Virus record (IMG/VR): IMGVR_UViG_3300027608_000014
Location: 64,001-128,000 of that record
Length of the DNA stretch: 64,000 nt
Strand: one strand, 5' to 3'
Origin: a virus
In this document: positions 1 to 64,000 of the stretch, piece after piece
Position numbering within the stretch: the first letter of the stretch is position 1
How the letters are laid out: each line of letters opens with the position of its first letter
Notes under the pieces: generated by a model
Databases searched by the model: none
What the model saw: only the letters and a program-made list of their open reading frames with translations
What the model was told of the DNA's origin: nothing
Made by a program: the position numbers and the translations under genes

Positions 1-106
1 GTCGAATCAGCGAGTACCTTCTTCGCGGCTAAGCGATGATTTCTTTTCTCACCAACATACATCCGTAAGAAGCGGAAGTGTTGGCGTCGTTCCACTCACC
101 TTTTTT

Positions 107-213
107 TGTCGTTAGTGCGACGTTAAACATCCCGGTGCTTGGGCACTGTTAGCTGGGTTCAATTCCTAGCGAGGTCACTAAGCCCAAGGCGTTCAATCGA
201 AAGATTGGGAATG
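107..213 (+). ncRNA. Pistol-like ribozyme variant with inserted hairpins
   Basis: P1 TGTCG/CGACG around loop TTAGTG, then TTAAA. The exact pseudoknot partner CACTAA is at 176-181, with a P3-like TCAATC-GAAA-GATTGG and GA-ATG. Two extra hairpins sit before the pseudoknot partner, so the fit is non-canonical. Confidence 0.45.
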
Positions 214-249
214 ATCCAAACAAACACAGCCCCACAAGGGGAGGCGACG

Positions 250-495
250 ATGGCCGACTCCATCGTTAGGTCAGAACGTGACCTATTCGAAGAAACCCTC
301 ACTGCAGCCCTCAAGGGCCTGCGCCTCGGCAAGATGGCAAAGGTTCAGGTAATCGAGCTCCCCGAGGAGTTTGCCCTCGTAATTGACCGGAAGCACCTGC
401 TCCGGTATCGGGGGGTGGGCCCAAAGGCCGTCGCGGAGTTTGTGGAAAACCTGAGCGAGAGATTGGATGGGTGCAAGGTGTTCTTCTCCACCTGA
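250..495 (+). CDS. Hypothetical protein
   Basis: ATG at 250 is preceded by SD-like GGGGAGG and is in frame with the ORF-track ORF 139..495. Confidence 0.6.
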   Translation: MADSIVRSERDLFEETLTAALKGLRLGKMAKVQVIELPEEFALVIDRKHLLRYRGVGPKAVAEFVENLSERLDGCKVFFST

Positions 496-520
496 CACCA
501 ACTGAAGGTTCGATCCCTTC

Positions 521-586
521 CGTCGTTCGTGCGACGTTAAACAGCATACTAGGCACGAAGCGTCCACTCACTCGAGTGGGGATATG
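521..586 (+). ncRNA. Pistol self-cleaving ribozyme
   Basis: P1 CGTCG(521-525)/CGACG(532-536); loop TTCGTG pairs perfectly with CACGAA(554-559); TTAAA linker; P2 CATA(545-548)/TATG(583-586); GCG(560-562); P3 TCCACTC/GAGTGGG; predicted scissile G581-A582. Element order and spacing match the pistol consensus. Confidence 0.85.
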
Positions 587-1630
587 ATCAAAATTATCAC
601 AGAGACGCAGGCCCTCTTAATGGTCTGCACTCCCGAAGACCGGATTAAAGGTCTTGTCGTAGTTCACAGCGGCGTGTTCCACGCCGACGATGTGTTCTTC
701 GTCGCCTTCCTCACGCTGGTCAGTCCCAGCATTCAGATCGTCCGGACTCGCAAGAGCGAGATCATTGAGGCGGCGGAGATCGTGGGCGATGTTGGTGGCA
801 TCTGCGCCATCAATCAAAACCGCTACGACCACCACCAGAAGGGTGGGGCCGGTGCGCGCCTGAACGGAGTGCCCTTTGCGAGCTTCGGCTTGATCTGGTC
901 GCACACAGGCTGGACGCTGGACCTGATCGGCACCGTGCTCAGGGGCGGCGGTCAGTACAGCGCCATCGCTCGGATAGTCGACGAGTCGCTGGTCCAGGCG
1001 ATCGACGCGTCGGACTGCGGCTTCACGTCGGCCGCCAGCGACCCTTTCGCGGATGCCACTCCGCGCTACTCGCTGAGTATGGCCATCAGCGCGTTCAATC
1101 CGGACTGGTCGGAGGACGACCAGGACTTCGACGCCGCCTTCGCCAGGGCCGTCGAATTCGCACAGATGATTCTCCGTCGAGAGATCATCAGCGCGGCGGG
1201 GCAGGTCGAAGCGACGTTGGTGGTCAAGCAGGCAATCACCGAGCAGACGGACGAGCCGGAGATCTTGATCCTCAATCGGTTCTGCCCTTGGCAGAATACG
1301 GTCCTGCGATGCGCCGACGTGGTGAAGTTCGTTGTCTTCCCTTCGGAGACTGGCGACTGGCGCGTGCAGGCAGTGCCCGTCTACTCTGGCTCGTACGAGA
1401 CCAGGATGTCCCTTCCGGCAACCTGGGCAGGCCTCCGCACGGCGAAACTCGCAGCGGCGGTTCGCGCCAGTGGCGGATCGATCGGGGACGACGAGGCGGC
1501 GTTCTGCCACGACAAGCTCTTCATCGGTGGGGCGACCACCTTTGAAGGAGCCATGCAGATGGCTCGCGCCGCCCTGCCAAAGGTTGCTGAGGTCAGCATC
1601 GATCTCACGGATCTCCGTGAGCGGGCCTAG
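584..1630 (+). CDS. MYG1 (UPF0160) family DHH-like exonuclease
   Basis: HSGVFHADD, DVGG, YDHHQ, SFGLIW, IDASD and FCH..FIGG motifs. Confidence 0.9.
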   Translation: MIKIITETQALLMVCTPEDRIKGLVVVHSGVFHADDVFFVAFLTLVSPSIQIVRTRKSEIIEAAEIVGDVGGICAINQNRYDHHQKGGAGARLNGVPFASFGLIWSHTGWTLDLIGTVLRGGGQYSAIARIVDESLVQAIDASDCGFTSAASDPFADATPRYSLSMAISAFNPDWSEDDQDFDAAFARAVEFAQMILRREIISAAGQVEATLVVKQAITEQTDEPEILILNRFCPWQNTVLRCADVVKFVVFPSETGDWRVQAVPVYSGSYETRMSLPATWAGLRTAKLAAAVRASGGSIGDDEAAFCHDKLFIGGATTFEGAMQMARAALPKVAEVSIDLTDLRERA

Positions 1631-1687
1631 CAAGCCCGTGCAGTTATCTCCCGCCCCGAAAGGGGCGGGACACTTTCCGGGTTATCC

Positions 1688-2311
1688 ATGAACCCAGTAA
1701 TAAAATGGAAGTTGCCGAAAGGCATAGAAAGGCACACCATGACGTGTACCTCGTATATCCGGGTTAAGGGCCCCGTGAAAGCCCTCAAAGTCTGCAACTG
1801 GTGCGGCCCAGATGCAGAAGACCCGCAGCCGCAGCAGTTGTTCCTCGTGGCGGGGGAACAGGATTCGTTTGGGACAGAATGGCACGAGGTGTGCCAGGCC
1901 TGCATCGACGCTGGCAACGTCGCCTCCGAGACGGCGCTCGAGGTCCGAATCGCCAAGATGGTGGAGAAGCTCGGCAGTGAGCAGTCCGATACGGACTTCT
2001 ACGTCGCGGCGCTGGGCAGCCGCGACACGGTGGACGAGTGCGCCATCGTTCGGGGAGCGACGAACGCAGCCCATATGTTTGTCCGCTGGGAGGACATCGC
2101 CGCCAACAAGGGCGACTACCTCTACTCAGAGGCGCTCCGCATCGCCACTGACGACGACCGGAGCACCGTCGTCAGGTTCCGGAAGGACCGGGACGAGGAG
2201 GAGCGGCGGTACTGGGCCAAGCAGGATGAGCTGGAGGAGCTGGGGGAGCTGGAGGATCGAGATGCTCAGGATGAGCAGGATGAGCAGGATGAGGAAAGGG
2301 AGGAAGCATGA
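1688..2311 (+). CDS. Hypothetical protein with two CxxC motifs and an acidic QDE-repeat tail
   Basis: 207-aa ORF; CNWC, CQAC; CAGGATGAG repeats near the 3' end. Confidence 0.6.
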   Translation: MNPVIKWKLPKGIERHTMTCTSYIRVKGPVKALKVCNWCGPDAEDPQPQQLFLVAGEQDSFGTEWHEVCQACIDAGNVASETALEVRIAKMVEKLGSEQSDTDFYVAALGSRDTVDECAIVRGATNAAHMFVRWEDIAANKGDYLYSEALRIATDDDRSTVVRFRKDRDEEERRYWAKQDELEELGELEDRDAQDEQDEQDEEREEA

Positions 2312-2559
2312 GCGCCTCCTACGCAACAGAGGACCTCCGCAAGCTCCTCGTCGCGATCCTCCGCAAGGAGCCGCGACAAGCCAAGATCGCCCTTATGGCG
2401 GTGACCCTCACAGGGGACACCCTCACCATAAAGGGCCAACTGGAAGACTGGATCCACTCCAGCCTCCAGGCCCTCAGCCAGAAGCGAGCTCCACGCCCGC
2501 CCTCGACTGAGCTCAAGAGGATCGCGAAAGCGCTCCTCGACCACCACTTCCCTGGTTAA
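2308..2559 (+). CDS. Hypothetical protein
   Basis: ATGA overlap with the upstream stop; GGAGG upstream. Confidence 0.55.
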   Translation: MSASYATEDLRKLLVAILRKEPRQAKIALMAVTLTGDTLTIKGQLEDWIHSSLQALSQKRAPRPPSTELKRIAKALLDHHFPG

Positions 2560-2777
2560 TAATGGGAAGGTTCGGGTCTGCCTTCGGGTGGTCGCCGTTG
2601 TTAGTGATTTATCCTTACGGATACTTCCTACAACGCGACCACACCGAAGGCAGACCAGGAGACATGGCGTGTTGGTTTCATATACCCTTTTTTAGGTATC
2701 AAAGACTTTCGGCACCTTGAGTGTCACGCAGTAGGCCCTCCCTTGGCCTAACCATATGGGATTAGAAAAACGTTACC

Positions 2778-3149
2778 ATGAAAATCATGAACGTCAGTGC
2801 AGTGTTGGTTGCGGTTGTAGGTCTCATGCTTGGTGCATGCGATAAAGACGGTGCGATTAGTACCTCGATTAAGAAAGAGGAGGTCCGACACAAGGAGGCA
2901 ACCTCCGCTGAGAAAGCGCGGCACCTCAAAGAGGTCAGGGACATTAAAAACGCTGAGGCGTGGCAGAGCCTGAAGCAGAAGATGGAAGCTGCCAAGGCCA
3001 CCGTTGCCGCTGATGGCGAGAGCCTGAAACAGAAGATGGAAGCGGCCAAGGCCACCGCCGCCGCTGAGGGCGAGAGCCTGAAACAGAAGATGGAAGCGGC
3101 CAAGGCCAAGGCCTCGCGCTGGAGCTTCACCCCCAGTGCCAACCCGTAA
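2778..3149 (+). CDS. Putative lipoprotein with three 18-aa repeats
   Basis: Hydrophobic signal ending LMLGA-C (lipobox); (E/Q)SLKQKMEAAKA repeated three times. Confidence 0.7.
   Translation: MKIMNVSAVLVAVVGLMLGACDKDGAISTSIKKEEVRHKEATSAEKARHLKEVRDIKNAEAWQSLKQKMEAAKATVAADGESLKQKMEAAKATAAAEGESLKQKMEAAKAKASRWSFTPSANP
2965..3109 (+). repeat. 54-bp tandem repeat, 3 copies (third truncated)
   Basis: AGAGCCTGAARCAGAAGATGGAAGCKGCCAAGGCCA at 2965, 3019 and 3073. Confidence 0.9.
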
Positions 3150-3362
3150 ATATGGACGCCTCACCAAATAACAAGAAGGTCAACCGGATGACGGCCGAAG
3201 CTCTTCGGATCGCTCTCTCCGTCGCCAGTGAAACTGGCAACATCGACGAGAGAGGTCGCCCCATGTCGGCTAACGCTCGCCATCTAATGGCAGCGCTGGC
3301 GGCGAAGAGCTAAGAGGCTCTCCAACAAATATCCAGTGGGCCGGTGCGCCCACTGCACTTTC

Positions 3363-3424
3363 CGTGTAGAGCGCAGCCCTTTTAAGGCTGAGGTTGCTGG
3401 TTCAAATCCAGTCCTACGCGACTA
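3363..3424 (+). tRNA. D-arm-less tRNA-Lys(TTT)-like element or pseudo-tRNA
   Basis: Acceptor CGTGTAG/CTACGCG; anticodon arm CAGCC-CTTTTAA-GGCTG; T arm GCTGG-TTCAAAT-CCAGT; only AGCG where the D arm should be; ends ACTA. Confidence 0.55.
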
Positions 3425-3765
3425 TTTATGCAACAGCAAATGTTGTTGCTTCTGGGACTTGGCCCAGAAGTACCGTCCCTGAAACGCAAAGTGCAACCCT
3501 GCGAGCGGATGCGCTCTCTGTTTCAGGAGATGAGGAATGCGGCTGCGAAAGCCTGAGGATCTACTGGGCATGGGAGCCCAGCCCTTTCGGGTGGTTGCGT
3601 TGTTAGTAACTTGTCGCAAGACATTTAACTACACAACGCAATCACTTGGAGGTAGACCGGCAATGAGGCGTGTATACTTACAGATTCCTTTTCTTTACAG
3701 GTCAGCAACCTTTCCCCCAAAACCATCAGAAATCTAGAATCTCAAATTCTTCTGATTACTAATTT

Positions 3766-3842
3766 GCAGCCATAGCTCAGTCGGATAGAGCAGAAAACTT
3801 CTAATTTTCAGGTCGTTGGTTCGATCCCAACTGGCTGCACCA
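3766..3842 (+). tRNA. tRNA-Arg(TCT)
   Basis: Full cloverleaf: GCAGCCA/TGGCTGC acceptor, GCTC/GAGC D arm, GAAAA-CTTCTAA-TTTTC anticodon arm, GTTGG-TTCGATC-CCAAC T arm, encoded CCA. Confidence 0.95.
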
Positions 3843-4225
3843 TTCTCTCAGTTCAGAGTTACGCCCTGAATGAAGCCCTCTCCGCAAGGGGCCATAAATC
3901 GTGAGATATCGCCTAAGCCCGATACTCCACGTCACTTTCGTCACTTAACGGTGACCCAAACAAAACAACAACCAAAACAACCAGTGCAACTAAAACAAAA
4001 ACAAGAAGTAAAAAGTAAGCAATGTAGCCCCTCAAAGAAGAGGCTTGTGGACGACTTCCAAACCGACAAGAATTCTATGAGCAAGATGGAGCTGGTCATT
4101 TCAATGACCGCCTTCTGCATGGTAACTGGACCCGTCTATTTTGTGATCTGGTACCTCAAGCATTTTTCATTCATTGAATAAAGCAAATAACAGAACCAAA
4201 CAAACAACATAGGAGACTGCATAAC

Positions 4226-4567
4226 ATGTCAGAAACCAATGAAGGGTTAAAGGCGCTATCACTTTTGACCATGACGCTAAAGCCAGAAGCGACAGCGCCT
4301 AAGCCAGAAGCGACAGCGCCTAAGCCCAAGGCAAAACCCAAGGCAAAACCCAAGGCAAAACCCAAGGCAAAACCCAAGGCAAAACCCAAGGCAAAACCCA
4401 AGGCAAAACTGCCAAAGCGTAAGCTGAAGTTTAGGCCCAGGACGCTTACGGGGCGGTTGATTCGCCCAGTAAGGCGAGCCCTTTACTGGGCCCGCGAGTG
4501 CTGTAAAGCACTCGTAGCAGGATTACGCGGCAAAAAGTATCCGAAGAATCGGATGGAACTGCCGTAG
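4226..4567 (+). CDS. Basic PKAK-repeat (histone H1-like) protein
   Basis: PKAK x7 and KPEATAP x2; AGGAG upstream. Confidence 0.6.
   Translation: MSETNEGLKALSLLTMTLKPEATAPKPEATAPKPKAKPKAKPKAKPKAKPKAKPKAKPKAKLPKRKLKFRPRTLTGRLIRPVRRALYWARECCKALVAGLRGKKYPKNRMELP
4325..4408 (+). repeat. 12-bp tandem repeat CCCAAGGCAAAA x7
   Basis: Seven exact copies read directly from the sequence. Confidence 0.95.
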
Positions 4568-4648
4568 GCTTAGTGTCAGGAGGAGCTTTTTCGTTTATGG
4601 CCACGGCTAGCTGGTAGCTAGCCGTGGTCATTGTCTTGCAATAATCAG

Positions 4649-4987
4649 ATGAATAAATACCCATGGGATTGTCTAGAATGCGTATATCTAGGACACCATA
4701 ACGGCGCAGACCTCTATGCCTGCCCCGGAAACAATAATAATCCAACAGTTACAGCGGTCTTCAGTACAGAGGTCGGTGACTACGTGCATAGCCCAGTCAA
4801 GAGGATCGACTCCTCAGGCATTCTCACTGTAGCCCTATCCTACGCTCGCCAGCAGGGGTACTTGGATAGCAGTGATAGGTCCACTGACCGCCTCGCCCCA
4901 TTGAACGATTTTGAAATTTTAGAAGCTAAGTATCCAGTGCCAGTTATCGGTGACGTTCCGGATTTGAATCCGGTAATCACCAACTAA
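4649..4987 (+). CDS. Hypothetical protein
   Basis: ORF with DCxxCxYLG...DLYxC, a pattern common in small phage proteins. Confidence 0.55.
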   Translation: MNKYPWDCLECVYLGHHNGADLYACPGNNNNPTVTAVFSTEVGDYVHSPVKRIDSSGILTVALSYARQQGYLDSSDRSTDRLAPLNDFEILEAKYPVPVIGDVPDLNPVITN

Positions 4988-5023
4988 GACAACCAAGACA
5001 ACCAAGACAACCAACCTAATCAA

Positions 5024-5683
5024 ATGAAAAAACAAATCGAAGAGAAACAACAAGAACAGGATCGTGCAATGATGGATAAAACTATCGCAACCTTCGAAAG
5101 ACAGATCGCCCACAAGAACGATCAGGGAAACTTCCTGATCCGTGATGGGGAAGTCACACTGGGGCGACTAGTCCTCGCCGCCGGTGATGCAATGCTCAAG
5201 GTTCAGCAAGAGCTGATTCGTATGTGGCAAACTCAAACTCGAGCTCAGGAGGACACCCTCCATAAATTTTTCGCTCCTCAGGCTTCGTCGCCCATTCGCC
5301 AATCAACTCGATTGGCTGATTTCATCGACGAGGATGCTGCTCGGTTCAGAGTTACAGCCAAGAACTATCGCGCTGCGGGCCAAACTGATCTGGCCAAGAA
5401 GGTTACCAATATGTGTATCGCATTTGATGCAATGGCTGCCGGTCTGCGGAAAAACTTCGACGAGTCTGGCAGCCTGTTTGCCAAGTACAATTTTGCTGTT
5501 CCGGCGACGAAGGAGAATCTTCAGAATGACCACAATCTCAGTCCTATCAGCAATGTTGATGATGATAAAGGAGAACCAGATCAGGACTCCCTGGACGCCT
5601 GGAAGGCGAGCCTCCATCAGGACGACGTGGTGCACAGTATCCGGGGACGGTTTGCTGAGCACGTAGCGTCTCAGGGCATCTAA
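5024..5683 (+). CDS. Hypothetical protein
   Basis: 219-aa ORF with an A-rich leader. Confidence 0.65.
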   Translation: MKKQIEEKQQEQDRAMMDKTIATFERQIAHKNDQGNFLIRDGEVTLGRLVLAAGDAMLKVQQELIRMWQTQTRAQEDTLHKFFAPQASSPIRQSTRLADFIDEDAARFRVTAKNYRAAGQTDLAKKVTNMCIAFDAMAAGLRKNFDESGSLFAKYNFAVPATKENLQNDHNLSPISNVDDDKGEPDQDSLDAWKASLHQDDVVHSIRGRFAEHVASQGI

Positions 5684-6137
5684 TCTCATGCAGTCAAAGG
5701 CGTCAGCCTCCTGCCTGTAGGGTTTCGCCCATACGAAGGGAGGACAGAGGAATGGAGCCATCTTCACCCTCGAAGGCCCGGACGTAGGGAAGTGTCAAAG
5801 GATGGAATTTCCTAATGGCGTTACTTTCCGACTTAAAGTAAAGTCGGTGGTGGAGGGTGCAATAGCCGAAACGCAAGTGCGCCCCTGTAAATGCGAGATC
5901 GGCTCAACTTCACTGTTGGGTCGGTCTCGCGATTTAGGCTCACATCTTATGATCCAATGTAGGCTTCCAGAGCTGAGATTGGGAAGGGTAGTGGGTCCAA
6001 ATCGCGAGACAAAAACTCGCTGCGCCTAAAAGGCGCTTGTTCTGCAAACTCAAATTGAAACTAAGAACGTGGCGCCCAATGGGTCTCTGCGACATCAAAG
6101 TAATATTCAAAGTTTTACAGAGCAAATTCAACAGCAG

Positions 6138-6358
6138 AGTCGAATAGCATAAAAGGATTCATTTAGCCGATCCCAACTCTAACATGATATGCGGGTTCAA
6201 TTCCCGCCCTCGGTGCTCAGCTCATCTGATCGTTTACTTAGTAACGATTCCTTTAAAATGGAAACAGGTGGGCTGAGCACCGAGGTAGCACAATGGTAGT
6301 GCGCGTGCCATGAAACTGAGGTTGGTTAATTTAGGGTCCGACAAAAGCCAGTTCGACT
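6138..6358 (+). ncRNA. YrlA-type Y RNA (permuted tRNA mimic)
   Basis: 5' AGTCGAATAG pairs with 3' TTCGACT (GNCGAA motif); T arm GCGGG-TTCAATT-CCCGC (6191-6207); 21-bp closed acceptor-like stem 6208-6228/6265-6285; D arm TA-GCAC-AATGGTA-GTGC. The T-acceptor-D order is the YrlA topology. Confidence 0.75.
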
Positions 6359-6378
6359 ATTCTATGAAATGAATAACG

Positions 6379-6418
6379 GGTGGGGTCAGCGGCAATGCTG
6401 ACCCCACCTAATTTTGTT
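6379..6418 (+). terminator. Intrinsic terminator-like hairpin
   Basis: GGTGGGGTCAGC/GCTGACCCCACC 12-bp stem followed by TAATTTTGTT. Confidence 0.6.
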
Positions 6419-6462
6419 AGTACTTTTATCAAGAAACTTAATGCAAGTTAAACGATAAAATC

Positions 6463-7218
6463 ATGAGTAAGAAAGCACACGAGCTGATCGCCGTTCAGGG
6501 TGACCTCACCGCAAAAACCAAAGCAATCCTTCTGGAGACCTTTAAGGCCTTCTCAGGAAAACCAGAGCTCTTCCTCGGCTCCTACAAAGCAACTAAGGCC
6601 TACAGTGCCGATCGATCGCAGGGAATCGACGCTGAGGAATTCAAGGATCTCACTACAACTGTGCCTGAGCGAATCGGCTATACTCTGGCTGTGGTCAAGG
6701 ACGAGATCAACGCACGCGCATCCTTGGATGCCACCAATTGCCTAGCCAAGGCAGATCTTATTATCGATGGAGTGGTACTCGCCACGGGCATTCCAGCGGT
6801 ATCACTCTTGCTCCTCGAGCAGCAGTGCGGTGCCTGGCTTGAGCTCTTCACATCAGCCCCAACCCTAGCGAACGGCGTCGCCTGGGAATTGGATCCCGAC
6901 AAGGGACCGGACATCTACGTCACTAAGCATCCTATTGTCAGAACGAAGACCGAAAAGGTTTCTTCTGCAGTAGTCTTGGCACCTGCCACTCAACAGCATC
7001 CGGCTCAGGTCAAGGAAGTCGTCAATGATGTTCCTGTGGCCAGCATCACGGAGACTCAGTGGAGCGGCATGGTCAGTTCTGCCTACAAACACGGCGGAGC
7101 GGAAAAGGTACAGAAGCTGAAGACAGCGGCTAAAGAAGCACGTCAGCGAGCCAACAATCAGGAAGTCGTCATCTCCACTCTCGGAGATGTAGTCTTTAAC
7201 TACCTGATGAAGAGCTAA
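6463..7218 (+). CDS. Conserved-looking phage hypothetical protein
   Basis: 251-aa ORF with TxxHPAQV and a C-terminal ARQRAN segment; no function assigned. Confidence 0.75.
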   Translation: MSKKAHELIAVQGDLTAKTKAILLETFKAFSGKPELFLGSYKATKAYSADRSQGIDAEEFKDLTTTVPERIGYTLAVVKDEINARASLDATNCLAKADLIIDGVVLATGIPAVSLLLLEQQCGAWLELFTSAPTLANGVAWELDPDKGPDIYVTKHPIVRTKTEKVSSAVVLAPATQQHPAQVKEVVNDVPVASITETQWSGMVSSAYKHGGAEKVQKLKTAAKEARQRANNQEVVISTLGDVVFNYLMKS

Positions 7219-7400
7219 GAATTTTTAATTTTGTCTTGGGAGGAACAATGCGCCATCACGTTGAAAGCGCTTATTAAGCCCGGTGAAAGCCCGACCAGAT
7301 CTTCCGTTCCTCTCTTCCTCTTGCAGGAGCTATACTGACTATGGCTGGCAAATAACTAACCAACAACCTGGCGCCTCAGCAGACTCTGGGGCAAATTTTT

Positions 7401-7478
7401 CACGTAACAGCTCAACCTGGTAGAGCACCTGTATGCAGAACAGGACGTTGCTGGTTCAAATCCAGTCCTACGTGACCA
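7401..7478 (+). tRNA. Atypical tRNA-Cys(GCA)-like gene
   Basis: D arm GCTC/GAGC; anticodon arm CCTGT-ATGCAGA-ACAGG; T arm GCTGG-TTCAAAT-CCAGT; CACGTA/TACGTG acceptor; ACCA end. Deviations are C8, A32 and an extra nucleotide before the acceptor 3' strand. Confidence 0.6.
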
Positions 7479-7534
7479 CTTTCAGTAAACCAGCAAAACC
7501 AACAAAAAAAAACAAAAACTAAAACAACAAAACA

Positions 7535-8056
7535 ATGACAACTACTGAGACCAATAAATACATCCGCCTGCTCCGGCGCCTGAAAACGCTGAACCATAGC
7601 TGGATCGAGGCGGCTGAGATACTGAAGAAAATTCGGGACGAGAGGCTGTACTTGGGAGAATACAGCTCCTTCAATCAGTTCTGCGCCTGCGAGCTGGGGA
7701 GAACCGACCTGAACATCCGCTATAAGATAAGGGCTGGGGAGATTGCTAAGGCAATCCACAGTGAGTTTGGTATCGCAATCTGTAACGACCATGCAGCTGC
7801 GTTAATTCCGCTAAGATCGGAGGAGCGTATCGCTGCCTTCAAGGAAGCGATGGCCTCGTCTGGGACAGGGATGCCGACGAAACAACAAATAAAAGAGGTA
7901 GTACAGCGAAGGGATGGCTCACCCCTGTTCTTGACTATCCATGCGTTGGTAAGAAAAGTGAAATGTCCAAAGGGGGTGTTTCTATCCCCAAAACGGTCCA
8001 AGCAGTTTGAGGAGGACCTGTTGTGGTTCATCCAGCAGTGGCTGGCAAATAACTAA
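7535..8056 (+). CDS. Hypothetical protein, possibly DNA-binding
   Basis: LKKIRDERLY..YSSFNQFC, a motif common in phage proteins. Confidence 0.65.
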   Translation: MTTTETNKYIRLLRRLKTLNHSWIEAAEILKKIRDERLYLGEYSSFNQFCACELGRTDLNIRYKIRAGEIAKAIHSEFGIAICNDHAAALIPLRSEERIAAFKEAMASSGTGMPTKQQIKEVVQRRDGSPLFLTIHALVRKVKCPKGVFLSPKRSKQFEEDLLWFIQQWLANN

Positions 8057-8117
8057 CCAACAAACCGGCACGTCAGCGGGCGTTGACCTTCGGGCGACTC
8101 TGGGGTACACTTTAATT

Positions 8118-8536
8118 GGGCCATAAAGGATTCGACTAATAGGTCAGATCTACAGCCACATGCAGAGGGACGACTTAGTTACCTCTTTAAACTCCTGAGA
8201 CAAAACTCAAACGCTAACGCGAATGACTCCGGCAACGGAAATGTGATCCAGGGCTACTTCGGTAGCTCTTCGGTCCGCACTCCGATGCTCGCTGCGGCCT
8301 AGTCCGCATCCGTCCTCTCTTCGACACCTGCTAAGGGAGAAGGACGACACCAGCAGGACGATGGTGGTGGATCCACTTTGGTACTGATCATACAGCAATG
8401 CTGCAGATCTGCGACTCGACCCACCTGGCAGCACATTTCCAGGGGACCTGTTAAGAGCGAATAATGAGATAAGCATGTAAACGCGGTAGAGTAAGACAGA
8501 TTAGGACCGGGCTCTCAGATGCCCGATGGTCCACCA
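8118..8536 (+). ncRNA. ssrA: tmRNA
   Basis: GGGCCAT/ATGGTCC-ACCA acceptor with G3-U70; GGATTCGAC near the 5' end; CATGC...GCATG helix; tag frame 8213-8302 ANANDSGNGNVIQGYFGSSSVRTPMLAAA*. Confidence 0.92.
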
Positions 8537-8807
8537 TTTATACACTTGTCCGGTTAAAGTCCGGGCTACTCCGCCGCCCGCAAGGGCGACGGACACTTTC
8601 GCCTACTGGCATTCGTGTAAAACAGTAGGTTGCAACACAAGGCGACAGAAAAACTGATGTTTACATCAGCGGAAGCACAAGAAGAAATGAGACAATAGAT
8701 ACTCACTCCTGAAAGTGGCAAAGCTACGCTCTCGAGCCCTTTGCTAGCTCACGAGTTAAGATCGACCCGTGAGAGGTCCCTTAACTCATCTGACCACCTG
8801 TGTGGCT

Positions 8808-8848
8808 GTGCCATTACCCCCTAGCTAAGGGTGATGGCACTTTCTTTT
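8808..8848 (+). terminator. Intrinsic terminator-like hairpin
   Basis: GTGCCATTACCC/GGGTGATGGCAC stem followed by TTTCTTTT. Confidence 0.65.
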
Positions 8849-8878
8849 AGTCAACCAACCAACAAAAAAAAATAACTA

Positions 8879-9124
8879 ATGTCAGCACTTTACTCGCAAG
8901 CACAGATTAAACTAACCGACGCTGAGATATTCGGGATCGTCATTGGTAAGCAGCGAAGGGAGATCGCTGCACTTGAGGCGCAGATAGACTCGCTCATCGC
9001 TCTCAGGAAGAGCGATCTTCTGGAGAAGAAGGAAATGGGTGAGAATATCGAACGACTGGAAGCGGAGATGATCAAGATCACCCATACCGCCCTCCCAAAC
9101 TTCAATACCGAGGAGCAGGGATAA
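8879..9124 (+). CDS. Small coiled-coil protein
   Basis: Heptad-rich 81-aa ORF; TAATG coupling to the next gene. Confidence 0.6.
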   Translation: MSALYSQAQIKLTDAEIFGIVIGKQRREIAALEAQIDSLIALRKSDLLEKKEMGENIERLEAEMIKITHTALPNFNTEEQG

Positions 9125-10071
9125 TGGGCGGAGGAGCATACAGTTCGGCCTCAAGAGGCGCAACCTATACCACCGCGAAAGCTACGGGCGCTTCGGTGTT
9201 CCGTCACATGGCGGATCTCAAGCAAGCAGGTAAGGCCCTTGTGGTTCACCCTCTGCTTGATCCCAGGCGTACCAACGAGGCGGGACGAGTTGTCCGCGAA
9301 AGCCGAGATAGTGACGAGCACCCCAACTCGTTACCAATCGCCATTATGCTCGACGTTACCGGCAGCATGTCGGATACGCTGAGAGTCTTCATTGACAAGC
9401 TACCCATCCTCATGAATCTTCTTGTTGATAAAATAGATATTGCCGATCCACACATCCTTTTTGGGTTTATTGGCGATGCCTACAGTGACAGAGTTCCACT
9501 TCAGGTGGGTAACTTTGAATCTGACAATCAGAAGATCGACGAGTGCTTCACGGCAGCAGTTCCTGAGGGCGGCGGGGGAGGACAGAACACTGAGTCTTAC
9601 GAGCTTGGTGCGTACTTCCTGGCGCGACACACCGAGCTGGACTCTCTTGATAAGCGGGGTAAGAAGGGGTACGTCTTCTTCACCGGAGACGAACTCCCCA
9701 AACAGTACGTGTCTCGAGGTCAGGTCAATTACCTGATTGGAGATACCCTGTTGGCGGATATTCCTATGGAGGACATCTTTGCCGAACTCAAAGAGAAGTT
9801 CAACGTGTTCTGGATATTTCCAGGACAAACGTCGAACTACTATGACGCCTCAATTAATAAGCGACTCAAAAGGCTGTTCGGAAAGGGCCTGATCAAGCTA
9901 CCCAATCCAAACGACATATGCGAAATGGTCGCAATGACCATCGCAGTCTGCGAGGGCGCCACTACGGAAGAGGCCAGAGCGGCATACCTCTCCTTTGGAG
10001 CTGATGCCAAAGGCGTAGCGGCGGCTGAGACAGCCCTAGCCCAAGTGATTAGGGAGCGAAGCTTCGCTTAG
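9124..10071 (+). CDS. VWA-domain protein
   Basis: MIDAS-type LDVTGSM, GDAYSD, EGGGGGQ..ESY and FFTGDE motifs. Confidence 0.85.
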   Translation: MGGGAYSSASRGATYTTAKATGASVFRHMADLKQAGKALVVHPLLDPRRTNEAGRVVRESRDSDEHPNSLPIAIMLDVTGSMSDTLRVFIDKLPILMNLLVDKIDIADPHILFGFIGDAYSDRVPLQVGNFESDNQKIDECFTAAVPEGGGGGQNTESYELGAYFLARHTELDSLDKRGKKGYVFFTGDELPKQYVSRGQVNYLIGDTLLADIPMEDIFAELKEKFNVFWIFPGQTSNYYDASINKRLKRLFGKGLIKLPNPNDICEMVAMTIAVCEGATTEEARAAYLSFGADAKGVAAAETALAQVIRERSFA

Positions 10072-11059
10072 CAATCTGGACTCCCTCCTTAGACAGGGGG
10101 GGGTCCAGATACTTTATGAACAAAACACTATCACTTCTACTGCTTCTCTCACTAACGTCCTGTAGCAAGATCGCTGCAGCACAGCCCACTTTTGCAGTGG
10201 TGATTGCTCAGGGCATTACGCTCTGTGTAATATTATTACTGTCACGTCCTAAAAAAAAAAAAGAATCGAATTGTCACATCAAGCAGCCCAACAACCAATA
10301 CTTACAATGAAATATACTTTAATTCACAACGGACAGCGCTACCTGATCCTAATGCAAGATGTCTACGGCATCAAAGGTCTATACAGGAGCAGAAGCTTTA
10401 TTGCGGAGATCCTGTCCAGGTTTACGCCATTCTATCAGCTGAATCCTGTCTGGGGAACCAGGTACAGGTGGCTCGCCCAACATCGGCTGGAGTTCCTGCG
10501 TAACAGTAACAGAGAGAACTCGATCTGGGATCGCACCGCTCGAAAGGAGAGAGCTTGACCACCTTGGATGTGGTTACGGCACTGAAGAGGGGAAAACCGG
10601 GAGGCCTCTCATCTGTGGCAGAACTGCGGTGGTGCAAGCCACTAGTGTTCGCAAAGATCGATCCCGAAATCCAGATCGTAGCAAACCGGTACATCAAGAA
10701 TCGCACCAGTGATGGCGCAGGATGGTCCGTCCTAAAGAACTGGCTCTATAAAAACCCACCAGAGGTAACATGAAAACACATGTCACAAGCAGACAATTGA
10801 GTGTGTCTGCTCCACACTTGCATCGCTCAACATATAGCAGGCCGTAGGGCCTGCTCCCTCGCCAACTATCCCATGGATGGTTGTGCTCGTTAGTTCAAAG
10901 AGATTTATTTTCTACGAATTAGCAGCACAACCATACATGGGTAGTTGGCGAAGGAGCGCTGGGTTTAGTAGATACAAGTTCTTTTTCTTTAGCTATTAGA
11001 ATTTTCTAACCAATCCAGCTCGACTGGACAAGAGTTTCGGTGGAGACTATCCGCCCATT

Positions 11060-14000
11060 ATGTTCAAATCAAAAACCAAATCTAGCAAGCCCAAGGGACT
11101 AACCTTTACCAGAGAGTTTTCTTCATCACAAGTGTCTCCATATGAAGAACTTGAGTGGGAACGGCGCACCGCCGAGATCACCGATGACTCTGGCAAAACA
11201 ATTTTTAAACAGGAGAATGTCGAGGTTCCAAAGTCGTGGAGTGCACTGGCCACAAAGATTGCAGTCTCGAAGTATTTCTACGGCGACATCTCGAAGGGAA
11301 CTGACCCGAAAAAAGGTGGCCGTGAGAATTCAGTCAAACAGATGATTGGTCGAGTCACTGAGACCATGGCAGAGTGGGGCCGAAAAGACGAATACTTCGA
11401 CAGTGCCGAAAGCGCAGCAGCTTTCGAGGACGACCTCACCTGGCTGTGCCTTAATCAGTATGGCGCATTCAACTCTCCGGTGTGGTTCAACGTAGGTCTG
11501 TTTCAGAATTACGGGGTCAATGGGGGACAAGAAGGCAACTGGGTGTACAATCATAAGACCAAGGAGGCTGAGATCTGGAAGAACCAGTATGAGTATCCAC
11601 AAGGTAGCGCTTGCTTCATTCTTTCTGTTGACGATACCATGGAATCAATCATGGATCTTGCTAGAGCAGAAGCTATGCTCTTCAAATACGGCAGTGGAGC
11701 TGGCACTGATCTATCCACACTCCGCTCGACTCGCGAGAGGCTCAGTGGTGGTGGTAAGCCTTCAGGCCCGATGAGCTTCCTAAAGATCTACGATCAAGTT
11801 GCTGGGACGGTCAAGAGCGGTGGAAAGACTCGTAGGGCCGCAAAGATGAACACGCTCAAGGACTGGCACCCTGACATTGAGGAGTTCATCGAGGCCAAAT
11901 CTAAGGAAGAGAAAAAAGCCTGGGCCCTTATTGAGCAAGGTTACGATCCATCGTTCAACGGTGAGGCCTATGGGTCGGTGATGTACCAGAATGAAAATCT
12001 ATCTGTAAGAGTTAGTGATCGATTCATCGAAGACGCCCTTTGCGGTCGTCCGTGGCAAACACACAACGTGAAAGACGGAAAGGTCTGTGAGACCAAAGAT
12101 GCAAAAACTTTGCTTCGTAAGATCGCTGAGGGAACACATCTCTGTGGCGATCCTGGAATGCAGTTCGACAACACGATCCACAAGTGGCACACCTGCAAGG
12201 GCACAGATCGGCAGCACTCCACAAATCCGTGCTCCGAATATCTCTTCCTGAATAACACAGCGTGTAACCTCGCCTCCCTTAATCTGCTCAAGTTCAAGAA
12301 GTCAGATGGCTCTTTTGATGCGCTTTTGTTCCAAAAGGCCTGCCGAATCTTCATCACCGCCCAGGAAATTCTGGTCGATCGAGCTTCATATCCTACGAAG
12401 GCAATCGCAGAGAACTCTCACATCTTTAGGACTCTAGGTCTTGGCTTTGCCAACTTGGGTGCCCTGATTATGAGCTATGGATACGGCTATGATAGCGATG
12501 AAGGTCGCAATCTTGCTGGATTGATTACCTCTCTGATGACGGGAACCGCTTACGAACAGTCAGCGCTGATTGCCTGGGCAAAGAGTCCGTTTGATGGCTA
12601 TAATGATGCTAGATGCTCTGGTGTCCCAGTGCCGCTTAAGCCCAGCAATCGTGCATCTATGCTGGAGGTTATTGATCTGCACCGCACTCATGCCCATCAA
12701 CTGTCTGAGTCCGTTAAGTCAATCGGCAGCCTTTCAGAGCTAGCTGTTGCGTCTACTAGCGCTTGGAAGTCAGCCTACGTCCATGGAGCGTCATTTGGTT
12801 ACCGCAACGCCCAGGTCACCGTCCTTGCGCCCACCGGCACGATCGGCTTCCTCATGGATTGCGATACCACCGGTATTGAGCCCGACATCGCGCTGGTGAA
12901 GTACAAGTTGCTGGCTGGCGGCGGTATGCTGAAGATCGTCAATCAGACGATCGGATCGGCGCTGAATACACTGGGTTACGACGACGAGCAGATCGCTCGG
13001 ATCATTGCCCACATCGAGAGATACGATACGATCGAGAACGTGCAGGGCGAAACTCCGTTGGGACTCGGCACCGGTGCGCATTATAGTGTTAATCCCTCGG
13101 ATCGCTCCAAGTCGACCTTCCATTCCGGTCTCAATCCTGAGCACCTGCCAGTGTTCGACTGCGCTTTCAAGGCGGCCAGCGGCACCAGAAGTCTGCACTA
13201 CATGGGGCATCTTAAGATGATGGCTGCCTGTCAGCCCTTCCTGAGTGGTGCCATCTCGAAGACGGTCAATCTTCCGGAGGCTGCTACTGTAGAAGATATT
13301 ATTAACACCTACGTTGAGGGCTGGAAGTTAGGACTCAAAGCGATTGCCATCTATCGAGACGGCAGTAAGCGATCAGCTCCTCTGAGTACAAAGAGCTCGA
13401 AGACAGCAGGGGTCGTAGAAGTTATGACTGACACCATCGACTTATCCGAGATTGAGGATATGAGATCATACATCGCCAGTCTTGAATTGGCTCATGGAGC
13501 CCCAGTCAAAAAGAGACTCCCTGATACTCGATCAGCGATCAACCACAAGTTCGAGGTCGGTGGACATAAGGGTTACATTAGCGTCGGTCTCTTCGAGAGC
13601 GGCAAGCCTGGTGAAATCTTTATTTCTATGGCCAAAGAAGGATCAACCATCGGTGGACTCATGGATACTGTTGCCACGCTGACCAGCATCTCGCTGCAGT
13701 ATGGTGTGCCGCTGGAGTCTCTGGTCAGCATGTTTGCGTATCAGCGATTCGAGCCGTCAGGCTTCACCAGGAATCCTGATGTCCGCAATGCAACTTCGAT
13801 CATCGACTACGTCTTCCGCTGGCTCGGGTGCCTCTTTATTCCAGGATACAAGCAGTCTCCAGAAACTGATACTCCTGCCCTAAAGAACGAGCTCCCGCAA
13901 TTAGTGGAGTTGCTGGCTCCCCTACCGGCAGCTGAAGTAAGTCCTGTAAGACGATCTATTTACCTATCTGACCCTTGCAACAAATGCGGATCGTCAAAGG

Positions 14001-14062
14001 TGGTAAGAAGTGGTGTCTGCGGAGTGTGCACCGAATGCGGAGAATCAGCTGGATGTAGCTAA
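11060..14062 (+). CDS. nrdJ: Class II (B12-dependent) ribonucleotide reductase with TSCPD and Zn-ribbon C-terminus
   Basis: FNSPVWFN, QGSACFI, GGKTRRAA, TNPCSE (catalytic N-x-C-x-E), ACNLAS, APTGTI, SGAISKTVN, YRDGSK, C-terminal CxxC-CxxC. Confidence 0.96.
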   Translation: MFKSKTKSSKPKGLTFTREFSSSQVSPYEELEWERRTAEITDDSGKTIFKQENVEVPKSWSALATKIAVSKYFYGDISKGTDPKKGGRENSVKQMIGRVTETMAEWGRKDEYFDSAESAAAFEDDLTWLCLNQYGAFNSPVWFNVGLFQNYGVNGGQEGNWVYNHKTKEAEIWKNQYEYPQGSACFILSVDDTMESIMDLARAEAMLFKYGSGAGTDLSTLRSTRERLSGGGKPSGPMSFLKIYDQVAGTVKSGGKTRRAAKMNTLKDWHPDIEEFIEAKSKEEKKAWALIEQGYDPSFNGEAYGSVMYQNENLSVRVSDRFIEDALCGRPWQTHNVKDGKVCETKDAKTLLRKIAEGTHLCGDPGMQFDNTIHKWHTCKGTDRQHSTNPCSEYLFLNNTACNLASLNLLKFKKSDGSFDALLFQKACRIFITAQEILVDRASYPTKAIAENSHIFRTLGLGFANLGALIMSYGYGYDSDEGRNLAGLITSLMTGTAYEQSALIAWAKSPFDGYNDARCSGVPVPLKPSNRASMLEVIDLHRTHAHQLSESVKSIGSLSELAVASTSAWKSAYVHGASFGYRNAQVTVLAPTGTIGFLMDCDTTGIEPDIALVKYKLLAGGGMLKIVNQTIGSALNTLGYDDEQIARIIAHIERYDTIENVQGETPLGLGTGAHYSVNPSDRSKSTFHSGLNPEHLPVFDCAFKAASGTRSLHYMGHLKMMAACQPFLSGAISKTVNLPEAATVEDIINTYVEGWKLGLKAIAIYRDGSKRSAPLSTKSSKTAGVVEVMTDTIDLSEIEDMRSYIASLELAHGAPVKKRLPDTRSAINHKFEVGGHKGYISVGLFESGKPGEIFISMAKEGSTIGGLMDTVATLTSISLQYGVPLESLVSMFAYQRFEPSGFTRNPDVRNATSIIDYVFRWLGCLFIPGYKQSPETDTPALKNELPQLVELLAPLPAAEVSPVRRSIYLSDPCNKCGSSKVVRSGVCGVCTECGESAGCS

Positions 14063-14065
14063 TAA

Positions 14066-14563
14066 ATGCAAACATTCCTGCCCTACGAGTGCTTTGCCAG
14101 ATCCGCATCTGTTCTGGACGCGTCTCGACTCCACAATCAAATCAACGAGGCGCTGGTCGTCCTGGCCACCGCCCTTCGTTTACGTAGAATAAGTGACCTT
14201 GAATATGAACCTGTAGGTCCGAATGAAAAGCTTGGCTGGCAAAGCCACCCTGCTGTTAAGATGTGGCACGGAGCTGGAAACTGTCTTGGTTTCTATACCC
14301 TGTGTATGATGAGGGAGCTGCGTGCCAGAAATCATCCAGAGCAGCGGGTAAGAGAGGCCGATCCCGTTCGTTGGTGTCGCCTGATGGAACTTTGGAGCGA
14401 CCGAAGCGAAGAAGGCATCCGAACTCCAACATGGCTAGGAAACGCCGACTTCCACAGGAGCCATCAGAGCAATCTGATTCGCAAGTACCCGGAACACTAT
14501 ACACAGTTCTTTCCAGACGTCCCTGACAGCCTTCCTTACATTTGGCTGCCGGGATTCCACTAA
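14066..14563 (+). CDS. Pyrimidine-dimer DNA glycosylase-like protein (MSMEG_6728/DenV-like)
   Basis: MQTFLPY, LDxxRL, SHPAVKMW, PTWLG, HRSHQSNL..KYPEHY, LPYIW. Confidence 0.85.
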   Translation: MQTFLPYECFARSASVLDASRLHNQINEALVVLATALRLRRISDLEYEPVGPNEKLGWQSHPAVKMWHGAGNCLGFYTLCMMRELRARNHPEQRVREADPVRWCRLMELWSDRSEEGIRTPTWLGNADFHRSHQSNLIRKYPEHYTQFFPDVPDSLPYIWLPGFH

Positions 14564-14631
14564 CTCGTTCCTTGCTCCTAGCTCGTGGCTACTGCTGCGA
14601 GCTAGGTTGCCGGAACTGTCCGTACAAAGAA

Positions 14632-15426
14632 ATGAATCAGCCTGATCGGCCAATTATAGACATTGATGATCTGGATCTGATTTCAGATCCTATCGACCAT
14701 GAAGATATAACTAAAGTTTATCTTCCAAATGGACACTTAATCATTGGTTACCTGACCGCTGATACCGATGCTTGTGACCCTCTTGAGGATTGTGACGGCA
14801 TGGGCATGATTACCCATGACGTCAGACCCTACCTAAGACAATACCCCAATGGAGATGCAATTCTCTATCCTTATCATGAAGAGGCCAGAAAGAAACTTGA
14901 GTTTCAAGTCAGGTCCAGAGAACTAATCTGCACTCAAGAAGATATCGATTGCAGGATAACACTCTTGGGCGATGAGTCGGTAAGACTGATAAACGAGATT
15001 AGCTTGGAGATACGGGACAAGTTCGTAGACGACAGTCTCATGATACTACTTAGCAGTAATTACATAGGTCAATATAGAGTGGAAAGTGATAAGTCAAAAG
15101 TTACTGGAATTTTTTTACCAGACACAGAACTGATTCATCATCTAAATTCATTTCCCAAAGACCAACAAAAAACTGAGCTGCTGAGACACTGCCATACCTC
15201 ACTGGAGATGTACAATCTGTACAAAGATGGTGAGGTTTATGGGATGATCACCGAAGTGTTCGACAAGCATGGAAACTCAATCAACGACTCAGACGCCGTC
15301 TGGGGACTCCTCGGGCTTGACCACGCAAAAGAAGAACTAGCAGCATTCGTTGCTCAAAAAGAAACACTCCTCAGATCTGAATGGTCAAGGGGAGATCCAA
15401 ATCAACTACAACTAAACTTAGAATAA
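14632..15426 (+). CDS. Hypothetical protein
   Basis: Long ORF; the in-frame upstream segment carries LARGYCCxxGCRNCPY (DUF5522-like). Start uncertain. Confidence 0.6.
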   Translation: MNQPDRPIIDIDDLDLISDPIDHEDITKVYLPNGHLIIGYLTADTDACDPLEDCDGMGMITHDVRPYLRQYPNGDAILYPYHEEARKKLEFQVRSRELICTQEDIDCRITLLGDESVRLINEISLEIRDKFVDDSLMILLSSNYIGQYRVESDKSKVTGIFLPDTELIHHLNSFPKDQQKTELLRHCHTSLEMYNLYKDGEVYGMITEVFDKHGNSINDSDAVWGLLGLDHAKEELAAFVAQKETLLRSEWSRGDPNQLQLNLE

Positions 15427-15438
15427 ACTTAGAATAAA

Positions 15439-15771
15439 ATGAACAAAATAAAAATATTCGTTTCCATAGTGATATTTGCACTCGTAACTCTCGTCATTGC
15501 TCAGGAGCGTCGCCTTTACACGGCCTATCTAGCTAATACGACTAAGGCAATAGAAGCCGAGAGACAGCATTGGCATCAGATCCTAATCGATCAAGACTTT
15601 GCCCATTACGATGGTAAGACCGGCAAATGGCTCCTTTATACCAAAGAGGAGTTCTTGATGGATCATCAGATCGCCCTGGCATCAGTGTCTAGGAATGAGC
15701 TGTTTCCTCTGCCTGGACCAGAACAGCCAGTAATTGTTCCTGTGTCCCCAATCAAGTCCAAAAAGAAATGA
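15439..15771 (+). CDS. Membrane-anchored hypothetical protein
   Basis: N-terminal hydrophobic segment IFVSIVIFALVTLVIA. Confidence 0.6.
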   Translation: MNKIKIFVSIVIFALVTLVIAQERRLYTAYLANTTKAIEAERQHWHQILIDQDFAHYDGKTGKWLLYTKEEFLMDHQIALASVSRNELFPLPGPEQPVIVPVSPIKSKKK

Positions 15772-15863
15772 GCATTTCAAGCCGGTCTTTGATCTGTCGT
15801 CGAGCCCTACATTAAAGAAAATGCCTACAGCACCTTCCTTGGCACAACCATTGGCTAACTAAT

Positions 15864-16997
15864 ATGAAACCAGAAAGCTTGACTCTATATTACAAAGATG
15901 GATCTTCTGATAAGGTATACTTTGCCACTCTAGAAAAACAGATGGCCGTTGGGACCCACAGTTGGGTGGTCAACTTTGCCTACGGTCGTCGCGGGTCCAC
16001 TATGACCACAGGGACAAAGACCCAGGCCCCAGTTGACTACACTGCTGCCAAGAAGATCTACGACAAGGCGATCAAAGACAAGACCGCCAAGGGGTATACA
16101 GTCGGAAAGGATGGAACTCCGTTCCAGTTCACCGACAAGGAATCCAGAGACTCCGGACTGCACCCACAGCTTCTTAACTCTATCGATGACGCCAGACTGG
16201 CTGAACTGATGAAGGACGATGAGTGGTGCATGCAGGAGAAGATGGACGGTCGTCGATGCATGATCCGAAAGACTGGTGATGTGGTTGAGGGCGTCAATCG
16301 CCTGGGCCTCACCATTGGACTGCCTCAGCCGATTGTCGATGATGCCAAGAAGATCGATCGTGACTTCGTCATTGACGGAGAAACCATTGGTGACGAATTC
16401 TATGTCTTCGACGCCATTGAGATCGATGGATTAAGTGTAAAAGACTTCCCGTACTTCTCGAGACGAACCGGACTAGGCAACCTCTTGGAGATCGACACAG
16501 AGAGTCGACTCAATCATATCATCATGGTTGAAAGCGCCACTAGCACCAAATCCAAGAAAATAATGTTTGAACTTCTCAGCAACAAGAACAAAGAGGGTGT
16601 GGTCTTTAAGCGACTGGACTCTCTGTACGTCTCTGGACGACCATCAAGTGGCGGCAACCAGCTGAAGTATAAGTTCGTTGAGGACGCCTCCTGTGTGGTG
16701 ATCAGAGTGAATGACAAGCGCAGCGTGGCGCTTGGAGTATTTGAGTCAGAGGAAGATATTCCTAAAATGAAACTCCTGGATGTGGGCAACACAACTATTC
16801 CTCCTAACCACGATATCCCCAAAGTTGGAGACGTGGTGTCAGTTAGGTATCTCTATGCCTACCGAGGCGGTAGTCTCTATCAGCCTGTTTATCAGGGAGC
16901 TAGAGACGATCAGACCATCGCTGAGTGTAGCATTAAACAACTCAAATACAGACCAGAACAACAAGAACATGTTAACCCGCTTCTGGCTAAAGATTAA
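15864..16997 (+). CDS. WGR-domain ATP-dependent DNA ligase-like protein
   Basis: N-terminal SDKVY...AYGRRG...KTAKGY (WGR); motif I QEKMDG, IDGE, YVFD, EGVVFK, KYK; OB-fold C-terminus. Confidence 0.85.
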   Translation: MKPESLTLYYKDGSSDKVYFATLEKQMAVGTHSWVVNFAYGRRGSTMTTGTKTQAPVDYTAAKKIYDKAIKDKTAKGYTVGKDGTPFQFTDKESRDSGLHPQLLNSIDDARLAELMKDDEWCMQEKMDGRRCMIRKTGDVVEGVNRLGLTIGLPQPIVDDAKKIDRDFVIDGETIGDEFYVFDAIEIDGLSVKDFPYFSRRTGLGNLLEIDTESRLNHIIMVESATSTKSKKIMFELLSNKNKEGVVFKRLDSLYVSGRPSSGGNQLKYKFVEDASCVVIRVNDKRSVALGVFESEEDIPKMKLLDVGNTTIPPNHDIPKVGDVVSVRYLYAYRGGSLYQPVYQGARDDQTIAECSIKQLKYRPEQQEHVNPLLAKD

Positions 16998-17321
16998 ATA
17001 TAGAAGTCGCTACTGGTGGTACAGAGCTATCAAGTTTGTGGGGTTCTGTCCCCATTGCTGGTCAACCCTCAATTACACCTCAATAGGAAGACCTCCATGT
17101 CCAGTATGTCACTAATCAAACGTAATCAACTGATCATCAAGCATCTAGCTGCCTTTGCCTCTGTTTGTATCGCTGGAGGACTGGCCGTGTACAGCCTGGA
17201 CGCATGGATGGCTTTTCTGTGGGCAGCGGTGATCATAACCCTCACGACCAACCACACCCCACAAGATGAACGAGATAAAGAGGCCCCGAAGAGCAACTAA
17301 TCAAAAGCGTCTCTATAACCA

Positions 17322-17834
17322 ATGGTAACTCTCAAGGACGTTGATGATCTAGTCTCTAAGCTAAACGGCCTGACGGTCCCACTGGCAAAAGAAAGGCCAC
17401 TGTCGGCAATTGAACGATTAAGGGAACAACTAGACGAAACCATATCAGAGCGGGGATCTCGATTGAGGACTATGGCTCCATGGATTTTCAGGCAGAATCC
17501 GAGGGCCATGGCTCAACCAATCTTATTTATTCGTAGTGACAAAGGGACCGTAAGGTCCCCTTTTCAGCCATATCCAGAGTTTGCCATTAAGGTAGATAAA
17601 AATGGAAGGGCGATAATTAAGAAGCCAGCCAGATCTAGTCTTCCTGGCTATGCCAGGGAGTACTATCAGTTGAACAAAGAAGTAATTTCAGAAAAAAGAA
17701 GAAAAAAGAAATTAGAAAAACAGGCGTCTTTGGATCACTTCCGATCCATGAGCGCCATAACCAAACTAAATGAAACAGATGAACCAAGCACTATTACTAT
17801 TGCCCAAACAGACCAAACAGCAACTCTACGATGA
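17322..17834 (+). CDS. Hypothetical protein
   Basis: 170-aa ORF. Confidence 0.5.
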   Translation: MVTLKDVDDLVSKLNGLTVPLAKERPLSAIERLREQLDETISERGSRLRTMAPWIFRQNPRAMAQPILFIRSDKGTVRSPFQPYPEFAIKVDKNGRAIIKKPARSSLPGYAREYYQLNKEVISEKRRKKKLEKQASLDHFRSMSAITKLNETDEPSTITIAQTDQTATLR

Positions 17835-18384
17835 GTTGGGCACTTCACACTCCGGAGTAGGCCACCAAATGGTTGATACGGCTCAGATCGTCGTTGCGCT
17901 AATGGATGACCATGGAGTTACAGTCGCTGAGATCTCAGAGATCAAGGGGATCCCGGAATACATCCTGAGCAATTATGAAAAAATAGGTCGCGGACAGTTG
18001 GCTCCTTATCTCTTGGTTAGTGACTATGAGGCCGCTGATCCCCTTAAGCGACTGTGCTACTCAGAACAGACTCGACTTGAGAATGAGCCTGTTGATGTTC
18101 TCATTCAGGGGCCAGATGGACCGGCTTCTATCCAAATCAGAGTTCAGGATCTAACTCGCTCTCAGTGCAAGCAAGTCTTTGATAAGACTCGCGTTCGAAG
18201 TCTTGACGCTCAACAGGCGTTCATTGAAAGCAATCGTCGCAAGCCTCACGCCCCTTCTAAGCCAATCGGTGGAAAGATTACTTACGAGATCAATAGAGAC
18301 GGTACCGTTACGTTCCACAAAGGCTACACGGCAACCAAAGTTGAGCTCCAAAAGATCCTCACCGCTATCTGCCTAAGAGGATAA
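17770..18384 (+). CDS. Hypothetical protein
   Basis: 204-aa ORF. Confidence 0.6.
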   Translation: MKQMNQALLLLPKQTKQQLYDELGTSHSGVGHQMVDTAQIVVALMDDHGVTVAEISEIKGIPEYILSNYEKIGRGQLAPYLLVSDYEAADPLKRLCYSEQTRLENEPVDVLIQGPDGPASIQIRVQDLTRSQCKQVFDKTRVRSLDAQQAFIESNRRKPHAPSKPIGGKITYEINRDGTVTFHKGYTATKVELQKILTAICLRG

Positions 18385-19026
18385 CTGGCCAACCATCTCC
18401 CTGAGATGATCTGGAGTCACAAACGGCAGGAGCGAGATCTGCTTGAATAGTAACAAGCTGGTCTCTTCCATGACCTGCTCAACCACGGCACGATGAGCTG
18501 TATCAGTGTCGATCTCCTGATGGAGGTCGGCTTTCGAGTCCGATCCTCGATACACGCTCGGCATATGAGCCCACTCCAAGATCTTTGGTGGCTTAACGAA
18601 TCCCTGCTCATGAAGGATCAACCCAACGTATCGCTTTACCTCATCAGAGAAGGTTCCAGGTGTACTGTCATTCAGCATGACTTCCATCAGACCTATAGCG
18701 ACCTCCTCTACGATCATAGGATCTGAAAGATTCATGACGTCACTTCCACCAGCCAATGTTTGACAGATAACGGTAAAGGCAGACCAGTCTCTATAGAATG
18801 AGTCGCTAATCAGGGCTGAGACCAGAGCATGGATCTTGTCGAGGTTATCAGGGGGGATCAGCACCTGGAAGGCATCCTCGATCTCCAGGTCTAGAGTTTC
18901 TGACTCCCACTCCATAAACTCTTCGCCCCACTTGTTGTAGCAAATGAGAAACAAAGGCGTAGCCATAGACCCCTCATTCAAAAGGATCTGACGAACTCTG
19001 ACATCATCTGGATGGTCGCTAGGCAT
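18373..19026 (-). CDS. Hypothetical protein (possible virion or late gene)
   Basis: Minus-strand ORF, probably starting MPSDHP and coupled to the stop of the upstream minus-strand gene. Confidence 0.65.
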   Translation of the reverse strand: MPSDHPDDVRVRQILLNEGSMATPLFLICYNKWGEEFMEWESETLDLEIEDAFQVLIPPDNLDKIHALVSALISDSFYRDWSAFTVICQTLAGGSDVMNLSDPMIVEEVAIGLMEVMLNDSTPGTFSDEVKRYVGLILHEQGFVKPPKILEWAHMPSVYRGSDSKADLHQEIDTDTAHRAVVEQVMEETSLLLFKQISLLPFVTPDHLREMVGQLSS

Positions 19027-19373
19027 TACTTTAGTTCTGGATTTTTCTTTACCAGTCTGAGCTTGATTTCTTCGTAGTCCCAAGGGTGGCCCAATGCCGT
19101 CAGATCTGAAAAGATTTGGATGGTATCATCGGACCCTTTAGTTAAACCTGACTTGTAGGTGCTGTCGATAACGATCGGCGGCTTAGTCCCACTTCTTTCT
19201 GCCACAATCTTAATTGGATATGCTGCCTCTGAATCGCTAACTAGCTCCACTGTAACCCAAATAGATCCAATCCAGACAAAGGCTAATACTAACACAAAGA
19301 GCGCAGTCTTAAGTGGACGCCAATTGATACTTTTAACAAACCGACCTTTATCGTCTCTCTTGAAACCATTCAT
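19026..19373 (-). CDS. Single-TM membrane protein
   Basis: RDDKGRF N-terminus followed by a hydrophobic helix. Confidence 0.55.
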   Translation of the reverse strand: MNGFKRDDKGRFVKSINWRPLKTALFVLVLAFVWIGSIWVTVELVSDSEAAYPIKIVAERSGTKPPIVIDSTYKSGLTKGSDDTIQIFSDLTALGHPWDYEEIKLRLVKKNPELK

Positions 19374-19679
19374 ATGAAAAGTCTAAATAAGAAATCCGCT
19401 AAAAAGAAGCCCGCTAAAAAGAAGCCCACTAAGCTCGACTGGAAGTTAAAGTTATTGCAGCTCCTAAAATGTGTTGGTGAATCCGGAGGAACACTGTTCG
19501 AGGCTAATTGGGAAAGTTATGGGGTCTCCAGGCTTGAAGCCTTGATAATTATTGAGGCTTTCGAGAAACAGTACCCCGAGCTTACGCAAGAACCTGATTC
19601 AGCTGACGAGCCTTCTCGTCATCCAGATCAGCAAGGGAGCGAAGATCAGCCACCTTGTTCCCTAGGATCTCATCAATAA
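19374..19679 (+). CDS. Hypothetical protein with Lys-rich N-terminus
   Basis: AKKKP x2; the 3' end overlaps the opposite-strand gene. Confidence 0.45.
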   Translation: MKSLNKKSAKKKPAKKKPTKLDWKLKLLQLLKCVGESGGTLFEANWESYGVSRLEALIIIEAFEKQYPELTQEPDSADEPSRHPDQQGSEDQPPCSLGSHQ

Positions 19680-20550
19680 TTTTACCGCTCGACCGAAGAT
19701 CTATCAGCTTGTGAACAACATGACCGATCTTCACAGTAGCCGTCTTGTCTTCGTATTCGGACAGTGATGTGTTGAATACGGAGCCATGTGGATCTTCCAG
19801 TCTAGAGCCATAAAACTTAGTGAGACCATGCTGAGTGTCAAAGCTATCAATAAACTCAGCCACCTTCATGGCCTCCTCTGGGGTTGCAGCAGCAGCGTTA
19901 CCCAGGGCAGCAATCTTAGACAGGAACTCCTGAACGTCTCTTTGTTCGTGGAGAAACGTAGCTCTAGTCTCCAGTTGAGCCTGAAGTTTTTCAAGGTCAA
20001 CATGAGCATTACCAGCAAACTTACTGATCGACTCTGGCAGATCAGCTCCAAGGTCTGAGGCGATCTTACTCAGGTTCTCAGCAATCTCTGTTCTCTCGTT
20101 GAACTCATAGGACATCTTGGTTTGTTCGAACGAGCTGACGGCGTCATTGAGAGCCTCAAGGCCAGAGCCAGAGAAGCTGGCGCTCTTAGTTTCAAAGTCC
20201 CAGATGCTCGGACTGGCTACCTTGCTGGTTAGCTCGAAGCGTTTCTTGGCCAATTCAATTACAGCGTTGACGGAGTCTTCAATTCCAAAAACTTTACTTG
20301 CTGTCTTGATCTGTTCGTCAATCTTCTGGTCGCAGGCCGTCTTTCCGTGTAGGTAGGCGGCGCTAAGATAAACATCTGAAGGAGTGTGAATTGGAAACTG
20401 ACGACTAATTGGATCTGCAAAGGCATAATCTGGCAGTGCATCAATACCTTCTTCGGTTTCGTACTCTGCATTTTTCACAAAGTCCGGGACTGGAGTGGAG
20501 TGCATTAGTTTGACTAGGAAGGCACCTTGGTCTTGATAGAAATCGCTCAT
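19582..20550 (-). CDS. Hypothetical protein (possible head-associated)
   Basis: LPDYAFADP..RQFPIHT motif and KTAS/KVAS/KIAS/KIAA repeats resembling large-phage structural proteins. Confidence 0.7.
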   Translation of the reverse strand: MSDFYQDQGAFLVKLMHSTPVPDFVKNAEYETEEGIDALPDYAFADPISRQFPIHTPSDVYLSAAYLHGKTACDQKIDEQIKTASKVFGIEDSVNAVIELAKKRFELTSKVASPSIWDFETKSASFSGSGLEALNDAVSSFEQTKMSYEFNERTEIAENLSKIASDLGADLPESISKFAGNAHVDLEKLQAQLETRATFLHEQRDVQEFLSKIAALGNAAAATPEEAMKVAEFIDSFDTQHGLTKFYGSRLEDPHGSVFNTSLSEYEDKTATVKIGHVVHKLIDLRSSGKIIDEILGNKVADLRSLADLDDEKARQLNQVLA

Positions 20551-20568
20551 AGGTGTAGAGAATACCCT

Positions 20569-21399
20569 GTGAAGACAAGATTCGCAATCAAAAGAAAAGC
20601 CAAGGATAAAAAGAAGCGCCTAGGAGAATACCAAGCAAAACTCATGAGAAAGAGGCGAAAAATTTCTGCCTGGGAAAAGATCTCTTATGTCGACTTTTTA
20701 ATGCTTACTGCCATTGGAGACATCTCTCCAGAGGAGGCTCACGACTTCTTGCATAAGAGATACTTCGGCAGAGAGATCTTCAATGCCAAAATTGGGCAGC
20801 TAGCTTCGCTGTACTCTGGGTTTGAAGACCTACCGGTAGAGGGCAATCTGCCTGAGTCTACTAGGCCCGCCATCCTCAGTAAATGGTCCTTCAGCCGGAA
20901 GATTGCCCACTTTAAGGGACCAAAGATCCCAGTACCTGAGTGCAGAATAGGACACGCAGAATCCTTTAAGATAATAAAAGAGTTGATAGATAAAAATTTT
21001 TGCAAGTTCAGGATTCTTGAGTTTGCTATCGCAGTGCTGAAGATTGAGCCTATCTACATCATCACAATACTCAATAGGATGCGACCACAGACCCCCGCCT
21101 ACATTTCTACCAGAAGGTATGAGATGCTTAAGCGGGAGGAAACCTTTCAGAGATTTTATCGAGAGGGGAGAAGATATCACGCTATTGCACTATCAGAGGG
21201 GCGTATCAAGTCAGGCAGTGGAGATCGAGCCCTATTTGATCAGAAGTCAATGGATGGCCTCCTTCCTGGATTTTTATCTAACTGCGTAAAGCTACTGAAA
21301 TATCCGTATTACATAACTAACCTGATAATGGTGGACGGTCGATGGTTCATCGACATCTATCTCTCTTCAGGTTCACCACAAATCACCGTCAAACTATAA
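20569..21399 (+). CDS. Hypothetical basic protein
   Basis: Long ORF; start uncertain (GTG at 20569). Confidence 0.55.
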   Translation: MKTRFAIKRKAKDKKKRLGEYQAKLMRKRRKISAWEKISYVDFLMLTAIGDISPEEAHDFLHKRYFGREIFNAKIGQLASLYSGFEDLPVEGNLPESTRPAILSKWSFSRKIAHFKGPKIPVPECRIGHAESFKIIKELIDKNFCKFRILEFAIAVLKIEPIYIITILNRMRPQTPAYISTRRYEMLKREETFQRFYREGRRYHAIALSEGRIKSGSGDRALFDQKSMDGLLPGFLSNCVKLLKYPYYITNLIMVDGRWFIDIYLSSGSPQITVKL

Positions 21400-21407
21400 A
21401 TATTCAA

Positions 21408-22466
21408 ATGAACGAACCCGTATTCTCATCATCCGTCTGCTCCGAAGCCTCAGCCTGGCCGTCTTGCCCGAACTGTAAAAGCAGGGAAGTTTTATCGCGT
21501 GGCCTGGTGCTAAAGTGTTTATCATGCACGCACTCTGGGCCGATTGTTTCAAAGTCCCCCGTTCTGCGTTTTCTTAGGTCATACAATGCAGTTCGACCAA
21601 CCATCCCATGCGCCATTCACTGTGGTCCTTTTCCACAGAGCGTTGATGACGAATTTGGAGACATCCTGATCGAGAGATGCTCGGAGCTGTTTCACGAGCA
21701 ACTTTTTGAGCGTGAGATCTTTAAGGCTAAAGAGCTGTTTCGTAAGAATGGTGACTTTCCAGCAGTGGCCCTCACCGTTACCGTCCATGGCAGCCAGCCT
21801 AGCGTCCTCAAGCTGTCTCCACCGATCTGCGACTCCGTAGAGCAAGCGCGACTGCTTCTGGCGGACCAGGTAAAGGACATGAGTGCAGTGGCTGTGATCT
21901 TCAATCACAAATACTCTGGCAATATAGACTTCATGAGTGAAACTCAGAGCGATAATCAGGACAGCTTCCTGGTCGTCAACCTTCACTCTTATGGCAGTCG
22001 ATCTATCGCTGGCTATGTATCGCCAGAATGTGACGGGCTCAAGTGGGACCACCTGAACGCTCCGAGGCAGATCATCTGGCAACCCATTGACTGGGACATT
22101 ATCAGTAGCGACGGAGTGTCCGAGGTCATTCGTTACGCCTCAGCTATCCTTGTGGATGGCGACGTTAGTCTGACAATGGTGGTGGCAGAGAGCATGGATG
22201 GGGCTCCAGTAAGAGCTCAAATCAGCTTTCGAGATCCAGTCCAATGTACGACCACTGAGATCAAGAACATCAAGGCCGCAACTTCTGAAGATGCAATCCT
22301 TAAGATGAAGGGTAAGTACAAGGCCCTAATCGAACAGATTAAGACCTTGTCAGCCGACTCGATCGCTCTCTCCTTTGAAAAGGAGTGGGGACTCGAATGT
22401 AATCACTTCTCTATCATTCATCAGATCAAGGCGCTGGTCAGTAACAAAGGAGGAAAAATTGAGTAG
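21408..22466 (+). CDS. Hypothetical protein with N-terminal Zn ribbon
   Basis: CPNC..CLSC. Confidence 0.6.
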   Translation: MNEPVFSSSVCSEASAWPSCPNCKSREVLSRGLVLKCLSCTHSGPIVSKSPVLRFLRSYNAVRPTIPCAIHCGPFPQSVDDEFGDILIERCSELFHEQLFEREIFKAKELFRKNGDFPAVALTVTVHGSQPSVLKLSPPICDSVEQARLLLADQVKDMSAVAVIFNHKYSGNIDFMSETQSDNQDSFLVVNLHSYGSRSIAGYVSPECDGLKWDHLNAPRQIIWQPIDWDIISSDGVSEVIRYASAILVDGDVSLTMVVAESMDGAPVRAQISFRDPVQCTTTEIKNIKAATSEDAILKMKGKYKALIEQIKTLSADSIALSFEKEWGLECNHFSIIHQIKALVSNKGGKIE

Positions 22467-22473
22467 CCTAGTC

Positions 22474-24276
22474 CTACTCTTCTCCAATCAGCTCGGCCAT
22501 TCCACGATTGACTGAGCTGTTTGGCGCCAATCCACACAGGCCAGGAAGATCTATATGGGCGGTGGCACACATCACCAAGAGGGCATATCCAAGAGCATGC
22601 AGAAAGTCATCAGCTTTGGATGGAATGCGGGCGTAACGGCGAATCGTGCCATTGGGGGTATCAACTTCCTCAATGGCAACCGCCATCAAATCCTTGCTGA
22701 ACTCCTCAAACCAGGTTCCGGATGGAAATTTCAGTAGGCCGGTGACAATCAGAGTGTAGACGCAAAAGAGTAGAGTGGATCGATCCACAGTGAAGACATT
22801 GAATCTTCCGCTACTGTGACTAAAGAACTTCTTCTGAGCACCATAGAGAACAGAGGCACAGGGAACGCCAGTAGCTCCAGACAAAGTCTTGTTTTGGAGC
22901 GGGCCGACAAAAGCTCCGTCCGCACCCATACAAGATAGTTTTGATCCGCAGATTCTTTTCATCATTGCTGCCAGTGGCAGCGGTTGTTCCTCTGGTCTAA
23001 GTCCCAGCGGACGTACAGCTCCAAGGACGTGAAACTCTCCAGAACTATGTCTGCCAAGCGCAACACCAATCGTAAAACTGACGATTTCTGATCCGCCCCA
23101 GTCGGCTCCACCAGATGCATGAGTATACTCAGCCATATTTGGTGGATTCCCCTCAGAGTAAGGAAGGCTAGATGCTCTTCGTAACTGATCGGGAGTTAGC
23201 GGCCTGGATCCACCCTCAGTACTTAGACCAAGAATCTCTTGATCAAAGCGCGATGGGCTCCAGGCACCAATACCAGCAATGCGGGAGTAAATGTTTCTGT
23301 GGTAGGCCCTATAGTGCTCGGGCGTATCAACTCGAGCTCGATCGGAAATAAAAATCTGCGGAACGTGGAATCCCTGGAATGTACCCTCCCGCTCCGGATA
23401 GGCTGGCTCCCACCACCCATGGCCGACATCTAGAAGCTTGGGATTAGCATCAGTGGAGCATTTACTGCAGCCGATGCCCGCCCTCTGGATCATCTTCCTG
23501 GACTCCTCTGCCGTAGGAATATTATCATGGGAGCAATACTTGCACCTAACATGCCAGGTGTTCTGTGAGCTCTCCAGCCACAGCGTCTCGATGGTGTTCT
23601 CGATTCCACGAGCCGTTCCAGTGTAGGTTTCCCATCCGAACTCCACGTTCGCGCTCGAACACTGAAGCACCTGAGGAATCAGCTCGAAGTCCATATCTTG
23701 AACCTCGTCAAAGTAGGTAGCACAGATATTCGGGATTCCGAGAGCCTGACCAGCATTGGCGAAGCAGGACACTCCATAGTAGTGTCCACCAGAGACATAC
23801 GTCTTCTCACAGACGTTCTGAACGCAATGGCGATCGATGATGTTCCATGGAACAGCACAGCTACGAGCTAGTGGATCCAGATACGTATGGCTTAAACGCT
23901 GGGTGTAGAGACTCAAAGGAGAACAGTACAGAGCGTTGAAGTCCTGACGATAAATCATGTTCATCAGAATACTAGCGGCAACCGACAAGCTCTTACCAAG
24001 CTGTCTGGCGCAGCGATAGACACAACGCTCTGCAGTTCTCGTTCTGCTGAACATGGGCCTGAACATCGGCCTTCGATGTTTGACATCCAGAGGCTCGCGC
24101 CCTAAACGCAAGGTCATAGGCAGAAGATCGTCAAACGGCAGGACGCCAATAAGATAGGCCATCTCCTCCTTAGAGATGTTTCCTCCTGACAGTTTCCGCT
24201 TAATTATTTCTGCAACTCTTGTGTCTATGCCCTCGAGACCCGGTATTTCCTGAATCATTAGTAGACCATAGCCCAC
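22474..24276 (-). CDS. terL: Terminase large subunit (lambda GpA-like)
   Basis: Walker A ARQLGKS, Walker B FDEVQD, TGT, Zn-binding WHVRCKYC..CSKC, GFHVPQI, nuclease GADWGG and DDFLHA. Confidence 0.85.
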   Translation of the reverse strand: MGYGLLMIQEIPGLEGIDTRVAEIIKRKLSGGNISKEEMAYLIGVLPFDDLLPMTLRLGREPLDVKHRRPMFRPMFSRTRTAERCVYRCARQLGKSLSVAASILMNMIYRQDFNALYCSPLSLYTQRLSHTYLDPLARSCAVPWNIIDRHCVQNVCEKTYVSGGHYYGVSCFANAGQALGIPNICATYFDEVQDMDFELIPQVLQCSSANVEFGWETYTGTARGIENTIETLWLESSQNTWHVRCKYCSHDNIPTAEESRKMIQRAGIGCSKCSTDANPKLLDVGHGWWEPAYPEREGTFQGFHVPQIFISDRARVDTPEHYRAYHRNIYSRIAGIGAWSPSRFDQEILGLSTEGGSRPLTPDQLRRASSLPYSEGNPPNMAEYTHASGGADWGGSEIVSFTIGVALGRHSSGEFHVLGAVRPLGLRPEEQPLPLAAMMKRICGSKLSCMGADGAFVGPLQNKTLSGATGVPCASVLYGAQKKFFSHSSGRFNVFTVDRSTLLFCVYTLIVTGLLKFPSGTWFEEFSKDLMAVAIEEVDTPNGTIRRYARIPSKADDFLHALGYALLVMCATAHIDLPGLCGLAPNSSVNRGMAELIGEE

Positions 24277-24317
24277 CGCTTACAAATCAACAAACCTTTT
24301 ATAGAACTAGAACAAAC

Positions 24318-24653
24318 ATGAAGACTAACATCACGAATATCTCCGAAGGCGGGGACTTTGAAGTAATCAGTGGGGAACACCTCATCTGCACCTGCGGAAC
24401 GAAAGAGAGTGCTCAGTGCATCAAGGACGCCATCGAGGCGCTGGAGTCTGTCTCCCGCGACTGTCAGATGGCCCTGAATGGCGATTGGGACAGGGGCGAC
24501 GATGGCTTTGAGGCCACGCTGCAAAACGTCAATCTGGCCCTGCTGGGGCTCGGTGTGACTCCGCCGGTCGAAGAGAAGCAGGCAGACTTTCGTGGCGAAC
24601 TGATCAAGGAGTTCAAGGCTCGCTTTGTCAAGATCGATCCCAAAGGGTCCTGA
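24318..24653 (+). CDS. Hypothetical protein
   Basis: ORF from MKTNITN with GC3-rich codons. Confidence 0.55.
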   Translation: MKTNITNISEGGDFEVISGEHLICTCGTKESAQCIKDAIEALESVSRDCQMALNGDWDRGDDGFEATLQNVNLALLGLGVTPPVEEKQADFRGELIKEFKARFVKIDPKGS

Positions 24654-25829
24654 CCCTAGAATCAGCCAATTTCGTTTCGTCGCCGAAACAGAAACCCAAT
24701 AGCGCTGGGCAGGAACCAACATTGTTTGCAAAGCAAACTTACCCTGGAAGTCGCCAACAGAACATTATGTCTAGGATCCAAATTCCCGTCGAAAAGTTTC
24801 GCAACCGCGAAGAATGTATTCGGTCCCTTATGGGGGCAGGAGAAATCATCAACGACGCATTACTTATGCCGGTGAGAATGTCTAGGGAGGCTGCTGCTCG
24901 CAAGAGCCAGCCCTCCTATATCGAAAACCTACGCAGCGGAGCAAAAGCCGATTGCTTTCTGTAGGTTTTCATTGAGAACCAACGTCCCTGCTCAGCTCCG
25001 GCTGGGCAGGGATTCCCATTTCACAAAAAACTGATAAGATATATTAATGTCCACAACGAACAGAAAATCAGCTCGCAAGTACAAGTCTCAAAAGGCTGGT
25101 ATCCCAGAGAAACCCCTCTCACGATTCCAGCCTGGCGCTGGTAAGCATCTCAAGGCCAAACAAACTGCTAAACAAAAAGCTGAACAATCATGAATACCCT
25201 AATTCAAGTCGGAATAGCCATAGCCCTGGTCATTACGTACTTTCACCAAAAAGTCCTGGAGTCCAAGATCAAAGCCAGAAATAGGCCATCTCCTACAAAG
25301 GTTCGTCTTGAGAGACAAGAAAGGCCTGTAATTGATCTCGTTGCTATCGGCGAAGGCGATCGATATGGTAGCTATGAGGGTCGTCCCCAGAGGGCCACTC
25401 GCTATGAGCATTGATGCATCTTCACTATTTTTATTGTGCGAGCTAGCGCTCACTGTATTTTTGATTGATAGACATCTAGATCAAATGAAAGTTATCTATG
25501 AAAACTGACGGAGCTCTACCGATCGCCTTAGGACTGGGTCTGCTTATGGCCTATTTAGACGGTAAGGGCAACTCTGCCCTGCTCTGGATCATTTTGATGT
25601 TTGTTGGCACTCCAGCGTTTTACACGCTAGTCGTTTCTCGATCGTCTATAAGTGAGGTCGCAAAATGGTTGCTGACAGCAGCTTACATCTTTGGAGTGAC
25701 TGCGCTTTTCATCTAACATGACATTGCAAATATATGGATGAATCAGAATCTAAAGGATCACCTTCATTGCCAGAGTCATCACCCGCACAGGCAGAGTGGT
25801 CAGAGAAATTGACGAGATAGAAGTTTTTT

Positions 25830-26150
25830 ATGATTATTAATCAAATAGCCTGGATCTTTTTTTTCCTAATCGTGGCACCACTAGGCGCCGCCACCATGGC
25901 AAAGATAATTGTTGAAGAAGAGATCTTCTCTCACCCAAGAGCCTGGATTGAGGCGTATTGCTGGCCAATGTTCTCTTACATGGTCAATTGCGAAAGGTGC
26001 ATTGTGCACTGGACTATGGCCTTAATTACATTGCTAGGGTACAGTGCCTGGGATAAGATCACCTTCTGCGACAGTTGGGTGGCGGCATTGATTTGCTGGG
26101 CTGCGGCGACACGCCTGGCTATACGATTCTGGCTTCGTAATGATACATGA
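25830..26150 (+). CDS. Membrane protein with CxxC...W motif (DUF1360-like)
   Basis: Hydrophobic helices; IF..PR...MVNCERCIVHW. Confidence 0.55.
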   Translation: MIINQIAWIFFFLIVAPLGAATMAKIIVEEEIFSHPRAWIEAYCWPMFSYMVNCERCIVHWTMALITLLGYSAWDKITFCDSWVAALICWAAATRLAIRFWLRNDT

Positions 26151-26647
26151 TCTCAATCACAGAAATTCAAGAGCATCGCGGAGTAACCGTGTTAGAAAGC
26201 GAGCCAGGGGAGTTTCACTTCTCTGTTCAGGCTCATGGTATCAGTGGCGGCCTGGCAACTACTATTCCACTAGATGTTGTCTGTCCAGTAGTTGGCCAAA
26301 ACCTGCTTCTCCTTAGGGCAACAATAACGCCGCCTGATGGAGTTGCCTGTCCAGATTCTTGGACGACAAACAGCATTGAGTCCACCATCCAGAGTGCTAT
26401 CAATACATTTAGAAGAATTCAAAAATGTAAAGATGATGAAGAGGCAAAAAGGACAAAGAAGGCTAGTAAGATAGATAGAGAAGTTCGTTTTCGCATGGCC
26501 TTATCTCAGGCGGTCAGCGAATGGATGAGCGCAAGTGAGTATTTTACCCTGTCAGAATATCTGGCTATCTGCGGCGAGGTATTTTCGTCCGCTACCCAAA
26601 ATGTCAACAATCATCGAACCAACGAGTCCAGCGACCCCAGCTCCTAA
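26147..26647 (+). CDS. Hypothetical protein
   Basis: ATGA overlap with the upstream gene. Confidence 0.55.
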   Translation: MISITEIQEHRGVTVLESEPGEFHFSVQAHGISGGLATTIPLDVVCPVVGQNLLLLRATITPPDGVACPDSWTTNSIESTIQSAINTFRRIQKCKDDEEAKRTKKASKIDREVRFRMALSQAVSEWMSASEYFTLSEYLAICGEVFSSATQNVNNHRTNESSDPSS

Positions 26648-26951
26648 TCGGGAATCAGTAGAAGTTTTACAGCAACAGTTAGCAACTCTTATTGGTCCAA
26701 TTGCGGACCAGTTCATCGACAGCGGTGAGGCCCTCCTTATTGGTGTCGTATGTATTTCAGCTAACGGAGGTAGACGATCCATCCTCTACGTTCCAGGGGT
26801 CAATGAGGATATGACCATGGAACAGAAAGTTATTGCGGAAGAAGGCAGGGCCGTTGGACAGTTCCAAGCGGCTATTCAGTTTGGTAAATTACACGCAGCG
26901 CTTAGTGACGTCACAAATCAAGCACTTCGGACCTCTGTCCGACCAAGATAA
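26601..26951 (+). CDS. Hypothetical protein
   Basis: ORF from MSTIIEP ending just before the AAA gene. Confidence 0.55.
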   Translation: MSTIIEPTSPATPAPNRESVEVLQQQLATLIGPIADQFIDSGEALLIGVVCISANGGRRSILYVPGVNEDMTMEQKVIAEEGRAVGQFQAAIQFGKLHAALSDVTNQALRTSVRPR

Positions 26952-26953
26952 CA

Positions 26954-28735
26954 ATGAAGCCAAAAACAAAAGTAGAAAGTAAATCGATTCTGTTGCCGCT
27001 AGCTTTGTCTAGTACTCCGCTTGTCTGGGTAGTAACTACAGAGGAATACAGAATGCTTAAGAAAGAACAGAGCGCTCTTCTTAATCAAAAGGCGGCGACG
27101 CAGGTGTTTCGCTACGATGCACTAGATGTCCTCAAGGAGGCTCTGATTACAAAGTCTGACGGGACCACGGAGGGTGGAAGATCTGCTCAGTTCGGTCACT
27201 GTCTTGAGGCGATCAACTGGTTCTCTAGACGTAATCCAGAGCCGGACACCCCTGAAGCGATGAGCAGCCTAACCGCTCAATTTGGCAGCAATGCCAATTA
27301 CGCACCTGCAGGTTCGGTCCTAGTTTTGTTTGATGTTCCAGCCAGGATTGAACATAAGAACGGTAGTAAGTGGACTGACGCTCTGATTAACCGCACAATC
27401 AAAAACGCTGTCGGCGATCTGATTGATGAGCAGAAGATGATTGTTCTAGTGTCTCACACGCTGGATGTTCCGCAAGAGCTGGAGCACATCGCTGTGGTGG
27501 TTGAGCACTCACTGCCTACCTATGAAGAACTATCGAACCTGGTGAGAAAAGCCTGGAAGTATCTAGGTGATGAAAATGAGGATGGAAGTAGAGAGCCAAT
27601 GCCTGCAATCAGTGACGAGGATCTGGAGCTTACGGTCAACCTGATCTCTGGCATGAGAGAGTGGGAGGCTGATAATATCTTGGCTCGCTCGGTCTATACC
27701 AATAAGACGAACCTCCGAAAGGATCCAACTATCCCCAAGATGTTTGACATTCCTACTATTCGTAAGGAAAAGGTTAAGTCGATTCGCAAAAACTCTTCTC
27801 TTGAGATTATTGAACCTCCGGGCTCTCTGGATCAAGTAGGTGGACTTGCTGAAATTAAGGCCTGGGCTGAAGAAGCCAAAGACCTATTTGGCAAAGCAGC
27901 AGCGGGTGACGGAATCAAATGTCCCAAAGGTATTGTTCTCTTTGGCCCCGGTGGAACAGGCAAGACCTACACTATCTCCTGCCTTGGCAGTTTTCTTCAG
28001 CGCACAGTTCTGCGCTGGGATGTCGGTGCTAGTAAGGGTCGATATGTTGGTCAGACTGAGGAGCAGACCAGAAACGTCTTTAGGGACGCTAAGGCTCAGG
28101 CTCCCTGCATTCTGTTCATCGATGAGGCTGGTAAGCTCTTTGCTGACGCTAAGGGTGCCGGATCTGGTCTGGACGGTGGCGTGAACCAAGGGATGTACGC
28201 ATCTCTACTTACGTTCATGCAGGAAAACGATGGAGGAGTCTTGATTGCAATGGCTTGTAATGAAGACATCATGAACTTCCCCGCACCCGCTCTCAGAGGT
28301 GGCCGCATTGACAATGTCTTCTTCGTCGATCTTCCCACACAGGAAGAGGTAAAGGATATCCTTAGAATCCACATTAAGAAAAGAGGATGGGACCCAGCGA
28401 GCCCAGAAATCGACATCGAGAAAGTGGCAACCTCACTGGCTGAGTATACTCCGTCTGAGATTGAACTGGTAATCAATAAGGCTCTGATCCACAAGTTTAA
28501 GACTAGTGGTCCACGCCCTGCTGAGCTAAAGACTGAGAATCTGCTGGTTGCTATCTCAAAGGTGATTCCGATGACTCGAACTAATAAGCTTGAAGTTGAT
28601 TCACTTAGGGCTTGGGCGGTAGAGCGCGGGTATACAGTCGGTACGGCACAGCCCAAAGCAATAGTACGTAAAGCAGCCGGTCGAAGGATTGGCAGCTCTC
28701 TCTCGGCAATTGCCGATGAATCAGACGAGATGTGA
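26954..28735 (+). CDS. Ycf46-like AAA+ ATPase
   Basis: VGGLAEIKAW, PKGIVLFGPGGTGKT (Walker A), ILFIDE (Walker B), LLTFMQE, LRGGRID..FFVDLP. Confidence 0.9.
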   Translation: MKPKTKVESKSILLPLALSSTPLVWVVTTEEYRMLKKEQSALLNQKAATQVFRYDALDVLKEALITKSDGTTEGGRSAQFGHCLEAINWFSRRNPEPDTPEAMSSLTAQFGSNANYAPAGSVLVLFDVPARIEHKNGSKWTDALINRTIKNAVGDLIDEQKMIVLVSHTLDVPQELEHIAVVVEHSLPTYEELSNLVRKAWKYLGDENEDGSREPMPAISDEDLELTVNLISGMREWEADNILARSVYTNKTNLRKDPTIPKMFDIPTIRKEKVKSIRKNSSLEIIEPPGSLDQVGGLAEIKAWAEEAKDLFGKAAAGDGIKCPKGIVLFGPGGTGKTYTISCLGSFLQRTVLRWDVGASKGRYVGQTEEQTRNVFRDAKAQAPCILFIDEAGKLFADAKGAGSGLDGGVNQGMYASLLTFMQENDGGVLIAMACNEDIMNFPAPALRGGRIDNVFFVDLPTQEEVKDILRIHIKKRGWDPASPEIDIEKVATSLAEYTPSEIELVINKALIHKFKTSGPRPAELKTENLLVAISKVIPMTRTNKLEVDSLRAWAVERGYTVGTAQPKAIVRKAAGRRIGSSLSAIADESDEM

Positions 28736-28824
28736 TATTAAACTTGTCTTGAAAGTTCTTTGCGCAATATAGCGCATGTCAGAGTTAGTATTTTTATCAG
28801 TTCAAGAAAAAAAAATACAACACA

Positions 28825-29223
28825 ATGTCACACCTTGTTCGTCAAGTAAACCAAGCGGGAGTTGAAATCAAATCCCTAGACCTTTTGTCCTCTGCCTGCA
28901 AGAAGCTTGGCATGACTCTTCACCAGGATCGTAAGGTTGCTCACTACTATGGATCTTCCTCAGCCGCCTGTGATGCGGTGATTGAGATCCCAGGCTGCAA
29001 GTCTGAGATCGCAGTCAAGAAGAATGCCGATGGCACCTATGGTGTTGAGGCTGATCATTATTATGCCGAAGTAACAAAAGCACTAGGTAAAAATAGCGAC
29101 AGTCTTTTTCAAAGATATCGCGCAGAAGAGCTGATCAAGCAGGCTCGATACGATCGCTGGAGCGTCGAGTCTGAGACCTTTAATCCCCAGACTCAGGAAC
29201 TGGAAATCCGCTTTAAGCGCTAA
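28825..29223 (+). CDS. DUF1257 (Ycf35-like) protein
   Basis: MSH...IKSLDLLSSACKKLG...LFQRY; typical neighbour of a Ycf46-like ATPase. Confidence 0.7.
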   Translation: MSHLVRQVNQAGVEIKSLDLLSSACKKLGMTLHQDRKVAHYYGSSSAACDAVIEIPGCKSEIAVKKNADGTYGVEADHYYAEVTKALGKNSDSLFQRYRAEELIKQARYDRWSVESETFNPQTQELEIRFKR

Positions 29224-29319
29224 TGGTCTGGGGCTGGGTGAGTCCATCCAGCCCCATGATCGTGCTTAGGTCATCGAAAATTACCAAAGAAGTTTCATCT
29301 CAATCATCAATAAAATAAT

Positions 29320-29523
29320 ATGTCAGAAGAATCCATTACTATTACCCTGGGCCCTGGAGCCCGTAGCAGCAAGTCCGAAACTAAAGGCTTTTTCGGAGGC
29401 GCCTGTAAGACGGCCCTAGCCGCATTCAGCCGACTCTTGGGCACTGTAGAATCTAGCAAGAACACTGCTGAGTTCTACCAGGAAGAAGCCTGCCAGCGCC
29501 AGGAGCAGCTAGCTGGTAAATAG
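29320..29523 (+). CDS. DUF2997 protein
   Basis: ETKGFFGGAC...LLG...TAEFYQ. Confidence 0.75.
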   Translation: MSEESITITLGPGARSSKSETKGFFGGACKTALAAFSRLLGTVESSKNTAEFYQEEACQRQEQLAGK

Positions 29524-29543
29524 TCTAGGTCACTAACTACTTG

Positions 29544-29581
29544 GGGCTTGGGAGCATTGCTGCTCCCAAGCCCTTTTTTTT
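29544..29581 (+). terminator. Intrinsic terminator
   Basis: GGGCTTGGGAGCA/TGCTCCCAAGCCC 13-bp stem followed by T8. Confidence 0.8.
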
Positions 29582-29784
29582 ATGCAAGTCATACACCGAA
29601 CTTACAACACCTCACAAGAGGCCAAAGCATTTTTAGACGGCATTGAGTTTGTCAACGACTCCAGTGTCATGGCCTGGATCAGCAATGTCGACAATTGCGT
29701 TGTCGTCATCGCAGACGAGGACGACAGAGATGACGAGCCTGCCAGTGAAAATTAATTTAGCGCCTTCAAAGAATAAACATTATC

Positions 29785-30063
29785 ATGACAAATCAAGAAG
29801 AAACATTCACCACATTTGTGTCCACAACAGGGGACCTTGCATATCTTCACAAGGAAGCTTTTGACATGGAGGGCTTTGGGCCAAAGATCGTCACTAGAGC
29901 CAGTGAGGTTGAGTTTGATGGCCCCAGCCAAGAGTGGTTTGCCAGGCTCAACGACGGCAAAGAGATTGCTCGGGATAAATCACGGGACGTAGTTCTTGCT
30001 AAAGAGCGGGAGATCATCGACATGATGCTTGCTCATGGAGAGATCATTCCCGGTGTCGACTAA
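29785..30063 (+). CDS. Small hypothetical protein
   Basis: TRASEVEFD...W motif, which I associate with AAA/DUF1257 clusters. Confidence 0.65.
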   Translation: MTNQEETFTTFVSTTGDLAYLHKEAFDMEGFGPKIVTRASEVEFDGPSQEWFARLNDGKEIARDKSRDVVLAKEREIIDMMLAHGEIIPGVD

Positions 30064-30973
30064 ATCCAAAGTTAAGTCTGTGGATCCAACTAAGCCCAAA
30101 CGCTTTGGACCTTCAGATTACAAATCAGTCATCAGGTCTTGGCTAAAACATGAATACCTCTGCGCCAGGACTAGGCCCTGTAATGGCTTGGATGGAATAA
30201 GGATTAATAACGGCAGAATGTTCTATAAAGAAAATACTATTTTTTCCTACACTGACTTCTGGCCCATTGCTCGCATTATCAATAAGCACACCGTACTTAT
30301 AGTAGACGGTGACATACACAATCGAGTCCTAACCCCGATGACTAAGTATCATCTGCGTATGGTCATAGATCACTGCAAGGCTGCAAAGAAAAGAATCCTT
30401 TATGCTCCCTACCCAGTCGCTAGTCATGGTACCAACGTTGATTGTATGGTTTCCTACATCAACTCAGCCATTAATCGCCTGAGGGTCCAAAAGGAGCACC
30501 GCTCGAACAGGGTGACATTTGAAGACCAGGTTACAATGTACGATTCTTGTGCAGGTGATAGGCAGACATATGTGACAAGAAAAAGTGATCTGTCACGGCT
30601 TACAGGGCACATTACAAATCTCTATGCTTATGTAAAATACTTTAAGCTTCGTAAGTCACATGCCGCTCTGCTGTTGAATCTAATGGATAAACATCAAACT
30701 CCAAAGGAAATGGCGCAGAAGAACCTTAGGTCCATTGTCTGCCAGAGATTAAATAATATAGCCGACAGAAGAGAGCGACTGAGGATTGCAAAAAACACAA
30801 AGGCTAAGCAAAAAAGGAAAAGACAAAAGTGGATCAATGAAAAGAAGTTCTATAAGGAGCAGAACTGGCGAATAAGAAAAATCAGTGAGCCCGAGGACAC
30901 TGCGGAAGATCTTTGCGACCAACCTACAAGATTGGTTACACTCAACAGGAGGCCTAAAAACCTATACACATAA
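30053..30973 (+). CDS. Hypothetical basic protein
   Basis: Long ORF; TAATG coupling to the next gene; start uncertain. Confidence 0.6.
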   Translation: MSTKSKVKSVDPTKPKRFGPSDYKSVIRSWLKHEYLCARTRPCNGLDGIRINNGRMFYKENTIFSYTDFWPIARIINKHTVLIVDGDIHNRVLTPMTKYHLRMVIDHCKAAKKRILYAPYPVASHGTNVDCMVSYINSAINRLRVQKEHRSNRVTFEDQVTMYDSCAGDRQTYVTRKSDLSRLTGHITNLYAYVKYFKLRKSHAALLLNLMDKHQTPKEMAQKNLRSIVCQRLNNIADRRERLRIAKNTKAKQKRKRQKWINEKKFYKEQNWRIRKISEPEDTAEDLCDQPTRLVTLNRRPKNLYT

Positions 30974-31998
30974 TGGAAACATCTATCTCAATTACATCAG
31001 ACATTCTCGAACAGGCCCTTCTACTCAATGTTGAAACCGGCATGTGGTCAGGTAAGACATCACAGGATGCCGCTGACCTTGAGGCCCAAGGAGCAAACTC
31101 TCAGGATGAAATTTTTACAAAGGGGCAAAAGCTCCTGGTTCCCAAGACAGCTCTCGAGCCCTTTGCTCGGATCAAGAATCGAATCGTTCAGTATCTTCGT
31201 CGGGAAGCCCGACACTTTTATATCAAGAGTACCTGGGTTGTAGCTCGCGACGCTCGTGAGAAGGTCAGTACTGAAATGGCCAAGTTTGAGGCTGACTGGA
31301 ATGATATCGGAGAACGATTCATCCAGAACCTTCCTCAGTACAAGGCCACAATGCTAGCTATCTACAGAGAGAAGTATCCAACACTGGTAGATCGAATTGA
31401 GGCTCAGTACCCAACGGATGAAACTATCAGAGCTAAGTGCCGACTCCACTGGACATTTGGCGCCTGGCAGATGGCTCAAATCGAAGATGCTGCTGCCGAG
31501 GTCGAAGAGCGTTTTCGCGCTAGAGCTAATTCCTATCTGAGCCAGCTGGAACAAGAAGTCTACGTCTCCTCTGTCGAGGCGGCAGTCGCTATGGCCAAGG
31601 GTATGGGAACCAAGACTGGTGAGATCAGTGATAAAAAGATTGCTAAGTTCAGGTCACTGATCAATCGTATTCGGCAAGACAACGTCTCGTTTTTGAATAG
31701 TGATCGCATTCAGTCGTTCCTCTCAAGTGTTGACGATAACATGCTCAACGTCAATAACTGGCAGACTGAAGGTGAGGCTAAACAGAGAGTAAAGGAGATC
31801 CTCGAGACCTACATCGCAGATGCTTCACTGACCGCTGAGGCTGCAGCTATCGCCAGCGCCTATGTCAGACGTGTGAGTGATGCCACTGAAACCGAAGTCG
31901 AAGAGGAAGAAGACGGTGGCGTTACACAGATTAGACGAGTAAAGGCACAGGGCGCTAATGTCGAAGCTGAAGACGCTGAGGGCGAGACTCAAGAATAA
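30973..31998 (+). CDS. DUF3150-like protein
   Basis: WSG...GQKLLVPKxxLEPFARIK, YP..E.IRAK, helical C-terminus. Confidence 0.65.
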   Translation: METSISITSDILEQALLLNVETGMWSGKTSQDAADLEAQGANSQDEIFTKGQKLLVPKTALEPFARIKNRIVQYLRREARHFYIKSTWVVARDAREKVSTEMAKFEADWNDIGERFIQNLPQYKATMLAIYREKYPTLVDRIEAQYPTDETIRAKCRLHWTFGAWQMAQIEDAAAEVEERFRARANSYLSQLEQEVYVSSVEAAVAMAKGMGTKTGEISDKKIAKFRSLINRIRQDNVSFLNSDRIQSFLSSVDDNMLNVNNWQTEGEAKQRVKEILETYIADASLTAEAAAIASAYVRRVSDATETEVEEEEDGGVTQIRRVKAQGANVEAEDAEGETQE

Positions 31999-33302
31999 TG
32001 AGCGTCCAAGGATATACCGTATCTTTTGTCTCTAAAAAGAAGGGTCATCTACAGGACAAAGTACGCCATTCGTACGGTCGACTTCTAGCTAATCTTGATG
32101 ATCTTAGAATCTCTACTAGACTATTTATGCCTAGCGGAACTCGAGAGTCAGACCAGCTTGCGATCAAAAGCATGGATAATGATCTGCCCCTGCGGGTCCT
32201 CAAGAGTAGCCTACAGAACGTTCTGGATTATGCACCATGTAGGGTCATCTGTGCTCCTGCATCAGAGCTCAAGTTGATTCAGGGTGAGATACTCAGAGAG
32301 CTGGAGCGAATTCCGGTTCATAGGGCTGCCCATGGATTTGTTCGTGGACGCAACTCGCTGAGTTGTGCCCAGGCGCATCTGTCGTACTGGGGACCTCAGC
32401 CTAAGGGCTTAGTTCTCTTAAACGCTGACGTGTCAGGGTTCTTTCACTCTATCTCTAAGGATATGGTAATAACCGCCCTCTCTAAGCACGGACTCTCAGA
32501 TTCTAGTGCCAGTGAGATCGTCAGGCTATGTATGATGCAGGCGTCACCCGAACTGGCCCTAGAGTCAATCCGAAACCTTGGCATCTTTACGGCTTATAAT
32601 AGGACAGAACTCAAGGCAGCGATCTCTGAGCTAAAGCCAGTGTTGGAGTGGGACAATCCAGTTATCGATCAATACCGACATATGATCACCAAAATGATCA
32701 TGGGACTAGGGGCATCTATCCAGCCAAATGGTTGGTTTTTGCCTCAAGGGGCTCCAACCAGTCCGATCCTGTCTAATCTGGTATGTAAGATTGTCGATAT
32801 ACGACTGACTGCAATGGCCAAGGCTTTTGGGGCGTTCTATACGCGCTACGCTGATGATATCACATTCTCCTGGCCTGCTTTTACGAAGGGTAAAGTGATT
32901 GATAGTCTTAAGCGGTGTTCAGCTGAAGTGTTCTCTGAGTACGGAATGGCATACCATCCAAAGAAGATCCGCGTAGTTGGGCCAGGTGGCTCGCAAGACA
33001 TTGTTGGATTCGTGATCAACTCTGGCAAGCCAACGGTTAGTCAGAAGTTCCGGAAGCGAATGAGAGCAGAGGTTTGTGCTCAACAGAAATCTAGAATTGC
33101 GACCCCACAGAGCATCATCAATCGACTGATCGGACAGGCTGGGTACATTCAGCCACTGCACCCTAAGGAAGCACTTTGGATTAAGGAGCAGGTAGAGGAC
33201 TTACAATACAAGACCAATAGAAAAGTGCGGATTAGCAATGCCACGGAAACCATCGAATCGACAACTACGACAAGCAACAGAAAAGTCTCAACAGTCAATT
33301 AG
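31998..33302 (+). CDS. Retron-type reverse transcriptase
   Basis: RVICAP..ELKLIQ; AAHGFVRGRNS..CAQAH (region X-like NAxxH); DVSGFFHSI; LPQGAPTSPILSN; YTRYADDITFS (YADD at 32847-32858); HPKK; IVG (region Y VTG-like). No maturase or endonuclease domain is apparent. Confidence 0.92.
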   Translation: MSVQGYTVSFVSKKKGHLQDKVRHSYGRLLANLDDLRISTRLFMPSGTRESDQLAIKSMDNDLPLRVLKSSLQNVLDYAPCRVICAPASELKLIQGEILRELERIPVHRAAHGFVRGRNSLSCAQAHLSYWGPQPKGLVLLNADVSGFFHSISKDMVITALSKHGLSDSSASEIVRLCMMQASPELALESIRNLGIFTAYNRTELKAAISELKPVLEWDNPVIDQYRHMITKMIMGLGASIQPNGWFLPQGAPTSPILSNLVCKIVDIRLTAMAKAFGAFYTRYADDITFSWPAFTKGKVIDSLKRCSAEVFSEYGMAYHPKKIRVVGPGGSQDIVGFVINSGKPTVSQKFRKRMRAEVCAQQKSRIATPQSIINRLIGQAGYIQPLHPKEALWIKEQVEDLQYKTNRKVRISNATETIESTTTTSNRKVSTVN

Positions 33303-33684
33303 CCCAGATCAGGTATTTACACCAGGCGATCAGGTGCTAGTGAGTATACCGCACGGACCGGGGGAAACCTCAAAAGTGTGGGGCTACGTGTTGAAGTCTA
33401 AGCTGGTCAAAGGTAAGGTTCCAATAGTGGTTGATGCTGTTGTGGTTATCAACAGAGACCTGAGATTTCAACCTGAGTCTTGTGTATTAGTTGATAAAAA
33501 TAATATTATTTGTCACATACCTGTTGATAGTTCCGGCGCAACACTGAGCATTCAGGTCATCGAGGGTGAGATCATAAGCATTAGGAGAATTGATGGACAG
33601 AAGTCCCCAATCATTCTTGAACTGGATGAAGACGGCGATCAGCAGTTGTACTCTGTGACTCATCAGCGCGAGCAGCGAATTTAA
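33238..33684 (+). CDS. Small beta-rich protein (RT-linked accessory candidate)
   Basis: 148-aa ORF overlapping the RT 3' end; FTPGDQVLV..VWGYVL suggests an SH3/KOW-like fold. Confidence 0.55.
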   Translation: MPRKPSNRQLRQATEKSQQSISPDQVFTPGDQVLVSIPHGPGETSKVWGYVLKSKLVKGKVPIVVDAVVVINRDLRFQPESCVLVDKNNIICHIPVDSSGATLSIQVIEGEIISIRRIDGQKSPIILELDEDGDQQLYSVTHQREQRI

Positions 33685-33821
33685 TTTTTAGTGTTGGTTA
33701 CCCATGGGATCTAAGAGGAACCCTCAAGGTCGGTCCCATGAGTAACCCGCTTTTACCCAAAACTGGGTATGGATGAGCTCCTCCCCTTGGGGCGCAGGGC
33801 GAATCCTTATTGAATCTTTTC

Positions 33822-33957
33822 TGAACTGGCTTTGGGCACAATGGCTCTCCCCGAGGGTGCCCGAACGTCCAACACTATGGGCGTTTCTTGCAACCGCACT
33901 TGATGAGTCGAGAGATAAACGAGCCTGGTCGCAGACCAGGCTTGGTATTGCAGTTTA
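33822..33957 (+). ncRNA. Array unit 1
   Basis: TGAACTG-G-C pairs with GCAGTTTA; hairpins 33831-33865, 33864-33885 and CGAGCCTGGTC-GCA-GACCAGGCTTG. Confidence 0.7.
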
Positions 33958-33970
33958 TTTGTTTTTTATC

Positions 33971-34164
33971 AATATCTGGCTAAGGTCTTCAAGGCTTTCT
34001 TTGGCCCAATCGGCCAGAGTCTAACGTAACCGCCGTAAAACGCACAGTGCGACTGATACAGGGTGGGCACGTAACCGTCAGCGGCGGACAGCTTCGACGC
34101 CTCCCCTAACTCCGCTGGCCTAGCACTGACTACCTACGGGCCCACCCCGTATACTGCAGATTTT
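33971..34164 (+). ncRNA. Array unit 2
   Basis: AATATCTG-G-C pairs with GCAGATTTT; two short 5' hairpins; long stem 34056-34073/34135-34152 (16 of 18 paired). Confidence 0.75.
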
Positions 34165-34178
34165 AGTTTTTTTTTGTT

Positions 34179-34429
34179 AGACTTGGCTTGTAATTGTGAG
34201 GTCACCCCTCACAGTTCGTCGGCTGTGCCGACGTCGATTATAACTACCTACAAGGAAGTGGGTACGATCTTTTGCTTACCGATTAGAAGATAATAGCACC
34301 GTATTTAAAGAATAAACAATGTTGGGGGAAGCCCAAGGCGCTGCGGACCCTGCTTCTGCGCCGCCCATTTTTTATTCATTTAAATAAGGCACTATTATAA
34401 TCTAATCGTCTTCGCAAAATTGCTAGTCT
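34179..34429 (+). ncRNA. Array unit 3
   Basis: AGACTTG-G-C pairs with GCTAGTCT (one U-U); short 5' hairpins; ~42-bp imperfect stem 34280-34321/34366-34408. Confidence 0.75.
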
Positions 34430-34444
34430 TTAGGTTTTTACTAC

Positions 34445-34658
34445 GAATTGGCTCAACATCATCCCGATGTCGTCAGCCACCACTGACGTTTTCTGATAGA
34501 TGTTCAGGGTAACCATGAACCGAGGAGATGCTCGGAGTTATCCTGAAAATCTCTAACTCAATTTCGGATATACTCAAAGCCCAAGGGCTATGTATTTCTA
34601 TCCGATACGAGTTAGAGATTTTTCAGGAAACTCCTCGGATCTCCTCCGCTTGCAATTC
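34445..34658 (+). ncRNA. Array unit 4
   Basis: GAATTG-G-C pairs with GCAATTC; hairpins ACATC/GATGT and CGTCAG/CTGACG; long stem 34522-34570/34599-34646. Confidence 0.8.
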
Positions 34659-34671
34659 ACAGTACCTTTCA

Positions 34672-34892
34672 AGAATTTGGCTAAAGCGCAGACTATCGTC
34701 TGCTTTGATCAATGGATGAACGTAATAACCCGGCGCGGTACTCCATGACAGGCGCCTGGGCCTCAACCGGTCGTCGATGGGTCCTACTTTGGGCTGATCG
34801 AAGTCCAAACGCTCACCTACAGGATCTCACCCGTCCAGGACCCATCGACGACCGGTTGCTGCCAGGGCGCCTGTCAGGTTCATGCAAATTCT
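34672..34892 (+). ncRNA. Array unit 5
   Basis: AGAATTTG-G-C pairs with GCAAATTCT; GCAGAC/GTCTGC hairpin; perfect 11-bp (34746-34756/34866-34876) and 22-bp (34764-34785/34837-34858) stems. Confidence 0.85.
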
Positions 34893-34903
34893 AAGTAACT
34901 TTA

Positions 34904-35089
34904 AATAATTTGGCCAAGCGCAGACCGAAGTCTGCTTTGATATATAAGTTGATTACAGTGAGTATGCGGTCGCAGAGCACGCGGAGCTCCGGCTCCACGT
35001 CGCACTCTTGCCACTGCTCTCTCCGAATCCCTCCGTGGCTGCGTTACGACGACGGCCCCGGAGCTCCGCGTGCTCCTTCGCAAATTATT
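34904..35089 (+). ncRNA. Array unit 6
   Basis: AATAATTTG-G-C pairs with GCAAATTATT; GCAGAC/GTCTGC hairpin; perfect 18-bp stem 34975-34992/35058-35075. Confidence 0.85.
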
Positions 35090-35098
35090 GTTCTTTGG

Positions 35099-35239
35099 AA
35101 AGATTTGGCAAGCGCAGGTATCTACCTGCTTTGATTATTGGTCTCATGCACAGGCATGAGTGAGGTGTAATTCCCGGCCGCTTTACCTGGCCGTACGCAA
35201 GAGCGTGCTGCTTCTGGCTAGAATTCCACGCATATCTTT
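35099..35239 (+). ncRNA. Array unit 7
   Basis: AAAGATTTG-G-C pairs with GCATATCTTT (one U-U); GCAGGTA/TACCTGC and CTCATGC/GCATGAG hairpins; only a short branched 3' domain. Confidence 0.75.
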
Positions 35240-35251
35240 TGTACTTTTCAT

Positions 35252-35458
35252 GACTTGGATGAAGCCTTAGGGCTTCCGTACCGACTTTGTCGGTGGTTAA
35301 TTGTAAGACCGCTAGCCTCATAGAGTGGGGGCTACTCGAGCAGGTGGATCCCCCGGGTGCACCCGCCGCTAATCACGTCCAGCCAGCGTATTCTCGCCGC
35401 GAGTACGTGATAACTGCGGAGCACCTCACGGATCCGCCTGCTCGAGTCTTCGCAAGTT
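35252..35458 (+). ncRNA. Array unit 8
   Basis: GACTTG-G pairs with CAAGTT; GAAGCC/GGCTTC and ACCGAC/GTCGGT hairpins; 18-bp stem 35334-35351/35430-35447. Confidence 0.8.
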
Positions 35459-35474
35459 GATCTGTACTTTTCTC

Positions 35475-35702
35475 CTCTTGGCTTGGCCTAACAAGCCTGT
35501 CGATGCTCTCGTGTCGACATTTAAAGCAACTGACCGTCACTGATTACGTGACGTCGGGGTTGGCTCGCCCACCCTCTGTACAAGACGCCCATACCTGCGT
35601 GGGTGCACCTGGCTCAGCCGCCTTCCCGGCCAGGCCAGCTGCCCTCACCCTGGTATTGACATTCTTGTACAACGGGTCGGGCCCGCCATCCCTTCGCAAG
35701 AG
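35475..35702 (+). ncRNA. Array unit 9
   Basis: CTCTTG-G-C pairs with GCAAGAG; three short 5' hairpins; long interrupted stem from 35556 to 35692 including TGTACAAGA/TCTTGTACA. Confidence 0.75.
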
Positions 35703-35710
35703 TTAATAAT

Positions 35711-36166
35711 ATGAACAAAACAATCTATGAAGTATTTTCAGATGGATCAGCAAGCACTCATGGCTGTAAAGCCGGAGGATGGGCAGCTGTAATCCTAAAA
35801 GACGGAAGGCTAAAGAAGATTGTGTACGGAGCTACTTCTGACACTACCATTGGTAAGATGGAGATGCAGGCGCTGACCGAGGCATTCGCTTTCATCAGGG
35901 AACTGCCTGGTGCGTTTGACGCACACATAAAAGCCTTATCAGACAGTCAGTACATAGTGAATTGTGCTGTTGGCAGATATAAACGATCGGCTAATAAGCC
36001 TGAATGGCGCATCTTTGACGCTGCCTCTAAAGGACTAAGCGTAGAGATCGACTGGGTCGGAAGAAATCAAATTCCAGAGCAGGCTCAGTGCGACGAACTT
36101 GCTGGAGCCTGTCGACTTAAAGTGGAAAATTCAAAAAATCACACTCCCATTAGATATAAACAATGA
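35711..36166 (+). CDS. rnhA: Ribonuclease HI
   Basis: VFSDGSA, GGWAAVI, TTIGKMEMQAL, SDSQYIV, WV, CDELA (D-E-D-D catalytic residues). Confidence 0.9.
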   Translation: MNKTIYEVFSDGSASTHGCKAGGWAAVILKDGRLKKIVYGATSDTTIGKMEMQALTEAFAFIRELPGAFDAHIKALSDSQYIVNCAVGRYKRSANKPEWRIFDAASKGLSVEIDWVGRNQIPEQAQCDELAGACRLKVENSKNHTPIRYKQ

Positions 36167-36516
36167 AAATCAAGAGCATCAATCATGCTGGCTTAAGGGC
36201 CAAACTATGGACAGTAAGAAGGCGCTATGCGTATTATATCCAAGGCTGCGCCAGCGATTTCCTTATCGGCAAGAATCACTCAGAGATCAACAGTGACACT
36301 GTGTCAATCAAGGTTGCTACGGAAATCCTAAAAGAACAACTTGAAAAGATCGCCCCGCAGCGAATCAAGTTCCTACGAAAAAGGATCATCAACGATGAAC
36401 TGGAGGCCACCAGAATCCACGATGCCTTAACCAACCTAAGCCTCAAGCGACAAGACAAAAGAAACCTTGCAAAGAGAAAGGCATCAGCCTTGGCGCAGAA
36501 CGCTTACTACAACTAA
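36163..36516 (+). CDS. Hypothetical protein
   Basis: ATGA overlap with the RNase H stop. Confidence 0.55.
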   Translation: MKIKSINHAGLRAKLWTVRRRYAYYIQGCASDFLIGKNHSEINSDTVSIKVATEILKEQLEKIAPQRIKFLRKRIINDELEATRIHDALTNLSLKRQDKRNLAKRKASALAQNAYYN

Positions 36517-36877
36517 TATGTTAAAAACCTATCAAGCTCAATACAAGGATGAGTGGTACCAGTTCTTATGCGTCAGTGGTTTTCATATGAACCCTGAGCG
36601 GCTAGGGAACATTAGAGGCGTACCGAGTATGAGAGTTCCTAGTTGCAAGGAGAAACTATAGATGGCTTATGATTATCTACAGAGTATAGAGGAAAAGCAG
36701 ACGCTTCCTGAGCCAAAGATCTGTAATCACACACACCAAGAGCAGACCAACAGTGGATACCTAATCTGCTCTAGCTGTGGAAGATTAGACCCAGATAATG
36801 ACCAAGATAAAGAGCAATAAAATAAACACCTACAAGAGAGACCACACGGTCAATGTAAGTATAATAAAAAAAAATCT

Positions 36878-37981
36878 ATGAGTAATTTTAGGATCCTGTT
36901 AACGGCTGATTGCCACATCGGTAAAAATCAATACGGCTCATTTGAGCGCACCCAAGACTTTGCAGCAGTGCTTCCACAGATAGTACAGATAGCAAAGACT
37001 GAGGCTGTCGATCTTGTGGTGGTAGCCGGAGACTTGGCTGACGCTTATCACATTGGTGCCTTCTCCAGTAAGGCGATTCGCATTTTTGCTGACGACATGA
37101 ATGAGGCTGGTATTCCAATGCTTATCATCGAGGGAAACCACGAGGCGCCCAAACTAGGACAGGAAAATAGAGCGGTTGCTCGAATTGACAGTCTTACTGA
37201 TAAAGTTTTTCGCCCTTCAATGGCAACACTCTTTACTCACTTCAACGGTAAAGAGATTCGACTGGCAGCCGCCGACTGGATGCCTGCCACCAAACTACCA
37301 GACTTTTTGGACAGTCTTCCTTCGAGCCTTGATATACTTATCCTTCACCAAAGCTGTGAGGGGTTCCTGCCAAAGGTGGGACACACAGAGCTAAAGAAAG
37401 CCCAGCTGCTCAACAAAGCCAGAGTCATTGGGATTGGGGACCTACACATATCGAAGACACAGACACTAAGCGATGGGTCCATCATCATCTCCCCAGGAAG
37501 CACAGAGCTGTGTGCTAGTGATGAGTCTACAGATAAGAGCGTAACGATCGTAGACATTGGAGATAAAATTTCTATCAGACAGGTGAAATTGGACACTAGA
37601 ATGGTTGTCAAGTTTCGCATCTCTGAAGAAGCTTCTCTGACTGACGTTGATAGTCAACTCAGGGTCTTCGTGGATAGCAATCCATTGGTGTTCCTTGAGT
37701 ACAGCAGTTCCATCAGACCGCTTGTGGAACTCAAACTTGTGGAGTGGGAAAACTTAGGTCTAACCCTGATCCAGTCAGATATGATTGTAGAGATTAATCT
37801 AAACGATAGATTTGTAGCTACCAAAGACAGTGCAAATGCAGAGATGGAGTCAATTATCGCAGAGAGACTGAAAGATCATCCACTCGAGCAAGATGCCAGC
37901 ATTGCTCTGTGGAAATCCCCAAGCGCTGCTGAAGAAATTATTCAAAAACTAGAAAGTCAGATACGACAACAATCACTATGA
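36878..37981 (+). CDS. sbcD: SbcD/Mre11-like metallophosphoesterase nuclease
   Basis: TADCHIG, VAGDLAD, GNHE, LHQ, GDLH, PGS. Confidence 0.9.
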   Translation: MSNFRILLTADCHIGKNQYGSFERTQDFAAVLPQIVQIAKTEAVDLVVVAGDLADAYHIGAFSSKAIRIFADDMNEAGIPMLIIEGNHEAPKLGQENRAVARIDSLTDKVFRPSMATLFTHFNGKEIRLAAADWMPATKLPDFLDSLPSSLDILILHQSCEGFLPKVGHTELKKAQLLNKARVIGIGDLHISKTQTLSDGSIIISPGSTELCASDESTDKSVTIVDIGDKISIRQVKLDTRMVVKFRISEEASLTDVDSQLRVFVDSNPLVFLEYSSSIRPLVELKLVEWENLGLTLIQSDMIVEINLNDRFVATKDSANAEMESIIAERLKDHPLEQDASIALWKSPSAAEEIIQKLESQIRQQSL

Positions 37982-38358
37982 AAAAAGCACTAGCCAAATC
38001 CTGGGTCACGGCCCTCCGTAGCGGCAAATTCAAACAAGCAACAGGCGTACTAAAAACCACGGCAGACGCTCCATGCCACTGCTGCCTTGGCGTTCTCTTG
38101 GAAGTATGCACCCAACAAAAGACATTCCAGGATCATCATAAAGAGATGAACTACGAACTAGAGAACAATACATTGCTCAATGACGACATACTCGAGTTAG
38201 TAGGCCTTAGCAGTGACAATCAGTTCTTTCTTATCACCCATAATGATGGCGAAACCGATCCTTATACAAACAAAAATTGGCAAAAGTGGAGCTTCAATAG
38301 AATTGCCACCTGGATCGAGAAGAAGTTTGTAACCTCAACCAAGACAAAATCCAAGTAA
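37978..38358 (+). CDS. Phage hypothetical protein
   Basis: WVTALRSGKFKQ..L....HCCLGVL motif. Confidence 0.7.
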   Translation: MKKALAKSWVTALRSGKFKQATGVLKTTADAPCHCCLGVLLEVCTQQKTFQDHHKEMNYELENNTLLNDDILELVGLSSDNQFFLITHNDGETDPYTNKNWQKWSFNRIATWIEKKFVTSTKTKSK

Positions 38359-39371
38359 TGCACAAGACTAACATTGGCATCTTTAAGATTGCCCAAACCC
38401 GCGTCAACTGGCCAGCCGTTGCTGAATGGCTGACCTTCATCGGAGTCCAACTGCCCCTCGACGTAATCGGCCAGATTGGCACAGATGACGCCATGGACTT
38501 CATCGACCTACAAATGGGAGCCGGAGCGGGCGAAGGATGTCCGCCCGCTGTCGGAACTGATGCCTCCGCTCTCGTCGCTCTCTGCGGCAAGCGCTGCTAC
38601 GCCAGCTTCGAGGTCGGGCTCAACCCCAACGTCTCGAAGATCCGCACCGATCATGCCGAGTATATCACTAATGTACTCAAGAGTGGACATGGGTCTGTTT
38701 TGGAACATGCCACTTGGAGCTTTGCCATCGAGAACGTCAGCCGGGTCTTCACTGGTGAGATGAACCGTCATCGTGCCGGTGTTGCAATCAGTGAAGCGAG
38801 CATGCGCTATATCCGGTTTGACGACATTGGATTCACGATGCCGTCATCGCTAGAATTAACGCCCGAAGAAAGGGCGGCATTGCTGGAGGTGCGCGATGGC
38901 CTTGGTGGTGATCCAAACGATCTCGAGGGAATTGCAAGCCTTGTCGATCAAGAGTTAAATTTTCTGCAAACAGTTCTTTCTGAGTCTCAATTAGAGAAGG
39001 CAAAAGAGGGAGCCCGCAAAGTGGTCGCGTCGTCTATTTTTGCATCCGCATTCGCCAGTATGCAGAAGTGGAATCTCGACCTCTGTAATATCTGGAAGAT
39101 CGAGGAGATGACCGACTTCACCAAGAAGAAGCAACTCACCAGCATGTTCCGCCGGATCATCGGGATGGGTGTTTCTACTGGCGGTGTTTGGACTTTAAAC
39201 GCTCGTGCCCTTCGTCACATCCTGGCGCTTCGAGGCTCTGTCCACGCCGAGGAGGAGATCTTTCACGTCTTCTCTAGGATTGCGGATATCATGATAGCCG
39301 ACGAGCCATTGCTCTTCGGGGACTTCGTGAGAACTGAAGAGGGCTGGGTTCCTAAGTACCTTAAGGTCTAA
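38358..39371 (+). CDS. thyX: FAD-dependent thymidylate synthase
   Basis: GHGSVLEH, VSRVFTGEMNRHR...SEASMRY, NARALRH..LR....AEEEI. Confidence 0.92.
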   Translation: MHKTNIGIFKIAQTRVNWPAVAEWLTFIGVQLPLDVIGQIGTDDAMDFIDLQMGAGAGEGCPPAVGTDASALVALCGKRCYASFEVGLNPNVSKIRTDHAEYITNVLKSGHGSVLEHATWSFAIENVSRVFTGEMNRHRAGVAISEASMRYIRFDDIGFTMPSSLELTPEERAALLEVRDGLGGDPNDLEGIASLVDQELNFLQTVLSESQLEKAKEGARKVVASSIFASAFASMQKWNLDLCNIWKIEEMTDFTKKKQLTSMFRRIIGMGVSTGGVWTLNARALRHILALRGSVHAEEEIFHVFSRIADIMIADEPLLFGDFVRTEEGWVPKYLKV

Positions 39372-39386
39372 TATCTATTCAGCATC

Positions 39387-41465
39387 ATGAAAGCTAAAAA
39401 ACTTCATCTAATAAATTACTGTCAACATCGTGATCTAACGGTGGAGTTTGATCCTGACGCCGGTCTCGTTGGGATCGTTGGAGAGATGGGCGCCGGTAAG
39501 AGCAATGTTGTTGGCGCCATCGCAGCAGCCATCTCCGGAAACTTTGACCGCAACAAAAAATCTCGCCTAGTAACTCTAGGCGAGAAGGTTGGCAGCATTG
39601 ACTTTAATATAGAGATTGAGCCTGGAGTTAACTACAACGTCTTCAGGAGCCTGAATACGTCTAAGGCCACGGTCGTTACTCCTGACGACGAAATCTCTGG
39701 AGCGGACTCTGTAACCCAGTTCTTACTTGATCGACTGCAGGTGGATCAGAGTGTTCTACAGAATATTGTATTTGTGAGACAGACCGAGATTTCTGAAATC
39801 CTATTTTGCCCTCCTAGTGAGCGAGATCGAATGGCAAGCAAGTTCTTTGGGTTAGAGAAAGCCGTGGCACTTGAGAAGGACATCTCAACTCGAATTAATG
39901 GGATCAACCTGATTACCCTTCCAGAGTCGGTGGCAAAGATTCGACAGAAGATCGGGCTTGCCCTTGATCGAGAGGCTATTTGGTCAGAAGAACTCAAGAG
40001 AATCGGAACCCCTGACACTGAAGAGCTCAAGTTACTTGAGACAACTCTAACACTCTATCTAGCTAATAACAAAGAGAGCGATGATCGAAAAGAATACGTA
40101 AGACACAGAGACGAGTTAAGGGCCAAGATTAAAACTCTCAACTCAACCTCTCTGAAGGACTCTATAGACGCAATCCCAATTGACCGACTCAGGAGCAAGC
40201 TGAGTGAGGAACAGCGCAAGGCTGATCTGTATGCTCGAAGAGCAACCCTCAGTAAGGAGAAAGCTCGATTTATTTCTGAGATAGAAAAGATCGGCTTGTC
40301 GCCAGTATTTGCTCAGGAGATCCAGGATCTGGAAATAGACATAGATCGAATCTCCAGACAGGAGTCAGTCAATGAATCAGCTGTAACTCTTCGACAGCAG
40401 ATGCTTGCAAAGATGAGCGCAGGCATAGCTCCAATCTGCGATACCTGCAATTCTCAGCTCTTACCAACGGGCTTACGTGACATGCAGAGTTTGGTGGATA
40501 ATGATACATCAAAGAAAAAAGACACAGCGCGTCTGGCTTCACTCAGAGGCTCTCTATTACTGATGCGTCAGCGCCTTCTAGAATGGGAGAAAAGATCCTC
40601 GACGCCAAAGACCAGACTTCAAGAGGCGATCGACGAAGAGACATCCCTGGGTGAAGACCAGGGACCTGGAGACCCAGAAAAGTGGAAAGGCATGATTGAT
40701 ACCTATAACGGCATGACCAAGAAACTAGCCAGCGACCAGGAAGAACTCGAGGATCTGCAGAAAACCCTTGATGGGCTTTTAGAGCCTGACAGAAGTAATC
40801 AACAGGTTCCTGAGGACTTCGATCCTAGTGCGGCTCAGCTTAGGTCTCTTCAGATTCAGGCCCATATTCGCAACACTCAAAAGGCTCAAGAGGAGCTAGT
40901 GATCGCTAAGACGGAACTAGAACTTCTCAATCAGAGCTTAGAGCGCGCCATAGCCATTGAGACTGAGAATTCAATACAGTCTGCCCTAAAGGTTAGTCTG
41001 ATTCGTATTCGTCAGCAGTTTCATCCCGATGGGGCTCCCAGAGAGTTGATTGGTCGAAGGATTGAAAGAATGGAGCACAAGATCAATGAGTTGCTCTGCG
41101 CCTTCGATGCCAAGTTTACAGTATCAGCTAGTGGCGGATTTAGTTTTCTCGCTCACTTTAATAATAAAGCCGGGTCTATTGAGGCCGCCGAGCTGAGTGG
41201 TGGTGAAAAAATTATGCTTTCCATCTGCTTCAGAATTGCCTGTATTCAGACGTTCAGCAGTTCTGTTGGATTGATGGTCCTAGACGAGCCCACAGTGTGG
41301 TTGTCTAAGGCCGGAGTTGCTTCTTTTAAGAGGGTGTTGGATCGTATGAAGTCAATGTCTAAGGAATTAGGCTTTCAGTTTCTTATTATCACACACAGCG
41401 ATGAGTTACTTGAATGCTTTGATCAAATCATAAACCTAGATGACCACAACAATAAACCTATGTAA
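39387..41465 (+). CDS. sbcC: SbcC/Rad50-like SMC ATPase
   Basis: GEMGAGKS, Q-loop, coiled coils with CDTC zinc hook, LSGGE, LDEPT, ITH. Confidence 0.92.
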   Translation: MKAKKLHLINYCQHRDLTVEFDPDAGLVGIVGEMGAGKSNVVGAIAAAISGNFDRNKKSRLVTLGEKVGSIDFNIEIEPGVNYNVFRSLNTSKATVVTPDDEISGADSVTQFLLDRLQVDQSVLQNIVFVRQTEISEILFCPPSERDRMASKFFGLEKAVALEKDISTRINGINLITLPESVAKIRQKIGLALDREAIWSEELKRIGTPDTEELKLLETTLTLYLANNKESDDRKEYVRHRDELRAKIKTLNSTSLKDSIDAIPIDRLRSKLSEEQRKADLYARRATLSKEKARFISEIEKIGLSPVFAQEIQDLEIDIDRISRQESVNESAVTLRQQMLAKMSAGIAPICDTCNSQLLPTGLRDMQSLVDNDTSKKKDTARLASLRGSLLLMRQRLLEWEKRSSTPKTRLQEAIDEETSLGEDQGPGDPEKWKGMIDTYNGMTKKLASDQEELEDLQKTLDGLLEPDRSNQQVPEDFDPSAAQLRSLQIQAHIRNTQKAQEELVIAKTELELLNQSLERAIAIETENSIQSALKVSLIRIRQQFHPDGAPRELIGRRIERMEHKINELLCAFDAKFTVSASGGFSFLAHFNNKAGSIEAAELSGGEKIMLSICFRIACIQTFSSSVGLMVLDEPTVWLSKAGVASFKRVLDRMKSMSKELGFQFLIITHSDELLECFDQIINLDDHNNKPM

Positions 41466-42234
41466 AAATGGATGGGCAGAAAGAACACGAAAAGAAGAAA
41501 ACAACCGTCGCGTTCGCATGGCTCTGTCAGAGAACATTTTAAGCTCAGACGAGTATCGAATGCTGTGCTTTCCGGCAGAGGGCTGGCTCTTTGAGCTGAG
41601 TCTGATGGATCGATTTGCTAGCGCCAAGTTCTCAATTACGGGACTGGAGTATAGCAAGAAGTTCTTTGATAAGTTCTACGCCACAGGAAATAGCATCAAG
41701 AAGGCAATTATAGATCAAGGAGACAGCACAGAGATCATTATTCCTGATCAACCATGCAGCCTTGAAAAGTACGCAAGAACGTTCTCTGATAAGCCTTTCA
41801 ATTTGATCTATGCTGACTGGATGGGAACCTGGGGCCTCACAAAGAAAAACGAGGTTGAACTCATCATGCAGAATCGTATGATTGTATCAGGTGGACATCT
41901 GCTGATTACAATCAGCATGTGGAGGGGCGGTCGAGGACCATGTCACGAAGAGATTGCGGATCAAGTAGTTAGACACATGGAGTTTCCTTCCCAGAAGGAG
42001 CCATTTCTTGTTGATAATAGTACTATTGAGTTTATCAAGTTGTCCAAGCATGGTAAGGAAAAAACATTTGGCGTTACACAGGTTATCAAGGATCTAGCTT
42101 CTGCCCATGGGCAAATGGCGACCCTTCAACAGGTATATTGTTACAAGGAGCCTAATGTTAAAAAGACAAAGACGGCCCCATGTAAGACGTATATGCCGAT
42201 GATAAGTATGCTTTTTCAAATTGATGAAGTGTAA
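41440..42234 (+). CDS. Possible SAM-dependent methyltransferase-fold protein
   Basis: ITGLE, FNLIYADWMG and GGHLLIT resemble Rossmann methyltransferase strands. Confidence 0.45.
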   Translation: MTTTINLCKNGWAERTRKEENNRRVRMALSENILSSDEYRMLCFPAEGWLFELSLMDRFASAKFSITGLEYSKKFFDKFYATGNSIKKAIIDQGDSTEIIIPDQPCSLEKYARTFSDKPFNLIYADWMGTWGLTKKNEVELIMQNRMIVSGGHLLITISMWRGGRGPCHEEIADQVVRHMEFPSQKEPFLVDNSTIEFIKLSKHGKEKTFGVTQVIKDLASAHGQMATLQQVYCYKEPNVKKTKTAPCKTYMPMISMLFQIDEV

Positions 42235-42952
42235 CGCACGAATCCTCAGAACAAGTCATGCCTACGGCAACATTGTCATGGATGCCCATAGCCCCTCGGA
42301 CCTACTCAGCAATAGCTCCTACACTGCAGAAGGTCACACACACAAGAAAGAAAATTGTAACTATAATCTCAAAGACTTTGACAAGGTCGTAGACGTAGAC
42401 AGTAAGCCTTGGATCGTAACCTACACAGGAAAGAAGTATTGCCTTACCGATCCAGATCCAGGCAGTATTGACGTTGAGACAATTGCTCACTCACTAAGCT
42501 TACTTTGCCGGTTTGCTGGGATGACTCGAGAGTTCTATAGTGTTGGAGATCACTCACTCCATGTGTGCGACCTACTCAAGGACATTTACCCCGACGACTA
42601 CAGGCTGCAACTTCACGGACTAATTCACGACTTCACTGAAGGCCTGGGTCTAATGGATTGTATCCGACCACTCAAGGAGTTACTGCCGGTCTATCAGGAC
42701 CTAGAGGCTAAAACTAAAACTGCAATCTATGCAGCCTTTGACCTGCTCATGCCTACTGATCAACAGGAGGTACAGGTCAAGTGGGCAGACAACACCATGT
42801 TGGCGACCGAAGGACGAGATCTCTTGAACGATGGAGGCTACCAGTTAATTATCATTGAGCAGCCTCGAGCTGAAATTGTCAGGCCAAGACATCAGACCTT
42901 TGTTGAACAAGAGATAATTGCTCAGTACCTGAGACTACGAGCTTTAGTATGA
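42221..42952 (+). CDS. HD-domain 5'-deoxynucleotidase (YfbR-like)
   Basis: IAHSLS..CRFAG...FYSVGDHS, GLIHD..E, VKWAD..MLATE; start uncertain. Confidence 0.8.
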   Translation: MMKCNARILRTSHAYGNIVMDAHSPSDLLSNSSYTAEGHTHKKENCNYNLKDFDKVVDVDSKPWIVTYTGKKYCLTDPDPGSIDVETIAHSLSLLCRFAGMTREFYSVGDHSLHVCDLLKDIYPDDYRLQLHGLIHDFTEGLGLMDCIRPLKELLPVYQDLEAKTKTAIYAAFDLLMPTDQQEVQVKWADNTMLATEGRDLLNDGGYQLIIIEQPRAEIVRPRHQTFVEQEIIAQYLRLRALV

Positions 42953-43404
42953 AGACGGTAGGATTCACTGGAACACAGAAAGGATTTACCGACGCGCAAC
43001 GGGACACCTTTGAATGTTTGATTAAATCGATCAAGGTCTCACAGTTCCATTCTGGTGACTGCATTGGTTGTGACGAGCAGGCTTTTAAGATCGTACAGAA
43101 GGCGCATCCTAATGTCTGGATGGTAGTTCATCCACCGATCAAGCGACAGAAGAGGGCATTCTATAAACCCAGGCCGAACAGTGGTAAGATCCGTGAACCC
43201 CTAGACGGTCTTGTGCGTAATCACAATATTGTAGAGGAAACTAACTTGCTGATAGCCACTCCTGGGGAGATGACGGAGAAACTTAGATCTGGTACTTGGG
43301 CGACAATCCGATGGGCCATAAAGAAACATAAGACAGCGGTGATTGTTTTTCCTGATGGAACGACTGAGTTAAAAAAAACCTATGAAGATCGACGACGCCT
43401 TTAA
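42949..43404 (+). CDS. SLOG-family (DprA/Smf-like) protein
   Basis: VGFTGT, HSGDCIGCD, HPP, RNHNIV, RSGTWATIR. Confidence 0.75.
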   Translation: MKTVGFTGTQKGFTDAQRDTFECLIKSIKVSQFHSGDCIGCDEQAFKIVQKAHPNVWMVVHPPIKRQKRAFYKPRPNSGKIREPLDGLVRNHNIVEETNLLIATPGEMTEKLRSGTWATIRWAIKKHKTAVIVFPDGTTELKKTYEDRRRL

Positions 43405-43999
43405 TATCACAATGAAGACACTGCAGACGCTAAGTAATAGCGGTCACGACGTGATCTATGATTCGCTACAGATGACTGATCAAGAAATTTATGAACTTGA
43501 ATTTGATGATCGTCCACGAATTCATCCTCTAAAGTGGACACTGGTCAGTATTAGCACCACAGACCAGGCTCAACTTGCTGCCGTGCAGCAAGCAGAAAAA
43601 GAGCTAGAGGAACTAGGAATCTTCTTTGATAAAAAAGGCTCCTGGGAGGGAGACCCCACATGTCTGGCTTCTACGCGTGACTGGGAAATTGATTGGTCCT
43701 TTGGTGTAACAGATGCCGATGAGTCTGGCCCTAAAATCATCGAACTTCCGTGCTTTGATATTAAGATTCAGCTGTATGCCGATGGTCTCAGTGGAGAGAT
43801 CTCCTCGAACCTAAAAGAGAGCAAAGAGGACGCCGAGTGCGATGGAGCACTCCAGCACTACAACACGGCCATTCAGACCGTCCTCAATTTGATCCTGGCC
43901 CACGCCATTGCCGGTGTAGACATCCAGTCAGCAGCCTATCTTGAAGGAATTGATAGCACAGTATTTCACATACAAGATCACTTAGAAGGCAATGAGTGA
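43382..43999 (+). CDS. Hypothetical protein
   Basis: 205-aa ORF; RDWEIDWS and LILAHAIAG segments. Confidence 0.6.
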   Translation: MKIDDAFNITMKTLQTLSNSGHDVIYDSLQMTDQEIYELEFDDRPRIHPLKWTLVSISTTDQAQLAAVQQAEKELEELGIFFDKKGSWEGDPTCLASTRDWEIDWSFGVTDADESGPKIIELPCFDIKIQLYADGLSGEISSNLKESKEDAECDGALQHYNTAIQTVLNLILAHAIAGVDIQSAAYLEGIDSTVFHIQDHLEGNE

Positions 44000-45437
44000 G
44001 CCAATCCAGCTGACCTCCGAAAAGGGGACCTTAAGGATATCAAGAGCCCTGCCAGAACTGACGAGCGTCCTGAGCTTCAGGCACACATTTGAGAAGCCTG
44101 GGGATACAGTTACATTCCGAGACAGGAAGACCGGAAAGGAAAAGACTATCGTCAAGCGTGGCAAGATCACCAGTCAGATCGAGCCGCTCTACATCGTTGG
44201 ATCTGATAATTGTCTTTATACTCACGATGGATGCCTCTCCATGGTAATAGATACGTTGGTCAAACTAGGATTTCAGTATGAGTACGAGAGACTGAATCCG
44301 CAATGGCCAACGTACATAATTAATCGCGATGTCGTTAAAGGTCTATATCCAAACCAACGAGAAGGCATCGTAAGGTTACTCCTCTCTGTTGGCGGAGGCA
44401 TGCTGGAGGCAGCAACCTCTATGGGCAAGACTAGGGTTATTGCAGCCTTGGTCAGAGCTTACCCAAATGAAAAGATCGTTATCATGACGCACCGACAATC
44501 TGTTGTTCGGGGTCTGGTAGCTAATCTAAATGACCTCCTCAAGGAGGACAAAATCGACGTGGGCATCTGTCAGGGTCCCAATCAGCGCCACACTAGAGTT
44601 ACCGTCTCAACCATTGGCAGTGCCCATCATCTGGACGCTGGAGAGTGTCGAATATTTATCGCAGATGAGGTTCATCGCTTTGCCTCAGAGTCTGCCGCAG
44701 ATACAGTTCTAAGTTTTACCAGGGCAGTAAAGTACGGAGTATCAGCAACTATCTCAGGAAAGTTTGCTGGAACAACTAAGTTTCTCGAGAGCCTCTTTGG
44801 GCCAATCGTCTTTAAGGTAACTGACCAGGAGCTTGAGAGTGACGGCAAGGTTCCTCCAATTGACGCCTACTTCCTGTCTAATCCAGAGGGGCCAAGCGTA
44901 GACTTTCTTAATGGACCAACCCAAAAGAAGAGAGGTATCTGGGAGAATCTTCAAAGGAACATGTTGATCAAACAAGTTATTGACCTAGCCCCAACAGACC
45001 AGCAGCTCCTGGTATTTGTGGAGACAAAGAAGCATCTTGATCAGATCGTACGTTTGTGCCCTGAGCTGGAGATCTGTCACGCTGATCTGGGCGCCAAGGC
45101 CAGAAAGAGCATTGAGGAAAGGTTCACCTCTGGACAGGCTAAGCGAATCATTAGCACAGACTGTCTCTCAGAGGGAGTTGACCCCAGAGCCCTGATGATC
45201 ATGATCGACGCTTCAGCAGTAAGAGGCGATTCTAGTCTAGTTCAAAAACGAGGAAGACTTCGCCGTCCAGGCAAAGCTAAAGGGGTCTTGATCAACTTCA
45301 TGGATGAGTTTTCCGAAGTTTTTAATGCCAGAGCAGAAAAGAGAATCAAGGACCACAAATCCAGAGGAGACACTGTCATTGAGATGGCCACCCCAGAGCA
45401 GATAAAATTCTTGGGTAGCTCTATTGATCCAGAGTAA
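43992..45437 (+). CDS. SF2 DEAD/DEAH-box helicase (UvsW-like)
   Basis: ATSMGKT, DEVH, SAT, LSEGVD, VQKRGRLRR. Confidence 0.9.
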   Translation: MSEPIQLTSEKGTLRISRALPELTSVLSFRHTFEKPGDTVTFRDRKTGKEKTIVKRGKITSQIEPLYIVGSDNCLYTHDGCLSMVIDTLVKLGFQYEYERLNPQWPTYIINRDVVKGLYPNQREGIVRLLLSVGGGMLEAATSMGKTRVIAALVRAYPNEKIVIMTHRQSVVRGLVANLNDLLKEDKIDVGICQGPNQRHTRVTVSTIGSAHHLDAGECRIFIADEVHRFASESAADTVLSFTRAVKYGVSATISGKFAGTTKFLESLFGPIVFKVTDQELESDGKVPPIDAYFLSNPEGPSVDFLNGPTQKKRGIWENLQRNMLIKQVIDLAPTDQQLLVFVETKKHLDQIVRLCPELEICHADLGAKARKSIEERFTSGQAKRIISTDCLSEGVDPRALMIMIDASAVRGDSSLVQKRGRLRRPGKAKGVLINFMDEFSEVFNARAEKRIKDHKSRGDTVIEMATPEQIKFLGSSIDPE

Positions 45438-46103
45438 ATAAGGAGAGATCAGGGCAGACCTATTGGAAACATCCCAAACAAAGCAATTCTTATTCACTAC
45501 TCGTTCTACTTAGGACGTCTCGCGTGCCGCTCGAACATCCAAAGTAGAACGATGTGTTCTTAATAACTTTGGTTTGAGCTTTGTCGCAGCAGTCGCTTTG
45601 CTCCTGTCTTGCGCCGCAGGCTCAAACAAAGAACGCATGATGTGTGCGCGTCTGAAAAACCATTCGCGAAGGTAATTCAGTGTTCTGTGATCGTCAAATT
45701 GATATTCAAATTATTTTTGAAACAAGGTCATTTTACTCTGGAGAGGGTCTGTTAAGTTGACTTGACAAAAAATTGATAAAAAACAAATCAATGGCTAATA
45801 AAGAAATTAAGGGCAAGAGATGGGAATTGGTTCGGGACCTGTATCCTCCAAAGCTGGACAGTAAGAAGAAACAATTAGAGGAGGGTCGTGGTTATGCAAG
45901 ATATCCAATCAAACGATTCGCTGAAAGTTGCTCAGCCTGTAATCGAACAGGAAGGATCATTGGAATCAACGGAAAATATAAACCATGCCCACGCTGTATA
46001 GATAACTAAATTACCGCAAGACTAATCCATTTCTGACCGTGAAATTTATACCCCAAAACCCCTAGACGTCCTTGGAAGACGAGCCCTATTATTCACAGTC
46101 CAC

Positions 46104-46766
46104 ATGCCAGAGAACACCGAATCTAAGGAGCGAAAGCTCATCACAATTGAGACAGCGCTAAAGGCTAGATATCAATCAAGAAGAAGGATTACCCAACCAT
46201 CTTATGTATCAGGCCCCAAGAATGACCTCAACTTTCAGAGGGCCGCTGATAAGGTACTGGATCTGGGAGCAGACCCAGAGCAGTTTGTTGACGCCCTGTT
46301 CAACAGTTGGGCTGGAGAGCACCCACCCTCTCCTGCTAACCTAGCCTCTCCCCAAGCAGTTGAGGCCTTTGAGAAGCTTGAGGTTGAAGAGAGGTGTCCT
46401 CCTGAGCTCGAGTTTGAGGCTCAGAAGCGCTACCTGACTAACTACGTCAAGAGAGCCAAGCTGACCAAGGACGAGGTTTTTCTTGCTCCTTGGACAAATC
46501 TGAGGTCTTACTTCAGATGCCTCTTCTGCTCAGACCAGATCCGTGATGATGTACTTTTCATGTATGGCAAAGTAGGCAGGGCTCAGATCGAGGAGGACAC
46601 CTCACTAAAAAAGTACCTAGAAAAACTGTGTCCCAAGAACCTAGATCGGTTTTTAGAGCCTCCTTGCTATCACATTCCTGAGGCAGTTGACGAGGAGCTA
46701 CCAGCGGCCACAAGTGTAGAAAATTCTTGGGAGAACCAGCCTGAACCGGTAAGACTATGTCGCTAA
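46104..46766 (+). CDS. Hypothetical protein upstream of the replicative helicase
   Basis: 220-aa ORF overlapping the DnaB start. Confidence 0.65.
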   Translation: MPENTESKERKLITIETALKARYQSRRRITQPSYVSGPKNDLNFQRAADKVLDLGADPEQFVDALFNSWAGEHPPSPANLASPQAVEAFEKLEVEERCPPELEFEAQKRYLTNYVKRAKLTKDEVFLAPWTNLRSYFRCLFCSDQIRDDVLFMYGKVGRAQIEEDTSLKKYLEKLCPKNLDRFLEPPCYHIPEAVDEELPAATSVENSWENQPEPVRLCR

Positions 46767-48211
46767 AAGCCAGCGGATATTACGATAAAAAATATCAGGA
46801 GTGCATGGTTGCCCATGTTCTCCGGTCCAAGAGAATGATTGAGGCTATGATAGCCGGTCAGATATCTCCGAACGACTTTGACCTGAATATTCATAAATCC
46901 ATTATTACAGCGGCTATAGAAGTTCTGCAGACAATGGGCAGTACTGAGATAGTTCCTCTTACGGCTCTGATGGTGCCTCTTCGCTTGATGATCACAGCTG
47001 ACATCGTTAAAATCGATGAGGTTCCTGCTCTTAAGGTTGCTCTGGCCAACATGTATAGTATGGAGCTGGCTCCTAACTATTACGAGAAGGGGCTTAGAGA
47101 GTTCCTCAAGCAGCAACGAGTTCTTCGCGCTTATAATACGGCAAGTATTGGAGACATCGACGCACTGCAGGCCAACCTAGAGAACGCTATTGCAAGCTCT
47201 AGTTTTGGGATTGGGGTTACCCACAGGCCTCTACTTGATGTTCAATTGGGTGAGCCGGAAATTCCGGTTCCCTGCGGAATATCCAGCATCGACCAAAGAA
47301 TGAAGGGCGGGCTTGGCCTTAAGCGGTCTATGCTTATTTGCGCCTTTACCGGGATGGGTAAAACAGCCCTGGCCATCAACTTTGCACTGGCGTCTGCCTT
47401 GCAGGGGTTTCCTTCTCGCATCGTCCAGACAGAGCTACCTAAAGAGGAGATGAATCAACGCATGCTGTCTTGTGCTGCCAGGTACAGTTACGACCTGGTT
47501 CAATTTAGCGATGCAGACGAGGATGACATCTTAGGTCTTGGAACTGAATTCGATCCTGGAATTAGTAGAGATCAGATTCGACGCAACATCCAGGAAAGGT
47601 TGGCTCGAATCCCTGCTCGTCTCCTTGGTAACTACGGCCTATACGACTTCTCAGAGAAGACTTGTACGATCCAATTGATTGCCGATGAACTACATCGAGA
47701 CCAAGATCTTAACCCGGAGAATCCGCCTAGGGTTCTCGACGTTGACTGGCTGGAGTGTATCGATCTTCCGCCAACCAATAATCGAGAAAAGCAAATCCAA
47801 TCTATTAAGATTCAAGACCTTAGGCATAAACTTGAGAAAACCAGTGAGCTGTTCACTAGACTATGCGTCAATGAAAACGTCGCTGGCCGAATGTACACTC
47901 AATCCGACTTTGCGGCTGAAGGCAAATCAGTAGTAAAGATGTCCAACAAGAGTGAGGGTAAGGGCGCCTCCAGACGCTACTCGTGGTTCTTGGGCGCAGG
48001 TGCCTCAAACGATGAGTTGAAAAGAAATATTTTAACAATTACAGCCGGTAAGGCCAGAAATGGTCGGCTCTTCAGTACGAAAATTAAGAGGGCTCTCCAT
48101 GAGCAGCGCTTTGAAGATATGGCCGCTCATGAAGAATGGGTGGAGATCGACAATGTAATGCGAGAGCTTGATGGCAATCAGTTTGCCCCAATAATAAACT
48201 CAACACTATGA
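46757..48211 (+). CDS. dnaB: DnaB-like replicative helicase
   Basis: ID..MKGGL, AFTGMGKT, TELP, DVDW, TQ, KARNG. Confidence 0.8.
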   Translation: MSLKASGYYDKKYQECMVAHVLRSKRMIEAMIAGQISPNDFDLNIHKSIITAAIEVLQTMGSTEIVPLTALMVPLRLMITADIVKIDEVPALKVALANMYSMELAPNYYEKGLREFLKQQRVLRAYNTASIGDIDALQANLENAIASSSFGIGVTHRPLLDVQLGEPEIPVPCGISSIDQRMKGGLGLKRSMLICAFTGMGKTALAINFALASALQGFPSRIVQTELPKEEMNQRMLSCAARYSYDLVQFSDADEDDILGLGTEFDPGISRDQIRRNIQERLARIPARLLGNYGLYDFSEKTCTIQLIADELHRDQDLNPENPPRVLDVDWLECIDLPPTNNREKQIQSIKIQDLRHKLEKTSELFTRLCVNENVAGRMYTQSDFAAEGKSVVKMSNKSEGKGASRRYSWFLGAGASNDELKRNILTITAGKARNGRLFSTKIKRALHEQRFEDMAAHEEWVEIDNVMRELDGNQFAPIINSTL

Positions 48212-48645
48212 ACTTGAATACAACAGCATTCACACATGAACAGGCACAAGCGATCGCTTTAGTAGCACACGCCGGTCAACTCAGAAGAGATGGCGTCACA
48301 CCTTACGCTAATCATCTACAAGCGGTGGTTGGCAAACTAGAGGGTAACGATGCCAAGTGCGTTGCGTGGCTACATGATGTTCTTGAGGATACGGCTCTAA
48401 CTGAGCAGGATCTCTGCGACAAAGAGGTGCCTGAGCATATAATTGCGGCCATCAAGTTGCTGACTAAGAAGTCCAATCAGTCCTACGAGGACTATCTCAA
48501 GGGTATTACAGAATCTACTCTGGCAATCACTGTCAAGATGTCCGATATGATGCACAATCTGAGTGATACTCCGACTAATAAGCAAAAGGAAAGGTATGAA
48601 AAGGGTCTAAAGTTCTTTTGGGATTTTTTGGCATCGTCAATTTAA
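48208..48645 (+). CDS. RelA/SpoT-type HD hydrolase (small alarmone hydrolase-like)
   Basis: AHAGQLRRDG.TPY..H, AWLHDVLEDT, LLTK, VKMSD..HNL. Confidence 0.8.
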   Translation: MNLNTTAFTHEQAQAIALVAHAGQLRRDGVTPYANHLQAVVGKLEGNDAKCVAWLHDVLEDTALTEQDLCDKEVPEHIIAAIKLLTKKSNQSYEDYLKGITESTLAITVKMSDMMHNLSDTPTNKQKERYEKGLKFFWDFLASSI

Positions 48646-49731
48646 ATGTTAAGCCTAACAAAAGTTCGAAGACGATTTCCTGAGGCTCGTCCGGGATATG
48701 GTCGCAATGGCTTAGAGTTTACAATTAACTGTCCAGAGTTTCATCGTAAGGGCGGCATTTACAAAATGCAGATCAATGCAGAAACTGGTGTTTATCATTG
48801 TCATGATTGCGGAAACTCTGGTAGTGCCGTACATAGGTGGTTTGATGGCCCAGAGGACATGATCGAAGCATTGGCGATCGAACGTGACCAAGACATGGCC
48901 ACGCACCTCGCCCAGTCGGTACAGGAACGCAGGGGTAACTTTGTGAGGCGTGGCGGAGCCGTCTGGGAAGACGACGTTCCGTCACCAGGTCACCTCATTC
49001 CATTCAGGGAACTTCCCGACGACCATCCCGCAGTACGTTACTTAGCTAATCGAAAATATAACATTGAAGAAATTCGAGAGTTTGATCGAGGTCAGCAACT
49101 GTTTTATTGCGACAAGCAGGCACGGCCATTTCGATGTGGAACGACCAAAGGTAGGCTTATCTTCCCCATCTACATGAGTGATAATCTTAAGGGGTGGCAG
49201 GCCCGAAAAATCGACAGAACGACGATAAGCGAAGGCATTGTCACTCGAACTGTTTGGGATGGTGACTACTGGCATGAGACAAAGAAGAACAGTGATAACA
49301 AGTGGGCTGACCACGACGTTCCAAAGTACTTAACATGTCCCTTGATGGCTAGATCTGACGTTCTTTTCGGCTATGATCAGGCCAGAAGGGGGGATGAGCT
49401 AGTGGTCATTGTCGAGGGCCCACTAGATCAGATACGAGTTGGATACCCAAGTGTGGGAACGCTTGGAGCGGCAACTCAACACCAGCTTCAGCTGATTCAG
49501 CTATACTGGAAGACAGCAGTAATTTTGAGAGATCCCGAAATCAATCCTGAATCAGACAAATTCCAGAGAATACTAGCAAGCCTGCCCACAATGAGAACGT
49601 GTCACCTGGCCCTGCCAGAAAATAAGGACCCCGGAGACACTGAGTGTGAAGTGATCTGGGAGGAAATAATTAAAGAGATGAACAACTGTGACTATGATCT
49701 TCCCTCAGAACTAAATCCCGAAGCTAATTAA
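48646..49731 (+). CDS. DNA primase (DnaG-like)
   Basis: Zn finger CPxxH..CHDC, YL.NR, RLIFPI, GWQAR, PKY, TOPRIM VEGPLD, KDPG. Confidence 0.85.
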   Translation: MLSLTKVRRRFPEARPGYGRNGLEFTINCPEFHRKGGIYKMQINAETGVYHCHDCGNSGSAVHRWFDGPEDMIEALAIERDQDMATHLAQSVQERRGNFVRRGGAVWEDDVPSPGHLIPFRELPDDHPAVRYLANRKYNIEEIREFDRGQQLFYCDKQARPFRCGTTKGRLIFPIYMSDNLKGWQARKIDRTTISEGIVTRTVWDGDYWHETKKNSDNKWADHDVPKYLTCPLMARSDVLFGYDQARRGDELVVIVEGPLDQIRVGYPSVGTLGAATQHQLQLIQLYWKTAVILRDPEINPESDKFQRILASLPTMRTCHLALPENKDPGDTECEVIWEEIIKEMNNCDYDLPSELNPEAN

Positions 49732-49986
49732 TCAATAATAGACCATGAAAATAGAAGCAGAAAATCAACATCTTGACGCCCTTGTCTACGATATCGTTAA
49801 AGCTCATCACCTGACCGGTGGAGCAAACAAGGGGCAGATTATAGTCGGCGTCGAAAGCGCCATCGGCAAAGTGCCCAGCAAGAACATTGACTATACAATC
49901 AACTGGTGGATCAAAGAGAATGGCGTTAAGGTTGATTCTAACAGGATGTATCATCACATTGATTTTGATACCGAAGTGCCACTGCC

Positions 49987-50850
49987 GTGACCTGTCCCAG
50001 TTCGGCCCCACTCCACGTAATTCATGCACACTCCGTGAATTCAGTACTAGATGGAGCGGGGACGGTCGATGAGTATATTACCCACGTAAAAGACCACGGC
50101 CTTAACTTCCTGTCCCTTACCGAGCACGGCTATAATATTGGCTGGTATGAACTGGTCACTAAATGCGAGAAGGCAAACATCAAGCCATGCTGTGCCTGTG
50201 AGATCTATCTCATGCCAAGAGAGGATACTGTCTTTATACGCAAACCATTTAAGTTTTATCATCTGACCCTCCTGGCTCAGAATGAAATTGGATTTGCCAA
50301 TCTAAGGAGAATCAGTAACCTGTCATGGGGACCTGGAAGAGTAACCACAGCCTATGGGCATAGTAAGCCCCGAGCAACCTTTGAAGATCTTGAGATCTAT
50401 AATGAAGGAATTATCTGCGGCGCTGGCTGTATCGAGGGGCCGGTAGCCAAACATGTGATTCGTAATGAGCCTGATGAGGCCAAGAAAAATATGGCCCTAC
50501 TCAAAGCTATCTTCAAAGATAGACTGTTCATCGAGGTGATGCCGAATATAGTTAATCAGGACTTTGAGGAGGAAGTTATCGAGGTTGAAAACATTTGCGG
50601 GAAAAAGTATATCCTAGGAGTAAGTGACACTGTGATGACCTCAAAGGGAAGAATCACAATCGTAGAGGCAATGAAGCAGAATATCACTGAGATCTCTGAC
50701 CCCCTTCCACTGAGATCTAATTCTGAGGAGTTCTTGGACGAGCAGGAAAGGGAGATTAGACACGCTCCAGAGATGGGTTGTATTAGACCACCTGAGGTCG
50801 CGATGTCTGATTATCAGACCGTATGCCCTGAAAATGAACACGAAGACTAA
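49987..50850 (+). CDS. dnaE: DNA polymerase III alpha, N-terminal PHP fragment
   Basis: HAHS.NSVLDG, LTEHG, CEIY, HLTLLAQNE.GF.NL, KPR, FIEVMP. Confidence 0.85.
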   Translation: MTCPSSAPLHVIHAHSVNSVLDGAGTVDEYITHVKDHGLNFLSLTEHGYNIGWYELVTKCEKANIKPCCACEIYLMPREDTVFIRKPFKFYHLTLLAQNEIGFANLRRISNLSWGPGRVTTAYGHSKPRATFEDLEIYNEGIICGAGCIEGPVAKHVIRNEPDEAKKNMALLKAIFKDRLFIEVMPNIVNQDFEEEVIEVENICGKKYILGVSDTVMTSKGRITIVEAMKQNITEISDPLPLRSNSEEFLDEQEREIRHAPEMGCIRPPEVAMSDYQTVCPENEHED

Positions 50851-50855
50851 GCGAG

Positions 50856-51161
50856 ATGAAACTACCAATAGCACCACTAAGTAAAGAAGAAGTAAGAGAG
50901 GAAGTGCAGCAGAATGGAAGGATTATCTATGCGGTAAAGATGACCTTAGAGGACTTAATAGATGCCTGTCACAATGATGATTACCGTTATGGAATTGACG
51001 CCTTGGAGTCGTTGATCTGTGGTAAGATGGTTCCCTATGGAAATTGGCTGAAGGACATAAAGATTTCACTGATTGAGGTGAATTACAAACAACAGCTGAT
51101 TCTTCAGGTGGATGCTTATGCAGGGGATGTGATAGAGGAGCTTAAGGGCGAGGCGGATTGA
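50856..51161 (+). CDS. Hypothetical protein between the dnaE fragments
   Basis: 101-aa ORF. Confidence 0.6.
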   Translation: MKLPIAPLSKEEVREEVQQNGRIIYAVKMTLEDLIDACHNDDYRYGIDALESLICGKMVPYGNWLKDIKISLIEVNYKQQLILQVDAYAGDVIEELKGEAD

Positions 51162-51188
51162 GTTCTGCGTTGCGTCGAACAATACAGA

Positions 51189-53975
51189 ATGAGAGTTAAG
51201 AGCTACACCGTTAAGAAGCAGGCCTTTCTAGGAAAGGAGTGCACTCCTCGTCACATGGATGGTGACATTCAGAAGGAGGGAAATATTGCCATGATGGCAT
51301 TTGCTGAAAAGCTTAAGATCCCGTTGCTGCTCACGCTAGACAGTCACTTCGTAAGGCCAGAGCATAAGTTCAGGCAAGACATCGCACTGATGTCTCAGCA
51401 GTTTCCATGGAAATTTAGTGGTAGCTACCACATTCAAACTCCAGATGAGGCATGGGCTAATTGGGTTCAGAGTCACGGCTGCGGTATCAAGTCTGAGTCC
51501 CAGTTCTGCGAGGCCCTGGAGAATAACCAGGCGGTCGTTGACATGATCGAGCCGGTGACATTCAAGAGGGAGTTTCATATCAGAGAGCCAGATCTGCCGA
51601 TCAGTATTAGTTCGCGTGATATGCCACGGAATGAAAAACTGAGAATGTTTATCATGACACTAATCCTTAAGTGTGGACGGATTCCCAGCGATGAACGGCG
51701 CCCAGCCTATATCACTCGACTTAATGACGAGCTTGAGGTCATTGCCAACAATCCCACGGTCAACTTCCTTCCGTACTTCGTCATCCTGTATGACATCTGT
51801 GAGTTCGCTCGAGAGAACGAAATTATGATGGGACCCGGTCGAGGCAGTGCTGCAGGATCTCTTCTTGCGTATCTACTCAAGATCACACACTTAGATCCTA
51901 TTGAGTTCGGGCTGTCCTTTGCTCGATTCCTGTCACTTGGACGTATCAATCGTGGGAAGTTTCCAGATATCGATCTGGACTTTGGCGATCCAAAGAAGAT
52001 CACTGATTGGCTATCACAAAAGTATCAAGGCGCCTTTGCGCGAATCAGCACCACAGGAACCATGAAGCTGAAAGGTGCCATAAGGGACGTAAGCCGAGCC
52101 CTCTTGGATACCAAGACCAACAAGTGCAACTCCGACAGAGTTGATATGGTGTGCGAAACTCTTCCTAAGGCTCAGCCCCCTAAGCTGGACTCTAAGAAGT
52201 TTCTCTACGGATACCAAGACGAACAAGGCGGTCACCTTGGTCAGTATGACATCAGCCATGAACTCAAAAGGTTCCTCGATGACTATCCAGCCGTCAAGGA
52301 GGGGCTAGATAGTGTGCTTGATATTCCTAGGTCTATGGGTAAGCATGCCAGCGCATACTGCCTATCAGACATTGACATTGCAGATGCCATTCCAATGTGC
52401 AATCTCAAGGATGAGGTATGCACACAGTTCACGATGAAGCCCATGGAAAGCCTAGGCTTCCTCAAGATCGACTTGCTGGGTGTAAATACTTTGAATGATA
52501 TTCAGGGGGCATTGTCCTTAATCAAGAAAAGAACGGGACTAAATATCGACCCATACAACTTCGATCACATTCCAATTGATGATCCAGAGGTCTTTCAGGA
52601 TTTTAGCGAGGGACGCACAGAGACCACTTTTCAGTTTAATACCTCGATCTCAACTAGTCTCTGCAGAAAGATTAAGCCCAAGGTCCTGCTCGACTTGTCT
52701 GCGATCACCGCTAATGGCCGTCCTGGAACAATGGAGGCATTGATGGAAGACGGACAGACGACGCTGATCAATGCCTGGGTTGACCGGCGAAATGGCAACA
52801 AGAGGGTAGAGTACTTGCACCCCGATCTGGTGGATATCCTTGAGGAGACTCAGGGCATCTTTACCTATCAGGAGCAAATGATGAGCGCCTTTCAGAAGTG
52901 CTGTGGCTTCTCAGAAGAACGATCTGACGTCGTTAGAGAGGTCATCGGTAAGAAAGACAAGGAGACAATGGACACTTTGATCCCTGAGATCAGGGAGATC
53001 CTTTGTAATCGTGGATGGGAGCCAGAGAGGTCAGCGGCATTTATCAGCGCCTGTCAGGCGGCTGCCGGATACTCTTTCAACAAGAGTCATAGCGCTTCCT
53101 ACGCATACCTTGGCTATATCTGTGGATGGCTCAAGCATCATTATCCACTAGAGTGGTGGACATCCGTTCTGAGTAATTCTAGTCCTGATGATCTCAGAGA
53201 CAGCGCTCACCTCTGCAAGGACTTCGTTGTTCCTCCTGATATCAATGACTCGGAGATGGAATTCTACATTATTGATTCCCGAAGAGAGAAGATCGTTTAC
53301 CCGCTGGGAATGATTCGATCGGTAAAGGCTGCTGGACTGGAGATCGTCGCCAAGAGACCTTACACATCTCTCGCCGACTTTTACGCCAGAGTCAATCATA
53401 GGGTCGTCAATCGTGGGGTTGTTGGTTGGCTGATTTGGGCCGGGGCCTTTGACAAATTATACCGACTTAGAGACGTCTCAGGACGTAATCAGATTTATCG
53501 GGACTACCTCAAGCTTCGCCCTGAGATCAAAGAGAAGGACTATCCGGAGGACCTGACTCCGCTGCAGATTCTAATCAGGCAGAACGAGGCTCTGCCTCTT
53601 AACTCGGCTCCGTTTAGTGACTTGATCAGGTCTGAGACCGGAAGGGAGATTGATACCCTAGAGAGGGCAATGTCAAAGCTTCCCGGTCAAACAGTCCATA
53701 TCGCTGGAGCTCTAACTGACTTTCATGCCTTTGTTCCCAAAAAGAACAAGAAGAATGAAATGATGTGCTTCCTTTACTTTGCTGATAAGTCGTCTACCGT
53801 CAAGGTGACAATGTTCAACAAGGCCTATGAGAAATACAAACAGCATCTGACAAAAGGAAACGTATTGGAAGTTATAGGAAAAGTTAATCGCTACAATGAT
53901 GAAACAGGCCTTGTAGCCGATAAGCTAGTTGCATACGGAGTCACATTCCCTGATGAAAGCGAGGTGGTCATTTAA
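51189..53975 (+). CDS. dnaE: DNA polymerase III alpha, C-terminal fragment (end of PHP, catalytic, HhH, OB)
   Basis: TLDSHF, GPGRGSAAGSL, FPDIDLDF, GKHAS, KIDLLG, FQF, RPG, YQEQ, YSFNKSH, OB fold. Confidence 0.93.
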   Translation: MRVKSYTVKKQAFLGKECTPRHMDGDIQKEGNIAMMAFAEKLKIPLLLTLDSHFVRPEHKFRQDIALMSQQFPWKFSGSYHIQTPDEAWANWVQSHGCGIKSESQFCEALENNQAVVDMIEPVTFKREFHIREPDLPISISSRDMPRNEKLRMFIMTLILKCGRIPSDERRPAYITRLNDELEVIANNPTVNFLPYFVILYDICEFARENEIMMGPGRGSAAGSLLAYLLKITHLDPIEFGLSFARFLSLGRINRGKFPDIDLDFGDPKKITDWLSQKYQGAFARISTTGTMKLKGAIRDVSRALLDTKTNKCNSDRVDMVCETLPKAQPPKLDSKKFLYGYQDEQGGHLGQYDISHELKRFLDDYPAVKEGLDSVLDIPRSMGKHASAYCLSDIDIADAIPMCNLKDEVCTQFTMKPMESLGFLKIDLLGVNTLNDIQGALSLIKKRTGLNIDPYNFDHIPIDDPEVFQDFSEGRTETTFQFNTSISTSLCRKIKPKVLLDLSAITANGRPGTMEALMEDGQTTLINAWVDRRNGNKRVEYLHPDLVDILEETQGIFTYQEQMMSAFQKCCGFSEERSDVVREVIGKKDKETMDTLIPEIREILCNRGWEPERSAAFISACQAAAGYSFNKSHSASYAYLGYICGWLKHHYPLEWWTSVLSNSSPDDLRDSAHLCKDFVVPPDINDSEMEFYIIDSRREKIVYPLGMIRSVKAAGLEIVAKRPYTSLADFYARVNHRVVNRGVVGWLIWAGAFDKLYRLRDVSGRNQIYRDYLKLRPEIKEKDYPEDLTPLQILIRQNEALPLNSAPFSDLIRSETGREIDTLERAMSKLPGQTVHIAGALTDFHAFVPKKNKKNEMMCFLYFADKSSTVKVTMFNKAYEKYKQHLTKGNVLEVIGKVNRYNDETGLVADKLVAYGVTFPDESEVVI

Positions 53976-54047
53976 TGACTTAACAGAACTTTCTTCCGAC
54001 ACAAATGCAGTGAGTAACTTAACTAAATATAGAATAAACAATACCAA

Positions 54048-55361
54048 ATGTCACTAGACGTCAACGAAGAAGACAACAACAATTATGAAGGAAGCTTTCA
54101 CTACGGAGTTTTCAAAGACAATGTCAGAGTCCGACAGACTCTTAAAGACGGAGTAACCAGGCTGTGCGTCATGCCAGCATTCGGCGATCCCGGAGATCCA
54201 ATGAGCTGGATTCCGTACCGCAATGCAGATAGCAATCAGGACAGCAACGGCAATCATCTCTTCACTGCGTGGATTCGCCGATATTACGCCTACCAGTTTG
54301 TGGGCGCCAAGGGAAACCAGGGTCATTTCCTGGCTCCTAAAACCTTCGACTCCAATGCGATTGATCCAATCGCTCGAATGCTCGAGGTCGCCAAGAGAGA
54401 TCGTCGGTACTACGAGATTCTAGGCCTTGGTGAGGACGGAAAGAAAAGTCCTGATCCTGATGCGTTCATGAGTGTGCTCTTGCAGGGCGCTGATGAACTG
54501 TATGCGGTAAATGCAGTGTGCCTTAATCCGGCCCGAGAAGAAGACGAGGGAGTCTCCTGCATCTACACCCTCCGTAAGACAATGGTGAATGGTAAATTCG
54601 ACGTAAAGGAGACCGGCCTGCTTCATCAGCTTAACCTCAAGAACCGTGGAGTAGACGGCACTGTCGATCCTTCGGACTTTGCCAATTACTACTACTGGGG
54701 CGACATCACGGACATCGCAAAGCTGATTCCAATCAATGTCCTAAAGGTTCAGGTCAAGGGTGTATCTGGAAAGAAAAGCTTTCCGTACTTCAATGCAACC
54801 CCTGACGATAAGGCTCAGCCCATCACGGGCACTCGCAAGATGCTTGAGAGCAGATACTTCTTGGATGACTCCTTTAATTCAGATGTTGATCCGGCTGATA
54901 CTATTGAGCGACTAGTGGATATCTTTCGGGATTTTCCTGATCTTATTAAGAAGTCCTTCGAGAATCAGTTCCCTGGAATTGATAACCTGCTTCGTCAGAC
55001 TGGAATTATCTCTAGCTCCAAGGTTCACACTCCAAGTAGCAGGTATGAAAGCGAAGAGGTGGACGATCTAAGTCCAGCCAATTCAACATACCGTCCAGGT
55101 GAGTCTGCCTCTAAAAAGGTAGTCACTCCCAGTAAAGTTGATGATCTCCCAGCCCCCACTGGTCGATCCTTCAGCCCAAAGCTGACTGAGAAGGTTTACG
55201 CCCCTACGGCTACCGAGAGCCTTCCCGCTCCAATGATCAAGGAATCCAAGGCCCCTAAAGCCCCAGTCAAAACTCAGGCCGGAAACTCGGCCGCTCTAAA
55301 TGAAGAAGCTATGAAGGTACTCAAGGAACTTGACGACCTTGACCTCGACAGAGTGTCCTAA
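54048..55361 (+). CDS. Putative single-stranded DNA-binding or replication protein
   Basis: Lies between the polymerase and recombinase genes; aromatic-rich N-domain, low-complexity linker, acidic tail (ELDDLDLD). Confidence 0.45.
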   Translation: MSLDVNEEDNNNYEGSFHYGVFKDNVRVRQTLKDGVTRLCVMPAFGDPGDPMSWIPYRNADSNQDSNGNHLFTAWIRRYYAYQFVGAKGNQGHFLAPKTFDSNAIDPIARMLEVAKRDRRYYEILGLGEDGKKSPDPDAFMSVLLQGADELYAVNAVCLNPAREEDEGVSCIYTLRKTMVNGKFDVKETGLLHQLNLKNRGVDGTVDPSDFANYYYWGDITDIAKLIPINVLKVQVKGVSGKKSFPYFNATPDDKAQPITGTRKMLESRYFLDDSFNSDVDPADTIERLVDIFRDFPDLIKKSFENQFPGIDNLLRQTGIISSSKVHTPSSRYESEEVDDLSPANSTYRPGESASKKVVTPSKVDDLPAPTGRSFSPKLTEKVYAPTATESLPAPMIKESKAPKAPVKTQAGNSAALNEEAMKVLKELDDLDLDRVS

Positions 55362-55373
55362 GATAAAAGAATG

Positions 55374-55410
55374 CGGGGTTGTTCCACATGGAACAACCCC
55401 GATTTTCTCT
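55374..55410 (+). terminator. Terminator-like hairpin
   Basis: CGGGGTTGTTCC/GGAACAACCCCG followed by ATTTTCTCT. Confidence 0.55.
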
Positions 55411-55414
55411 AAAT

Positions 55415-56626
55415 ATGGCAAGACCTAAAAAGAAAGTTGAATTGGTTTCAGGGGATATATCCATTGGAGATCTCAGCGGGCTGAGTGCAATGGAAAGATT
55501 CAGACTGATTAATGCAGATCGAATGGCAAAACAATTCCCAAAAAAACTACACGTCGCAGATCGAAAGTTTCTGATAATTCCAGACCTTGGTAATCAGTAC
55601 GCACTGGGACGAATTGGATACTGCATGGGTAGGATCAATTATATCCTCGCCGCAGAAGGCGCTAGCAAGACCTCGCGTCTGCTACACCTCTGTCGCTTGG
55701 CAATGGACCAGGGAGGCCTGGCATCAATCGTTGAGGCAGAGGGAGAGATCGACGAAGATATCGTCAGTTACTACCTTGGCCCCCACACTGAAGAGTTCCT
55801 AAAGAACATTTATCATCCAGATACCTTGGAAGAGGGAATGGAGATGAGCCGCACAATCCTCAAGAGCTACAAAGAGGTCGACCCAGACAATGAGCTAGTC
55901 AAGGTTCTTGGCTACGACAGCGTTGGTGGATCAGTCATGAAGCGTGCCCTGGAAGATGACAGGGAGATTGGTGATAACCGAGTTGGTGGTAGTGGCCTAT
56001 ACATGAGTGAGGCCGTGGGAACCATCAAGCATTTCTGTAAATCTACTGGAACACTGTGGGTAGTCCTAGGTCAGCTTCGAGAGAAAATCGAGACTGGCTT
56101 CAGTGGTCCTCCCAAGGCCTACCTGGAAAAGGTTACAGGTAAGGGCGGAAGCGCCCTGAACTTCGAGAGTGCTTATTGGGAAATCCTGCAACGCCAAGGT
56201 ACACTAAAAGACAGTGATGGAGCCAAGGATGGCTTCAGAACCAAGTCTACCTTTAAGAAGAACAAGCGTGGTATCCAATGGAGGGAGTATTTCTATGACA
56301 TTGAATTCTATCAAAATCTGAGTGGTATCACTCCGACAATGAACATGCTCTCCTTAGGCTCTATCTGCGGACTCAGGTCTAAGAATTACGGCAGTCAAGG
56401 TAAGCGGTTTTGGTGCGATGATCTAAACATGACAGAAGCCGACCGGCTTCCGATCAAGGACATGTACCAGATGATCCATTCGCCGTGCAACATTGGTCTC
56501 TTCCAAGAGGCCCTTGGAATCCGGAAGGACATGGAGAAGATGGGAACAGACCCAGAAGATGATGTTCCTAATCCGGTAGACGACGTACAGTCGCCTTGCA
56601 CTGCCAATCCAGATGTCGCTGAGTAA
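55415..56626 (+). CDS. recA: RecA/UvsX-like recombinase
   Basis: GRI..I.AAEGASKT, VEAE, PDTLE, YDSVG, QLREKI, GGSALNF, KKNK. Confidence 0.8.
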   Translation: MARPKKKVELVSGDISIGDLSGLSAMERFRLINADRMAKQFPKKLHVADRKFLIIPDLGNQYALGRIGYCMGRINYILAAEGASKTSRLLHLCRLAMDQGGLASIVEAEGEIDEDIVSYYLGPHTEEFLKNIYHPDTLEEGMEMSRTILKSYKEVDPDNELVKVLGYDSVGGSVMKRALEDDREIGDNRVGGSGLYMSEAVGTIKHFCKSTGTLWVVLGQLREKIETGFSGPPKAYLEKVTGKGGSALNFESAYWEILQRQGTLKDSDGAKDGFRTKSTFKKNKRGIQWREYFYDIEFYQNLSGITPTMNMLSLGSICGLRSKNYGSQGKRFWCDDLNMTEADRLPIKDMYQMIHSPCNIGLFQEALGIRKDMEKMGTDPEDDVPNPVDDVQSPCTANPDVAE

Positions 56627-57119
56627 CGACCTAAACAACACCAACTTACAGAAACGAGTCGCTGGAGCCCAAGAAAGGCTCCAGCGCCAATCTGTCACTA
56701 ATAAGCTAAGAAAAGCATTTCGAGACCGAGATGGAGTGTGGCCAACAGTAGAAGATCAGTCTAGTGAAGAGCCAGATCCATTGATCAAACTCTGCTTCCA
56801 GGATCCTAAGTCACGGATTGGATTTGTCTTTGAGGCTATTAAGGCTCCGACCTTTAGTTCGCTCCTTAAGCGAGTCGGTTTTCGAAAGAAGATTGTCGAA
56901 TTTGAGAGTGGGCTCGAGAGGGCCTGTGAGATCTATGGAGCAACAAGGTCGCTCGTTGGCTTGATTTTTGAGATCTCAGGAATTTACTATATTTACTCTG
57001 GTAATCCAGTTTTTGAAGAGAGTGACGTAGACTTCATGAGAATGACGCTGCCATCCGGCGAGCGTCGTTACATTTGTTCCTTGGATGGAGCAATTGATAG
57101 AATCTTTAACCTAATCTAA
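56613..57119 (+). CDS. Hypothetical protein
   Basis: 168-aa ORF. Confidence 0.6.
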   Translation: MSLSNDLNNTNLQKRVAGAQERLQRQSVTNKLRKAFRDRDGVWPTVEDQSSEEPDPLIKLCFQDPKSRIGFVFEAIKAPTFSSLLKRVGFRKKIVEFESGLERACEIYGATRSLVGLIFEISGIYYIYSGNPVFEESDVDFMRMTLPSGERRYICSLDGAIDRIFNLI

Positions 57120-57127
57120 TTACACAC

Positions 57128-57466
57128 ATGCAAATAACTACTATCATTGATGAAGAGCAGATGGTCAAAGATATCTTTGACTCCCTGCAAGAAGGCTGCG
57201 GAATCGGTTACTACGATCTGATTGCAGAGAGCCCAGGCGAGTTCGAATACACGTTCCGAGACCCTGAGACCAAGGAGGAACATGAGGTTGATCTCGAAAT
57301 GGCCAAAGAGGGCTTCCGAGAGTTTGGTGCCGCTGTCAGTCGTGGAGAGCTCAGTGACTCACTTGATTTCTTCACAGATGACCTGACCCAGGTAGAGTTC
57401 TTTGACGAAATGGCTATCGATTATTTGATTCAGTTTATTATCAACGGTGAGGTAACACACCCATGA
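57128..57466 (+). CDS. Acidic hypothetical protein
   Basis: D/E-rich 112-aa ORF ending D..IQ....GEV. Confidence 0.6.
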   Translation: MQITTIIDEEQMVKDIFDSLQEGCGIGYYDLIAESPGEFEYTFRDPETKEEHEVDLEMAKEGFREFGAAVSRGELSDSLDFFTDDLTQVEFFDEMAIDYLIQFIINGEVTHP

Positions 57467-57653
57467 CCAAGGTCGACACTAGAATTCTAATGAACTTTGT
57501 CAGAGACGTCGCTGGTGACTCTAAGCACGGAGAGCCAGAGGTAGAAGATCAGGGCTATATTCAGAACTGGGAAGCAGACGGGGGCTTAAAAGCCATCGAT
57601 CAACTTCACAAGTATATCGATGAGGCTCGAGAGCTTTTACTTGAACTGGAACA

Positions 57654-58364
57654 GTGACTTCATTCGAAACAATCAGAGCTCGGATCAGCAGTATGTGCTC
57701 CCCAAGCCGACAGGTGCTACTGGAACCAATTCTGGCCAAGCTAGAGCAGCACCAAGACTGCCCTGCCTCGACTTCCCTTAAAAAGCATGGAGGGTACGTA
57801 GGAGGTCTGTGTGATCACATCAACTTTGTTTCAGACCTAGCTCATGAAATTAGCGCTGATGTGTTTGCAAAGGCAGTGCATGTTATAGCCAAAGATGACT
57901 CAACAGCTCTTGATGGATTGCTTGGGTCATCCCAGGCTGTTGCCACCATTGCACTGATACACGATCTGAATAAGATCTGCGATCTTGACGGGAATCTGTA
58001 CTACGTTCCTAACATCCTTGTTGACGGAAAGCGAAGTGAGAAAAAGCCTTGGGTGATCAATAAGAACTATCGAGCCATACAAGCCTCTATAGACGCTCAC
58101 CTGAATCACCTTACGCATCCTACGTTTAGCGTATTCTTGCAGCATCCATCTATTCAGTACCCCTCGGGTCTCACCAGCCTAACACTAGCTGAGTCTTGGT
58201 CACCCGGCCTCATAGCTAGTCTAACGAGCGATGAGATTCAGGCGATCATTTGGCACGGTGGTCTTTACGAGCGTGGATCTAAAGAGGGATTTTCTAATAG
58301 TGAATCTCTGCTTCAGATCATCATTCACGCTGCGGACATGATCGCCTCAAGGATCGGAGTGTAA
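57654..58364 (+). CDS. HD-domain hydrolase (YhaM-like)
   Basis: PAS...H..Y.GGL.DH, LIHDL.K, AI.WHGG, IIHAAD. Confidence 0.8.
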   Translation: MTSFETIRARISSMCSPSRQVLLEPILAKLEQHQDCPASTSLKKHGGYVGGLCDHINFVSDLAHEISADVFAKAVHVIAKDDSTALDGLLGSSQAVATIALIHDLNKICDLDGNLYYVPNILVDGKRSEKKPWVINKNYRAIQASIDAHLNHLTHPTFSVFLQHPSIQYPSGLTSLTLAESWSPGLIASLTSDEIQAIIWHGGLYERGSKEGFSNSESLLQIIIHAADMIASRIGV

Positions 58365-58689
58365 ATAGTCTTGCGGGATTAGGGGTTATCGTCTCTAATC
58401 CCGACATGACTAAACAAGAAGACGCAGTAAATGCCCTCGAGGACTATCTGAAGAGTGTACTGAAAGGGCCCTTCAGTGTAGATCACAGGACAGACCCATC
58501 AGAGGCCACAGTAATTAAGAGGGACGGTTGTGTAGACCTGGTACTGACTAAGCAAGGTGAGAAGTTTCATGGAACCACCTACGCCTTCATGGCACATGAT
58601 GTTCTGAAACAGATTCAAGAAATCATCAAGGAGAGCCCAGTGGAAGTCGCTCAGCCTCTTGGTACACACATGAGGCCAGACGGAAGGTA

Positions 58690-59007
58690 ATGAATGCGCC
58701 AGTAGACGATGAGCACAAGATAGAGATCGGAGACTACGTGGAAGTAGTCAACACCAATGATGAGTTTGAAGGTCTCATTGGGGTTGTAGAAGATTTTTAT
58801 GACAGTGAGGGTAAAAGCTGTCAGTCTGATCGTAAGGGGGCGCTTTGTGCAATCCGGATCCCACTTCAAAGACAGGATCAGGTAATGATGCGCCTAGTCG
58901 GCGTAAATTTCATAACTCCTTATGTGCGACATGAGCTGAAAGCTAATGAGGAGCTCTGTCTGTTCACAAAGGACAAACTAGAGTGGTTCGACCCCAACGA
59001 ACTGTAG
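58690..59007 (+). CDS. KOW/SH3-like small protein
   Basis: IEIGDYVEV....FEGLIGVV. Confidence 0.55.
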   Translation: MNAPVDDEHKIEIGDYVEVVNTNDEFEGLIGVVEDFYDSEGKSCQSDRKGALCAIRIPLQRQDQVMMRLVGVNFITPYVRHELKANEELCLFTKDKLEWFDPNEL

Positions 59008-59077
59008 TATGTAACTTGACAAATGGGAGCGTCAGCCCAATCTGACGGCAACAAGAGAACAACAAAAAAAAAGATAA

Positions 59078-60306
59078 TGAATAATACTAACCTAACATAC
59101 GACATCAACTCACAGGCCATCAGAGATCTTCGTCAGCTTCCTGGTGGAACATCACGGAGCGGCAAGAGTCATGGCAAGCGCCCCGCGATGAAACCGCAGC
59201 ATAGTGCATGCCGAATCATCGTGATGCTGAATAACCACCACACTGGGACGCCCTTTGGCGCTGCTAATGCCGAGCTCGACGGATTGCTTCCTTCTGAGAG
59301 GGCTATCCTGACGGTTGGCATCTCCGGAATGAGACGCTCCGGTGAGCCAATCAGACGTATGGCCATCTATGGCTATCGCGACGGACGCGCACAAATGCGC
59401 TTTCCAGTAAATTTCGACCCTATCACCGGAGATCCGCAGTTTAGCGGTGATGGGCTCCCAAGAGAAGCAGAACTCGCTGCAGTCAACTGGATGCAGGGCG
59501 CTATGTTTAACACCGAACTTGTTGCTGGTACTTACGACTTCCAGGATCGGGTAATCTCAGAAGAAATGCCGCTTCGCCGAGAGTTTGCCTCAGAGCGTCG
59601 GACTGAGGCCTCAATCGATATGTTCAGTCGTCACTTCGGTCTCAAAGTGAAGTCAGCCGACTTCACTTTGCCAGAGGTCAATCCGCTCCTGACTCCCGGC
59701 CAGCTTCCTGCAAGTGTCAATCCAAGCTCCCTTCCCGTTCGAGAGATTCCGATGTCCCCCGTGAGTTACATTGCCCATGCAGTGGATCGGTTTGTTCTGG
59801 GACTACACAGTGCTGCAGGCGACGGTTTCAAGGAGCTCAAGCGTGCGTACATTAAGCAATTTGATATTGCTGATGACACTATTCATGCCACCCAAAGTGA
59901 CCCTAACAATGGTTACTCTCGTCTGGCATCTATTTGCGCTGAGCAGACCGGTCTCGGGTGCGATGTCGAACTAAGCCAGCAACATAGCATCCTTAAGTTT
60001 GCTCATGCCTATCTGCAAGACCTCAACCTTGGTCCTGAAGCAACCCAAAGCGCTGGCCTGATCACTTATCAGGCTATTCGTATGCTTGAGAACTACTTTC
60101 TCAATCGCATGGAGAACGGAAAGGTGCTGATGTTTGCCCCTTCACAAAGCTGCGCCTTGGATGAGCAGCTCTTCAGTAAGCCGTCGAGCTACACAGTAAG
60201 TGGCTCACCAGTCTTGATCTGCAATGGCTACTCCAGTAGTGGCATGTTTCCGTATCTTGCTGGTGACCTGATTCCGACCGAGTATCGCGGCGGAGATCTA
60301 AGTTAG
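59078..60306 (+). CDS. Hypothetical protein
   Basis: Long ORF with an A-rich leader, followed by a terminator. Confidence 0.7.
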
Positions 60307-60317
60307 TTGATTAATTC

Positions 60318-60356
60318 GGGGCTGCGACCAATTCGGGTCGCAGCCCCTTTCTCTTT
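60318..60356 (+). terminator. Intrinsic terminator
   Basis: GGGGCTGCGACC/GGTCGCAGCCCC followed by TTTCTCTTT. Confidence 0.75.
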
Positions 60357-60360
60357 ATTT

Positions 60361-60960
60361 ATGTACCAACCAGTAAAATTAGTTAAAACCTGGACTCTCC
60401 TAAATGTGACTCCTCCAGAGAGTGGATCTGTCGGCTTCATCAGGAATGAAGTTGATGATGAGCAGATTAAAAATATTCCACCACAATTGAGAGTATCTAT
60501 TGTCTCATCTCTTCTTGCGCTTCAGCTGATCTTAGAGTGCGAAGATCCTAAAGGAGAGATCCATCGGCTTGGGTGGCCAGATGAAGCTATCAGCGAAGAA
60601 AGTTTAGATGGTGATGAAATCTTACCCGAAATTAAGAGTAGCATAGAGCATCTTTCGGTCATCTGGAAGTTTGAGTACACTATAGCGAAACAAACAATTA
60701 CAGACCTTAATGCTGCACTTTACTGCATCTCAAAGGTTCCCAATAATCAGATGGTCGGAGCCTTCTGCCCAAAGGAGTCTAAGGGTTTTGCACGAGCCGT
60801 TTCAATTGCTGGCGTGAATAACCCAGCATCTATTGTAAGCAAAATAGCCAATCCTAGGCCCTCATCCTTTGAGGAGATTTTCAAGCAAATCCTGGCTAAG
60901 AAAGGCCTTGTGCTTAACGGCGAAGAACAGCAGCCTATAGTGGAGATCGACTTTGAATAA
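60361..60960 (+). CDS. Hypothetical protein
   Basis: ORF from ATG 60361. Confidence 0.6.
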   Translation: MYQPVKLVKTWTLLNVTPPESGSVGFIRNEVDDEQIKNIPPQLRVSIVSSLLALQLILECEDPKGEIHRLGWPDEAISEESLDGDEILPEIKSSIEHLSVIWKFEYTIAKQTITDLNAALYCISKVPNNQMVGAFCPKESKGFARAVSIAGVNNPASIVSKIANPRPSSFEEIFKQILAKKGLVLNGEEQQPIVEIDFE

Positions 60961-61462
60961 GATCTACGCAGCGCAAGATAACGGAGTATCAGGATCGTTA
61001 GCCGTTCTATATCCTGATGGTAATATCTTTTATAAAGCGACCCCAGTCCAGAAGAGCCTGAATTATACCAAGGTTAAGGCTTTCATCAATCGCCTGGATT
61101 ACGATGAGTACGCGAAAATGCTGCAGTCCCAGATTCTAGATAGGAATCTGCCAAGCATTCTTTTGCTTGAGCGTCCCATGATCATGCCAGGGAGGTGGAA
61201 GGCATCGGTCTCCGCCATTCGCTGTGATGAGGCTCAGCGTAGCGTTCTAGAGCGACTGAGAGTTCCGTTTAGATATATCGACTCCAAAGAGTGGCAACGA
61301 GACAGTAAGAACACCAAGGGGATATTACCCTCTGGACTTGAGGGAGATGAACTCAAGACTGCATCAAAGCAAATTGGTCAGCAGTTGTTTCCTTCAGCCA
61401 ATATCAAGAAGGACGCTGATGCTCTTCTTATGGCTGAGTTTGCTAGAAGAAATAATCTATGA
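60953..61462 (+). CDS. RuvC-like Holliday junction resolvase
   Basis: A.DNG.SG.LA, LLERP, W, DADALLMA. Confidence 0.75.
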   Translation: MNKIYAAQDNGVSGSLAVLYPDGNIFYKATPVQKSLNYTKVKAFINRLDYDEYAKMLQSQILDRNLPSILLLERPMIMPGRWKASVSAIRCDEAQRSVLERLRVPFRYIDSKEWQRDSKNTKGILPSGLEGDELKTASKQIGQQLFPSANIKKDADALLMAEFARRNNL

Positions 61463-61887
61463 AACATGATATGAAAGTAGAGAACAAGGAGTTAAGGAGC
61501 GCTGTGTTTGATCGGCTCAAATCACAAGGTCTACAGGAATGTCTCCTTGTTGACTATAATGGTAGTGGTGACAGTGGCTCACTAGAAGCGCCTAATGAAG
61601 CGGGTGTCACAGACGAGCAACTGTCTGCTCCACTAGGGACATTTCAGGTCTTAGAGGCGTATCGGTACGATAAGTTGACTAGGTCCCCAGTATACACCTC
61701 CCGAGTGCTGAGCCTATGGGAGGCGATTGAAGAGATCTGCTATAGTATCCTGTCTAATGAACATTCTGGATGGGAGATCAACGAAGGTTCCTCTGGAGAG
61801 TTCAAGTTCAATATTACAGACCAAACTATTTCCCTGACTCATAATGAATATTATACCGAAACCATAACCTCAACTCGCGAGTTCTAA
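61459..61887 (+). CDS. DUF6878-like protein
   Basis: YNGSGDSG...GWEINEGSSG.F. Confidence 0.7.
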   Translation: MKHDMKVENKELRSAVFDRLKSQGLQECLLVDYNGSGDSGSLEAPNEAGVTDEQLSAPLGTFQVLEAYRYDKLTRSPVYTSRVLSLWEAIEEICYSILSNEHSGWEINEGSSGEFKFNITDQTISLTHNEYYTETITSTREF

Positions 61888-62291
61888 TGTCAAAACCTTG
61901 GATTCACGCTTCATCAGACGCAAAGCTATGGGGCATTAAGCCAGAAGATACCCTGCCAATTCATGATCTCATGGATTCATCAAAGTCAGCTGTAGGGTCT
62001 AATCTTCATCGGGCGTTAACTCATAATGCTTGGTTCATTGGCACCATATTGGAAAAGATTTTTGGAACATATATTACTGCGCAGAATGGCCGAATTATTC
62101 AAGTGAGAGATGTTGGCGAACGCCATGTCCTCCAGGACTTCGGAAACAAGTTCATCCCAACTGCGGAGGACTGGATCACGACAATGCAGGTTCAGCCATG
62201 GCAACTAGGTCGAGGATGCCCACCGTCATTCAGACCACTAGAGGCCTTTCACGGAACGTCAGAGAAGCAGAGCTTTCGGGTAGTCGACTAA
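61887..62291 (+). CDS. DUF6915-like protein
   Basis: PWIHA.S..K.WG....IHD.MDSSK...HRALTH...GERHV.QD. Confidence 0.7.
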   Translation: MSKPWIHASSDAKLWGIKPEDTLPIHDLMDSSKSAVGSNLHRALTHNAWFIGTILEKIFGTYITAQNGRIIQVRDVGERHVLQDFGNKFIPTAEDWITTMQVQPWQLGRGCPPSFRPLEAFHGTSEKQSFRVVD

Positions 62292-62296
62292 AAATA

Positions 62297-62944
62297 ATGA
62301 AGGTGTACACAATTATCCCGGTAAATTTTGAATACAATGATGAAACCTACGACGCTATCGGATTTCAGCTCCCAGTAAAAAATGCCTATCGAAGTCTAAA
62401 GTCCGCTCAGGAAGAGTTTGATCGGCTTACTAAGAAGTTCAATAAGAAGTTCAAATATATGCTTAACGGCAAGTCGACTTCGTTTGTTATTCAGGAAGTC
62501 GAAATAGCCGATAATGATGCCTCGACATACGACGCTCTGAGGCAGGTTGTGGGGGAAGCTAGGATTGAAATGTATAAAGCTGGAAAGGAATACTTTCAGG
62601 ATCAAGCCAAGGCACTCTTTAGTAAATGGCCGCAATTGGAGGGGTTCTCCATAAGTGCTTATACTCCATACTTTGCAGACGGTGATGAGTGCGTCTATGG
62701 AGTTGGCGATGCGCGCATCAAGCTGAAAGGCTTTACGCCTGATGATGAAGATTGTAAGGATGGGTACACCACTCACTGGGGTTATCAAGAAGACCTTCCC
62801 AAGGACGCCATCACAATCCAAGATGCGGTCGAGCGCGTGATTGAGTCCATTGATGCCGAAATCTTCAAGGAGCTTTTTGGAGACCACATCCGTATTACAG
62901 TCACCCGAAAGGGAATCGACGTTAGTGACTACGAGCACTACTGA
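62297..62944 (+). CDS. Phage hypothetical protein
   Basis: YTPYF.DGD.C and FGDH..ITVTR.G motifs. Confidence 0.65.
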   Translation: MKVYTIIPVNFEYNDETYDAIGFQLPVKNAYRSLKSAQEEFDRLTKKFNKKFKYMLNGKSTSFVIQEVEIADNDASTYDALRQVVGEARIEMYKAGKEYFQDQAKALFSKWPQLEGFSISAYTPYFADGDECVYGVGDARIKLKGFTPDDEDCKDGYTTHWGYQEDLPKDAITIQDAVERVIESIDAEIFKELFGDHIRITVTRKGIDVSDYEHY

Positions 62945-63322
62945 GGCCCATGGCCACAGTTGATCCGTTTGTTGTCTGTAGATACATAACGGAATATGAC
63001 TAACGACACTAGCAGTACTTTAATGAGATCGCATCTGTGATCAAAAGAAAAACCCCTAGGATTGTTCAAATGAGCAGCATCATAACCATATCAACCGTAA
63101 AGAAGAGAGCATTGTATTTTGGTAGCCTGCGTGAGTGGAAACCCACTCAGGTATCAAAGGCCTTCCTTGATCGTTACGCCGCACAGTGTGACGCCCTACT
63201 AAAGTCAATGGTCGAGTCTCATCCATCAAAGGGAAAGACACTACTGTGAGTAATATACAAAAGGCCGATAAGGAATTTCAAGGGACCCATGATAGCCACG
63301 AGCACGAGCTCGACTGCCATAA

Positions 63323-63574
63323 ATGACCGAGAAGGTCTTCTTTTATCATTACAACAAACTTGCCTCAGCTAAAGCTGGTAAACCGCAACTATCAGTTCAC
63401 TACGACAAGAAGTGTCAGGTCGTAGACGGACTAGTCTGTGCGGTGCCAACCTTCAGCCACATCAATAAGAGGCAGCCAAAAGTAGTAATGAAGGGTAGGG
63501 GTGTCGTCACAGTAACTAATGGCATCGCCCACGTCTCCTCATCCAGTAATTTGCGACCTCAAAGAATTAAATAA
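63323..63574 (+). CDS. Small phage hypothetical protein
   Basis: FFYHYNK...LSVHY..KC...RQP.VVMKG. Confidence 0.6.
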   Translation: MTEKVFFYHYNKLASAKAGKPQLSVHYDKKCQVVDGLVCAVPTFSHINKRQPKVVMKGRGVVTVTNGIAHVSSSSNLRPQRIK

Positions 63575-63575
63575 T

Positions 63576-64000
63576 ATGTCAAAACTAGTCGCCCTCGCTG
63601 GGAGAAGGAACAGCGGTAAGACTACCGCTGCAGATTTCTTGGTGAGCTTGGGGTACAAAAAAGAATCTTTTGCTTCTCCAGTGAAGTCCATGCTTAGGGC
63701 TATTGGGGTTCCGTACTGCTCATTGTATGGAACCAACGAGCAGAAGCACGAGGTCCTTCGTTTGTTCAATATGTCAGGTAGATCCTTGATGCAGATAGCA
63801 GGAACTGAGTTCGGTCGAAATATGATCCATCCAGACATCTGGGTGCGCACCTTCTTCGAGCGACACCTTCCACCTCTCACCGTGATTGATGACCTTAGGT
63901 TTAAAAATGAGTTGGATGCAGTCAAGGCCAAGGGGGGACTTGTGATTGGGATCATACGTCCAGATTCTCAGAACCTTGACGATGCCCACTCGTCTGAGAC
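63576..64000 (+). CDS. Deoxynucleoside monophosphate kinase (runs off the window end)
   Basis: Manual translation: MSKLVALAGRRNSGKTT..ESFASPVK..GRSLMQIAGTEFGRNMIHPDIWV..VIDDLRFKNE. Confidence 0.85.
   Translation, partial: MSKLVALAGRRNSGKTTAADFLVSLGYKKESFASPVKSMLRAIGVPYCSLYGTNEQKHEVLRLFNMSGRSLMQIAGTEFGRNMIHPDIWVRTFFERHLPPLTVIDDLRFKNELDAVKAKGGLVIGIIRPDSQNLDDAHSSE

Follow-up and report, generated by a model that had tools for sequence, protein, structure and literature searches.

A pistol ribozyme that contains the start codon of a MYG1-family gene in an uncultured phage

In a large uncultured phage, the start codon of a gene of the MYG1 exonuclease family forms part of a pistol ribozyme and sits 2 nt past the predicted self-cleavage site. 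The arrangement lies near the beginning of the 64,000-nt stretch that we analyzed as one window, which covers bases 64001–128000 of the 148,872-bp IMG/VR virus record IMGVR_UViG_3300027608_000014, estimated to be 75% complete. With modest confidence, we favor the reading that an active pistol splits a joint transcript of a small ORF and MYG1, and that this yields a MYG1 mRNA with a 5'-OH, a 2-nt leader and no Shine-Dalgarno (SD) sequence, which would be translated by leaderless-type initiation. The source is a phage of approximately 150–170 kb that encodes a class II ribonucleotide reductase (RNR), DnaE, helicases and a ligase elsewhere in the window, and all genes around the pistols described here are on the + strand. 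No close cultured phage was found by DNA or protein similarity, the top matches being to tRNA only and RNR reaching at most 43% identity. None of the eight local proteins, MYG1 included, fell into a PHROGs family. At 15864–16997, the window also encodes an ATP-dependent ligase (377 aa) that carries a WGR domain and shows a weak match to the RNA_ligase family as well.

Pistols are a class of self-cleaving ribozymes, reportedly described by Weinberg in 2015, and the structure of the env25 pistol is entry 5K7C. The Rfam Pistol model (RF02679) matches window positions 521–586 on the + strand across its full length (model positions 1–68 of 68) with 49.2 bits, against a gathering score of 34.5 bits; the E-value was 6e-6 in a search of the window and 3.3e-9 in a search of the genome. 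Pairing was also checked helix by helix, using a script that cuts a sequence into the segments of the Pistol model. In both the Rfam alignment and the script parse, P1 (521–525 with 532–536, CGUCG/CGACG) consists of five Watson-Crick pairs, and the loop that it closes (UUCGUG, 526–531) pairs with CACGAA (554–559) to form a pseudoknot in which all six pairs are Watson-Crick. The J1-2 linker (537–544, UUAAACAG), with an AAA triplet at 539–541, leads into the 5' strand of P2 (CAUA, 545–548), which forms four Watson-Crick pairs with the 3' strand UAUG (583–586). Between P2 and P3 lies the catalytic core (549–563), made up of CUAGG (its GG at 552–553), the pseudoknot strand and GCGU (560–563), while P3 itself (563–569 with 574–580, UCCACUC and GAGUGGG around the loop ACUC) has seven pairs including a U·G.

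The core nucleotides fall where the family places them. In the model alignment, G552 corresponds to purine 32, G553 and C561 to the G33–C41 pair, G560 to the general base G40 and G562 to G42, all residues with described roles in the pistol core (PMC6154101, PMC7027511). A539–A541 likewise occupy the place of the conserved A19–A21 of J1-2, which make A-minor contacts (PMC6101554). Since the model score exceeds the cut-off, pairing is complete in every helix and no core nucleotide is missing, 521–586 is, as judged by its sequence, a genuine pistol with a single non-consensus nucleotide. An earlier note on this DNA had described a pistol with all of its elements, a perfect 6-bp pseudoknot, GA instead of the common GU at the scissile position, an AUG within P2 and a T-loop hairpin (GAAGG-UUCGAUC-CCUUC) abutting P1; the Rfam search that it had proposed as a check and our segment parse bear out each of these, and the hairpin is present at 504–520, adjoining C521. 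The G560A control that the same note had suggested is aimed at the right nucleotide because G560 aligns to the general base.

The one departure from the conserved positions is at the cleavage site. The scissile linker G581–A582 aligns to model positions 63–64 (G-U), so that the conserved G is present and the +1 nucleotide is A582 instead of U; the literature that we searched, which did not extend to the primary structure papers, gave no data on a U-to-A substitution here. Pistol cleavage, which depends on Mg2+, generates a 2',3'-cyclic phosphate and a 5'-OH (PMC4604425), and the predicted cut at this linker would leave a product ending in G581 with a 2',3'-cyclic phosphate and another beginning with 5'-HO-A582. 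When set against the described class (RF02679; Harris 2015, PMC4604425), the window element shares P1, the 6-bp pseudoknot, the AAA linker, P2, the GCGU core, P3 and the 2-nt scissile linker, and an association with phages is common to both. It differs in having A rather than U at +1, in the T-loop hairpin stacked on P1, and in a P2 3' strand (UAUG) that doubles as a start codon, whereas the family consensus at this place is uGcg and no coding role has been described for it.

The gene that begins within the ribozyme (584..1630, + strand, 348 aa) encodes a full-length member of the MYG1/UPF0160 family of DHH-type exonucleases. It matches Pfam PF03690 (MYG1_exonuc) with an E-value of 3.3e-67 over profile positions 2–318 of 318, in agreement with the gene assignment in the earlier note, and the His/Asp metal-site residues H28, H33, D35, D36, D69, D82, H83, H84, D141 and D144 do not vary among 18 homologues. 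Because the AUG at 584–586 makes up all but the first nucleotide of the P2 3' strand, the start codon is itself a piece of the ribozyme, provided that translation does begin there. The database gene call for this sequence (P0001, 336 aa) instead begins at ATG 620, and the Pfam domain starts only at residue 25 in the numbering from ATG 584. Both observations would suit a reading in which MYG1 is translated from ATG 620 and cleavage merely trims the transcript to a 38-nt leader.

Comparison with relatives makes a start at 620 very unlikely. In relatives that are 54–74% identical, an N-terminus of the form MI(N/K)(I/L)I(K/T)E(T/Q/K)QAL aligns to residues 1–12 of the long form, and the pattern MIxIIxExQAL is kept in P0002–P0005 and P0007–P0009. 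In the DNA, variation at codons 2 and 5 is exclusively synonymous, and the variable sites number 3, 3 and 6 at the first, second and third codon positions, respectively. Codon 13, which corresponds to position 620, is TTG (Leu) in three of five relatives (L004, L007 and L010), and the sequence holds no SD ahead of ATG 620. Furthermore, the ribozyme-free relative P0007 (locus L009) retains the N-terminal peptide as SINIISEQAAM, so its conservation appears to be at the protein level and not an echo of the RNA. Given the conserved peptide, the synonymous changes, the TTG at codon 13 and the persistence of the peptide in a ribozyme-free relative, these comparisons identify ATG 584 as the true MYG1 start; the earlier note had chosen it and had named 620 as the alternative by which its choice could fail. 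A hairpin is also predicted at 604–634 (GCAGGCC...GGUCUGC), over MYG1 codons 8–17, in the window as well as in L004 and L006. It partly covers AUG 620, and the place of that AUG at the margin of a hairpin predicted to be conserved is a further point against its use as the start.

Contigs encoding the closest MYG1 homologues were retrieved for comparison, and among them L004/L005, L006 and L007/L008 represent three further phages with the same element, which we term type A. The 66-nt ribozyme is identical letter for letter in all three, each copy ending with the last base of the start codon called for MYG1, and their MYG1 sequences are 67–74% identical to that of the window. In the four-way alignment, 499–588 is an invariant run of 90 nt that comprises the T-hairpin, the ribozyme and ATGAT, and 50–80% of the columns in the flanking coding sequence are invariant. 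As all type A copies are identical, they offer no covariation; support for the fold comes from the Rfam model and from a second architecture, type B, with which it can be compared. A type B pistol precedes MYG1 in L010 and L011, with P1 as GGGG/CCCU or GGCG/CGUC, the pseudoknot as CUUGGG/CCCAAG, an unrelated P3 and a T-arm hairpin inserted in J1-2, the linker between P1 and P2; this element, too, terminates in UAUG at the MYG1 start, and in L011 the cut site is the canonical G|U.

The covariation missing within type A is supplied by the changes between the two types: across type A and type B copies, compensatory changes affect P1, the pseudoknot and P3 alike while the core is kept, which indicates that selection acts on the pistol fold itself. 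Our sequence comparisons thus find the ribozyme fold, the true MYG1 start codon and the geometry that joins them conserved in two pistol architectures. It could still be argued that the U-to-A change at a conserved position, or some other change, has abolished cleavage, and that the 90-nt block is an inactive relic, a module junction left by recombination, or a structure bound by a protein or the ribosome. A second intergenic block (1601–1696) is likewise invariant and the MYG1 alleles look mosaic, as might be expected of recombination boundaries. Nevertheless, all catalytic nucleotides and all helices are intact in the window element, the core of the pistol is retained in the paralogous type B copies alongside compensatory change in P1, the pseudoknot and P3, and L011 has the canonical GU, and we regard a dead element as highly improbable. 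Recombination may contribute to the identity of the type A copies, since 1601–1696 is also invariant and the comparison of homologues gives MYG1 alleles a mosaic appearance. This second block, 96 nt long and conserved in the four phages as strongly as the ribozyme block, covers the MYG1 3' end, a hairpin at 1650–1669 (CCCGCCCC-GAAA-GGGGCGGG) and the start of the next ORF.

The association between pistols and MYG1 appears to be confined to these phages. A tolerant structural descriptor applied to both strands of 101 loci recovered exactly the type A and type B copies and no others. No pistol adjoins MYG1 in L009 or L092–L095 (Rfam at E up to 5, and the descriptor), none was found in 80 more distant metagenome MYG1 loci (descriptor, with six also searched by Rfam), and none in 10 MYG1 loci from IMG/VR (Rfam only). 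The 80 metagenome and 10 IMG/VR loci were found using an alignment of MYG1 as the query; a search with the single MYG1 sequence gave no viral relatives. Because about 95 other MYG1 loci have no pistol, the link between pistol and MYG1 start codon is, within this sampling of sequences, specific to one phage clade, where it occurs in two architectures. Exact and degenerate DNA patterns of the type A and type B pistols gave zero matches in IMG/VR contigs, and a degenerate pistol-core pattern run against bacterial genomes revealed no prophage host. The six bacterial matches that this pattern did return are chance matches, since none of them is a pistol.

Some features of the ribozyme-free loci are noted here in their own right. 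L092 (~267–295) and L093 (~865–896) have in common a motif, GCAATTnTTTACCTGGnnGGGTCATAAGGATTTG, upstream of MYG1, which in L093 ends 3 nt before the MYG1 ATG; this motif may be a promoter that gives a natively leaderless transcript. L009 carries, at 1–1072 and two genes upstream of MYG1, a gene for a 581-aa PolyA_pol protein of the CCA-adding enzyme family, and a gene for a CCA-adding enzyme was not found in the window's own contig (75% complete).

Upstream of the MYG1 pistol, the window holds a small ORF (250..495, + strand, 81 aa) with the SD GGGGAGG before ATG 250, a UGA stop at 493–495 and no Pfam or PHROG family; a syntenic 82-aa gene takes its place in L004, L005 and L008. The gap of 88 nt between the small ORF and MYG1 is where the type A pistol resides. 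A hairpin (470..499, + strand, GGUG..AGGUG-UUCUUCUC-CACCU..CACC) spans the stop codon of the small ORF, and its positions 476–498 are invariant in the four phages. The hairpin that abuts P1 (504..520, + strand) lies in the invariant 90-nt block and is T-arm-like, with a loop that fits the tRNA T-loop pattern. We considered whether 430–520 as a whole could be tRNA-like, with this T arm and a hairpin with an 8-nt loop in the place of the anticodon arm, and rejected the idea, as acceptor and D stems are missing and the sequence encodes part of the small ORF.

A second pistol, of type B, lies at 134..215 on the + strand. Its P1 is GGUG/CACU, its pseudoknot CUUGGG/CCCAAG and its P3 capped by GAAA, a T-arm hairpin in J1-2 (152–170) takes the place of the AAA linker, and its scissile linker is AA. 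Rfam recognizes this element only as fragments (17.9 and 11.4 bits). At its predicted cut lies AUG 211, which precedes ATG 250 by 13 codons in the same reading frame. The pistols at 134–215 and 521–586 therefore bracket the small ORF, each in a gap between co-directional + strand genes, and flank a single gene as do the ribozymes of punctuated phage operons. At 108–129, just ahead of the type B element, there is also a 22-nt copy of the type A P1 and linker with one loop base changed (UUAGUG), and this loop is complementary to CACUAA at 176–181 within the type B element. In L004 and L007, the equivalent of 108–129 is an unrelated hairpin (UGUCC-GGGA-GGACA) followed by UUAAACA, and CACUAA is kept.

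T-arm motifs are frequent in this part of the phage genome. GGTTCRANYCC occurs at seven + strand sites in the window (156, 507, 3399, 3818, 6194, 7453 and 58985) against 0.5 expected; six of the seven lie in the first 7.5 kb, and two are attached to pistols. The MYG1 pistol is surrounded by an RNA-rich run on the + strand, with the type B pistol, a tRNA-Arg, two tRNA-like genes and a tmRNA. The tRNA-like genes (3355–3412 and 7409–7466, with anticodons UUU and GCA) match the Rfam model only from position 9–10 to 63, were not called by ARAGORN and are identical in their T arm and 3' flank; in the one at 7409–7466, a 7-bp acceptor stem can form only when additional bases are tolerated at both junctions. 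The tmRNA at 8118–8536 (Rfam 66.2 bits) was not called by ARAGORN either, and the aligned sequence, read by hand, suggests that it may have an unusually long tag reading frame.

These observations can be assembled into a mechanism, under which the small ORF and MYG1 would be transcribed as one RNA and the ribozyme would fold during transcription. We infer co-transcription because a simple scan, which is a weak test, detected no + strand promoter or terminator signal between the two genes. In the uncut fold, the MYG1 AUG would be locked in the 4-bp P2, and the sole purine-rich stretch nearby, GAGUGGGG, would be locked in P3. Cleavage between G581 and A582, if it tolerates A at +1, would split the transcript, and the small-ORF mRNA would retain the folded T-hairpin together with the body of the ribozyme, a 3' cap with a terminal 2',3'-cyclic phosphate. 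The short P2 would then melt and free MYG1 mRNA as 5'-HO-AU-AUG..., a 5'-OH product with no SD that would have to be translated by leaderless-type initiation. The first ~20 nt of this product are A-rich and, according to folding prediction, unpaired or weakly paired.

The sequence around the start fits initiation of this kind. The predicted cut implies a leader of 2 nt without an SD, and no SD upstream of ATG 584 would be usable in the uncut RNA because the purine run GGGG, which has no other purine run near it, ends 2 nt ahead of the AUG, a spacing that is too short. In the phage group of L004–L011, only 12 of 46 starts assigned by the gene caller, themselves unverified, have an SD-like tetramer at −16 to −8, which suggests that SD-independent initiation is common in these phages. 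A TANNNT box at a spacing expected for leaderless transcripts is only weakly enriched (4 of the 46 starts), too little to carry weight here. The chemistry of the 5' end is harder to reconcile with translation. According to a secondary source (PMC9031893, citing Giliberti 2012 and Krishnan 2010), leaderless mRNAs in E. coli reportedly need a 5' phosphate to be translated, and their translation falls when additional nucleotides precede the start codon; this is the main objection to translation of the predicted 5'-OH, 2-nt-leader product. Neither RtcB nor an AAA_33-type kinase was found in the contig (75% complete).

Alternatively, the cut may only process a polycistronic RNA, capping or stabilizing the small-ORF message, with the overlap of AUG and ribozyme a matter of genome compaction. 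The 5'-OH, SD-less product would then be poorly translated, a potentially harmful nuclease would be kept low, and the little MYG1 protein made would come from rare uncut or misfolded transcripts. Arrays of ribozymes flanking phage genes are a known arrangement without an assigned function (PMC3088659, PMC6765202), and 5'-OH leaderless mRNA is reported as untranslated in E. coli in the same source (PMC9031893), both of which fit such a role. We retain this possibility as unlikely yet worth serious weight because of the E. coli 5'-phosphate requirement and the lack of an RtcB or AAA_33 kinase in the contig. However, mere compaction does not predict that an AUG would be placed within P2 in two independent pistol architectures, and uncut RNA would be an even worse template than the cleaved product, as its AUG is paired and no SD is usable. 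MYG1 is also under clear purifying selection and so must be expressed.

More tentatively, the arrangement may characterize a lineage of large phages, freshwater or environmental, that build pistols around start codons, with cleavage unmasking the AUG and producing an SD-free mRNA with a leader of 0–2 nt. We consider this broader proposal possible rather than probable. Two architectures would be in use, one of them an undescribed variant in which a tRNA T-loop hairpin replaces the AAA linker, and the same logic could hold for the small ORF, given that AUG 211 lies at the predicted cut of the type B element. The attached T-arm hairpins could serve to bring in tRNA-binding factors, whether for folding or for the handling of RNA ends.

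Pistols near phage genes have been known since the discovery of the class (PMC4604425) and ribozymes flanking phage genes since 2011 (Perreault 2011, PMC3088659). Clustered hammerheads in phage and prophage operons (PMC3088659) are, like the two pistols that bracket one small gene here, self-cleaving RNAs in gaps between co-directional genes, but the described ribozymes precede a leader with its own ribosome-binding site, whereas the predicted cut in the window leaves only 2 nt to the AUG. A precedent in position is the HHphage hammerhead of haloviruses HF1 and HF2, located 13 nt upstream of a start codon and with an mRNA 5' end mapped at the cut (PMC3088659); it too lies just upstream of a phage gene start, though it belongs to another ribozyme class, has an archaeal host and leaves the start codon outside the ribozyme. 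The glmS ribozyme likewise cleaves itself in a 5' UTR, just upstream of the gene it regulates, and leaves a 5'-OH product (PMC6765202). In contrast to the window pistol, which has no evident ligand site, glmS needs a metabolite cofactor, its cleavage triggers decay, and no AUG lies inside it. Ribozyme cleavage is known to enable translation in RNA viruses: 5'-UTR hammerheads of fungal and plant viruses cleave upstream of an ORF and are required for its translation initiation (PMC13725137), but these are different ribozymes in eukaryotic, cap-independent RNA viruses.

A full-text literature search gave no prior description of a start codon within a pistol, of a leaderless mRNA made by a ribozyme, or of MYG1 together with a ribozyme, and the pistol at the MYG1 start therefore appears to be a new functional arrangement of a known ribozyme class. 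Phage genomes hold hundreds of self-cleaving ribozymes between their genes, and for more than 10 years, no function has been assigned to them beyond probably processing the transcript; reviews still call their function elusive (PMC6765202). The geometry described here leaves little room, as the start codon is a ribozyme strand, the predicted cut lies 2 nt from it, cleavage would leave no ribosome-binding site and the design recurs in two architectures, and it gives phage ribozymes a concrete, testable candidate job. It also raises the question of whether 5'-OH leaderless mRNAs are translatable in some hosts, against which the E. coli data argue.

In animal mitochondria, tRNA punctuation yields leaderless mRNAs. 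There, as proposed for MYG1, RNA processing and not a promoter makes an mRNA that begins at its start codon, although RNase P and RNase Z leave a 5'-phosphate, whereas the pistol RNA would cut itself and leave a 5'-OH. If the proposed mechanism is true, the pistol would be the ribozyme counterpart of mitochondrial tRNA punctuation in this phage clade, and a compact natural part for synthetic biology.
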